A stretch of DNA of 62,884 nucleotides, filler included, from Rhabdomonas costata (taxonomy: Eukaryota): assembly GCA_019059605.1 (NCBI GenBank). It is 25 parts of 25 records of this genome, joined end to end, with 100 filler letters (N's around TTAATTAATTAA, not from the genome) between each part and the next. Parts side by side here need not be neighbours in the genome. Positions count along the whole stretch, not along the records: positions 2,519 to 4,936 come from JAHMHO010003511.1; 24 more parts are not named here. One strand, written 5' to 3'. Numbering within the stretch: the first letter of the stretch is position 1; every line of letters begins with the position of its first letter. This document shows, piece after piece, positions 1-62,884 of this stretch. Under the pieces are notes generated by a model. It was not told where the DNA came from and made no database searches. It worked only from the letters and a program-made list of their open reading frames with translations. The translations under genes were made by a program, and so were the position numbers.

Positions 1-3
1 ATC

Positions 4-150
4 CGCTCGTTTCTAACAGACCTTGTGTGTGGGGAGGGGGGGGTGATGTTTCAAAGGGATTGTAGATCCAACGGCTAACCGTTACCGTTTCTTATCAGTG
101 TGATGGTTGCCCCCCCCCTCCCCACACACAAGTTCTGTTAGAAACGAGCG
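4..150. repeat. ~40-bp inverted repeat (hairpin) at contig start
   Basis: cgctcgtttctaacagaccttgtgtgtggggaggggggg (4-~43) is the reverse complement of ~110-150 with one mismatch. Confidence 0.9.
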
Positions 151-462
151 TATTTGGTAATGAACCCGACAAGCCGCGAAGTCCGGCCGCGCATTGTACG
201 CATTTTGCGCACAGCCAGGTGCTAGCGCATCACTAACGAAAGAGTAACTGAAGCAAACCCAAAAGCACAGAGTTCGTCTTGTTTCGGTTGCTCTGGCGAC
301 CGGACAACATTCGTGGATGAAAGCGGCCAAAGCTAACCAAAAGTATGATGCATCCCCGGAGTAAGCCAACGTAAAATGAGGTCGCCCGGTATCCAGTCCA
401 TCTCGAAAGCATAGCAGTGAAAGGTCCCTTTCTGCTCGCAACCTGAGGGTCGCAGCCAGCAC

Positions 463-2292
<1,830 letters not shown>

Positions 2293-2418
2293 CTGGCAAT
2301 GAAAACAAACCAAAAAATCCTCTGTAATTCTCTGTATAAGAACAAGAGTCTGTGTGAGACTTGAGAAGACACCAGGTTCGCCAACCAGCCCATAAACTCA
2401 GCCCCCTCCCCAAACCCC

Positions 2419-2518
2419 NNNNNNNNNNNNNNNNNNNNNNNNNNNNNNNNNNNNNNNNNNNNTTAATTAATTAANNNNNNNNNNNNNNNNNNNNNNNNNN
2501 NNNNNNNNNNNNNNNNNN
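2419..2518. other. Artificial contig-joining spacer (N44-TTAATTAATTAA-N44); 24 such spacers split the window into 25 contigs of ~2.4 kb
   Basis: The same 100-nt spacer, with stops in all six frames, recurs every ~2.5 kb (e.g. 4937-5036, 7455-7554, 60370-60469). Confidence 0.99.
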
Positions 2519-3220
2519 CGTCTTTTGATGCACTCGCAGTCGCTTCAACTCCAGTTCGATCAGCATGGGTGGAGCACTGCATCGTGTATGCGAGGGAGAG
2601 TGTGGGTGTCCAACCACACAAATCAGTGTGTGAGGAAGTGTGGCCATCCTCGAAGAGCTGAAGAGCTCCGCTTAGCAGTAGTGGAAGGGGTGTCTTTCCC
2701 CCCAAAGCAGCAGCAGCCGAGCCGAGGTGGGAGAATTGATGATAAAACTCGCATGGAGAACTCCGAACCAACTTGTGCCTTGTGCAAATAGTGTGTGGGG
2801 GGGGATTACTCTACAGCAGCCCGAGTGCCGCCCCGTTTAGTAGGTGAGGAAACAACACAGCGAGGGGCATCGTGTTCAAAGGCAAATGTAGCGAAAAGCA
2901 ACGCAGTTGCCAAGGACCCATGGAAACAGAAGAACGCCCCGTGTTTGTGGGAGAGAGATACACCTTTGTCAGTCCTCATCTTAAGTCTCCCGACTGCTCA
3001 AGACCCGTCATTTTGAGGCAACTGATGTCCCCAACCAGGCACGTGCTGGCCCCTATGTTCCACGGGAAGAAGGGAGGGTTTGGGGTGGGGCCAGAGTTGC
3101 CTTCACCCTCACGGCTAAGCGAAACCAGCGTGGTAGACCGTAAGTATGGATTCGAGCCGACTTCGGGGCCGGACAGTTTCCTTACCAGTGTTTTCACACC
3201 AAGCTCTGTGTGTGTCGCAG

Positions 3221-4918
3221 GTAGAGTCAGAGGAGCAGAAGTCTGACGAACTCTCCGCCAAGCTGATCACGGCTCGGGACGCAGTGAAGACGGCGCGGAC
3301 CAACATGGGCGGGGTCAACGTCACCCGAGATGGCAACAATATGATAGCAAATCAGGCATCTCTTTTGCTGCTCCCTTCGCACGAAAGTTGCAGGAAGCAA
3401 GAGCTCTGTGGTCCACGAATTGCCATAGTCCTCAACTCTGGCGCTCACACGACGCATGCCCTCGTATTCAAATCGGTGGAAGTGTGCATTGGGCGCACAG
3501 CTCACTCACGGTTGCGAAATCAGTGGGTTGCTTCAGGTATCGTTTTTCTAAAGCTCGTTCCACCGTAAATTCAGAACCACGGAATTCATGGTTTATTGAC
3601 TGTTTTATACTCTTCAAGCAAAAAAACCTGCCCGTGCGAGACTACGCGCCACGTGCGATGTGGTGGCATTCCAGACGGGTGCAAAATTCGAAATTTTCTC
3701 GCGTAGCAACACAAAACAAGACCTTTTTTATACTGGGGCGAACGAAAATGGCAGGGGGCATCGGGGGACCATGCAGTCATCCTCTTGAAGAGAATGACAA
3801 TTATATACGGTCTGAGGAGACCAGGTTTAAATGGGTCACATACGTTCCTCTGATAGTCCGCGTTTAACTATCCTTATTTTGTCATGTTATATTCTAGTAG
3901 TGTTGTGCCGACCTTGATGTTCAATAACGACCACGTCTGGAAAACGTCATTTGGCTTGTGCCCGCCACGCTGTGCGGGGCTGCAGAAACCCCGTCCTTGT
4001 GACTTGTGGTGGATAGCCTTCAGGCGCCTCTTGGTGCGGAGTTCAGGGGCTCACAGCCGAAGTCTGGTGTCCTCGGGTTTCCTCGGGGTGGGTTAGGTTC
4101 ACGTGCTGGAGAACCGCCTGGACAAGGCCCTGGTGAAGTTCAATGAAGCCCTGCACATCAACAAGCAGCTGCGGGAGCAGATCGACAGCCTGCGGAGGGA
4201 GCGCGCCGTGTTTGACACGATCTACAAGAAGCTCGAGCGCGAGCTCCAGGAGAAGAAGAAGGAGATGGCCTTCATCATCGAGGCCTGCCCATCACTCTTT
4301 GCTTGCTTTGTCTTTCACCCTCCATCGATGAGTGGACCCCAGCCTTACAGGCCTTAGTTTTGGTGTGCAACCACCGACAGTCCTCTTTTGGTCTTTCGTG
4401 CAGTTTGCACGTGGAGGTAGTCAGCCCTGGAATGTACTGAGGTTTTCAGGTGCAAACATTAGCTCTGCGAAATGGAACCTTTGACCCGGATAGGCCGCGG
4501 AACGATGTCAATGTATTCCTGTGTGTCTTCAGCTCCTGTGTATGTCAGCGCGTTCATTGCAGATAATGGGGCAGCTGTTTGCTGTGCATTCCTGGAGGTA
4601 ACGTTGGTTTTTGTCTCGCCGCCACCGCGCTCACCAGGTCTCCAACATTGCCTACGAGGAGAGGGACAACGCACAGAGCGAGCTCTCGCAGCTCAAACTG
4701 TACGCCTCGAAGGAGCTGCAGAGCTTCGATGAGACCTTCAAGGAGCTTGACGAGCTTCTCGAGGAGGACCGCAAGATGAAGGAGGGCATCCGCGCCCGCA
4801 TGCTGGAGAGCGGGCGGGCCCGTGATGACGCCAAGTCCAAGGCCTCAGGGAGTGCGCTGGAGGACGACCTTCTGGGCACGGGCGGGGGACCCTCCGGGGG
4901 CTCGGGCAAGAAGAAGAA
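3221..4918 (+). CDS. ODAD1: Outer dynein arm docking complex subunit (ODA1/DC2, ODAD1/CCDC114-like coiled coil), partial
   Basis: Exons 3221-3355 (..MGGVNV..ANQ), 4097-4282 (VHVLENRLDKALVKFNEALHINKQLREQIDSLRRERAVFDTIYKKLEREL) and 4638-4918 (VSNIAYEERDNAQSEL) join in frame. Both introns start with GC. Confidence 0.85.
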
Positions 4919-5056
4919 GTGTGCCTTTTCACCCACNNNNNNNNNNNNNNNNNNNNNNNNNNNNNNNNNNNNNNNNNNNNTTAATTAATTAANNNNNNNN
5001 NNNNNNNNNNNNNNNNNNNNNNNNNNNNNNNNNNNNGGGGTTTGTGTTCTTCGCAG

Positions 5057-7329
5057 GAGTCAATTGAGACGTGCCAGCAGGCCGGCATTAAGGTGATCAT
5101 GGTCACCGGGGATCACCCTGGTGCGCTCTATGTGTGGTGTAATCTGCTGTGCCCGGCTTTTCGGGCTTTCAGTTCAGTGCGAGACGTATTGACCTACTTT
5201 ATTGCCCCTCTGAACAGTACGGAGTGACCCAACAAACCTTTTTCTACTGAAGGTAATATACATTTTTGGTGAATATTCGCCGTTCAACTGGCTGTATTTT
5301 TCGGTCGTTCGGTTGAATACTCTTCGGGTACGTTTTACTGTAGTTTTTTATGTTGCTGTGTTTGATGGAAGTCCTTCACACGCCGAGCTTTCTGGTTTCT
5401 CTCTTTTGCAACTGTACTTTTTCCTGCTGCCTCCTTCCTGTGTTTCTTATTCTTGCATTTTCCTTGAACTACCTTTGTGAATTAGCCAGCACGCTGTTGT
5501 TTGAGTTCCTGATGTGTTCTCTCTATCGTAGAAACTGCACGGGCGATTGCCCGTAGCATCAGTATCATGCCTTCTGAGACAATCAAGGAGGTCGCCGAGC
5601 GGACGGGGCAGCCCGTCACTGACATCAACAAGGTGTGCACCCCACTGAAACTCTCCCCAAACCGACGGAATGAACACTGAGTGGCCGTTGTGACGTTGTG
5701 AAAACCCCCTGGAAGATTGCTGCTGGAACCCTCAGACCTTCCCCACAAGAACAGATTGATCTTTTGGGACCGACCTTGCGGGAGTGTAAATGGGGGGGCG
5801 GTGACATTTCGTCCCAGGGAAAGAGCGAAAAGCCCAGATCAGCGAAAGTCCAGTAATTGTGGCACGACATGGGCACACGGGTTCAGTAGAGATCGGAAAA
5901 AATGTTGAGGCAAACTAAGTTACAGAGGGATAGGATGGAGACGAAATGGGCCGGAAAAGGGAACTGTGAGGATACGGGGAGGAAAGAAGGGAAGGGAAAG
6001 CACGCAGACCGAGGACAATGAGCGACACAAGGGCGGGAGGGAGTTTCAGAAGAGCTTTCAGAACTCCTGTTGCTGGGTCTTGTCATCTCTGCAGCTGCCT
6101 TGGCGTACCCATGCATGCGCGCATTCGTTTGATAGGACGAGGTCAACGCGGTGGTTGTGACGGGCACGGAGCTGCCAGACTTCACAGAGGACCAGTGGAG
6201 CTACGTCCTGACCCGTAAGGAGGTGGTGTTTGCGCGCACCCTGCCGCAGCAGAAGCAAGATATTGTCCGCCGGTGTGCCCCCTGTTTTTCTTTGCTCTTG
6301 CGTGACCGATGAAAAGGCGGGAGGGGGGTCATTGGTTTTGAAATGGGAATCTTTCCTGTACTGATGGTCTTGCCCTTCTTCGCATTACAGGCTGCAGAAG
6401 ATCGGCCATATTGTGGCCGTTACTGGGGATGGCACCAACGACTGCCCCGCACTACGGCAGGTTGCGACACCCACAAGTACACACATACGCCTGTCGTGTG
6501 CGTGTCTTCGGGCCTCCGTCCACACTCAGCTATCATTCCTTTGGCTGCATTTCCCACGTTCAGCAATCGAACATAAGAATCAACAGGACCTAACTGAGGC
6601 CACGTCAAAATTCATTCCCCATTCTTCACAATCCTTATGTTAAATTTTCAGAACATGAGAATGCGAAGGGGCGTTTTTGGTTGTGGTTTAATCCCAAGCC
6701 CCAATCCACCCTTGCGCGTTTTCGTCTCGCCGCTTGCTTCTTCCTTTTTTTGGTCCCTTTTGGCAGGCCGCGTGTGGGGTGGCGATGGGCATTGCTGGCT
6801 CGGAGATCGCGAAGGAGGCCGCTCAAGTGGTATGCCTCGCATGCAATGCGTAACGTTCACACGGGAGTGGTAAGCACCGAGCTTCAGAATCTATCCAAAA
6901 TGTTCCAACAGCAATGGCCCTTGTTGACTCTCAAGAACATAGCACAATTTACTGAGGATACAGCCGACGCAGGTCGGCCCTTGGTCTTTTCTGTGCACAA
7001 GCGGGCCTCCCGAAATGCTGCGTGGCCGGTCTTTTCACCCTCAGTCCGGGACCCAGGCCCTTGGCCCCTTTGGCGGCTCTTCCTTCTTTCCCCAGGGGCC
7101 TAGCTCTCGTTCGTGTCTCGCAAGCTGGGGTGGTGCACGTTTCATAAGTTGATTTTGAATCATGATTGGTTGTTTTCAGGAGTGCTGCTGACGTCCAGCG
7201 TGTGCTTTGTTTCCTTAATGACTTTCGCTCGCTCGCTCGCTGATTCGTGCAGGTGCTGTTGGACGACAACTTTGCCAGTTTGGTGGTTGGCATTGAAGAG
7301 GGGCGCCTGATCTTCGACAACATGAAGAA
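5057..7329 (+). CDS. P-type ATPase alpha subunit, type IIC (Na+/K+-ATPase-like), P-domain region, partial
   Basis: Exons 5057-5120 ([13 protein letters not shown]), 5532-5632 (TARAIA), 6136-6272 ([12 protein letters not shown]), 6391-6460 ([17 protein letters not shown]), 6767-6829 ([16 protein letters not shown]) and 7253-7329 ([24 protein letters not shown]). Confidence 0.93.
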
Positions 7330-7710
7330 GTGTGTGTCGGGGCGCGTTTTCCTTTGGGCTACAAAGGCATATCAGTGGGTCCGTTGGAGTGGAAGTGGGA
7401 ATTGCCCCCCCCCCCCCCCCCAAAAAAAAAGAAAAAATTACGTTGGAAACCACCNNNNNNNNNNNNNNNNNNNNNNNNNNNNNNNNNNNNNNNNNNNNTT
7501 AATTAATTAANNNNNNNNNNNNNNNNNNNNNNNNNNNNNNNNNNNNNNNNNNNNTTACCAGCGGTGTGCCTCACTGTTGTGTGTGTGTGTGTGTCCTTCT
7601 CTATGTGTGACTTCCTCCTTTTGTTCCTCACTTGCCTTGCACGTGCGGTTTCCACCAGCAACGTCATTCACCGGTAACCCTTGGTCACGTTTTTTCTTAT
7701 GGATTGTCAG

Positions 7711-9483
7711 GTATGACGTCCTCACTTCGGCGTGTATCGACTTCACTGCCGCCGACTGTGCCGAGATGTATCACACCCTGAGGCCGTTTTTCAACCCCTC
7801 CACTCACCTCTGTGAGCCGGCCCTGCAGTGCAGCTCGGCTCAGCAGTGGGACCCCACCACGAACCTCTGCGTGGCTTGCCCAAGCTGTGGGAATAGCTCA
7901 TCCGCATCTCCTGGCCAGTTCCCCGCATGTGGAGTTTGGGGGAGGGATGGAGTGGGGTTGGTGCGAATGCTGACCAAGGTCAACCCCGAGCAGGCCACTC
8001 CAACGGTGCCCTTGTCTAACGGGGAGCGTTCGAAAGATGATGAAACGAAGGAGTGTTGTGTGACGTCGAAATTAGGGTTGTCGTCGCCGTCTGTGCTGAT
8101 TGGGTTCCTGAAAGAAAAGATCTATGTGCTGAATTGTTTAGTGGCGGATTTGAGGATCGGCCATTCAGGCATCAACTACGGCAATATATGTGGTAGTCCT
8201 CCAGGACACACCGCAGTGTTGTGACAGCGTCCCTCCCAGGAAAAGTATGTATGACATTGCCGATGGCTGAATTTGTTTGGTGTCATCTCTCCCAACATCT
8301 GTACCACGGGAGACCGGCCCCATCCTCAGCCTCTCAGCCCGCTAAGCCCTCCTCGCCGGCCTCCCCCACCTCCGCAGCCAGCTTCAGCTTCGGCAGCAAC
8401 CTGGGGGCACTGTTTGCCACCTCAACTAACTGTGTACACGGGGTAGTGACCGCGGCGGGGCTATGCCAGTGCGACTCCGGGTGGAGCACCGCGGTGGGCC
8501 AGGACCGCACCGACGCCGCGGCGTTCAGGTTCTGCAACTCCCTGGCCACGATCGCCCCGCAGCCGCCGCAGGACAATTCCACCACGACAGGTAGCACGTT
8601 GGTACAATTGTTGATAAGCTGTGGGGAAAACGGCAGAAGGAACCTGCGAACCAACGGACCAACGAACCAACGAAGCGACGAACGACCGAAATAGCGAGCG
8701 TATGTATGCGCTTATTAATGACGTACGTATGGTCAATTCTTTGCATTAACGTGAGCGGACTCCATGGGAACGGTCTGCCCATCAGCATGTTTTGTCTCCA
8801 CGATGGGATGCATGTTCGCTATCCTTGGGCAGCTCGTCCACCAGGCACTGATCGAGGCTAACTGCATGAACGCTCTGAGCGCAGCATCCGGGAGGTAAAA
8901 ACCGAAAAATGTCCTGTGTTGGTCGAATCTTGAACTTGCCGGTGTTTGAAAGGCCTTGAAGTGATGAAAGCCCTCCGAGGGAAGTCGGGTTGTACCCCTG
9001 TAGAATGATATGTTGTGTTATGTTGTATTTTTCCCCTACCCATCGGAATTGGATGGAATTTCTAATCTCCTGCTCATATATGCCTGGTGATGGTGTTTTC
9101 GTCCAACTGACTCCACATGTGTGCTTGTCCGAGGTGGAAAACTATGGTAAGAAGACTTGGAAATTACCTTGAAGAGACCGCCAGGCGGGCCCATCTTACT
9201 ACCCCATGCGGAATTTTACTTTCACACATCATCGTGCCCCTGTGTTTCACAAACCCTTTCAAAAAAAAAGCTGACCAAAATGCGGTAACGACGTCCGTTA
9301 CTTTGTCCTCCGTGGTCACTTTGGCGCTGAAGGTGGGTGTGGTTGGCGCACTGGCTCTGGTGGTGGTCTACATTCTGGGAGTGCTCATCCGGCGCTGCTG
9401 CCTGCGCCACAGCTGCGGAAGCTCGTTGTGCTGGTGGTGTGTGTGCCCACGACGCTTCCACAACTGGTCTAGGGACGAGAAGG
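7711..9483 (+). CDS. Cys-rich/EGF-like single-pass membrane protein, partial
   Basis: High-GC exons encode Cys-rich repeats (CEPALQCSSAQQWDPTTNLC), an EGF-like NCVHG...CQCDSGWST, and a TM segment (VGVVGALALVVVYILGVLI) followed by RRCC. Exon boundaries are approximate. Confidence 0.6.
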
Positions 9484-10399
9484 TGCGTCGCAGGGTAAAT
9501 GAGTGAAAGCTCGCTCTCACTAGGCTCAAAACGAATCAAGAACACATATCGACCAACAAGCATGATATTTTTGCCAAGCCCACTAGGCCCTCCCCCCATG
9601 AAAGCCAAATGGCCCCTGCAAGGCTACAAGCAGGATTTTTTTGCTCACTCCGGTGTCAGCGCAAAGTTGTTCTTTGACAGCGATGGCGCTGAAATAAGTT
9701 AGGGCAGAGACAAAAGCTTCGGTGCCTCAGAAAAGGCACCAAAAGCCTCCCAAAACTCGTTGACTGGTGTGGTTCGGGATGCCGGTTGACTTGGGTGGGA
9801 AGACCACAATCCAGAACGACAAGTAGAAATACGTGTCCACACTATAAAGAGACCTGCGGAGCAGGCCCCAATGTTCCCCCAATGAGCCCTCACTCGGTGG
9901 CACCTTCGTGATATTGAGCTCAAAGGCAAGCACACGTCGGATATCATCAAGCTGTGAGCTACCCCACCACCNNNNNNNNNNNNNNNNNNNNNNNNNNNNN
10001 NNNNNNNNNNNNNNNTTAATTAATTAANNNNNNNNNNNNNNNNNNNNNNNNNNNNNNNNNNNNNNNNNNNNTCTATTGGTCTCTGAGTAAATGTTGTACA
10101 GTGCTGAAAGTGGTGATGCAAATGGAAGCAACACGTCAAGATGCCAGGTGTGGTGACATCACACACCTTCACTAAGCTGATTGTTGTGGTTACTCCAGCA
10201 AAACAATGCTGCTTAGTGTGGTTGATGCTGCTCCAATCCAAGTTGTGGAATATTCACAGTTGGGGTCGCCTAGAACTGCGTGCATGATATATTCCATATA
10301 ATGGTGAATTTGAATGTCATCAATGATCAAATGCTGAGTGGAGTAAGAACGCAAACCACAAAAATTTGAGTGATATACGGTAATTGAAAACACAGTGAG

Positions 10400-12300
10400 A
10401 TGGAGCTCGGATATTGAACAGGTGATTTTGTGGCTACGCCTTTGTAATTGGCACTTGAAATCCCATATGGAGTGCACATGCCAACGTCTCAACCAGACAT
10501 CTCATCTGACCAGGAAGTATCAAAAGATTTGTTTTGTGTCCTGCTCTTTTCCATATCGATCTGGATCTTTGCATATTTGCTGTCATACACTGTGCATAAT
10601 TCCTGATCTCCGGAGCCTCTTGGTATTTCGCGGTATTCCAAATGTCCAGTTTTTCATTAGATTCACAAACTCCGGCTTTATCTCTCGCAATTTTACTGAA
10701 TTGTTACTCTTTATTTTATTTCAACTCTGCCCACATCGTGATCTTGAGCTTCTGTTACGGCTTTCAACACTATCGCCGTTTAGATCATATGACATATTAT
10801 TTCTTCTATGTTTGTTCTTAAATTGCCGGATCTTCTGTAAAAACACCGCCACTGTGCAATCTAAATTATATCAGTATTTCCTAAATCATTTCCAAATCAA
10901 AATCATAGTACCTCCGATTGTAACCAACTCGGTACCTTTGGATATTCGGCAACGGCGTATACATTCTCGAATTTACCTGGACTTAGTCTCCTACAACAGT
11001 CTCTTAATCATACTCTGCATATCTTTGTACTGAACGCAATTTAAGTCTGCACAATTCACTCCACACAACGCGTTTCAAATCTCGTAAATTTTATCAAAGA
11101 ATCACTATATCTACAATATAACCACACACACAGAGACACGCACACGGGCTTACACAACCACAAACTTACAACCATCAGTGATACGTTACAAAATTAAAAG
11201 ACTCGTATTGATAATAGAACTCATCTGTGTTTTCCAAAGTAGCAAACTTATTACTTAAAACAAAACAAAATGACTCATTAGAATAATATCAAAAAAGTAA
11301 ATATTACAAAATGTTTTCTGAAGCTTCTTATGCTGAACATACGCACTATTATGGTAAGATTACATCGGCAACATTTTTTTCAATTTAGCCTCTTTAACAA
11401 CACCTTGTTACACCACCACAATAACTTCTTCAGCAAAAAGCGCACAAAGCAATGTAGAAAACATTGACTGGTGTCTCGTATCCACATTATCTATCAAATA
11501 CTGCTTACCGCATATTAAATACAACCGCATTTTATTTTCCTTAAAAGCTTAAACCAATTTGCGTCCTTCAAATTTGGCATAATTAAAAACAATCTCGACT
11601 TTTATCTGCAAATATTTATCAAAACCAATGGAATTAAACTCCGAGTAGTATTTACGTGAAAGATAACCTGGAACAGTGAATATGGAATCCACTCATAAGC
11701 GAGTGCATTAGGTCCTAGCGCTAACTCATCCAATTTCTATGTCTTAACCTACCTAGTACCTTGGCAACTAGCTGTCGTCTTTTGAGCGACAAACTCCGCT
11801 TTAAAAGCATACTGTGACGTGCTTATACAAAACACGAGGGTCTGAATTTAGATCTTATTCATTCATGAAAACAAGCTTTGAGTACTCTACTCAAAAACTC
11901 TCCATGAGCGTCCTTCAGATTCGATAACCGTGTACCATTTTGTATTACGAGGCCTGTCAACAGCTCATGAGCGACTCCACATTCAGACACTTGTCATAAC
12001 ATTATTCAAAGTACAGAGGCAGTTTAATCAACACTTATCGTAACCATCAAAGCTCATGGACATCTTATCCAGCTCTCTAGTTCTAATCTCGAGGCACATG
12101 ATGGTCCGTAACGGCACATGCGCAAAACCTCTCTGCACTAGCAATGGATTCAACCTACTCTTCTTCAATCTAGCCAACAGCGAGGTCATTTTTATAAATT
12201 GATCAATCCAATTTGTCGTAATTTTTGCTCGTTTTGGAAACGGTGACTCTGTGTAATAATGCCACTGTCTCATTTTTAGCTCCTTATTGTGTTCTCATGG
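10400..12300 (-). pseudogene. Decayed non-LTR (LINE-like) retrotransposon reverse transcriptase remnant
   Basis: AT-rich contig. Minus-strand fragments appear in RT order despite stops and frameshifts: ALGPNALAYEWI (~11685-11720, like APGPDG..E), LIPLVLINICR*K (like RPIxLLN..K), TRHQSMFSTLLCALFAE (~11430-11480, like RQGxPLSPLLF), NVADVIL (~11355-11375, like YADD) and LHSGG (~10850). Confidence 0.55.
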
Positions 12301-12610
12301 AGCTTCTTCGTACTTATCATCTACCACTATTTGCAATTTTACTTGTATGGTATTGATATAGAGATTATATTATTCCATTTCACAAACCACGTAGCTCAGC
12401 TTGCCATGGAGCACGCGTGGCACACATTTCGTGTTTTCTTTGTGTAACATAGCAGATATACCACTTTACCAACCATAAATTAACTGAANNNNNNNNNNNN
12501 NNNNNNNNNNNNNNNNNNNNNNNNNNNNNNNNTTAATTAATTAANNNNNNNNNNNNNNNNNNNNNNNNNNNNNNNNNNNNNNNNNNNNTTTGTCACATGG
12601 ACAGAACCCA

Positions 12611-12645
12611 GGTTCTAGGTCTAGGGTCTAGGGTAAGGGTTAGGG
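12611..12645 (+). repeat. Degenerate telomere-like repeats (TCTAGGG/TAAGGG/TTAGGG)
   Basis: ggttctaggtctagggtctagggtaagggttaggg. Confidence 0.6.
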
Positions 12646-13547
12646 CTAAACCTTGCGTCTGTTACACTTGACTCTGTACCGTGTTCCCAATAGGATGCTG
12701 GATGGGGGCAAAGGGCAGCTTCTGGCCAGTTGGGACACATGTTTGTTAAATTGTGGGGATGGGTAGCACTTCCGAGTTGATTTTTCTGCCAGCTTGCCTA
12801 GTTCTGGCATCTAAATGATTCCATTTTCGCTGCCCTTTTCGACTTCACCGCATTTCCAAGGGGCCTGGGGGTGCCCTTGTTGCGACTTTGCCGGCCTGCA
12901 TGCTCAGCCGAAGCTGCTCAGCATTTCTAAGAGTTGAGCCGAGGGGTACTTCATGGTGGCAGCGGAGTGGGTCGGAATACTTCGGTTTGAGACTGCATCT
13001 GTGGGTCTTTTTAGGGCCATTTTAGGCTTTGGGCTTTTGCGTGGCCTTTTTGCAGGTAAGGGCCCTTTTTGGTACCTTTGCAGGCTCCTGTGGTCACTCG
13101 TACTCACAGCTGGGTGTGAAGGGTGAACAACTGGTACGGATACTGTCAGACATCGAAATCGGCCCGAATCCATATTACGGTCCACCACACGCTGGTCTCG
13201 CTTTGGCATATGGGTGAAGACAGCCCTGGGCCCCACCTCAAACAGGTGAGAAAACGTGGGGGGCAAGCTGGGGCTTCAGATTTTGGGGACAGAAGTTGCC
13301 TGAAGACTGGCCGAGGTCTGCAGCATTGGCAAAGCTTGAGAAAGAGAAAGGATAGAGGTCTCTCTTTGTTTCACCAGAACCCCAACTCCACCTGAAGCAG
13401 AGCATAGTAATACTGCAGCGCCTCGGGCTCCACAGGGAACGGCGTTATCAGCACCACGCTGGCCTGGGGGTGCCTGGCCAGGTCGGCCAGCCGGGCTCCC
13501 ATCTGAGTGTTCTGCAGCTACCCCACCATCCCAGCCTTCCCCAAGAC

Positions 13548-14601
13548 CTGCTCCCGCCCCATCCCACTGAGCGAGGCCACGTGCACCACCGTGTGAGGCC
13601 CACTGAGGATCTCCTCGTACCTCTCCCGGAACCGCTTCTGCACGGCCCTCCACTGATTCAGCTCCGAGGCAGTCCGCTGAGCCAGCACGGCTCGGGTGCG
13701 ACGGTGGCGGGCGTGGGCGCGGTAGGCGGCCTGGATCACAACGGCCGCCAGGGCGTACCACCTCAGCCGGAGGTACCGCTGGCGCTGCAGGAACATCCGC
13801 ACGGTGGCCTGGATCTTCGTGGCAGCACGGATCCGGGTCTGCGAGCTGCAAACCCCCACCACAGGCCAAATACTACACAGAACTAAAACCTGGTGAAGTG
13901 TAGGAACGAAAAACAAGTAACCGAAGTGGGCCTTTCAACGAACCTTTTACTCGGCATCACGCGTGTATGTGGCAGGAAGTACCGAAGGGGCAGACTGACT
14001 CACACAGAGCGCGGTGGCGATGTTGGCGCTTTGCTGGGACTCGTCCAAACAGTACGTGCGCATGGCAAGGCTGTAATGGTGGTATTTTCTACCCGTGGCG
14101 GGGCTCGTCTTCTCCTGCTGTCTTGGGGCTTCTCGTGGTGCGGCTCTCTACTGCTGGGCGGAGTTTCTTGATAAACAACTTGGCATAGTACTTGCCTTAG
14201 ACGCATTATTCACATTTTAGGGAGCTGTGGAGACACACACACAAGCCCGGCCCGAGCCTCTCCACCTCGACAATGGAGTGTATGGTATGTTTGAAAAACA
14301 CAAACCCGTCGGAATTCCGTAGCAGCGGCAGCACCTCGTCAGCGTTGTTGATACATCCCTCCAGCTGTTCTCGAGTGGGCTTCAAAGGCTGAGGCAAAAA
14401 AATCACCCTACCCCACAAAAACCCCACCCACCGCACTCACCCTCACAGTGTGACCAACCAACGCGGACAGATGCAGAAGCACGCTCGAAGACCTCAGCGG
14501 CGGCCAGGCTGGCGACCTTCTTCCCGTCGATGTAGGCCAACGGGACGTCGTAGTCCTGCAGCAGAGCCTCCAGGGCACGCACCACCTCCGTGATGCGCGG
14601 C
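13548..14601 (-). CDS. IQCH: IQ-motif protein, IQCH-like, partial
   Basis: Exons ~14601-14493 (LEALLQDYDVPLAYIDGKKV), 14388-14306 (PTREQLEGCINNADEVLPLL) and 13845-13548 (AATKIQATVRMFLQRQRY..AAVVIQAAYR..HTVVHVASLS) follow the IQCH block order. Confidence 0.72.
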
Positions 14602-15336
14602 CTGCGAGAGTACAGGCGCACAGGAGCGGGTTTCCGCTTCCAAATTTATGGTTAGGTTTTACTTTTTACCGATGGAAAGCTGAAAGTAAACGAAGAGAAA
14701 AGGAACTGGGGGACTGATTGGAAAAGGTGTTCTTTTCGAGACGTGTCCGGGAAACTGAGGAAAGGAAAAGAGGTTAACAGGTGAGCTCGGTGTAAGCGAA
14801 CAGCAACATTGGTGAAGTTGAAGTTGCAAAAGGGAATGCAGAAAACCACCTCTAAACACGTAAACAGTTTTTCAAGTTCAAGGGAGCTTAATTTGGATGA
14901 AAGCGCTCATCACCTTGTTGTAAATGTCAAAAGAAGAGCACCTGTCAAATTCCGTTGTGATAAATCATCTCACCTCCCTGGCAAAAGCTCCGCCCCAAAA
15001 CAAACNNNNNNNNNNNNNNNNNNNNNNNNNNNNNNNNNNNNNNNNNNNNTTAATTAATTAANNNNNNNNNNNNNNNNNNNNNNNNNNNNNNNNNNNNNNN
15101 NNNNNGGTTGTTGGGGCACAAACTGAAATGCAACCAAAAGAGAGGTCTCCACATCGCGTCGCTAGCTCCGTTTTGGTTTGCTTTCAGTTTGTGCTCCAAT
15201 AATATTAGAAAGCTACCAACACTCTTTCTTTGTTGCCTTCACATCTCTTACTTTCTTTTCAGTTCTTTGGAGAAACAAGACCACAATAACAGAAGCCCTG
15301 AACAAGAGACACACCTGACGTGCCCCAGGGGCTTGA

Positions 15337-16311
15337 CTACAGCACCACAGGAGTCTTAACGCTCAGGTCGATGCCATACTTCGTCGCGAACCGCCGGTAG
15401 TAGTAGCCTAAATCCTGACGAAGCTTCTCCTCCGTGGACGATAGGCCTAGAACCACTTGAAGGGCACTGGATGCCGCGGTGATGTCCTGCCACACGAAGT
15501 CTGCGAAGGATTGCCACAATGACTTTGGCAGGGTGCCCCACTTCTGCCCAGAGTTCAGCAGAACAAACAGAAGCGCGAACACGTTGACAGTATACAGCAG
15601 AAATATCAGCACGGGCAGAGCCATCACAATTAGGAACGGCGACTTCCACTTGAACACATCTCGGAAGAGTACCACTGACTGCATATGATGCTCAAGCTCT
15701 TCCGCTATGTGCCAGAGAAACATCTTGGTCAATAACGGGGTGCCTTGCTCGAGTGACTCAAATTCTTCAAAAGCTCCATCCATCAGCCGCTCATAGTAGA
15801 ACTTGTTCTCAAACACTGCGACCATTCCAGAGACGACGGATGGGACAGTGGTCTTCAGCTTTCTGGTGATGTCTTGGTAGACGCGAACAATGCAGTGACG
15901 AAGCCCTGCCGTGAACGCGCCCTTGCCGTTGACCACGGAGCAGATCCGGGAGTTGTATGCACTGTGTATCTTGGAGTGCACACGCTCCTGAGGGCTGACG
16001 ATGTATCCTTTCTGGTTGTCCGGGTCAACAAGGGCGTCCACGAAGATCACCATGGATTCATAGGGAACTACGAGAAGGGAGAACACATACCAATACGCGC
16101 TTTTGAAGTGATGCAAGGGAATGTCAGGGTCACACCCCTCCAGCCGAACCTCCCGAACAAACCCCAGGGACAGCGGGGGGCGAGCTGTCGTTAGATAAGG
16201 GGGGTTGTGGATGAGAAAGATGCTCAGCTGAGCCAAGCAGTACGCCGAGAACAAGCCAAACACTGCCCAGTGCCCCCAGGACAACCACAAAAGAAACAGC
16301 GTGAAGAACAT
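15337..16311 (-). CDS. Predicted metal-dependent hydrolase (PF10118-like, ferritin-like di-metal), intronless, 324 aa
   Basis: Uninterrupted ATG-to-stop ORF with SLLVVPYE, QERVHSKIHSAYN and WHIAEELEHH motifs (two ExxH), plus hydrophobic N- and C-terminal segments. Confidence 0.8.
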   Translation of the reverse strand: MFFTLFLLWLSWGHWAVFGLFSAYCLAQLSIFLIHNPPYLTTARPPLSLGFVREVRLEGCDPDIPLHHFKSAYWYVFSLLVVPYESMVIFVDALVDPDNQKGYIVSPQERVHSKIHSAYNSRICSVVNGKGAFTAGLRHCIVRVYQDITRKLKTTVPSVVSGMVAVFENKFYYERLMDGAFEEFESLEQGTPLLTKMFLWHIAEELEHHMQSVVLFRDVFKWKSPFLIVMALPVLIFLLYTVNVFALLFVLLNSGQKWGTLPKSLWQSFADFVWQDITAASSALQVVLGLSSTEEKLRQDLGYYYRRFATKYGIDLSVKTPVVL

Positions 16312-17621
16312 TTTTAGCTTGCCAAGAACCGCTGAAGGAAGCGAGAATATTTTTCCACCAAAAGGGAGGCAGAGTGATGTTGCTCACAGCATGTTAAACC
16401 ACTGGATTCGTGCCGCAAACCAAAGGTCACTTGAAAAGACGCATACAGCACATCCTCCACTGCCTACTGCCCTTCTCCCACAGTAAACGTGCTGACATTC
16501 CCACTCAACCCGACAGGTGGTGTCAGCGCACTATTGCACTCTACTTATGTGCGCAAATTAGACCTTTGGCAAGTTTCATCTTGCCTTTCTTCATTTTCTT
16601 CACAAGTGGAAGGGAAGGAAAGCGAAAACTAGCTCAAAGGTGTTCACTGCTGCTCACTACTGCGTTATCACCAACGTCCTAGTACGTCTCCTGGGCTCGC
16701 AACAACCAAGGGCGATCAAGACCCAATGTAAATATACTACTCTCGCAAAATGCACAGCTGTGTGGCAGAGGTTAAAGGAGGACGGGAGCTAGGTCAAGCA
16801 AACACTAATCATGTTCTCCTGCCCTTCCACCATATTCCCTCACGACCTGACCTGTCAGAAGAACGCAGGCCAGCACAGGCCAGCTAAAGCCCATCTAACC
16901 TCAAAAGAATCATCTCGCCAGACGATTTAAACCAGGTCTTATTCAAGCATCCCCAAGCGCGTCGCCACGCCACAAAAAGAAAGGTATGCTAACCGCCGCT
17001 CCACAATACTGGGATCCTGCAGCGGCATCGCATCCACTGCTATGGGACTTACCCATGAGAGAGGGCACGCACATCGCACCGTACAAGGCAACACAGGACG
17101 ATGTCCCGGATCTGACAAATAGCAAAAGAAAACGGCAAAGGTCCCTGGGAAGGACTGGCCGCAGCAGGGGCATAACGGTATCACTGAAGTGGAGGCCAGT
17201 AAAGTCAAGGCACCAACAACAGGTGCTCCATTTTTGTGCACCCCAGCAACTCACTCGGGTTTGCTTCGGGCCAGATCTTCCTCGACGAGCTCCTGAATAA
17301 AAGGGTACCAGACCGCTCAACTGCAACCAGAATGTGAATTACCACAGAGTCCAGAGGAAAACCAGTTGCAAGGTTTCAAACAGAGCATCGGGATGGATTC
17401 CCGTGAGTTGATGGAAGGCCCTAGAAATGTTTGCACAGCGATCAGAAGGCTCCCGGACATTCGTGAAGGTCAACACGTTTAGCAGTACTAAACGATGCTA
17501 AACCTTTAACGCCACCCCCCCNNNNNNNNNNNNNNNNNNNNNNNNNNNNNNNNNNNNNNNNNNNNTTAATTAATTAANNNNNNNNNNNNNNNNNNNNNNN
17601 NNNNNNNNNNNNNNNNNNNNN

Positions 17622-19364
17622 GAACACGGTAAAATCGACAGCACAGCAAGGCTGCAAGTGCAAAAGTGGACGCCGCAACTGCGTTGACATGCTGCCACGT
17701 ATCCGGATATACGACAAGATCTGTTTTGCACTGTCTTTGATTATTTTCTTATCGAGAAGAACGGGTATGCCAGTAATAGTAGTAACCCAGTAGGGCACCA
17801 CCTTTTAACTTATAAATGAGTCCGACGCTCCTGAGTCAAACAGAGCTCTCACTTGGATCCTCCCAATCCACAACGGTAGAAACAATAGCGGCTGAGGTGG
17901 AGTAGGGTCGGTGGGATTCCAGACGAACCGATCCCCTTCCTTGCCCACTTTTTAAAAGAGCAGCACGAAAAGCGGTACCGGGAAACTTCCCTTGCCACGA
18001 CGGATGCTGCTGACGGCTACCTCCTGCCCTTCTTCTAACCACTCTTCCAATGAAGCATTCTCCGAAATCTCTTCTGTCACAACACTCCATTCAACTGCTC
18101 CCATTTATCTTCCGTGACTTCCTCACTGGATTAATCCAAATGCGTTTCTCATCAGGTCTTGAGCTTTTCTGAAGTCTCAACTCACCAACAGAATTTATCT
18201 CTGCTCTTGCGACAACAGCGCTGTCCTCGCTTATCAACTCAAGCGCTAAACTTGCAATCTTTAGCTTGTCAACCATTATCGACCACTCTCTCTACTCCAT
18301 CGAAAATGACTCCGAAATTTCTCACGACTGCAAACACCAACGTGTTCTTTATCTTTTCATCCACTCAAAGACTCTCCTACGTGTCCTGAGCCGTTGCACG
18401 TCCCCATAATCTGGTGGTATATAACTTTTACTTTGGATATCCTGGAAATCCCCACCGGCCACTTCCCCAACAGGTGTTTGTCGTTCTCTCCGGCCTCCAT
18501 TTTGAGCGGTTGGTACGAAGCCACGGCAGCAAGCGATACATAGGGAGTAGCAGGTAGCATTTTACCCCGCTGCCGTCCATATCTTTCATTACATCACCCC
18601 GCCGCACGTTGAAGATGTCTTGGCTTCATGGAACTCGCGGTAAGGATTGCCACTAGATGTGGTGATGGCAAACTTCGCCTTCAATGGCTATATTCCGTAG
18701 AAACCCATCACCGAAAAATCATCCACTGGATTACAGCTCGATGTTGTGATTCTATCCGTGGTATCTTTCCCTCCACTCGTGTGGATTTTCGCTCCGTGGG
18801 TTTTTTGGGTTTGTGTTTTGCCTTTGGGTTGGTGGTGTCGACGTTGTCATAGCGTGTGTACTGGTTAACGGTTGCAACTCATGTTAGCGCAGGTGACGTT
18901 GAAATATTGGTGACGTGGTTGGTGGATTGGCGTTGTTCTTGGTACGGGATGCCAATGTTTGAATTTAGGGTGAGTTTTATTTTTTGTGACCACGGGCTTT
19001 ATATTCTTTGCGGTATTTTTAATTTCCGATTTGATTCGGGTTTCTCGTCTTACACCGTGGTTTTCCTTTGGGCCGCTGGTAGCGCGAGTTCAGTAGGTAT
19101 TCCAGTGACTTCCTTCGCAATTTTCTTTTGTCTACTGGAAGTGGCATGGTTCAAACGGACGGCGGCAACACTCTGAGAGGCTGTAAGCTTGCACAAAAAC
19201 ATGCCGCTTGACCGGTGAAGTCGGCGCAATTCCAGTGAACACGGTAAAATCGACAGCACAGCAAGGCTGCAAGTGCAAAAGTGGACGCCGCAACTGCGTT
19301 GACATGCTGCCACGTATCCGGATATACGACAAGATCTGTTTTGCACTGTCTTTGATTATTTTCA
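17622..19364 (-). mobile_element. Degenerate LTR-retrotransposon-like element (gag/aspartic protease region) bounded by direct repeats
   Basis: Minus strand ~17895-17808 reads QPLLFLPLWIGRIQVRALFDSGASDSFIS, a retroviral-type DSGA protease motif. The upstream region has broken frames and is flanked by identical 127-bp repeats; the upstream copy starts TGAAAATAATC on the minus strand. Confidence 0.75.
19237..19363. repeat. 127-bp direct repeat, identical to 17622-17748 (LTR-like)
   Basis: gaacacggtaaaatcgacagc...ctgtctttgattattttc is present at both positions; the 17622 copy is cut by the contig edge. Confidence 0.95.
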
Positions 19365-19626
19365 ACGGGCTGCGTGGATAAGGATCTGGTTGCGGGCTTA
19401 GTGCCGGACTTGCGCGGTGTGTGGCCTTACTGTTGGTGAGGGTATGGCTTTGGTTGTGATTGGAATGTATCTGTTGTTGGTTCGTGTTTGTTGGTATGTC
19501 TAGAAGGCTGGCTGGAAGGAAAAGACAGAGAACGTAAAGGATGACAAGCTAAAACCCGCTTACGCCGCTACGCTACAGTCGTGCGCCCCTGTGGGGGACG
19601 GGAAGGCAGTTTTGATACGTTCCCAC

Positions 19627-19690
19627 CTCCTCTTAGGCGGACCGCACCGCAGAAGCCAATCCACATTAACAAGAGCACAGCCAGCCGCAT
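19627..19690 (-). CDS. Possible first exon of a secreted protein (signal peptide)
   Basis: ATG followed by MRLAVLLLMWIGFCGAVRLRG and a GT donor. Confidence 0.3.
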
Positions 19691-20658
19691 GGCTCCAAAC
19701 AAAAACAAGACTTGCAAGAAGCCTGGGGACCTTTCCTGAGGATGAAAAAAATGATGATCGCCACTTACTCGCGCGACCTGGCGAGAAGAAGCGCGACTTT
19801 CACCACATGCACACAAGACAAGGCCTCCCCCCTTTTCCTGGTTTTCATTCCCATTAAAGGCTGGCAGGAGGTTGGAGGGCGATGCAGATGTCTCCGGGCG
19901 TTCTTCCAAGATCCTAGGCTTTCAAATACGGCCCAAACAAACCCTACTTCCAGGAGGGGGGCGGGGGCAAAACCGCGGCTCTCATCAACGGGAAGAGACG
20001 GGCGAGGCCCGAGCGTTAGACAGAACCAACCAACNNNNNNNNNNNNNNNNNNNNNNNNNNNNNNNNNNNNNNNNNNNNTTAATTAATTAANNNNNNNNNN
20101 NNNNNNNNNNNNNNNNNNNNNNNNNNNNNNNNNNGGTGGTGGGGGGGGTCTGCGACAGCTGTGGGGAGTATTCCTACGGGGTCGCCCAATGGTTAGTTTC
20201 GATGCTTCGCACTGCATTGCAGGAAAGATGCGAGGGAGGGTGGGTCCCAGGTTGTGTGCACCTGGGGGAGGGAGATTTGGACTTACAGAGCGAGTTATGC
20301 ATGGAGATTATTCGTTGAAGAGATCCGAGTTGAGTTCCAAAAATAGAGAGTACTGGATATGCTTCGGTCTTGCTTCCGTGCCGAAGACAGCGGGGGAAGG
20401 CTCCGCTTGTTTTGCGTGGATTGTGGAGTGGGAAAGGAGGCGGACGAAGGGCTGCCCGGTGGTGTTTTGGGGGTCGGTCCCTCCTCAACCGATTCCCACC
20501 CATCCACCGACTGGTTTCTTCTCTCACTTTCTCTCTCTCCCGGTTGTCGGCTGGTCCTTCCCACCCTTTCTCCCACTTTTTATCTGTTCGTGAGGTTGCA
20601 GGGGGGCGGGTTCCCTTTCATCCTTTCGTTCCTAGCACGACTGCTGAAATCCCCCTAG

Positions 20659-20950
20659 GACTTCCTAAAGAGAGCCTTGGAGGCGCTGCAGAAGGTTCGC
20701 CATTGCCAAACGCTGCTCGGAGTGGCTGAGCGCGTTTTTGCGGAGTGCCCCATCGCGGAGTTCTTTCTGACCTACGCCGGGTCGGTAATCCAAAAACGCC
20801 CGGAGCTATTCGACCACCGAGCCTTCCGAGTGTACGTCGAGGGACTGGCCGCGCTGGACGGGTGCCGGGGGCAGGGGCCCCACCACCCTCACAGGGGGCA
20901 CCGGCACCATTCCCCTTGCCCCTACGGCGGCCGGAACCCCCCATACGGAG
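20659..20950 (+). CDS. Internal exon of hypothetical protein
   Basis: AG/GT-bounded, high-GC3 stretch encoding DFLKRALEALQKVRHCQTLLGVAERVFAEC...; no family recognised. Confidence 0.5.
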
Positions 20951-23079
20951 GTCTGTCATCAGCACACTTTCTGTGCACCGTAGTATAGATACTGGGCTTG
21001 GGTCAAGTTGGCGAGAGGAGGGGTTTTTTCTGTGATGAGTGGAAGGGGGCGTCAAAAGTATAACGCCGTCAACCGCTTCACGATGTGAAGCAGTTGCGAC
21101 CGTTAAGCGATCGGTAATACTAACCTGATACGATCGTCATCCAGTAGCGCAGCTTCCCTAACGTCTTTTCGGAAAAGTAACGTCATTCAGTGGGTTAAGG
21201 CATGCTACACCAAACTTCCGCTCTCGGAAATGGACGTCTGGGGGCTTCCGTACCGGTCCCCTAGAGGAATCGAGACTCGGAGGGAACCCCCACCAGACAC
21301 GTCCAGGCTTCGCCACACGCACGCATAACGCTTGGTACAATACACCGCTGCTTGAAGGGAAAGTTATATGCTTCCAATAGACCACAGGTCAACACAGTAT
21401 AGGGCCAATACAGGCAGAATGCAAAGGGGTCCTTCTGCTGGCCCTCTCTGGACTAGCTGCCACAGCACACCCGCACCATCGTACACCCCGCCCCCTCTTG
21501 TGGGGGCACCCATACCTGGGCCATGGGGCCTTGAGGGGTTCCGGGTGTAGGGGTACCTCGGTATGTTACGGTCCAGCCGGCTTATAGGGCTATAGGCCCG
21601 GGGGGAGAGGGGAGGTTCCCCCGGTACACCCCATCTAGCCTTCGATTCCAGCCCGGACAATGTGATCATGGCACACAGCGACCCCACATGTGTGTGGGGG
21701 GGTCCCCCACACCTTCCGGCCATGGAGGCAGTGTAGTGTGAAAGTGATGGGAACGTATGCTTGCTTCTGCTTCTGCTTTGCTTCATACGAGAATTTCAGC
21801 CTCTCGAATAACTACACACTAGACAGTTTTGTTGCTTGGATGCCTTTTCCTTGCATGTTTTGTGGTCTAAGTTCTCACTTTTGACCCAACCGGAGCGGAA
21901 CGATTGGCCACTGGTATGGTGAGGCAGTCTCAGTACTTCGTCAAATTGTTTCCCAGTGATGAACAAAGAAAACAAATCATATTTTTGCATGACCCCCCCC
22001 CTCAATGGCGTGGCCCCGCCTCAGCCGTCCGCCGTGGCCGCGCTGCGGTGCTGGCCTCCGCCCCTGAAATAACACTGTCCCAATCGATCGGAATAGTCCC
22101 CAAAACCTTTACGAATCGGGGTGGTATGCATATACATATGGCATACCTGCACTAGCCCGGCACACAGAGGAATACGAAGGATCACGATACTCCACACTCC
22201 TTGATACACTGTAACAGTAAGAGTAAACATGGCTGTAAAGTGGAGGTGGGCATCGCTCCCTGACCCTGTGAAACTTGCTGAAGACCCCCAGACCTCCCCG
22301 TGTTTGCATGGCGTCTTAACCCCCTGTAAGGTAAACACCTCCATGCAAAGTGTGTCGGGAGAGTGCAGGAGCGCCATACATATGCTAACCTCGGCAGAAA
22401 AATGAGCTCCCCCTACAACCAAATTAACGTGACTCGAAGAGTGGTGCGAAAATTCAAAACCAAAAAACCTCGCAAGTCCAGTGTTCAAAACCCTTTCAGG
22501 CGTTACCCACACCTAATTTTTGTGATACCGCTCCGCTGCACACCACACCNNNNNNNNNNNNNNNNNNNNNNNNNNNNNNNNNNNNNNNNNNNNTTAATTA
22601 ATTAANNNNNNNNNNNNNNNNNNNNNNNNNNNNNNNNNNNNNNNNNNNNTTCATCAATCAGGAACGAGCATGGGTTTCCAAGAAGCTACAAGTAGCCGCA
22701 AAACAACCCTGCAATCCCAGCAAGAAAATTATGGTACTGAAAAACGCTTCGTCTTCACCCCATTTGGTTTCGCTTCCAGTTTCCACCTTCGCACCTTCAC
22801 AATGCACCTTACCGTGGGCTAAGACAGGAAGATGCAATGTGGTAAAAAAAAAAGTCGCCACATTCGAACCTACAAGCAACAAAAACAAAACAACGTGGTT
22901 TGAGGATGCCCCACCATTCCTCCGAATTCTTTCATATTCAGGAAATAATCCGCAACACAAGAAATGAAATACACTTCGCTGCAATGAGAATATTTCACCC
23001 AAGAATGATTAACGATCCCCCCCTTGAATATCAGTGTGCTGAACGACCCCCCACTACCCTACATTAATAAGGCTAGTAA

Positions 23080-23204
23080 TACCCCGAAACTGAGAATTTA
23101 GTATTGACATTTCGAACAGAAGTCTTTTTACCCCATATTAATGCCGGTGGTCCTTCGCGGCATCCTATGATGTGCCGTGATTAAAACTCTCAGTTTAGGG
23201 TGTA
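23080..23204. mobile_element. MITE-like element (~120 bp) with imperfect TIRs and TA flanks
   Basis: TA|ccccgaaactgagaattta ... taaaactctcagtttagggtg|TA. Confidence 0.45.
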
Positions 23205-23856
23205 GCCTGCTATAGCAGTAAATTTAACGAACCCAACTTGCAATTAGCTTCACTAGCCAGATTTGCACGTGCTCGCCGCTCCATATGTTTTCGATAGGCC
23301 CTCTCCCCACTTCACGCAACCAGACCCGAGTCGGACACGCAAACCAACGGGTCGCACCGCCCAACTCGGGGTACCAAACCAATCCCTCTTGTAAGATTGC
23401 AAGAGATTCAAACGTGCTGATATTTCTCCGAGGGGGTCGTTAAAACACACTGGAACCGGATATTTTTTTGGAACCGAATATTTGCCGGTAACAACGGGGT
23501 TAAATCTGTCAGCGACTGAGGAAATGCCATTCTGAGATTCTGAGGGGGTGGGGGGGAATCGGGAGCAGCTAAATGTGGCCCGGCGTCACTTTTAAGGCAT
23601 CAGGTAACGTTTGAACTGCGAAGAACGAATAAAAAACAAGCGCAAGCTGAAAAATCCATTTTTGCCGAAGCAGCAGAATGCCGGTTGGCTCAAAACTTCA
23701 AAGTTCCACAACATTGCCCAGTGTACGCTGAACACAAGCAAATGGGACAGCGGGGGACTGGGGGGGGGGACATAAAACCTTATTACGGCAGGCAGAAAGT
23801 TGGAATGTCTCTGCGATGCAAGCGAAGACAGGAGGGAGGAAAATGGGGGCGCGGAC

Positions 23857-23985
23857 CCCATGGCGGGCAAGGGTCGCTTGAAGCTCCGCCTCTTTGGCAT
23901 CCAGTACTCTCTGCAGCCCCACCAGCTGCCCTCGGCTTGTCTCGAGCTCCATCTGTAGCCTCGCGGACTCCAGGCCCGGCGGGAT
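23857..23985 (-). CDS. Exon of coiled-coil protein
   Basis: IPPGLESARLQMELETSRGQLVGLQRVLDAKEAELQATLAR has a heptad pattern and follows a ctcag acceptor. Confidence 0.45.
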
Positions 23986-25158
23986 CTGAGAGTGCAGAGG
24001 CGACCTCGCAACCGGACGCTATAAAGACGAGCCATTGGATCTCAAAAGGACACAATGGCATGCACACACATCCACACACATTCCAGGCATTCCAGGCTAG
24101 GTGCGTTTCGCCAGTGTTACCAAGATGAGTATTCTTGGTTAGTACGTAAATCTGGTGGCGGTCAAGGACTAACCTAAGGCTGGGATATCGGCGGACCAGT
24201 AGGACAGCATTAGTTCAGGGGCGAAGGCCAGTCCGCGCGCGGCCGAAGTGGGCGGTTTCCGGGAATGTCACCTGGGGGACTTCACCCACTTCAGTTAAAA
24301 TTAAAAAAAATAATGTTCAATAGTAAGAATTGTTACCACTGGCACCGTTACCGCTCCACCATTGCTACAAAAGAGCCACCATGGGGGCACGGGTATGTGC
24401 CGGCCTGAGGGCGAAAAGAATCGCCACACAGCGATTCGGGAGGCTCAGTGCAGATACCAAAAGCCTTGCTTCGGCTTGGCAGTCATCCAACATCGGAAGA
24501 AATTTGTAATAAAAGGCCAGAACTCCGAACAGTACTTTAAAAAAGATTTCTGAGAGGATCCAGGGTGGTGGTGAAGGGAGAGGAGCTGTCTAACACGAAA
24601 ACAGAGAGAATGCACCCCGAGGAAGGAGGAATATTTTATACCTCGGCGTCCATTTCAGCACAGCGAACACTGAACCCTGTCAGCCACAACGCTCCCACGG
24701 TCTTCCGGGGGGGGGTACCTCAGTGCGATAAAAAAGTCACCCAGACTAGGCAATCCCATTCAATAGCAAATCGGGCTTATTCTTTGTGCCCCTCGCTTTA
24801 CCAAGTGATCCTCAGGATCTGTTTTTCGACATCGCAAGTGCAAACCCATCATCCGAGGCCCCGTCCAGTCCGCACCAATGCACAAATGTGCAGCACAAAA
24901 AGTGAAATAGCTGGGGCCACACCGGGTTTTCGGGGAGTGGAGGAGAAGCAGCTGGACGGGAGGCGACCTCCTCCGCCGAAGGAACTGCTCCAGGCAGCGG
25001 CGACCGCTGTAATTATGATACGAGGGGGGGGGGGTCCTCCTCAAATTCACCACAAACANNNNNNNNNNNNNNNNNNNNNNNNNNNNNNNNNNNNNNNNNN
25101 NNTTAATTAATTAANNNNNNNNNNNNNNNNNNNNNNNNNNNNNNNNNNNNNNNNNNNN

Positions 25159-25160
<2 letters not shown>

Positions 25161-25203
<43 letters not shown>
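25161..25203. repeat. (GT)n microsatellite
   Basis: About 21 GT units at the contig start. Confidence 0.97.
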
Positions 25204-25207
<4 letters not shown>

Positions 25208-25377
25208 CGTGCACACGTACATGTGTGAGTCGAGCGTGTTGAGCTCATTGGAGCTGTGGCAAATGCAGCGCTGCTGTCGTCTGGCAGCGGCCCATGTGCT
25301 TGCGAACTGCATAAATGCCCGCAGGCTCGGTGCGGCGCGCGATGCGCCACAACGCAGAGTGTGCACGGCAGGCTAAC

Positions 25378-27177
25378 CTAGAATTTCGCTTAGGGTTGCG
25401 AAGAGCTGCGGCCGGGAGGCCTCCACGCGCAGTCCCGACATGAACGCTGCCAGGACCTTGAGCTGCACATCAGCTCCCTGCGGCGGCGGCGAGGGCTGGC
25501 CCTGGGCGCCCTCTCTCGCCCAGTACACTGCGGAAAAAGCAGTTTGTCAGGAAGGATGTGACCTATATCCCTACCCAACACGGCGGTGGTGGATTCCATT
25601 GTGGAAGAGGGAAGGGAGCGACAATAAGTATGGTGTCCGACGAGGACTTCCAGAGCCTGTCTTTCTGTGCAGGTGTAAACATAGAATAAAGCCCCCACCC
25701 AACCGACAATCGACCCACCGACCCACTCGCGCACTCTTCGTCACCCACCGACGCACTCGCGCACTCTTCTATGAGTACACATTGCCATTTACGGTTCTGA
25801 GCGACAGACAGATAAAGAGAAGGAGAACCCAGCCATCAAAGTGTAGTGTCGATAAGGGAAAAGATTGACAGTCACCGCGAGAGAGGGGTTAAAAACCTCG
25901 GAAAAGATCCACTGCGAGGCCCAGGAACGCAACGCGCAACTCGGCTCTCTTCGGGGAGGTTTTGTCCAGCGCCGTGAGCTGCTCCAGCAGAGCCAGCGCG
26001 TGCTCGGTCCCACCGCCTGTGCCAACGGGCGGCGCCATGGCGGGCTGCTTGGTACCCTCCGAGTCCACGCAGGATGGCCGCAGGCAACCTGCGACGAGAC
26101 TGAACACCTGAGAAGGTGCGGGTGGGCATAACAAGAACTCTTTCGGATTTGTAGAACATGGAAGTGAAGAAAGGAAGGAAAAGAAATGTAGAAGCAGTAA
26201 TACACCCGAAAATGTGAATGTCAAGACGAGATGTCATAGCACACAGCGAGCGCTTTCATGGTCCTGCTGTGCAGTGTCCTGCTCTGAGCCACTGGTATTC
26301 TCTTTATGTGGCCCGAGGCAAATTTTCCTGCGGGGTTTCGCTTTGTCCCTAACCCGAGGCCCCGATAAAGGGCCGGAGTTGGAGTTGGAAGCTGATAATT
26401 GGATATTGTTGTCTGGTTCGCCTTGGGGATTGGCCAAATCACCAACTCCCACACTGTTGTGCAGTTTCTTGGTCCACGTGTCGTTCCAACTCAAAGCAGG
26501 ATCGCAATACTCACACTGAGATGGGGAGGACGGGAGGGGTGCGTGTGTGTATTGTTGAAGAATGTGAAGATGTAAAACATCTTCACATTCTTGGTCACAC
26601 AGTCTGATGTTTAACTTGCGATCCAAGCAAAAGGAAAAGAAAGAAAGACAGCGAATAGTACAGGGAGGGATTCGAGGAGGGATGCAAACAAGAAGGCACC
26701 GGGATGCAAACAAGAAGGCACCAACACCGAGTCCAATGCAACTTTCACATCATTTCGATTCCCAGATACACCCAAACCAGCGATTACACACCTCAAGCTT
26801 ACACACACGGCGGGGGCAAAACCATGCAGCAGCAGTAGAATCCTGTCATGCAAAAGCGTGAGAAAATGGAAATGTGTTTCAAGGTGGGCGGCCGCTTGAT
26901 AACCCCATTATCCGTCTGGGTCTGTACAGCATCATTCAGAAAATGCTGAAGTAGAGGCCTTCGGTCTGCTTGAGGCTGTCAAGGCTGGTACCGTCCTTTC
27001 GAAAAGCAGGCGTCATCACGCGCCCCAGCAGACCTTCAGCAGAACCGTCTCGTCGGTGCACTCCTTGAGCAGCTGCTGTAGCCTGCGGAAGTGCAGCCTC
27101 AGTACCTCCGCCGGAGAGGCCCGCAGGCTGACAATGTTCAGCACCGCCAGCAGACACTCCCGAAGCGCAGTGTAGGC
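25378..27177 (-). CDS. TRRAP: TRRAP/Tra1-like HEAT-repeat scaffold, partial
   Basis: In-phase exons 27177-27034 (LQQLLKECTDETVLLK), 26107-25897 (ELRVAFLGLAVDLFR) and 25527-25378 (VQLKVLAAFMSGLRVE..LF) resemble consecutive Tra1 blocks (LIEKSPD.KIL / EL...FL.LV..VYR / KLE.AFLSGLR). Confidence 0.58.
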
Positions 27178-27591
27178 CTTCGCAGGCAAACACATACACC
27201 CACCCACACACACACTCTCTCAGTCGCTCGCTCGCTCGCTGTGTTGACGTGAATAAGCCGCTATAAGTTTCGGCGCCACCCCAACTGAACCTTTTCTTAC
27301 CTCTCCGGTAACAGAGCCCGAAACGACGACCTCTTTCACTCTCGTTGATGGGCAAGGAATGAAGTTGCAGCGCGCGTGAATGCGAGGAAAATCTTTTCTG
27401 TTTCCATCTTTTCACGCCTGGTTCCATCCATCCTCATTTTCTTCTGTCCCAAGTTAAAAAAGCCGCGCACACATATGAACTGAAATTACACACACAATTG
27501 ACCTCTTCTTTCAGCCCTCTCTGTCCCCCATATAAATCCAAAACACGTGAATTCAGATCCACACACACATAAGCACACAGCACAGGTTGTC

Positions 27592-27660
27592 TGCATCCAC
27601 AACCCTTGGAGTACTTTTTGAGAGGTTGTAAAAAAAAATACTCCAAGGGTTGTGGATGCA
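27592..27660. repeat. 22-bp perfect inverted repeat at contig end
   Basis: tgcatccacaacccttggagta ... tactccaagggttgtggatgca. Confidence 0.93.
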
Positions 27661-28976
27661 CACAACCACNNNNNNNNNNNNNNNNNNNNNNNNNNNNNNN
27701 NNNNNNNNNNNNNTTAATTAATTAANNNNNNNNNNNNNNNNNNNNNNNNNNNNNNNNNNNNNNNNNNNNGCACTGCCAGCAGTCAGGAAAGAAGTACGCA
27801 ACAAAAAAGGAAGAGAATTACAGAGCTGCCCAGAAAAGTGACAACAACAACAAACCCCAGGGAGGCTAAGCAGGACAGGGAGGGGGGACTGGCCTCCGCT
27901 TCGCCCAAAGCGATTCTTTCCGAAATTTCGCTAGCTTCACAAAAAACAATCAAAATAATTCAATTTTTTCAGTTATCATCCATTTAAGAGAATGGAACTT
28001 CCTGTTTTTGTCCGTTTGCAATGGTTCCAGCAAGACTGCGGAAAGGAACAATCAGCCTTTTGAGCACAACAGGATGGGGGAGGATGACATAATGCCTTTC
28101 GTTATTTTTGCAACCTCGCCTTGTATTTGACAGGCGGCAATCCTGACCATAAAGGGATCCGGAAACCGCGGTGCAAAACGTACTTCGGATTTCACTATGC
28201 TTTCTTCGTCCGGAAGCAGAAGCAAAAAAACACCTGGATACAAAAGGCAGGCTTGCTGTTCACACAAAATAATCAGAGGTGAAGAGAGCGAGACTGACAG
28301 GCCGGCTGACAAATTGGTTGATTAAGTGAGTGAGTGACCGAGAGTGCCACATAAAGATGAGAAGAGAACGAGGTCACCACAGACAGCCAACAATCTGAAG
28401 CACCACAGCTGTCGAAGAAGTCAGGGTCAGAGGTCATGTACATGTAAGAATTGGCAAGCACACAACCGTTTCACCGTTGAAAAAAGAGTGGGGAACACGG
28501 CAACTGCACAGAAAAACACATTAAAAAAAGGTTTGCGAAGGCGTTGAGGGGGGGGGGTACAGATCACGATGCAGCGCAAAAATCAACTGCGCTGAGAAGA
28601 CAAAGCACTTGTTGAAAATGGGGGGTGCGGGTCAGAATAGAGTGACCTTGAAAACATTCCTAAGTGCTACCAAAAAAACTGGATCTGGATGTAAAAAGGA
28701 AAAGCGGGACTTGCCTGAGTATATAGGGATGAGAGCAAAAGGTACGTGGCTTCAGAGGTCGAGGGTGGCAACGTAAGGGGAGAGCCAGCATTTGCTTTTA
28801 TCACTTGTCAACTAAGTCTTTTCGGTTGGGATGGGCATGGGGAGAAAAGATAGAGAAAAAGAAACAGGAAAAAAGAACGGGTGGAGGCAATGAAGGGGAA
28901 TAGACGAGAGAGTGTATGTGCGTGTGTGAGTGAGAGGGCATTAGGGATGAGCCCAGCCGTAGATCCACAAAAACAC

Positions 28977-29541
28977 CGGAGGTTGATCCCGTTTAGCTTT
29001 CTCGCACATCCCCAGCAGTTCGCCGGCAATGGAATCATTGGGAACCTTCTTGGTGTACTCCTAAAATGTAGAAGAGTCGAGAACCACGCAAAGAAAGCCA
29101 TGCCTTCTCGCCATCAAGCACATTGTCCTATGCGATCGTAGATGAACAAGAGGCACGTGCAGATCCCAACGCCTGCAAAACGGGATATTACAGTCTTCCT
29201 CTGACAGGGAAAGCTAGACACTTGTCCTCCTGCAATGCCTATCCCAAAGCAAAAGACGGACCGCGCAGACGGTCCCCTTTCCTTCTTCATATCGAAGAGG
29301 ATTTCGGCTGACTTCCCCATTGTCTTTTGCGCACAGAAGAAAACCCACAAACCCATGAAGCGGGAAGAGGGTCACCTACCATAGTGGTGGTGAGGGTGAG
29401 TAAATACAATGTAATTGCGCAAAAGCGAAGATAGTCACCCGTAGGCCCGCGTAGCCTTTCTCGAAGGAGCCATAGAAGAGGCCCAGCACTGCTTCGTGGT
29501 AGGCCTCGAAGGGGTCACCTGTCTCTTGCAGGACATACATC
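28977..29541 (-). CDS. Exons of a protein with a TPR-like segment resembling the C-terminal tail of class III adenylate cyclases
   Basis: Exons 29541-29439 and 29060-28977 join in frame: DPFEAYHEAVLGLFYGSFEKGYAGLREYTKKVPNDSIAGELLGMCEKAKRDQPP (Y..A...F..A...P.D....L..C....PP pattern). Confidence 0.45.
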
Positions 29542-31887
29542 CTGAGAACCCATACGTGCACGAGGGAGAATTAGGGAAGTACTCCGCGAATGGGGAACGG
29601 ACAAAAAGTCCAACTCACATCAATTGGTATTCAAGTGCACGTGCACGGGTCATGGGTCTGACTTTGTACAAAGTTCGAACCATCGTTCTTGGAATCGAAA
29701 TCGAAATTCATCATAAACTGCAGGCGCAATGAACAGGGGTCCAACACAAGGATGCCGGTAGTTTGCTGACATAGCAAGCAAACAACTAAATGGCAAAAAA
29801 AAATAGACTACACTACAGTGGTGAACCCCCTTGCAAAAACCCGCTTACATAACAGCTTGTGCAGGTCGCGAATATCCAAAGGGTCCGCTCCCCACTGCAC
29901 TCCAATCGCAGTATGTGAGTCTTCCAAGTGGGTATGCTGGGTATGCTGGGAGTGAGCGTGCCTTTTTGAAGCGCGCTTCCAGCATAAAGCAAGGCAAGAA
30001 AAACACAGTTGCCCCTGTGCAAACCATTCGCCATCGCTGTTTCCCTCCGTAGCCTTGAGAAGCTGTAGGGCAAACATCCGGCGAACCTTGAGCAAACGAA
30101 AGAGCACGAAACAGCCACAGAGGAGGAAAGCGTGAGGGCAGTCAGACACACGTTTCGTGAGGTTTACCACACACACCCACACACANNNNNNNNNNNNNNN
30201 NNNNNNNNNNNNNNNNNNNNNNNNNNNNNTTAATTAATTAANNNNNNNNNNNNNNNNNNNNNNNNNNNNNNNNNNNNNNNNNNNNCCCTGGGTGAGAACG
30301 ACCTCAGCGGGCCGGGTTTGGGGGGTTTCCCCGTGTGCACTGGGAGGCGACCGACGGGGGCCGCCGTCACACACATGGCGCCTTGATGCGGTTTGCTGTG
30401 GCGCGTCCTTGTGCTGCTTGTTATGCACTCCTGTTGGTTTTTTGGCGCGTTCACGCTGCTGCTGTTTGTGCTGGACGAAACGACGGCTTTGGGAGGAGTG
30501 TGCGACACACACACAAACGAACAAACAGACAAAAAAAATTCAAAACACCCAGAAACACCCAACTTGGCGAATACGGGCGGGCCATTGCATCGGTACAGCA
30601 TGCCCAAAAGGTTGAATGAAAGAACGGGCACACCGTCTGAAAAGACCGCGGTGGCAATATCCGGGGACGGTTTTGCGAAGAGGTCTGGAATATTTGCCCC
30701 TTTTGAATTTGCGGGCAAACGAAGGGAGCGAGACTGGATTGCTAGAGGTGGGGGCCGGAAAAAAGCATGTGCGAAATGCATTTTTGGGTATGGCGGGCTT
30801 TTTATTTAGCACAAAAAACGCGGCGAAACAAGGCAAGATAATAAAAACGTGCGGTTCCAAACGAAAGCGATTGAAGGAAGAAAAGCACAAAAATAAAAAC
30901 GGAGGAGTTGCCGGAAGGAAATAGAAAGTAGGACGGGCCACCAAGGCATCGGGAACAACCGACCCCACAACCGGTAGTGACGCAAGCGCCCGAATCGGAA
31001 GCCCGAAAAAACCACCAAGGGTGGCGGCGAGGACAAGCCTAATCAAACCTGCCTCCACGTGTGTGGTAGTTTGGTAGCGCAGACTGGAATGCGTGGTTTG
31101 GAATATGCGTTTGTGCGTCGCCATGTGTGATATCTCTGATATCCCCCAGTTCGGCGTCTTAACTTGCGGGAGCACGTTCCGCAGATGTCGGTCGCTCGAC
31201 TTTGGTTAATACCCATAAACCAGTTTTTCCAGTTCCACCTAGGGAGAAATCCCCGAGGTTTGTTTCAGCTGGGTCCGAAGTAATAAAAAGGCTTCGACTT
31301 TCAATTGGCCTACAAACATGCAGCGGCGTTGAGGAGTTGCCATTCATAGCGCAGACTATTCGTGACACACCTACCTAATCGCATTCCAAATCGTTCAGCA
31401 GAAAAAAAAAGGAAAACTCTTCATTTGAGCGGGTCCCGACATCAAAGAACAATGCCAGTGCACAACCACCACCTCCCCAAAAAAACGATCGCATCGTCAC
31501 CATTAATGATACAAAGAGAAGAGAAGAAAGACACTCCACGTGTGGGGGAGGAGGAGGACCGCACCCCGAAAAGGAAGGGAGGGCACGCGTGTGGCATGGA
31601 ATGGCCCCGGACAAAAGGAGTTACCTCTCCCCACACCCTGGATCTGCGCAGTATTTAACAGGTCTGGCACGGAAATCCGAGCTTCGAAGTGCTCTATTTA
31701 CAGCTCTACAGTGAATGGACAATCTTCCCCACACATCCCCACGGCGCTCACTGGTTTGCAAAGTTTGGCGGTGCGCGTCAAGTTCGGAACGCCACGCAGT
31801 CCCGGTGATGCACACTACCACCACCACCTCACTGGCGGGCGTGCCTGCTTTAGGTTATGTGTGTGTTGGCGGTTTGGGTCTAATCCC

Positions 31888-32178
31888 TTAGTGGCCGGTC
31901 TCCAACCGGCGAGGTAGCCCCTCCACTCTGCGCACGATTTCCGTGGTACTGCCGCGCATGTTCTGCAGGACTTGCCGGTGGTAGTCATCGGTGACCGGGC
32001 TGTAAGTGCCCTGAGGCGGCGTGGGCTGCGAGGAGACCAGGTGAGTTCCAGCACCCTGCCCTGAGGGCAGGGTGCTGCTGGCCCCCGTGACGGTGCTGGG
32101 GGCCCCTCCCCCACCATTGAGGAGGTGGTGCATCGCAATGGAGACCATCTCCGACTCCCCCACCGAGGGCGAGGCATC
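31888..32178 (-). CDS. Terminal exon of hypothetical low-complexity protein
   Basis: ctgcag acceptor, then a high-GC ORF DASPSVGESEMVSIAMHHLLN...RRLETGH ending at a stop. Confidence 0.5.
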   Translation of the reverse strand, partial: DASPSVGESEMVSIAMHHLLNGGGGAPSTVTGASSTLPSGQGAGTHLVSSQPTPPQGTYSPVTDDYHRQVLQNMRGSTTEIVRRVEGLPRRLETGH

Positions 32179-32805
32179 CTGCAGTGGGGTGGCGCACATG
32201 CGCAGCCGAACCACACGCACTCACTTCTACACCGATCCGCGCTTTTTGAGTGGCTGCGCTTCAAACGACAAAGCAAGAAGTTTCGCGACCGAGTTCTGTT
32301 GCGGGCAGTGTTGGCAGCGGAAAAAAAGAGCGGACAGTATGTGTTAACATAACGATAAGATTTGCGGTTCAGAAGACTACCAACATGTCAAGCACGTAGG
32401 CAAACTGAGCGCACGGGGTATCCCCGTGCTGCGCTCTTAGCAAAGGGCGGGGCTTTCAGACGCTCTCCTCTTCCTGAAGGCTTCTCGTGAAGCGAATCAT
32501 CCCTCCACAGTCGGACGCCATACACAATGCGTACCTAAACCCATAAACGCTGTTGCAGAGATTCTGACTACAACAGATACAAACAGACACACACACACAC
32601 ACACACACACACACCCCGGGTCCTGAGCCACTGGCCCTCCCGGCGAGCTGCAGACTGGCTAGGGTCGATGCTGGCTGCGGCTTCGCCACGCAGGTGAGGC
32701 TGTGCNNNNNNNNNNNNNNNNNNNNNNNNNNNNNNNNNNNNNNNNNNNNTTAATTAATTAANNNNNNNNNNNNNNNNNNNNNNNNNNNNNNNNNNNNNNN
32801 NNNNN

Positions 32806-35013
32806 TTTTGGAGGTTGGGCACAAGCTGTTGCTGGGGTGATGCAGGGTGCAAATGAAGACGTCGCCGTCGACGGTGACCTGCATCACCCCAGCAACAGCT
32901 TGTGCCCAACCTCCAAAAGCGTCCTGATGGGAAGAAACACGAAAATCACAGGCAGCAGAAGCACGGGAAGCCGGGGAACCTGGAAAAAGTTTTCCCTGTG
33001 GAGGCACAGAGTCTGACCTCACTGACCTCAGAACTCGCGCCAACGAAGATGCACGACGAAAGTTGCTCGTTGACCGATGAGAACCAGAACGCGCTGTTCA
33101 AAAGCAAGAGCAAAGCGTCCTGGACTCCGGAGCTGCTCTTCCATTGCCAAAAGCCAGACCCTCCGTTGCAGTCCAAGAGGAGAAAGTTGATATTCGGGTA
33201 CCTTGACCGCGGCGTATACGCTGTTCACGGTGGAGTCATGGAGGTCCGAAGCATCCACCTGAGAGAAGTGAATGGCATAACCAGTGCTGCTGCGGAGGGT
33301 GCGGGAATTTGGAAATGTTGCTGGAGGGTGGAGAGATAGGGAAAGCCGTATGTGGGATGAGACAGAATTTTACGCTTTTACGTGCCAATTTCTTAAAATT
33401 AGTTTCATGGAATTTTTTGGGCGGTTGATCAGCAATGCCCATTGCAAATGTCATATTTGGCATCCCGACTACCTCAACTAATACCGTTGTTGGAAGCCCG
33501 AAGTGCGGGTACGGAAGCAACAATATGGCACAAAAAGCCACGTAGCATGTAGAATGGCAAGAAAAGGACCTAATAGTGGAGAAAAGGAAAGGAAAAGATA
33601 GGCAATAATTGCACAGGCTTCAAGAAGCTATTGATAGGGTAGTTGACGCCGCACTGGGACTCACTTCTGACCACTCTGAGCACTTTAGCCCATTGGTGTC
33701 ATACTCACGAAATGTAGGTAGATGAACCCCCAAGACCATGTTTTTGCCCCAAGGCAGACACCAGACACTCGCACCAACATCAACCATTCATAAGATGGTG
33801 CTTCAAGGTCCCCGCAACAAAAACGCAAAATTTTTGCAAATATGATGCAGCGTATCTGGACCTGCAGTGGGTGAAACGAAATGTGCCGTTATCGGACAAA
33901 AAATGGTGGGGCACAAGATCTACCAGCGAAGCAGTGCCTCCAATGCAAGCGATTCCAGTGCCCCCGACACAGCGGACGATGGGGAGGGCAGGGTAGGCTG
34001 CGACGACGGCAGTGGAGTAGGCATCCACCACCAGCACCCGGGAGCCCTCGCCCAGAGCCAAGGTCTGCAGCATATCGTTCAGGAAGTCCAGCCCAAAGTC
34101 CACGGCGACAACCCCAGCAAAGGCGCGGGCGGGTCCAAAGACCACTGAACGGAAGGGTCGAAAGGGTTTAATGAAAAAATCGTAATCCGATCCATGAATA
34201 ATCTGTTCCGTTGTTAATACCGCAAGCCAGCTGTTAAAATACACACCACCCGCGGGGGTGGCGTTTATTGCCCCAAACAAACCATGACAAAAGGCACACG
34301 TTTTCCCCCTGAGACAGTTGGGCACACCAGACGAGAAGGTCAGCCAAAGCCGCCCTTGAGCGACGTATGGGCTTGTCCAGGTGCTAGCGCTGGGGTTGCT
34401 GTGGTTGAGGGCGGAATAGTACCCTCGGGTGGTGAAGTTCACGGTTGCGCCGTCCAGCGCGCTCACGGGGGTGCCCGTGGTGTCCGCGACCCACTCCATG
34501 AAGCTGTCCGTTGTCTATGGGATGGGTGGGAGAGGATGAGTGACTGGCCGTGGGTGGGGAAATGGGCATGGGTTCAAATTTGGAGCATTGGTCGCAAAAA
34601 GGTCCGTGGTTTTAAATGCAAGCTCAAAAGTAAAGGAACCACAAGGGAAGCTAAATATTTTACGCTGAGTTCGGAAGATGACTTGGAACCTTGGTGCGGT
34701 TGAAGCCGAATTTTCAGCACATTACATTACGTTACAAAACTATTTAGGCGCTTCGGTGCATAAAATTGAGTTTGTTGGGAAATCCACAATCCAATTCCAC
34801 ACCTCATTAGAAATGATCACAGTGAAGTAAGAGTTGTCCACGGTGCGGGTGCAGCCGAAAAGGGCCCCCCCGGGAGTCACAAAGTAAAGGACACTGACGA
34901 GCTGCGTCGTGGTCAGCAGTCGGAAGAACGGGTTGAGGAAGGTCCGGAAATTGCTGGCCACGTAAGTGCCCGCGCTGAACTCGGCCTTCGCGATGTTGGC
35001 CACCATTTCTCCA
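32806..35013 (-). CDS. Extracellular dCache-like sensor region of a receptor (receptor adenylate cyclase type), partial
   Basis: Exons 35013-34803, ~34503-34328 (NFTTRGYY...WTSPYV) and 34144-~33915 (FAGVVAVDFGLDFLNDMLQTLALGEGSRVLVVD) carry typical dCache_1 motifs. Confidence 0.75.
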
Positions 35014-35487
35014 CTGCAAAATAATTTGGGAGGGAAGCTGTTTCTTGGCTCTCTTAGCTCGCCCGCTCATCCACCGGCACAAACAGATGATGCTACCCTT
35101 TTGCAGAAAATAAATAGATTCAAGCTGCTACAGAGCCCAATAGCGGTATGGAGCCAAACTCCGGACAAGGGCGACGTAAAGGTATAGAAGATGAGCTGCT
35201 CATGGGTCCCACACACAAACANNNNNNNNNNNNNNNNNNNNNNNNNNNNNNNNNNNNNNNNNNNNTTAATTAATTAANNNNNNNNNNNNNNNNNNNNNNN
35301 NNNNNNNNNNNNNNNNNNNNNGTGGTGGGTGTGGGTGGGGGTTTTGTTGGGACAAGCAGCGCATAAATCAAGCAAAGCTCAATTTGTGTGAAACCAGCAA
35401 GACAAGTGGTGCTTCAAAAAATGTATTTAGGAAATCGTAAAAACCAGGAAACGGACAAAAACGATGGAAAGGGCAGCAATACAATAC

Positions 35488-37189
35488 CTGACCAACGTCA
35501 TAATCGCGTCCATGTTGCTGGTGCACAGCATGCAGGGGCTCCCCGAATAGCCCAGGGCACACTGAGGTGAACCAAACGAGACAGTGAACGATTACGCATG
35601 TGCGAGTGGGACGGTGTTTTTGGGACAGCGAATGCACAAACGTACAAATAAATTTCCTTTTGAATGAATTTTCTTATGTTTTTCCGGCCTTTACGCCAGC
35701 TTCTAGGCGCTGCCGTAAAAGCAAATCGAAAGAGGAATGCACGCAGGTCCAGGAGAAGCTGAGGAGCGAGCCAGACGCACCTGAGCACAAATCGGACCCT
35801 GGTAGCCCACCTGAGAATGGGGCAGCAGACAGGCGTAGGGGAAGCACTCTGCCAAACCCCCTCCGGAGCCCAATTCCCTTCCAACCGGACTCAAGCCCCA
35901 AAGGAAGGGACGGGATAGATCATAGGGATACAGTCCAAACATCTTTCCCATCAAGGGAACCAATTGCTTCCTTCATTCCCAAAACTAGCTACCAACCAAG
36001 AAAGTTCCAACAAATATGACAGCAGAAACCGAAGACCACACATCTAATTGCCAGGAATAGCGGTGTTGTGGTACAGAAACTCTAAATGCTCCCAACATCC
36101 GCAGTTGCAGTGGCTTCGTTTGCTGACAACCCGCCGCCCTTCTTCACTCTTCTATCCTGCCAGAGCAAGAAGATATAGGGGAAGTTTTGCTTGCTTTTTT
36201 ATGGGGTGGGAGTGTTAAACCTTAAAGGAGACCTACTTACAGCATCTCAACTACTTGCATCAACCAAGACTCGGGATTCGGGGCAAGGGTTTTGTCGTCC
36301 TGGGAAATGACAGGCACAGCCTGTCTCATAGCCTCCCATTGTGATCATGCCTGGGATGAAAAGATGCGTGAGAAATTCACCCTTCACTCGTCAATTAGCA
36401 GTGCAACAAACTAAGAGAGGACGGAGCAGTGCGTATAACTAACGTTTTTCACCTTCTCCTCCAGACCAGAAAGTGAGAAAGAGGAGGAAAATCCGGGTGC
36501 AGGTGGTAAGGGGTGCGGATTCAAGCCTTGCAGGTGCCGGTGAGGCTGGGCCCCAGGCAAGCCCCACTGGTAGTGCACTGGTAGATGTAGTGGCAGCTCT
36601 CGCTGGCCCGCCAGTACCCGTCCTGCACCAGCACGGTGACGTTGCCAAAGCACACGGCGTGACTGGGGCACGCCTGGCACTGAGTGGTGCCTTCAACGGC
36701 GTACTCCCCTGACACCACCGCCCCCCCCCCTCAAGTAGAAGAAGCATCGGACCCTTTACATTTGTAAAGAAAAGAAAAAAGCCCAAACGTCCACTTCCCG
36801 CCGAAAACCGTGAGCCTTACTCCCAGTGTTGCTGTGCAATTGTGCGTGATTTTCCAAAATAAAATCGGTCGGCTCTTAACCTTTTTGCAATGGCAAAAAA
36901 GCCATGTGTGCGTGCTGGCAACATGGCAGATGTGGATTTCTTGGATCAGATATCTTCTCCAAACAACCAGACACAGACATACAAATGCAGGCTTCGAAGA
37001 CGAATATGTGTGGGTTTGGGTGCAAAGCCGAAGCGGGTCTGGAGGGGGGCGTATGCACCCGCTGAGTTTGTTGTGGGCGCCAGACAGGAGCTGACTGTGA
37101 TGGGCCCAAACGTAATATTCTTCAGCATCCCGTAGCTATCGGCGAAGGTGAGCATGTAGGTCGTGCCTTGCAGGCCCACCAGAACAAGC
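35488..37189 (-). CDS. Cys-rich surface/membrane protein, partial
   Basis: Exons 37189-37059, 36708-36527 (CQACPSHAVCFGNVTVLVQDGYWR..IYQC...AC) and 35561-~35488 (CALGYSGSPCMLC); this pattern is common in protist Cys-rich transmembrane proteins. Confidence 0.7.
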
Positions 37190-37518
37190 CTGCGATGAAC
37201 CCACGCACCAAAGCAGTGTTCGCGTTGGTGTGCATCTGAGCACATGAGTGCCAGCAAAGTCAGCAATAACAAATAGCGGCCTGTTAAAACATTGGCCTTC
37301 ATCCCTTCCTGCCCGGGCTCACATTGCCCAACGTTGCATGAACCCTGCTCCAAGAAAACCTCAACGAAAAATCACGACGCAGGAAATGAGCAGCCGACCC
37401 CATCCGCAATAAACCTCTCAAGCGAAGGCTTTGGTCGCGGCAAAAGGCCAACGGCCAAAGGAATGGGTCGGCGGTGCGGTGAAATTAGTTCATCAAAGGT
37501 TGTTCCCCGAATGAACTT

Positions 37519-37601
37519 ACAAACAAACAAACAAACAAACAAACAAACAAACAAACAAACAAACAAACAAACAAACAAACAAACAAACAAACAAACAAAC
37601 A
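37519..37601. repeat. (ACAA)n tetranucleotide microsatellite
   Basis: About 20 perfect units. Confidence 0.98.
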
Positions 37602-38487
37602 GTGTTCCAGAATCCAACACCTCATCGACTTCACGACCCCAACCTACTATACTCCACAGAAAGTGGGCTCAAACCTGGAAGGAAATCCACGGACAGCAAC
37701 CCATTCAGCGTCAAAGTGTGTGTAAGATCGCCAGAGACCGAGACCAAAAACCNNNNNNNNNNNNNNNNNNNNNNNNNNNNNNNNNNNNNNNNNNNNTTAA
37801 TTAATTAANNNNNNNNNNNNNNNNNNNNNNNNNNNNNNNNNNNNNNNNNNNNTGTTGGGTGGGTGGAAAATCTCACTCTGATTTGCAGGATCTCCTTTGC
37901 CTGCGAGATGCATTCGCTTTAGCTTTGCTAATTTGTTATCGACCCTCACTGAAAAACAAGCAAAGGAAGAAGCATCCTCAGAACCCTCGGCTCTACCCCA
38001 GTCCTGAAATGGCCACGCAAGTTAAGTTAAACGCGGCCGCGAGCTCAATGCAGCGAAAAAGGCTCCAGGAGGCCGCTCTTTCCATGCACTCTAAAAACAC
38101 CGGCGCAGCAAGCTAAGCAAAACGTTTGACATACTTCCGCAGCTCAATGAGGTTCTTCACAGTCGACCCGAAGCTTTCCTGAACGCGAAGAAATCCAGGT
38201 CGATTCAACTTCATTGTATATTTGGCAATGCAAAGGAAATGCGGCACTTTGCCCGCAGGTCATTGAACAGTGCAGTAAGCCGGTGAAAATCATAAGAGTA
38301 GAGGCACGACATGAATTACAATTTCCTCCAATCGGAACTCCTTTTAAAAAAATCCAATCAAAAGCTGTCCATCCACCAGCATCCTCCACGGCGGGGACAT
38401 GGCGGTGAAATAAACGTACAGGAACCACAATAATTTCGGGAAAAAACAAATTTCAGGAAGAAATCCACAGAAAAGACGATCCTCCAC

Positions 38488-40067
38488 CTGCATCCTTCGG
38501 ATCTCCCGCAGCCACGAGTGCTCCGCGTGGTCCTCGTCAAGTTCCATCCGCGCAACCCGCTCCAGCCGTGCCGCCAACTTAAGCAGCGGCCGCGTGATCG
38601 CCAGGCTGAACACCACCGCGGCCAGCACAGCCGCACACAGGATCCCCGCCGCAATGCACACCGAGGTGATCACCCCAGTGCGGAAGTTGCGGTCGGAGAG
38701 GTCGTTGGTGGCCTGCGTCTGCTGCTGCATCGTGGACACCAGCGAGGAGATCTGAATACGGGAGGAAGGAGGCAGGGTGAAGACCACAGCCACTCCGACA
38801 TACACAGGGATCTTGCGGAAATCACACCATTGCGATTGGGGAGCACTCTGCAGGCAGGCCCACACCTTTTCTCATAAGAATTCCAGTGTTTGGGGCAAAG
38901 GGCTTTGAACAGGGCATTCAAAGCCCAATGCTCACCAAGGGAAGTGAAACGACTGAAAGGAATGACCGTGACGGCTGCAATTCGGACGTACAAAAAGGCG
39001 GACGCGCGTGAATTTGGGGCCGCACGGATTGGTTGAGAGCAAACCCAGTAAAGTCGAAAGGGGGCACATGCAGTAATGCATGTCAGGCGGAGATCACGAC
39101 GCCATGTATGGGAATTTGAGTTGACAGTGACAATGATGTCGGCCTCAAGGGAGTGTGTGTGTGTGTGTGTGAAGGAATCGGCAGCGTGGGGTCCTTCCAC
39201 CTGAGCGCTGGCCTGCTCCCCCGTCGCCTGCACATCCGCCGTCATCGCAGCAGACTGCCCCGCAATGCTCTGCCGCTGCTCCACAAAGCTGTCCAGCACC
39301 TTCCCAAGGTACAGCCGCACAGGCACCACCATCACGGCAATCCAGTTCAGGTTCAGCACAGTTACCGCCGAGGCCTGCACGAAGTACTCCAGGACCTGCC
39401 CCGTGGTGGTGTTGGTGAGGTTGGCCCGGTCCAGCGCACCAAAGCTTATGTTACCCCAGCCCCCGTACCGTCCCACGAGGAACTTCGCGGATTGGTTGAC
39501 AATCATCTCGGGGTACACCAGGACGTTCTCATAGGGGCGAGGCTGGGTGGCGGGCTGGAAAAACGAAGGAAAAACGTAAACACAAAGAAACTGTGATTCT
39601 CTCGCTCGACTCCATTTCAAGTTGCAGCTAAAGCCGTTACAGGCAGACGCACGGCCTGGGGGCAGGTTCTGAGTGCGGTATGGGAAAACGTGAAACGGGA
39701 AGAAATCGTAAGCAGAAAGTAGTCCTGATATCGTTCTCGCTCGACTGAACTTCGGCGTCGAGCTAAAGCCGTTACAGGCAGATGCATTGAATGGGTGAAG
39801 GTTCTGGGCACCGTTTTAAAAGGTTTCGAGTCTGAATGTACAGTAAAGAAAGGAAAATATTTGACAGAAAGCACTTCCAGCGTTCTTGCGCATCGCACTG
39901 CACACCCTCCACTCGCTGGGGTCAATGTGGCTGGCCGCCAGCAGCAGGCCCGTGCGGTCCACTAGGTACATCCGCTGCGAGGGCTGGCTGGCCACCAGGT
40001 CCTGCAGGAAGATCGCCATGGCGTCAAAGGGCACGTTGCGGGTGAAGAACCCCAGCAGGGTGAAATC
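38488..40067 (-). CDS. Receptor with Cache-like ectodomain, coiled stalk, TM helix and HAMP domain (receptor adenylate cyclase type), partial
   Basis: Exons 40067-~39914 (MYLVDRTGLLLAAS), 39554-39201 (LNWIAVMVVPVRLYLG) and 38751-38488 (TM followed by ITRPLLKLAARLERVARMELD...SWLREIRRMQ). Confidence 0.8.
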
Positions 40068-40611
40068 CTGAGAGGAACAACGGCGCAAGAGCCCGTGCAC
40101 GAGAAAAAGTGATACAGAAAATACCACCCTCCCGGAGGTCGTGTGAGTAGTTGTGAGTAGTTGAAATATTTCTCTCACTCCATACGAAAAGACCCTTGGA
40201 CAATCTTCCAACACAGACGGGCCACTTTTTCAAGGGCGAAACCAACCCAACCCACCCAACCAACNNNNNNNNNNNNNNNNNNNNNNNNNNNNNNNNNNNN
40301 NNNNNNNNTTAATTAATTAANNNNNNNNNNNNNNNNNNNNNNNNNNNNNNNNNNNNNNNNNNNNTTTTTTTTTTAGAGTTTTTATCCGCAACAAACTTTG
40401 TGAACCAAGAAATGCACTGTTAATTTAGCAATCGCTTTCAAAAAATTGCCAATTTGCGCTTGCTCAGCTTTGGTTTTTCATCATCTACGTACGGCGTGTT
40501 TCTCTTAAAGCCCTCTTGTTTCTCTTTGTGATGTTTCACGCACACAAACCGCAGCAGTGCATTAACTCGGGCGAGGGTACAGATGAAAATTGGAGGGTGA
40601 CGCTCGCATAC

Positions 40612-42442
40612 CACATTGTAGAACTCCCGCTTCCTCACCTCAAGCATCGCGGGGTACATCGTCATCACACTCTTCTGCAGCTCCCATGGCACGTGGTTCT
40701 CAACAATCAACGAGGCCAGCTGCCTTCTCCGCTGGTGTGCCCAAACATGGAAGGGGTCCTGATTGACGAAAAACTCCGCCAGCTTGGCTTCGATGGTGAC
40801 AGTCACAAGGAACCCCAGCACGCGAACGACGAAAACAAGGATCTGTGTGGTCATATTGTACGGCCGGATGTCGCCGTGTCCGTGGACGAAGTTCTGAAAG
40901 CCCCTAAAAAGACCACCACACGCACGACTGCTTTTTTTTTTCAAAAGATTGGAGGAATATAATCATCAAATGACCATTTCGGTGGAGGCATATAGCAATG
41001 AGGCAACATTTTCCGATCTGTTACGTCTGGCATACAAAGTGGGTTGCTAGCTTCTAATGAATCTCGCAAAGAACGCTGCGTCGCTAAGAGGGTCGGGGAT
41101 CCGGTACCGAAAGAGGAGGGAAGGGAAGCGGAAAGTCCGCAAATTGTCAAGGGGGCGAAAAAGGTGAGGAGGAGCGAAGAGGTCGACAAGTACCGCTGAA
41201 GGTTGTGCGAGCGTGTGCATATTTGAGGAAAGTTCCAGACTGCAGCCCACACATCCACATCCGATATTAAAAACGAGAATGCGCAAACGTTTCCAGACAA
41301 CAAAAATCTCCAATTCGCCAAGAGATATGATATGGGGTAAAGTGTCACAAAAACATACCCCAACCCTGAATGCGTGTCGAAGCATGCAGTATTGCGGATA
41401 AAAACTCTAAAAAAAAAAGTAAGATTGGGGTGCTGTATTGAGCAAACCAATTCATCGCTTGAAAGTACTGGTTCGGGAAGCCGAGGTCCTCACCTACCTT
41501 GGGCTCGTAAACCAGCATCCAGCTCACGGCAAGCACATGCATGAGCAAAAAGCTTATGGTGAAGAACCAGCCAACGATGACGATCCGGGGCCGACCAAGG
41601 ATCGGGTTGCGCCGGCGAAAGTAGCTCGGAACGCGCACCATATGCAGCAACCGCAACAAGCTCAGCAGAGCGAAGGGGTCGATGCCACGATGGAAACAAA
41701 TCTGACCAGGCTTGCCAAACCAAGGAAGGACAAACAAGTCGAGGGGGAGGCACATTACCAAATCCCATGCAAACCATGTCCGCAGGTACTTTTTTCGGCT
41801 CTCTTGTATGTTCTCAACAATCGTCCACTCCTTGATATGCACGGGGGTGAAAAAGTTCAGCACCAGCTCGACTATCAGTCCTAAAGTAGTGGAAGCGAAG
41901 AGCACCACAGTGTAGATTTCCATTGGGACACTGGTGCAAGGAGCGACCAAGCTCGCACTCACCATGAAGAATTCAAAGAAACTGTTGATCATCAGGAAGA
42001 AGTGCAACACCATCCGCGGGGTGGAGTCCATGTACATTATTGGAGGTGATGGCCGTTGGGGGTTTCGGTCATTGGGGTCGGGACCACCATCTCGACCCTC
42101 TGGAGCTGCAAGGGGCTGCTCGACAGGGGAGGCTACAATGCCTGACTCCGCGGTGGCCTGAATCCGCAAACTTCCTGCGGAAGTCTCGAGAATGGACGAC
42201 CCCGGCCCAATCCTGGTCAGCTCAGCGGGAACTGATTGCTCCTGGGCCACGGGTGACACGTGGATGTGGGGGGGATTGTTCGGAACATCTTTCGGACGGT
42301 GCAAGGGGTGGACTTCAGAGGCCGAAGGAACTGAATGGAACGGAGAAAGAGCCTCCACACGGGCAAGAAGCAGCTCCTGTCCTTTCAAGAGCTGGCTCAC
42401 CATCGTTGTAAGAGCGTCGATGCGGTTTTCCAAGTCGGCCAT
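40612..42442 (-). CDS. Six-TM voltage-gated/cyclic-nucleotide-binding-domain family (KCNH/HCN/CNG-like) cation channel, N-terminal part
   Basis: Exon 42442-41448 encodes LNFFT, KYLRTWFAWDLVMCLPLD, an S4-like LRLLHMVRV and S5 LLMHVLAVSW. Exon 40903-40612 encodes the pore GHGDIRP, S6 and a C-linker (VPWELQKSV). Confidence 0.87.
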
Positions 42443-43074
42443 TTCGTGTGACACAATGACAAACAGTAGAGGGAAAGGAAACTTCCTGGTAAGAATCAGG
42501 CTGATTGAATTGAAGGTGTAAAAGGAGAAAACTCAAGTCAGCAGAACAGGGAGCGTCCTTTGCCTTTAATTTTTGTGCGCCAACCACACCTCAAGGAAAA
42601 AAAAGTGCGATGAAAATGTCTTCAGATATAATCCGCATTACAATCTGAAAAGTGCACAAAGACATAATTCGGATTTCGAAGCCACAACAAGTGGGGAAAA
42701 TTTGCGCTGAGATTTGTTTGGTCGTTTTGTGCTGCGGTCTGTTTTGGGCATAAGTATCCACATGGCCCCCCCACCACACNNNNNNNNNNNNNNNNNNNNN
42801 NNNNNNNNNNNNNNNNNNNNNNNTTAATTAATTAANNNNNNNNNNNNNNNNNNNNNNNNNNNNNNNNNNNNNNNNNNNNTTTTTTTGTCATATTTTTTCT
42901 TGCTGTTTTGCCCCGCATTTCACCCTTGTTTGGACCTCTGTACTTAATGCTTTGTTTTTTTTCAGGTAATTGTTGTTTCCGTATAAAAAATCATCCAAAC
43001 TGAATTTTTGCCTAGGGGGAAGGGTAAGGCAGTGAATATCGAGTATCAACCCCATGCACACGCTGAGTCGGGTC

Positions 43075-43486
43075 CCATGGGTTCCTGAGGGTCCTCCAGA
43101 AGGGCTCTGCTGTTCCTGCTCACGGTGCAGGGCTATGCAGGCATCGGAGTGAATCTCGAAGACCCGCCACGGGATCTCTTCCTGGCACGTCGGGCACCGC
43201 TGGCTGAGCTGCAAGGAGTCCGATACGGGAGGGGTCTCCAGAGAAGGGGAGGAGGCCGAGAGGGGCTCCAGGCAGAGGCAGTGTGAGGTCCCACCGCAGC
43301 AGCAGCAGCAGCTCGAGGAAGATGAGGCCGAGGAAGAGGACTCGCTGTGACGGAAGGAGAGAGACAGAGAGGACCAGAGAGCCTGCCCTCCCCCACTCCC
43401 ACTTGTTTTCGGTATGGTTCCGCCGGACCGCTGTCGCGCGGTGAGCGTGCGCGCCGTTGGGGGGAGGGGGAGGTGCTGAGGACCTT
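43075..43486 (-). CDS. Exon(s) with UBZ4/Rad18-type zinc finger
   Basis: CPTCQEEIPWRVFEIHSDAC (CxxC-x11-H-x3-C) near 43137-43197. Confidence 0.6.
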
Positions 43487-44634
43487 GGGGAAGGCGCACA
43501 CTGCACAACCTTTGAGCATGAACTTTATTCGGAACAAAATTGAACATTATACATCAGCCGCCAAAAGATGGAAGTGACTGGCCTGGGGTGCCGTTTCCTG
43601 TTTCAGCTTAAGCCCCAGTGTGCCACTTCCGATTCTAAACCGTACCCGTCGAGTGTAGAGACGATGAAAATGCCCCTACGGGCATTCGATACGCATTTCG
43701 CATGGGTTGGGGGGTTACAGGGCGATGCGCGTTTCCCTCGAATTCCTCCGGGATGTGGGTACTTTCTGGGAGGCATTTATTATGGTGGTGGGGGTCGCGT
43801 ACCATAGTTAGGCAAACACACATACACACTACACATCCACACCCTCCCAGCCCCCAGTCCCCTAACCGTTGTTTGGCAGCAAACTCCGGCAGCCGAGCCC
43901 AGTCGTGCAAGGCACGGAACTCGCTCACGGGGTAGGTGCCAATCCCTACGAAAAGAGACCCGAAAAGAGCGAGACAGGAAAGAAAAAGGAAAAAAAAGGT
44001 AATTCCAAAGGACCTTCCTGAAAGCATTCAAGCAAACCCCTTGTCCAGAGTGATGAGCCACAAATGACGTGATTCCTAAGCATATTTGCCAAGAGAATGG
44101 ACGAGAAGGGGATGAGATAGGGGAAAGAATAAACTTGATCGGGGGAGGAGTAGATATCTCCACTGTGCACCCCTATTGCAATAGGGCTCCAGGAAAATGG
44201 AGCCAACTTACTGACTTCTTGTTGGAAACGCAGGTCTGGGGAAGCAGAATTGCAATCCCCAGCATTAAGATACACACGGCTTCGGTCTCTCTGATGTACC
44301 AGCTAACTTGGGATGGGTCCCAGTGAAAAATGAAAAGCACGGTGTTGCAGGGACACAGCCCATGTCAAGTACCTTGGTCGCCAGGACAAGGGTCACCCTC
44401 TCATCACTCTAAAAAATCAACCAATGAACAAACTCAAGAACGGACTTTCCGACACGATCACCTGGCGCATCACCTATGTGCACCTGATTCCAACACCTGA
44501 TCAACTACATGCGGTTCCATATCTCGTCCCAGAGGGATCCGACCATCCCTCCCACCAGGTAATCTGGTAATGTGCCAGTTGAAAGCGTGAGGGGGTAGTC
44601 ATTCGTCAGCTTGACCAAAGGCAACCTCACGCAC

Positions 44635-45105
44635 CAACTTCTTTTACAACCTCTTTTACTCTGTGCACTGAAAGGCGGTGAATGGGAGGCGGAGAGGCTG
44701 CTACCCCAATACTTCTCCCCGTAGGGCACGAAGACCTCCTCGCCATTTTGGATGTCTCGCGTGGCACACAGGAAGACATGCTCTGGGAGCTCATGAAACT
44801 CAACCTGTAAGCCCCCACCCAGCCCCCTGAAAAAGGAAGAAAGGACACAAACCGGAACAAAGAAAGACAAGAAAGGTTAGAAACTGGGGCAATTTGGAAG
44901 AGAACTCTAAATGTCGGGTGCCTTTCCCCTCCTTCTGCCACCGCTCAGGACGGTCATTGCATGTTCACATCCCTCGTGGCTCCCACCCGCATACCAGCTC
45001 GCAGTTCGCAAAGAGCGGGCCGGCGTCGTTGGCCAGGGGGGCGTAGGACCGGAGCTTCCCCGTCACCCCATCGGCGCCGTCAATGATGAACGCTGCAGTG
45101 CGCCC
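44635..45105 (-). CDS. SET-domain methyltransferase exons
   Basis: Exon 45105-44995 (IIDG...YAPLANDAGPLFANCEL) splices to 44804-~44635 (VFLCATRDIQNGEEVFVPYGEKYW). Confidence 0.85.
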
Positions 45106-45172
45106 CTGGGCACGATATATCCCATCCCCTTAGGGCCACACGGACGGAGGCAAGGGGAAATTCCGTGGGAAT

Positions 45173-45291
45173 GTGTGTTACAAAAATTAACCTCATTTTG
45201 TCCTTCTGGGGGGCGCCAATCGTCAGGGGTTTCCCCGGAAATGGATGGGGCCCCCCAGAAGGACAAAATGAGGTTAATTTTTGTAACACAC
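45173..45291. repeat. 42-bp perfect inverted repeat at contig end
   Basis: gtgtgttacaaaaattaacctcattttgtccttctggggggc (45173-45214) pairs with 45250-45291. Confidence 0.95.
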
Positions 45292-45394
45292 CCCNNNNNN
45301 NNNNNNNNNNNNNNNNNNNNNNNNNNNNNNNNNNNNNNTTAATTAATTAANNNNNNNNNNNNNNNNNNNNNNNNNNNNNNNNNNNNNNNNNNNN

Positions 45395-47753
45395 TTTTTT
45401 GGGTACTACGCCCCTTGGCAGGGGTGGACGGTGTACGGCTCGCTGGGGGCCTCGGGCACCTTCTCGGCGTACAACTCCGAGGATGTCGCCACCCCAGAGC
45501 TGCTCTCGATGCCGTGGACGGTGGGGATGAGCGGAACTGCCTCGATCCCAGCCAACACCACCGTTGAGGTGCAAGCAGTCTGCGCAGGCATGTCGGAGGA
45601 GGGAAGCAAGCGGAGTGGGGTGGTGGTGATTGGGAGGAGTTAGAGAAGGGAGAAATCCGCACAAAACGTGAACCATGGCGTGAAATGTAAGAAGGTAACC
45701 ATGCCTAACGCGGTTCACAGTGGTGTTTTTCTCTCTCAAGTGAGGAACTCCCTTTGGGTCCCCATTGGGGCTTGTGAGCTTGTTTGGTAACCCTTTGGCA
45801 CTTTCTCACCTCCCAGTTTTTGGTTGGCACGGGCCGACTCCAGGCACTTTGCGGCACACGAGTTCAGATGAGAGGGAATCGCCAGAAAACCGAGACATTC
45901 TCCACCTTAGCCAGCGCTCAGCGCACGATTTCACACGCAGATGACTTGCACCTGCTGCTGCCGTCCCCCTTCCCCGATGCAGGGTCGGCCCTGTTTTACA
46001 AATGTAAAAAAAAAGTGCGAACAAAAATTGCGTATTGTAAAAAAAATCCTGGATGACCGAGTGGGTGGAGCGGGGACCCTGAAAATCGCTAGCTTTGTAG
46101 CTGGTGCTCGCCCCCCCCCCCAATCCCCCGAGGAACAGTCCGTGGTGCCCTCTAATGCCTCCCAGGTCTTGTCAGGTTTTTCCCGGAACTGACTGCTCGG
46201 AAGGCGCAAGCCACCGCCACCGCTCCCATACATAGTCAGTGTTCTGAAGCATTTATCGCGTATGCTGTTTGTGTGTATGTATGTATGTATGTATGTGAGT
46301 GCGTGCGCGTGTGCTTCGCATCCATGCAATCCGTCTCATGTATCAGAACAAGCCTGCTCCTCGTGTGCCAAGGCCCGGCTCGACGCTCTGCTAGACAGTG
46401 CGAGAGATGCCTTCCGGGGCTTGGTGCAGCCCTTGGAGAACCGAACCCTCGCGGAGTCCTCCCGTCTGAAGGGCAGCGGGGTCCTCCGCCTCAATGCGAT
46501 CACGGCAATGCAGAACTTCAATAACACCATGATCACCGTGGAGCTGTTCTCTGACCTGCGGGACAGCTTGTACCTGACCTCGTCTACCTACACCCTGGTC
46601 ATGCATCCCTCGCTGAGGTTCGGTTGTGCCCCACGCTCACAGAGCTGGGTGCATGCCCAAATGAGTCGGACACCCTGCGAGCATACCGTCTTGCTGCCTC
46701 TTTTTATCTTTTTTCACCGCTTGTACAGTTCTAATCTTGCCCTCTCCCTTCTTTGCCCCCGCAGTCCCATTCGTTCGCATCTCTCCACCTCCCCTTCCCC
46801 TCGTCCTCGCCCCGTGTTAGCATTTGATCTGCAGCTTTGTGCTCGACGCTGGACATCCGTGTCTTACAAGTGAGGGTGTTGTAGGGAAGTGGTTAGGTGG
46901 TGTTGGCCACTGCTGCCTTCGGGAGGGAGGGGGGGGGGTGCTGCGCTCCAAGCCCTTTTCCTTTGTGCAGCAACCCCGGGCCCTCTGGGGTGAGCTGGCT
47001 CTTGCAGTCGGAGTACTTCCGGTTCAACTTCGACCTCCTCAGAAACGTCGCGGAGCCCATGGTGTACCTCACGGAGATCATGCCCAATGAGCACTACAAC
47101 GCCAGTGTGCTCCGGTACTACGTCGTGGACCAGGTCTCCGGCGCCAAGATGATGGTGATATTCCAGCAAACCATTCCCCTGGCCAACAACACTGGAAACA
47201 CAAGCCGCCCGGAGTTCTTTGCCTGGAGGAACGAGCTGGTGTGTATGTGTGTCTGGATCACGGACAGGCCTGTGCACATGCGCGAAGCCTCCCTCCCATC
47301 AGTGTCCCGCTTTCCCTAGAGCTTTTTCGGCTGCTTCCCTTTTTTTTTAGCTGAGCAGCATTCGTGAAACAGGGGCAGGCTCCTGACTGAATACCCTCAC
47401 TTTTCGCGTCTAGCCCGTCAGAACGTCAGTCGGGGGCGTTGCTCTGTGACCCTTATTTAATGGAAAAAGTATTTTGACTCCGCGGGTGTGCCTGTGCTGG
47501 AGCTGGACTACGGGGTCCCGGCCGAGGACCAGTCCACCTTTCACCTCCTCGCCAGCGGAACGAGCATCCAAAGCCTCAGCTCCACGCTGCGGGGCCTGCT
47601 CAGTGGGCTCAGGCAGAGGCTGTTTGCGTTCCTAGCCACCCCCGAAGGGACCCTCCTGGGGGCCTCCCATGGAAAGCTCTTCTCTCACAGCGATGTGAAC
47701 TACAGCGGCAACAATCCTTTCACCAACCCCCCACCGGTGGCCAACTTCCAGAG
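45395..47753 (+). CDS. Receptor ectodomain (Cache-like, many N-glycosylation sequons), partial
   Basis: In-phase exons 45395-45568, 46373-46617, 46971-47238 and ~47503-47753. The motif LSSTLRGLL...AFLATPEGTLLGASHG parallels MYLVDRTGLLLAASH in the 38488-40067 gene. Confidence 0.68.
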
Positions 47754-47908
47754 GTGCGTGGCACGATGAAGTGGGTGAGAGATTGTGGACGAGCATCTTC
47801 ACACCACCNNNNNNNNNNNNNNNNNNNNNNNNNNNNNNNNNNNNNNNNNNNNTTAATTAATTAANNNNNNNNNNNNNNNNNNNNNNNNNNNNNNNNNNNN
47901 NNNNNNNN

Positions 47909-50178
47909 CTGCGAGGCCCTCTCCACGGAAGTGGTGATGAGGCTGACCACGGAGTATTTCCAGAGCATGTGCAGCGTGATCGTGGCCAACGGGGGGACCC
48001 TGGACAAGGTGTCCTGGGCTTCTGGGCTTGCTCTTGCAGCGATTGTTTTTGCCATGTCGTCTCTGCGATCGTCGGCGTTTTTTCGGTCGGACATCTCTTC
48101 TGTACATTGCAAGGCCTTCCGTCCGTTTTATGCGTTTTCTTTGTGGTGCCGTTGTGAGGAGCTTCGAGCCCGTGCCAATGGATGATGCTCTGGGTTGGGT
48201 TGTAGTTCATTGGGGACTGCATCATGGCGATCTGGAACGCCCCCAAGAGTCTCCCGCACCACGAGCGGGCGGCTTGCCAGTCCGCGGTGCAGATGCAGAC
48301 CGCTCTGGTGGCGCTGTGCGAGCGGTGGGCCGAGGAGGGCATCCCGGAGATCCGGTCCCCGTGCTTGCTCATTCACTCCCGCCCCTCCGCCCGCGCCGCA
48401 TTCGTTCGGACGCAGGGCCGTTGCGAAGGATCCTTATTGTGGGACAAAACGCCGGTGCCGGTGTAAGAGGCTGTGGGGCTGCCCCTTTTGCGCAGTGGGC
48501 GTTGCACACTTTTCCCCAAATATCCACGCTCTGCAAAAGTAGTGGCAGGACGAAAGGCGTATTCCGTGAACGGTTTTTGGTGATAAACCAAGAATGACCC
48601 TTTTCTCTAAACGAGGGCCAAGGAGGGAATTAGGAGATCTACGTTTTGTGTGGGTCATCCTCTGACCTATCCAAAGGGACTTGCGCATTGCAAGGTCAGG
48701 TCCCCTGGAAACGAGAGAGTGACATAATCTCGGATCCAGGCTCGAGCTGGGCCACGAACTCCCGCACTACCACTTTTTCAGTCTTCCCACCTTCTCGTCA
48801 CTACGAAGAAAAATAAGAGAAATAGAGAAAGAGAGGGAGGAAAGGCTGGCCCGGTTGTGCGTTGAGTTATCCCGTCGGCTGTTGCACCCCACACACACAC
48901 ACACTCACACACACTCTCACACACAGCGGGCGTTGGCTGTGGGTTTCTTCCTCCCGCCTCACAGGTTTCGGATTGGCCTGAACACTTCCCGGGTGATGCT
49001 AGGGTGTGTCTGTCTCTCTGCCCTCCTCCCAACTCTCTGCTCTTGTTCTCCTCTCCTGTTTCTTCTCTCGTAACGTAAGAAATCATCGCTCATTTCCCCC
49101 TCTTCGAACTCCAGAAGGGAGCGTCTGCAGGCCCGTTGGCCTGCTGAAAGCGAACTGGAACTAGACTGCGAAACGTCGCAGCAGTTCTTCAATTCCGTTT
49201 TTTCTCTTACTGTCTTACAGGAACTACGGCTGCGAGTTCCGCGTCAACTATACAGTGCTGGGTATGCGTTTTAGTTTTACACAAGTGGGGATCGCGCGAC
49301 AAGATGCGGGGGCGGGTATTGTTATTTGGTTTTCTGGTGTCCAACGGGTTTCAAGTAAAAAGTAAACAGCTCCAAAGCACTGTTAAGGAATCACTGTGGT
49401 GCACACACCTGTGCGCACTTGTCATCAAAATCGCTACTATCAGTCTGCTTTCAGACCCAGCCAATTAAATTACGGGACAGAACGCAGGCCGTCTGATTGA
49501 TCGGTTTCCCCTTCTTTTTCCGGTAGCTTAGAGTCGCTACCTCTCCCCTGCAAGCGCAAAGTACCTACAACCTCTCGTGCCTCGTGACAATAGAATACCT
49601 TTGTCTCCAATCAGGCTGCATCTTCCAACCCCAATTTGCAAAACCCACACATCCCGCCTGCCTCGTGGAGCCTTCTGGGCCCTCCTTCCTATTGCAACGC
49701 ACACACGCAGGGGATGGAGTCAACCTTGCGGCCCGGCTTGAAGCAGCGAACAAGGTGGGTGGGTGGATGTGGGTGTGGGTGTTATTTACTGCAGCTGTAT
49801 GAGGTTCCAACAATTTTTGCCTAACTCCAGTTGTCACAGGGAGAACCTGTCACCCAACTGTAGACTCCAGTACCTCTTCTGGGGCGTTTTGCACACGCGC
49901 TCTCGCCATTCATAGGTCTCCAGGGGACTGGAAAGCGTTTCCCATTCTTTGTGTGCTGCAGGAGTTTGGCACGGTAGTGCTGGTGGCGGAGAACACCCAC
50001 CACAAGGCCGGCGGGCTGTTCCTGTTCCGCAAGGTAGGCACGGTGCGGGTCCCGGGCAAGGCCGAGCCCACGGCAGTATACGAGCTGCTGTGCGAGCGGA
50101 GCGTTGTCAGCGGGGTGCCCGAGGCCTACTCCACATTCACCGCCGACGAGTGCATCCAAGCCCTTAGAGTGATCCCAG
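47909..50178 (+). CDS. Class III adenylate cyclase catalytic domain, partial
   Basis: Exons 47909-48008 (GGTLDK), 48206-48354 (FIGDCIMAIWNAP), 48965-49003 (FRIGLNT), 49221-49261 (NYG..RVNYTVLG), 49711-49754 (DGVNLAARLEAANK) and 49962-50178 (VRVPGKAEPTAVYEL). Confidence 0.95.
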
Positions 50179-50618
50179 GCATGTGTGGGTATACCCTCGC
50201 GTATGCGCAACCGCTGAATAGTGTCTGGGGAAAGTCGCGCGATCAGGGGAACGGGTGGTGCCCGGATGATGGAAAAGAGGAATTGAAGTCTTTGCTCCCG
50301 TTGAACCTTTTGANNNNNNNNNNNNNNNNNNNNNNNNNNNNNNNNNNNNNNNNNNNNTTAATTAATTAANNNNNNNNNNNNNNNNNNNNNNNNNNNNNNN
50401 NNNNNNNNNNNNNGTTGTTGTTGCAAAGAAGGCGCGCACATGCCGAGCAAGGGAAGGGGAGTAGACATAGGTACGTTCTCTCCCTTTCTCGGCAGCAGGA
50501 ACAGAGAAAAAGGTTAGAGACGCCATCACAGAAAATTAGAGAACTATTCGTTGAGACATGTTGGCATCCTTCTCTGCAACGAGAGGGCACACATACACAC
50601 GACCGCGCGTACACATGC

Positions 50619-52576
50619 CTAGCACGGTGTAGGAGATGCGGTAGTCGCAGCCGAAGTTGCCCACCATTACGCGCGCCGTGTTTATCCCACAGCGGAACCT
50701 GAAATCCCGTGCAAAGAGTGAGCGAGAGCGTGTGTATGAGTGTGCGAGAAGAGAGGCACAAACTGCTGTTTTGAATGTCGTTCTGCCTCCCCCAGGGACT
50801 TCGGGCTTTAGGGTTAGGGTTAGATCCCCAACTCGCTTCCTGGGGTGTGGTCTGTTCCGTCCCAAAATGATCTGAAAGGGGGCTTTTCAGATATCTCCCC
50901 AGGACGACAAAAAGAGAAATCCATGTGCGCGCTTACACATACAAGACACCTTGGGTGTACAAACCATTGTTTTGGTGGAGGTCAGAGCTGGGTGGCCTCT
51001 CTTCGACTCTTCTTGGCGCAGGGCATTTACTTACACATAGATACACACATACGCATACCTGAGAATAGGCATGGGCTCGCCCTGCCAGCTGTCGCACAGC
51101 CGGAGCAGCTCCTCTTGCATCCGCAGCGCGGAGTGGCATGCCGCCCTGGGGTGGCCCGGCAGGGTGCGGGGGGCATTCCACAGCGCCATGATGCAGTCCC
51201 CAATGAACTGTGAGGGACAGAGGCACCACAAACGGCTCCCGACGAGCTCACCTTTACTCGTTGAGTCGAGATCTTCGTGTGGAGCGGTGTTCATGCTTTT
51301 CCCAACATGGCCACCCAGCGTTTTGGGAGACCCAACATGTATCCAAAAGACCCCGGGGCTGCTTCGGCACACATTTTACCATTTTCCCCAACATGGCATA
51401 TGATGAAGATATGCAGTAGTAAAAGTAAAACCGAAGTTGTCAGCCAGCTCGGGGAGGTGGAAGCAAGCAAACGCCTTGCGAAGTTCCTTGAAAACCTGAA
51501 CCTTTATCAGACATGGAAAAAAAGCTTTGTCAGAGCTACACAGCAAAGGGCTTCAGATTGAACATCACCTCGACGTGAACGGGTTGAGAATGTGCACATG
51601 GAATGCACTCCAGCTGAGCTTGATACCAGGAAAAGGTGGGTGACCACAGTGAAAGTGGTACACGAGGCATACGCAAGTACACATGGCAACCTTGTCCAGC
51701 ACTCCTCCCGTGCGCACGATCACCCCGCACATCGCCTGCAGGTACTCCGTGGTGACCCGCCGCAGCACCTCGGGCTCCACCTCCTCGCACAGCGTGGTGA
51801 AGCCCACAATGTCCGAGAACATCACCGTCACCACTCGCCACCCCATCGCCCCGCCATCCCCGCTCATCGCGCCGCTCATCAGCATCCGTACCACGTCCCG
51901 CGGCACGTACTTCGCGAAGGCCTCCAGCCCGCTGTCCAAATATAAAAACATGTGATGCATTGGGCTCAAGTGATGAGGGTGGGAAAAAGAAAAGCTATCG
52001 TTCTGTGTCCCAGGGGTTGGCATGGCGAAGGAGGGGCATCCCTTTACAGGTGCAGAAACGTGGGGTGGAGTGAGGCAAGGACGTGGAATGCTCCGGTACA
52101 GCGGTGGACTACCCCTGGGTGTCGTTTTCACGGCTGATGTTCCACCTCGTTTAGAGAACGCCTCTGAAGAGGATCTCTCGGAAACCAGCTGCTGCAGGGT
52201 TAAAGAAACGAGGCTACGTCGGCTCGGCTCGCTACTGACTGCCTGTGAAGGTAAAAGTCAAGCCACACCGCCCAAGGGCTCCGAAAGACCGCTGGCACCG
52301 CGAGACCTCCGCCAATAGCGAGCGGTCCGTAGAGTGCTGCTCAACCGCGGCACACCGCAGGTCGAGCACGGCCAGCTGGTCCATCCCATTCGCCAACTGG
52401 GCCAAGGGCCGGGACAGCAGCAGAGAGGCCCCCACCGCGAACACCGCCGCCCCCACCACCACAGTGCACAGCACAATGATTAGGGTGCGGTTGGTGGCGC
52501 TGATGTGGGATTCCACCACGGTCATCTGCTGCCGTACCGTGCCCAGCCGGGACTGCTGGTCCATCAGGACGTACAC
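50619..52576 (-). CDS. Receptor adenylate cyclase: TM, HAMP and class III catalytic domain, partial
   Basis: Exons 52576-52269 (TM, LSRPLAQLANGMDQLAVLDL), 51931-51691 (AFAKYVPRDVVR..VTVMFSDIVGFTTLCE..GGVLDK), 51207-51059 (FIGDCIMALWNAP) and 50698-50619 (FRCGINT..GNFG..YTVL). Confidence 0.95.
50808..50823 (+). repeat. Short intronic TTAGGG tract
   Basis: ttagggttagggttag. Confidence 0.6.
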
Positions 52577-53281
52577 CTGCCACCGCACTGCGGAGTACTG
52601 TGCAGGTGCACACATGGCGAAAGCCCTAATGTACGTACACCTTTGGGCCCAGCAACAGGGTAGTGGAACACGGAAACGTCCATACGCAACAGTTGGCAAC
52701 GGAAATTGCAATTGCAACGTGGTGGGCTCCGCACCAAATTGCTTCGCGTGAAGATAAGAGACAGAAACTTTCAAAATACCACATAAATAAGCATAGCGGA
52801 CGTTATGCTTTCGTTGCCCACACCCACNNNNNNNNNNNNNNNNNNNNNNNNNNNNNNNNNNNNNNNNNNNNTTAATTAATTAANNNNNNNNNNNNNNNNN
52901 NNNNNNNNNNNNNNNNNNNNNNNNNNNCACTTTCCGGCCGTACTGGAAGTGTTGGGATGCGCATTGAAGTGATATTTCACGGAGATTGACCCCCTTTTGA
53001 CCCCCCTTTTGGGACCTCTTTAAAACTGGGCATTAGCGTCTTTTTGGAACGTAATAGCGAAAAGTGGAGTAGTTTACTTCCTGATTGGATTTAAAAACTT
53101 CTCAATATTCTCAGTTTTGGTGTGCAGCGGACCATAACACTGGAATTACTGCTATTTTGGTGTCTTTTTTCTACGGCCTAATTCCACAATATGCTTTGTT
53201 GCACGTGGAATTGCCTTTCTCTCCATCTTTGGATGTTTTCATGGTCTGCTTTCTCTTTTCAGTTCACTTGTAAAACTGTTC

Positions 53282-54958
53282 ATGGCGACGCATCTTAAGC
53301 ACCGTGCTGAGCGGGTTTTTCTTCAGTTCTCGAGTCTCTGTGGAAAGCCTTCGCTGAGCTTTGCTGAGCTTCTTTCTGAGTTGGCAACTTTTGATATAAC
53401 GTCTGCCTCGTTCTCCTTTCATCAGTGCATGGAATTGGTTGAGTCGAGCACCCATCTGCTCCGAGAGCTTTCGTTCTTTCAGGGCAGTGGGACTGAACAA
53501 AGTTTAGACGTCTTCGCGCGGGTTAAACTCCTTCGTGGCCATCTGTTTGTTTTACAAGGTAGATGCGTACAAGTCCGCCCTGCTGCAGCGTCGGAAAGAG
53601 GAGCTCTGTTCGGTTTTGACCTTCAGACGCTTAGTGAGTTGGCCATCCGTGATGCTGAGGAGGTGCTTCGGCTTCCGCTTCAAAGCCCTGCCGTCTCTGG
53701 ACCTGTCCCGAGCCCGGAACATCCCGTCCCACCCCTTGATGCCAAAAGAGAGGCCTTTCTTCTTCGGATTGTAGCTTCGAGCTTGGGCCTTTCCCACTCC
53801 TTGAGAAAGTTTGTCCTCGACGCACTGCATCACTATCCGACGGATCAGACTTTTATTGGTTATCTCTCTTTTTGTGGAGAGGTGCCACGGCCGTCGCGAT
53901 CTACTTCGGGAGACTTAGCAGAAAAAGGGGACACTTCGACTTCGGCTCAGTCTGTGAAACCCGCAGCTCCCGTCTGTGTGGAGGACTGGGAGTGCACACT
54001 TTGCTCGCGCCTGTTCCTGGATCCTGTCACGACTGCTTGCGGGCACACGTTTTGTCGCTCTTGCTTGGCTTTAGCCCTTGACCACTCCACCACAGGTGAG
54101 CAGGGGCGCGCCCAGTCCTGCCCATTGTGCCGAGGTCCGCTGCACATGGATCCCCATCACCATCCTGTGAGCGTGACCCTGCAGCATCTCATCGAGCAAT
54201 ACCTTTCTGATGAGCTCCAAAAGCGCATGGAAGAAGATGCCCAGGTCCATCACGCCCGGGAAGAAATGGGAGATCCGACTGGGCAAGACGTTACCCTTCC
54301 CTTGTTTGTGTTGAGCTTGGCCTTTCCAATGATGCCTACCAATGGCTTGAACGTTTTTGAGCCTCGATACCGGCTGATGATTCGTCGCTGTTTGGAGGGC
54401 TCTCAAAGATTTGGAATGGTCTCCCATGTGCATGTCGCTCGGTGGGATGAAGAGTGTGCTCAGATTCGGAGTGCAGAGGAAGCAGCCGGTCGGTCCACAG
54501 GTCATGGCATACCCAACTTAGTGGGCTCGATATGCAAGATTACATTTTCTTCTGTGCAGCCGGATGGCCGGATAGCCTTGCAGTACGATGTGGAAGAGAG
54601 ATTTCTTGTGCGGCAGATGTGGGAGCTGGATGGCTACCGCGTGGCCCAAGTGAAGCTTCTGAAAGACCAAGAGACTTCATCTTCAGAGCAGGCGAAGGAA
54701 AAGGTTCATGAGCTTCTCAGTCGTGTTGTTCCGTTAATCCGATTGAGTACCTCCGAAAGGAACCGGATAATCAGCCAGAGCTTTCCTGAGCAACAGTCCT
54801 TGTTTCTGCTTGGGGTGCTAGCATCTGTGCTGGGGGATGAAAGTAGTGCGGAAATTCAGCTTGGGATGATGACCACCAGTTTGGTAGAGAGAGTTCTCCT
54901 CCTGGAAGCTCTTGTTCAGCGAGCCTCTCAGACAAATGCAAGGTGCTCCATAATGTGA
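53282..54958 (+). CDS. LONRF: LON peptidase N-terminal domain and RING finger protein (LONRF-like E3 ligase), intronless, 558 aa
   Basis: RING-HC (CTLCSRLFLDPVTTACGHTFCRSCL...CPLCR) followed by a LON substrate-binding domain (LPLFV..LAFP...LNVFEPRYRLMIRRCLE...FGM; DGR; DGYRVA). Confidence 0.93.
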   Translation: MATHLKHRAERVFLQFSSLCGKPSLSFAELLSELATFDITSASFSFHQCMELVESSTHLLRELSFFQGSGTEQSLDVFARVKLLRGHLFVLQGRCVQVRPAAASERGALFGFDLQTLSELAIRDAEEVLRLPLQSPAVSGPVPSPEHPVPPLDAKREAFLLRIVASSLGLSHSLRKFVLDALHHYPTDQTFIGYLSFCGEVPRPSRSTSGDLAEKGDTSTSAQSVKPAAPVCVEDWECTLCSRLFLDPVTTACGHTFCRSCLALALDHSTTGEQGRAQSCPLCRGPLHMDPHHHPVSVTLQHLIEQYLSDELQKRMEEDAQVHHAREEMGDPTGQDVTLPLFVLSLAFPMMPTNGLNVFEPRYRLMIRRCLEGSQRFGMVSHVHVARWDEECAQIRSAEEAAGRSTGHGIPNLVGSICKITFSSVQPDGRIALQYDVEERFLVRQMWELDGYRVAQVKLLKDQETSSSEQAKEKVHELLSRVVPLIRLSTSERNRIISQSFPEQQSLFLLGVLASVLGDESSAEIQLGMMTTSLVERVLLLEALVQRASQTNARCSIM

Positions 54959-55627
54959 GCATGAATCGCCATTTACTTCGTTTTTCTGAAGTAAAATTTA
55001 ACTTCCAGTTGAGGATATCTCCCTTCACATCACGTTCATACTTTGTTGGATGCAGATGTGGGGTTGCCTCTCGGAATTAGTTGGCTATTACTTTTTTCAT
55101 CTTGTGTTCACACATACCCCAACACAACATTACGTTTTGCTTCTACGCTTATGTACACTAACAGTCAGTTTGGTTTCGCCTCCGCAACCCATACCGATAA
55201 AGTTATGCGAACTTTCAGCGCTTCAGAAAGCCCTGCTGTCAGCTTCATTGCTGTGAAGCAAAACGTAATGTTGTGTTGGGGTATGTGTGAACACAAGATG
55301 AAAAAAGTAATAGCCAACTAATTCCGAGAGGCAAACCCACCCNNNNNNNNNNNNNNNNNNNNNNNNNNNNNNNNNNNNNNNNNNNNTTAATTAATTAANN
55401 NNNNNNNNNNNNNNNNNNNNNNNNNNNNNNNNNNNNNNNNNNTCTTTTATTCTTTTTCGATGATACTGTCGGTGGTGGGGAGGAGCCCTGCGGCCGCATT
55501 GGCTTTGGTTTGGGGACTGTCTGAAAATCTGAAAATCTCGGTCCATTAGGGGCATTAGGATCGGAGTAAAAATTCACTTTATCCGGTGGCCTTGCCTATG
55601 CTGCGAGGGGTTTCTTTGCGACGCCAG

Positions 55628-56559
55628 ATTCGCGTGGACATCAGCAAGGTGAAGGCTGGTAAGGTTCGCGCCATGCTGAACGACGAGGCGCGGGGTGATC
55701 CTCTTGATTACCCGCTTCGATGGCACTCCAAGGGGCGGCCAGAGTACTTCCAGGCATGTTCCTACCCTTGCGTTGCCCAAAGCACGAGGCGAAAGCTCGA
55801 CACTCACACACCAATACTTCCTTGCTTTAATTGCTGCTCAGCATTCCTCAGAAATTAGCGTGTTCAATGGTTGTGAAATTATGAATATTTTCGATTTAGG
55901 AGATTCAGCAGGTTTTTGGGTTGTAGGGCGCCATCATGTTAGGAATTCGAGTTTGACCGAAGCGCCGTAGAGAAACTCGATGAAACTCGATTTGCACAAC
56001 GAGGTGAGCTTTGCACCATAGGACAAGAACTCACTTTTGCTTCTCAGCTTTGGGATGGGAGAAAAACAGCCCGACCGTTCTTATGCTTTTTTTCGAGATT
56101 TGCTGCGATTTCGGCGATTCAGCGTTCTCTCTCCTCTGCTCACAATTGAGCGAACTACCTTCCACACATTCACCCCCGCACAGCCGAGGGAGAAGTTCGG
56201 CCTTCACACCTTGTTGGCCAATCCCATGCTCCTGATGACCGCCTTTGTCGCTGGGGCGGCCTTCTTGCTTCCCAAACTCGGTGCTTTTCTGTTTGCCTCT
56301 TGACGGAGCCTGGTTGCTGGTTTGCGCGCAGCGAAGTGTGAGTCTGGTGTCTTCTGCCGGGTGGACCGAAAGAATTGCCGGTGGACACGGAAGGACGACA
56401 TTTTCAGATGCTCTGCGCACCCCTTCCGTTTTGCCTTGTGTTTGCGTAGCGGATCAGGATCAGATGAATGAGCAGATGAAGACAATGATGGGGCAACTGC
56501 AGCAAGCCCAAGCCCAGGGGCAGCAGTCCCGGACGCCGCCGCCGGAGTCCTTGCGGTAG
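55628..56559 (+). CDS. EMC7: ER membrane protein complex subunit 7-like, C-terminal part
   Basis: Exons 55628-55753 (IRVDISK..GKVRA..YPL...PEYFQ), 56184-56280 (PREKFGLHTLLANPMLLM...LLPKL) and 56450-56559 (to stop). Confidence 0.85.
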
Positions 56560-57378
56560 CCGCTTCCTGCTTACCGAACAGCTCTGCACGTGCTCCGAGT
56601 TGTATGCACTTACTTCGTTTAGGTTACGCTGCTACTGTGTCCATGTGTACACCTTTGGACAAAAAGACAAGAAGTGAGTGATGCTTGTTGATGCCGGGGT
56701 TTGCCGCGGGGATTTCGTTGGGTAAAGGCAGCCGCACTAATGCAGTGATAATGAAGCTGAGCCGGAAAAATTTTAAGGACTCTTACAAATGTTGCTGTGA
56801 ACCGGCAGCTCATTCCTAAAGAAATCTCCAGTCTGGTGAATACCTCGGAACGACTTTGTTGCTCTGTTCCATTTGGTAGAGGCCCTCTGCTGTCACTCTC
56901 TAAAGTTACCGTGCCATTAATATGTAAGTAACAGTTCGCGGTGCTGAAACGATGGGGAAAAATGAGAAGGACCCACGGAAGGTGAAAAATCTATCTTTCA
57001 AGCAAGAGTGTCGAGAGGAAGGTCGACACAAACCTTCCTCGTACAGAGCCAATGCTTCGGCAAACGCCGCGTCCGCTGGAGACCGCGCGGGGTCCACCCC
57101 ATGCTCAATGGTGTACATCCACTCGTCATTCACACGGCATCCATTCCGAGGCAGCAGCTGGTAAACCGCCAAGGAAATTAAGGCCTTGAAGCTCGACCTC
57201 CTGAGAGAAAAGTGGTACCTCAAGCTCTATGCAAAATGGCCACGAATAGATGGGAAAAACATTTTCATGAATAATCTGATGTTAGTGTGAGGTAAATGGT
57301 CATCTGTCTGCAACTGTGCTGATGTTTCTGCCTTGAAAACAACAGCACTTAAACCTCGGACCGTTAATTGACGCTCAC

Positions 57379-57735
57379 CCTAGGCGAAAAGCAGCAGTAC
57401 CTGCCACGTCCACCCATGTCCAGCTCGCTCCCAGGCTCCGAAGACTGTCTCGGTAGCGCACAGGAACCTACGAGCGGCGCTGCACTTGCCGGCTCTATCA
57501 CCGGAAAGGGCTGCGGAAGAGACGAAGAGGAGGACAGAAAGTCTAAACTGGACGACGTCAGCGAACGCACAGAGACTGCCCCATGCAAAAGGGCTGGTGG
57601 AAGTTCTTCCGCGGGCACCAGGTCCACTAGCCTGACCTGGGCCATGTGTTGCACTTGCGCCCTCGTGGCGCGGTCGCACGCCACGCCCACCCCTAACCGC
57701 CGGGCATGCCGGGCAAGGAAGTACACCGTGGTCAC
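57379..57735 (-). CDS. Exon of hypothetical protein
   Basis: AG/GT-bounded open frame VTTVYFLARHARRLGVGVACDRATRAQVQHMAQVRLVDLVP...; no family recognised. Confidence 0.45.
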
Positions 57736-59539
57736 CTGAAAGGAAAGAGCCAATGCCAACGGGGCAGGCCAGCCACCACAGTCACCGATGCAGCAACACC
57801 TGCAACAACTCACCAACCGCAGCACCTACTCAGCCAACCCCTCACTCAAAAAACACNNNNNNNNNNNNNNNNNNNNNNNNNNNNNNNNNNNNNNNNNNNN
57901 TTAATTAATTAANNNNNNNNNNNNNNNNNNNNNNNNNNNNNNNNNNNNNNNNNNNNTGAATGACGAAGTAAACCAACCGGCCAGCGTGGCAGTCTGGTTT
58001 ACAACAGCAGCTGGGTGGCTTTTTTTGTCAGGAAATTTTAGTTTCATCTAAAAAAGTGCTTTTGCAACTGCCGATGATCAGGTTCGCTGTACAGACGTGC
58101 ATTGTTCGGTTTGGTACGTGCCCAAGTGCCCTTCGCGTTAGCTCTTGCCGAGGGAGGAGGGTGGTAAAAGGGACAAAAGACATGTGGCATGAACTGTCCA
58201 CGTTTTTATAAAACAGGATGGCAGGATGACCCTGTTTGGCGAGGGCAGTCCTTCATGTGATTGTTGCGGGGATTTTTTTTCTTGCTTGCTTTTTGCATGT
58301 GACGTGCTGCCGACGCTTTTGATTTGTTCTGCGTCCTTGAACCCCTGAAGAAGAGGTGAGGGTTCCGAGAGACCACATCTGTCTTTGCTCCTCAAGCGGC
58401 ATCCACAAACCACACCCGTACAGAGTCGCACAAACACACACATACACGGACAGAATCGTACAAACTCATTCCACTCCCTGCGCACATATAGACCCTTCGT
58501 CCCTCTTTCCCTCTCTCACTTTATCATTGCCAATTGCCGTGCACGCTGTCCGCGGTGGGTGAACCTTTGCACTGGGTCTTAGTCGCTGTGAGTTCTGAGC
58601 TCATCATAGCAGTGAAGGATGGGGGTGTGGTTGTCATGCCTTTTTGTTGAAATAGCTTGAAAGGACGTAAAAGAAAACACCATCTCAGTGAGGGAGAGAT
58701 TGAAAAGTTCATGGCGTCATGGTACACCCTCTTGGACTCTTTTCTTTTTGGAAGAAAAACTCACTCAGTTACTTAATGCTGAATGAAGAGTGCTCAAATG
58801 ATGAAGAGCCCCTCACTCGGCCCAAACTGTTGACAGATAAGGTACAAGTGAAAATCTTCACCTTTCGAACGCGATGCAAATGTTGTACTGCAAGCATTTT
58901 CCGTGTGGTCTCATTGCTGGCTCGAAATTATTTCGCCTTGACTCTTCCTCCTGACACCGCGGCCCTGTGGCCCACTTTCTCTCATCCATCCACACTGATG
59001 TTTCCCCTTTTTGCAGGCAGCGTGTTTGAAATTTCAGTGTGTCTGTGCACACCGTGCCCGCGGCAATGGAGCAACTCTTGCTGCAGAGGCTTCAGGTGAG
59101 CTCCCAGGGCTGGGAGACCACATCTTGCACAACCTCGAAATCCCGTACCAGTGGAGCCGTGCACACCACACAGCTGGTCGAGAAGAAGCCCCAGGGAGTC
59201 AAGGATCCCGCCTCAGGTTTTCGGCTGTTGCACGCACCGGCTTGACAGAGCTCAGGAGTTTCGGTTTCGATAATTCCTTGTCTGCCGGGAAAGCTGGGAT
59301 GAAGAGCACCATCAGGATTTTTGCTTTTATCGACGTTTACGTGACTTTTTTTTTTGAAGAGGTTAGACAAATGGTATAAAAAAAAAGGCTATCGGATTTC
59401 TGTGATATTGGGGTTTTTTTCGGAAAATATGAAGTCCAATTACATGAGCAAAACCGGAGTTTATGGTGAGCTGGGGTGGGCCGAAACATACCTTTGTGTG
59501 TCTCTATGTGCTTCTCGGTCACGACTTTTCTCCTTGCAG

Positions 59540-59775
59540 CGATGGCTGCCCTGGACATGCTGCAGGTGAAGAAGGTCGAGCAGAGGCCCTGGAAGACCCT
59601 TCAGGGCGCGCTCCCCACGGACAGTGCACGGGCAATTACGTTTCCCCGCGAGGATCCTGGTGCCTCGGTGGGGTCGTCAGTCATCTACTCCCCGCCACGG
59701 CAGGGCAGAGCCGCCCTCCCACTCACAGGCACGACCGCTGCGGGCGGGGCGGATGCGGCATTATTCAGCGAGTCG
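59540..59775 (+). CDS. Exon of hypothetical protein
   Basis: ttgcag acceptor, then a high-GC frame MAALDMLQVKKVEQRPWKTLQGALP... Confidence 0.4.
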
Positions 59776-60477
59776 GGTGGTGCCCCCCTTCCCTGCTCAT
59801 TCGTTTCCTGTGCTTCGGAAACGTCTGCAGTAACCTGCAGCGCTTCTTGCACATTACTTTTGATAGTTTTGGTGAGTGGGATGCCCACATTGAGCTTTAG
59901 CTAATTCTGAAAACCTTCCAATTGTACCGACGCAGGGAACTTTATCCTGTGTGTTTATTTGACCCCCTCCCCCCGAGCATGTAAGATATGCAAGGAACAA
60001 CGGCAGCGAGACAGACGTGCTTTCACCATGACATCCTTGTCCACAAGCAGATACAAAATGCTAATGCTCCTCGAAATAGTTCTCCAAATAGTTCTCGAAA
60101 CATTTCATGCCTTTTTTTTTTGCCTTTTTTGCCAGCCAGCCAGCCAGCCAGTCCACAAGTGGTTGTCCAGTCAAACTGACCCTCCAAAATATCTCATGTC
60201 GTTCTCATTCACGCTAGCTGGCGCACCAACAGCACGCATCCATCAGAGATGCTCTGCAAATGGTGTCTTTTGGGGGATTGCTGCTGCCACTGCTTGTCAG
60301 CCGAAACCCATCATACGCACCATTTTGAGAGGAAACCGTTGACCTGAAGGTATCATCCCCCCCAAAACCNNNNNNNNNNNNNNNNNNNNNNNNNNNNNNN
60401 NNNNNNNNNNNNNTTAATTAATTAANNNNNNNNNNNNNNNNNNNNNNNNNNNNNNNNNNNNNNNNNNNNGTTGGGTT

Positions 60478-60630
60478 GGGACGTTTCCGAGTCCGAAAGA
60501 ATAAACTCCGGAAACCACATCTTAGCGCTTCTTTCGGACTCGGAAACGTCCCTTACCCTAACCCTAACCCTAGCGCTTCTTTCGGACTCGGAAACGTCCC
60601 TTACCCTAACCCTAACCCTAACCCTAACCC
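60478..60630. repeat. Hairpin plus tandem 48-bp units containing CCCTAA telomere repeats
   Basis: A 24-bp perfect inverted repeat (60478-60501 / 60529-60552); the unit tagcgcttctttcggactcggaaacgtcccttaccctaaccctaaccc occurs at 60523 and 60571, the second extended by more CCCTAA. Confidence 0.92.
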
Positions 60631-60868
60631 AGGGTGGTAAATAAACGTCTGCTCTGTAAAAAAGAGAATGTGAAGGAGCATGCTGGTACAGCACACTCAC
60701 AGTCACGGATGATCTCAAGCAACGTGAGAAATGGCTGTGACTTCACAGTCATTCCGGTGGAGGCATCGCGCACTACCTAAAATGGATGTGAGAGAATGTA
60801 TGCACACCAACGGAAGGCACCCCCGCACACAAAAAAGGTGACGGAGGAAAGAATTAACTATTGCGAAC

Positions 60869-61293
60869 CCGCTTGTCGATCAGCACCACAGAGCGAGACT
60901 TCTCATACTGCAGCTCCTCCTGAGTGACCCTCTTCGAGAGCTCAGCGTTCCAGAACAGGTCATCGTCCAGAGGCGCGTCCGACAACTGCAGTAAGAGCAG
61001 CAGTAGCAGCAGGGGACAATATAGAAGCAACGTCGGACTGATATTTTACGACAGGATCCATCCTGTCTCACGCACAGGCTGAACCCCCCCCCCCAAAAAA
61101 AAAGGGGGCCATGATTATCGCTATCGCCATGATTATCGATATGACGTACCTTAGGGTCCAGCATGCCCTGCACCAGAGCGGAGGAGGGGATTCCAGAGTC
61201 CTCCGTGGTGTGGACATCGGAGACAGGCCGCATCCTGCGCTTCTGCTTCTGGGCCCGCGCCAGGGCTCGGCCTAGCTGGTAATTCTTTGGCAT
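60869..61293 (-). CDS. LSG1: Large-subunit GTPase LSG1-like, N-terminus
   Basis: Exons 61293-61150 (MPKNYQLGRALAR...VHTTE) and 60985-60869 (LDDDLFWNAEL...EK) resemble the LSG1 N-terminal motifs LGRAL, LHTxE and LDDFL..AEL...EK. Confidence 0.62.
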
Positions 61294-62319
61294 TTGTCAG
61301 AAGAATTCAGGAGAGAGACCGAGCTGATGCCGAAGCCCGACAAATCCCAAAATAAAAAGTACTTCTGAAACACAGCAACAATGCCCACAACCCGTGGCAC
61401 TCAGGCCATCTGTATCTGCCACCCATGCTCTTTCCAGACACACAGGACTGCACCATGAATAAAAGTCTGGGGTCATCACAAGTGGTCCGTTCAAAGAAAC
61501 AACCAGTGCCAGAAAATTAAATAACCGAACGCAGGCCACCAAGCCGTAGAAGAAACGGCATCCCCAAAAGCCAACGCATATTCAACCTTCGGGTCCCAAG
61601 CTTTGAACAACTTTCTTTCGAGAAAATATACTGGGACATTTTATAGGGGACACCCAGTACATTTCTCCTTTTTTTTACCCCATTTTTACAGCGCGGTGAC
61701 GGTGAGGTCAAACGTCTGACCCAATAGTACTCACCAACAACGCCGTCATTTCAGGAGCAAAATATGATGGCCTTAAACGGAAGGTATTTCGAGGTGGAAA
61801 TCAATCATCAATTAAAACAAAAAGGAGACAAAAAGCACTGTTTCCGGCGACATGAAACAGCCAAACCTTCCCCTGAAAGGTTTTGAATGACCAAGAAGGG
61901 GTCCAGGACACTAACTACAGCATTTCCATTAACGCTCTCCTCATGAAAGGTGTCGAAACATCTGAATAATTTCATGCTGGTCAGCTGGAGGCCTCCCTCA
62001 CCTCAAGTGGCTCTTCCATAGATACCATGGAAACATCCACTGACAAGCGAGTTGGCTTGCCCCACAACTTTTTTATCGGGAACCCAGACCGGAGAGATTG
62101 CTGAACATACGCAAACCAGTGTTGCAATTGGCGATTCGGCGTTCCTCTTCCGAAGAATTTGAGATGAGCATTTTTCAGTTACAGCACATCGTGGAAGTGC
62201 AAAGACGGCACAGCGGGCAGCACAATCCCGAGCCCAGCCAGCAAACTGTTACTCCGGAAATTATGAATGAACATAATACGCACTCTAGTGTTCCGACATC
62301 AAAGACATCAAGTCAGTGG

Positions 62320-62864
62320 TCATCTCCCCACTTGGCAAACATGCTCGTAGTCAAAGACCTGCAGCTGATTGTGGATCTGCAGCATAACCCTAGTGGTGGC
62401 GATAAACAATACAGTGGCAAAAGTCCGAACCCGCTGAAGCGGTTTGTGGCCTTTTGCACACAATCGATCCACAGCAGCCGTGATCATGTGATTATGGTAA
62501 CGATGCAAGATTACAGTTGCCCATTGCCGATGAATAATGCAGCTTTCTCGAGAGCCCACAGTTCATAGTTCAGGCCGTCACAGCCCACATACAGCCTAAT
62601 CCCATGTTGGCAGAAAGTGTTCGCTCCTGGATCCCAACATTTCAAGCTTCACTTTCACTGAACGACTCCCCATATATGGAAACCGACGAGAATCGAGAAA
62701 CAGACGCAACATCAAGCAATTGAAAGTGGCATCAGCATACGTCTGCTTGGCGCTGTCCCTGGTGTGGATAGGAGCGGTGTAGCCCCTGTACTTCCCCCGC
62801 AGAACCATCACATCTGTCCCAATGGTCTTGGGGACAATAGTCTCCAGCATGGCCTCCGTGACCC
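62320..62864 (-). CDS. GPKOW: G-patch/KOW splicing factor GPKOW/MOS2-like (KIN17 less likely), C-terminal KOW domain
   Basis: Exons 62864-62741 and 62389-62320 join to give VTEAMLETIVPKTIGTDVMVLRGKYRGYTAPIHTRDSAKQTVMLQIHNQLQVFDYEHVCQVGR*. Confidence 0.72.
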
Positions 62865-62884
62865 CTGTTGAACGCCCCACACCC

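Follow-up and report, generated by a model that had tools for sequence, protein, structure and literature searches.

Consecutive GC-AG introns in an ODAD1/ODA-DC2 gene of Rhabdomonas costata and the sequence context of GC donor sites

The window analyzed here is a 62,884-nucleotide stretch of Rhabdomonas costata DNA, composed of 25 unrelated contigs of ~2.4 kb joined by N spacers. The source assembly comprises 97 Mb in 104,289 pieces and is fragmented, of low coverage and incomplete; the G+C content of the genome is ~51%. As listed in Table 1, introns with established or putative GC donors lie in an ODAD1/ODA-DC2 (outer dynein arm docking) gene, in adenylate cyclase genes and in genes resembling those of a cysteine-rich membrane protein and of EMC7. 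The piece at 25159-27669, which matches G000:C3520, is the sole part of the window that was placed by genome search.

Table 1. Exons, introns and donor sites of the window (a slash marks the exon-intron boundary)
Feature	Position	Strand	Basis
ODAD1/ODA-DC2 exon, CAG end, phase 0	3221..3355	+	exact P0001 match; covered by X5
GC-AG intron, 741 nt, CAG/GCATCT...TTAG/G	3356..4096	+	skipped in X5 contig
Exon, 62 codons, GAG end, flanked by both GC-AG introns	4097..4282	+	P0001 match; covered by X5
GC-AG intron, 355 nt, GAG/GCCTGC...CCAG/G; weak U1 match (5/10)	4283..4637	+	skipped in X5 and X1 contigs
Exon, then inferred GT donor at 4919	4638..4918	+	P0001 match; X5 piece stops at 4919
Putative GC-AG intron, 716 nt, AAG/GCTTGA, cysteine-rich membrane-protein-like gene	35811..36526	-	stop at +3; homologue P0123 colinear
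Candidate GC-AG intron, CAG/GCATGT	45588..46346	+	gene model only (posterior 0.93); phase suits next exon
GT-AG intron, adenylate cyclase paralogue, same codon position as GC donor 50618	49262..49710	+	alignment
Putative GC donor CAG/GCATGT, adenylate cyclase gene; intron reaches contig end	50179..50313	+	paralogue comparison
Putative GC donor TAG/GCATGT, second adenylate cyclase gene; intron reaches contig end	50414..50618	-	intron position common with GT paralogues
Probable GC-AG intron, 430 nt, CAG/GCATGT, EMC7-like gene	55754..56183	+	frame; U1 match 9/10

Exon 4097-4282 of the ODAD1 gene matches 211 ODAD1/ODA-DC2 proteins, the best match being P0001 (EukProt RCo000500) with 100% identity. 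This protein contains Pfam ODAD1_CC (E 1.5e-33), and the three exons (3221-3355, 4097-4282, and from 4638 on), once translated, abut in it without a gap, likewise at 100% identity. The 40 homologues displayed leave no space for additional residues at the two joints (one of them terminates at the second). Sequences of four runs (X1, X2, X4, and X5) were aligned to this one contig, in the 3221-4918 region. A single X5 contig joins 3220-3353, 4095-4280, and 4636-4919, with 741 and 355 bases skipped, and a contig of X1, a separate study, shows the joint of the second intron. X5 and X1 are not on record as RNA and were taken as spliced RNA from their exon-only coverage. Sequences of X2 and X4 span the donors at 3356 and 4283, and no variant letter is listed there. 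Each joint allows four equivalent placements, namely AG..TT, GG..TA, GC..AG, and CA..GG for 3356-4096, and AG..CC, GG..CA, GC..AG, and CC..GG for 4283-4637. As GC..AG is the only spliceosomal type among the placements of either joint, with GT..AG in none, and as the contigs are exon-only, both joints read as GC-AG. These two GC-AG junctions are real, and the first-pass annotation was right in placing two consecutive GC-AG introns in one gene, for which no GT reading is possible.

Four further GC donors had been named in that annotation, which also held that exonic AG precedes all of them; this is indeed how the six named sites read, 50179 lying on the + strand. Homologues lend support to the putative donors at 50618, 50179, and 36526. 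In the case of 36526, where a GT reading in the same phase is absent within 45 bases upstream, P0123 is colinear across this joint and also across the next one. Similarity to the paralogue P0121 ends exactly at base 50179, and GT occupies this position in three of three other paralogues; GT is likewise found at the position of 50618 in five of the seven paralogues having this intron. Site 55754 is likely a GC donor, as judged from a frame-consistent reading, and an alternative same-phase GT lies 18 bases downstream. The homology of this gene is weak: the exon following the intron matches Pfam EMC7 at E 0.059, a representative search returned three weak, unrelated-looking matches, and PDB searches gave 0, 0, and 1 chance match. 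Pairing with U1 amounts to 7-9 of 10 positions at four of the six named sites and to 5 of 10 at 4283 and 36526.

The gene model called 66 donors on the window, seven of them GC (the six named sites and 45588). This proportion exceeds a rate of 1% (P 5e-6) and is compatible with 6.3% (P 0.12). Together with the published euglenid values given below, it bears out the earlier claim that GC-AG introns are several times more common than the usual ~1%; the denominator of the original tally, five to six among a few dozen introns, is corrected to these 66 donors. At a GC share of 6.3%, the chance of successive GC introns is 0.004 per adjacent pair, and with ~40 adjacent intron pairs in the window a consecutive GC pair would be met with a chance of ~15%. 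No nonconventional introns were found within the window. Between ordinary GT-AG introns lie very short internal exons (30-44 bases), at 35781-35810 (- strand) and at 48965-49003, 49221-49261, and 49711-49754 (all + strand).

A raised GC-AG share has already been published for euglenids. For E. gracilis, 659 GC-AG vs. 11,527 GT-AG introns are given (5.4%; PMC11170887), and in the R. costata intron table 634 of the 10,095 GT or GC rows are GC-AG (6.3%; PMC8219788). The latter value derives from 4,549 GTAG, 4,912 CTAC, 308 GCAG, and 326 CTGC entries of the supplement, which are whole-word counts over the file, listed per transcript isoform from Exonerate, and maybe not independent of this genome. 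In the text of that paper GT(GC)/AG introns are counted as conventional; the main text, in the parts consulted, is silent on GC and GA fractions and contains no analysis of snRNAs, with no mention of GA-AG, GAAG, GC-AG, or snRNA. Our first ab initio model, self-trained and run on the window and 80 long G000 contigs, returned 7-9% GC; with the GA control at 7% it did not measure the GC share and was rejected for this use. A model with a sharper GC profile gave on 79 contigs 2-3% GC (95% up to 5%), 2-3% GA, 1-2% GG, and 94% GT, and later calls on the 79 contigs comprised 17 GC among 448 donors. Such model-based calls would put the GC share of the long contigs at ~2-4%, below the published one and not separated from the GA control, which itself contains at least one real site. 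In six housekeeping genes GT was found at 29 of 29 introns. We estimate that the genome-wide GC share is likely ~6%, about sixfold over the usual ~1%, with GT dominant at ~94%.

The context of GC donors was followed in the adenylate cyclase family, where alignment to P0121 and P0122 fixed the intron positions in advance and each donor was taken from the base so predicted. From the 87 listed regions 80 were fetched, in list order and blind to donors. Before the count we dropped six rows with a dinucleotide other than GT or GC (GG in one case), judged to be mis-anchored or chimeric, and one wrong-strand chance match. Seven duplicates were merged and rows in which the frame simply continues were left out, so that 113 non-redundant donors remained, 20 of them GC (7/18, 2/61, 0/1, 2/7, 8/22, and 1/4 at the six positions). 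In this one family, with its few distinct exon ends, GC was read at 19 of 60 donors after exonic AG vs. 1 of 53 otherwise (P 1.5e-5), and among AG-ending exons at 19 of 27 donors with A at +3 vs. 0 of 33 without (P 1e-9). All 20 GC donors have A at +3, compared with 25 of the 93 GT donors, and most have T at +4 (15/20) and G at +5 (16/20). Watson-Crick pairs with U1 outside +1/+2 averaged 5.2 for GC vs. 3.9 for GT donors after AG (P 5e-4), and 5.15 of 8 for the 20 GC vs. 3.8 for the 93 GT donors overall. Within a single mixed-end site the AG effect (2/19 vs. 0/42, P 0.09) was not significant. Weak GC donors, or ones lacking A at +3, are found outside the cyclases, as at 4283 (GCCTGC, skipped in X5 and X1), 36526 (GCTTGA), and an eIF4A site (AAG/GCGCGC), and +3 A is thus not obligatory outside this family.

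When the GT or GC label was placed on trees of the upstream exons, five changes were needed among 18 copies and six among 22, with clustering no greater than in shuffles. Many forks are open (9 of 15 in the 18-copy tree, for which a single GC origin is possible, and 16 of 19 in the 22-copy tree); these weakly resolved trees suggest repeated switching between GT and GC at shared intron positions. No clear GA or GG donor was seen at the fixed positions. The family is very large in G000, with 157 exon matches to P0121 and intron positions in common; at such positions several copies are read through without an intron, and some positions are present only in a subset.

U1, U6, and U5 score over the Rfam cut-off in the genome. 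Three identical full copies of U1 start with AACATACCTGG, the complement of CAG/GTATGTT. The pairing with U1 and U6 that the first-pass annotation had proposed to inspect turned out as follows: with the U1 5′ end ACAUACCUG, AG/GCATGT pairs throughout except at +2, and U6 keeps an ordinary ACAGAGA; no GC-complementary U1 variant was present in five DNA matches (three full, two partial without the 5′ end) and three pattern matches from this incomplete assembly. The U5 loop is also ordinary (GCCUUUUAC), keeping GCCTTTTAC. A GC-specific change is absent from U1, U5, and U6. A search of the genome for U11 was empty, as was its control search, which gave no match anywhere, and the U12-type pattern xxATCC (consensus as given in PMC3033335) was seen in none of the GC donors. 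The 3′ ends of GC introns resemble those of GT introns, with a pyrimidine share of 0.42-0.79 (5 GC) vs. 0.47-0.89 (17 GT).

We consider it highly probable that the GC-AG introns are removed by the major (U2-type) spliceosome and that they arose in GT introns by T-to-C changes at +2, tolerated owing to the flanking bases. A T-to-C change at +2 of an existing GT intron would create a GC donor, which would forfeit the +2 pair with a U1 end complementary to CAG/GTATGT. Such a donor would be kept where exonic AG (bound by U1 and probably by U5 loop 1) and usually +3 A, +4 T, and +5 G restore the pairing; GT donors may be loose (GTGTG, GTGCG, GTT...), whereas GC donors mostly could not be. The expected outcome would be a GC fraction near 6%, and more after AAG and CAG exon ends. 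Since U5 loop 1 reads exonic AG as well, the contributions of U1 and U5 are inseparable here; we infer their compensatory role together with the direction and neutrality of the +2 change.

Donors other than GT and GC were also encountered. For a 790-base eIF4A intron (L082:1939-2728, minus strand; G000:C78), GA-AG (AAG/GAATGT) appears to be the sole spliceosome-like reading, and the joint accommodates precisely one residue between chain positions 158 and 160 of 2j0u. At the site of this GA the eIF4A paralogue L198 reads GT, and the intron that follows starts with GC in both copies. In the R. costata supplement GAAG/CTTC occurs 185 times on three sheets, or ~90 rows allowing for repeated sheets (~0.9%), and among its 26 annotated non-canonical rows with read support five are of the GA-AG type (PMC8219788). 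Beyond these supplement rows no euglenid GA-AG introns were found in the open literature, although counts may be contained in the supplementary files of PMC11170887 and PMC12501133; within that scope, we met no counterpart in print for two parts of the present results only, the GT/GC switching among paralogues and the GA tail. A candidate GA-AG intron (CAG/GAATAC) lies in an Ariadne-like ligase gene at L010:3887-4024 (+ strand), with a same-phase GT six bases upstream and a Pfam match too weak to fix the joint. GG donor candidates were called by the model only, at L005 (minus, 5822) and L074 (minus, 1239 and 2887), one of them in a U1-matching context, GAG/GGATGT.

These data leave some room for a tentative, rather doubtful extension, a graded rule by which the second intron base would be near free (T, C, A, perhaps G) in an AG/GNATG context. 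GC at ~6% and GA at ~1% would then shift by point mutation at fixed positions, and redundant families such as the cyclases would drift to the mutational ratio. If true, this would mean a relaxed major spliceosome with the pairing bases of U1, U5, and U6 unchanged, pointing to a change in a protein (U1C, Luc7, or Prp8), a reading undescribed for euglenids in the literature searched.

The first-pass annotation had gone further in proposing that GY-AG is treated as near-canonical. A spliceosome generally blind to T vs. C at +2 would accord with the AG/GCA to AG/GTA ratio of the cyclase family (19:8), the same as that of GCA to GTA in the background (2.34), and with the repeated switching on its trees. 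It does not accord with the near restriction of GC to AG ends followed by +3 A in the same family, nor with the published overall share or the housekeeping introns. On the 79 other contigs the gene model, which recovers 17-18 of 19 known AG/GCA sites (a partly circular figure), called 4-6 AG/GCA vs. 31 AG/GTA, a proportion that differs from that of the cyclases (P 2e-5) and suggests that neutrality at +2 is not general, or else that the model misses GC sites. General blindness at +2 is improbable and as a rule largely refuted. What survives of the proposal is confined to AAG and CAG exon ends in cyclases, where GC makes up about a third of donors.

It is very improbable that the introns described here are euglenid nonconventional or intermediate introns, excised through end pairing and reading GC-AG by chance. 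For R. costata seven nonconventional introns are listed, all of them starting with GC (PMC8219788), one nonconventional intron of E. agilis has GC-AG ends, and short direct repeats let the joints slide. However, the signature 5′-N3CDG ... CHG-N5-6/R (N3CDG/CHG; PMC12501133) was absent from five complete GC and two GA introns in all equivalent placements. End-to-end duplexes were more stable than shuffles in none of the five GC introns (z -0.2 to +1.9, positive meaning weaker), as in 17 GT introns, and the GC introns occupy positions where paralogues have GT-AG. Introner-like spread is a route known from algae with very high GC-AG shares, and the common GCATG starts do resemble a family; yet when 27 non-GT intron sequences or starts were compared all against all by BLASTN, one pair matched, which represents two recent gene duplicates, and GC and GT share the same old positions among paralogues, with no new ones. 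A mobile element with a GC end is therefore hardly credible, the unrelated intron sequences and the lack of end pairing and signature speaking against nonconventional and mobile-element origins alike. A fragmented, low-coverage assembly, a large redundant family, and RNA coverage limited to two of the six named sites, the ODAD1 introns, might raise the suspicion that GC stems from errors of assembly or from mutated donors in dead gene copies, but we give this negligible weight, as identical bases in X2 and X4 and the spliced form in X5 exclude assembly error for the ODAD1 pair, and random decay would not yield +3 A in every GC donor against about a quarter of GT donors, without clear GA or GG donors.

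Removal by the major spliceosome, with +2 changes offset by flanking bases, can be set against described systems. In E. gracilis the consensus GTGTG pairs with U1 via a G-U wobble, which fits the U1 end found here, and only +5 G is prominent in its GC-AG introns, the parts of PMC11170887 consulted holding no exon-side or paralogue analysis; nonconventional introns are in the majority there, in contrast to the present window. Human, plant, and fungal U2-type GC-AG introns also make up for the +2 mismatch to U1 with a stronger match elsewhere in the site (PMC3167603, PMC7072748), but they amount to ~1% of introns, and their preferred GCAAG differs from the GCATG seen here, which follows the euglenid U1. 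Aureococcus (39.6%), Micromonas pusilla (22.2%), and Chlorella (7.7%) likewise have a raised GC-AG share while the pairing base of U1 is unchanged (PMC3033335). Their shares can be far higher, in genomes of 66-70% G+C, whereas GC donors of the present, less GC-rich genome look like scattered point changes. The GA-AG introns of Eurytemora affinis and Oikopleura dioica have an upstream AG and a downstream A, as does the eIF4A intron, but in that set GA exceeds GC (3.2%; PMC7072748), while here GA stays under GC.

A raised GC share, known in euglenids and surpassed by several algae, will not surprise a specialist. It does mean that gene finders for euglenids must accept GC, and to some extent GA, at donors, mainly those after AG, and large paralogue series in which one intron position carries GT, GC, or GA offer a natural experiment on U1/U5 pairing vs. 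tolerance at +2.

Several other features of the window were noted. At 53284-54958 (+ strand) runs a long reading frame, apparently without introns, whose third-position G+C is below that of the spliced genes; its motifs we take to be RING-like and LON-like. The contig at 10072-12488 has 38% G+C vs. 49-57% in the other 24, no exon was called on it, and it is possibly a contaminant or a repeat. Inverted or repeated end segments and strand-flipped exons, a pattern expected of amplification chimeras, were seen at 1-160, 17622-19400, 45150-45294, and 60480-60620, as well as in L178. Runs resembling TTAGGG lie at 12600, 50810, and 60550-60630.
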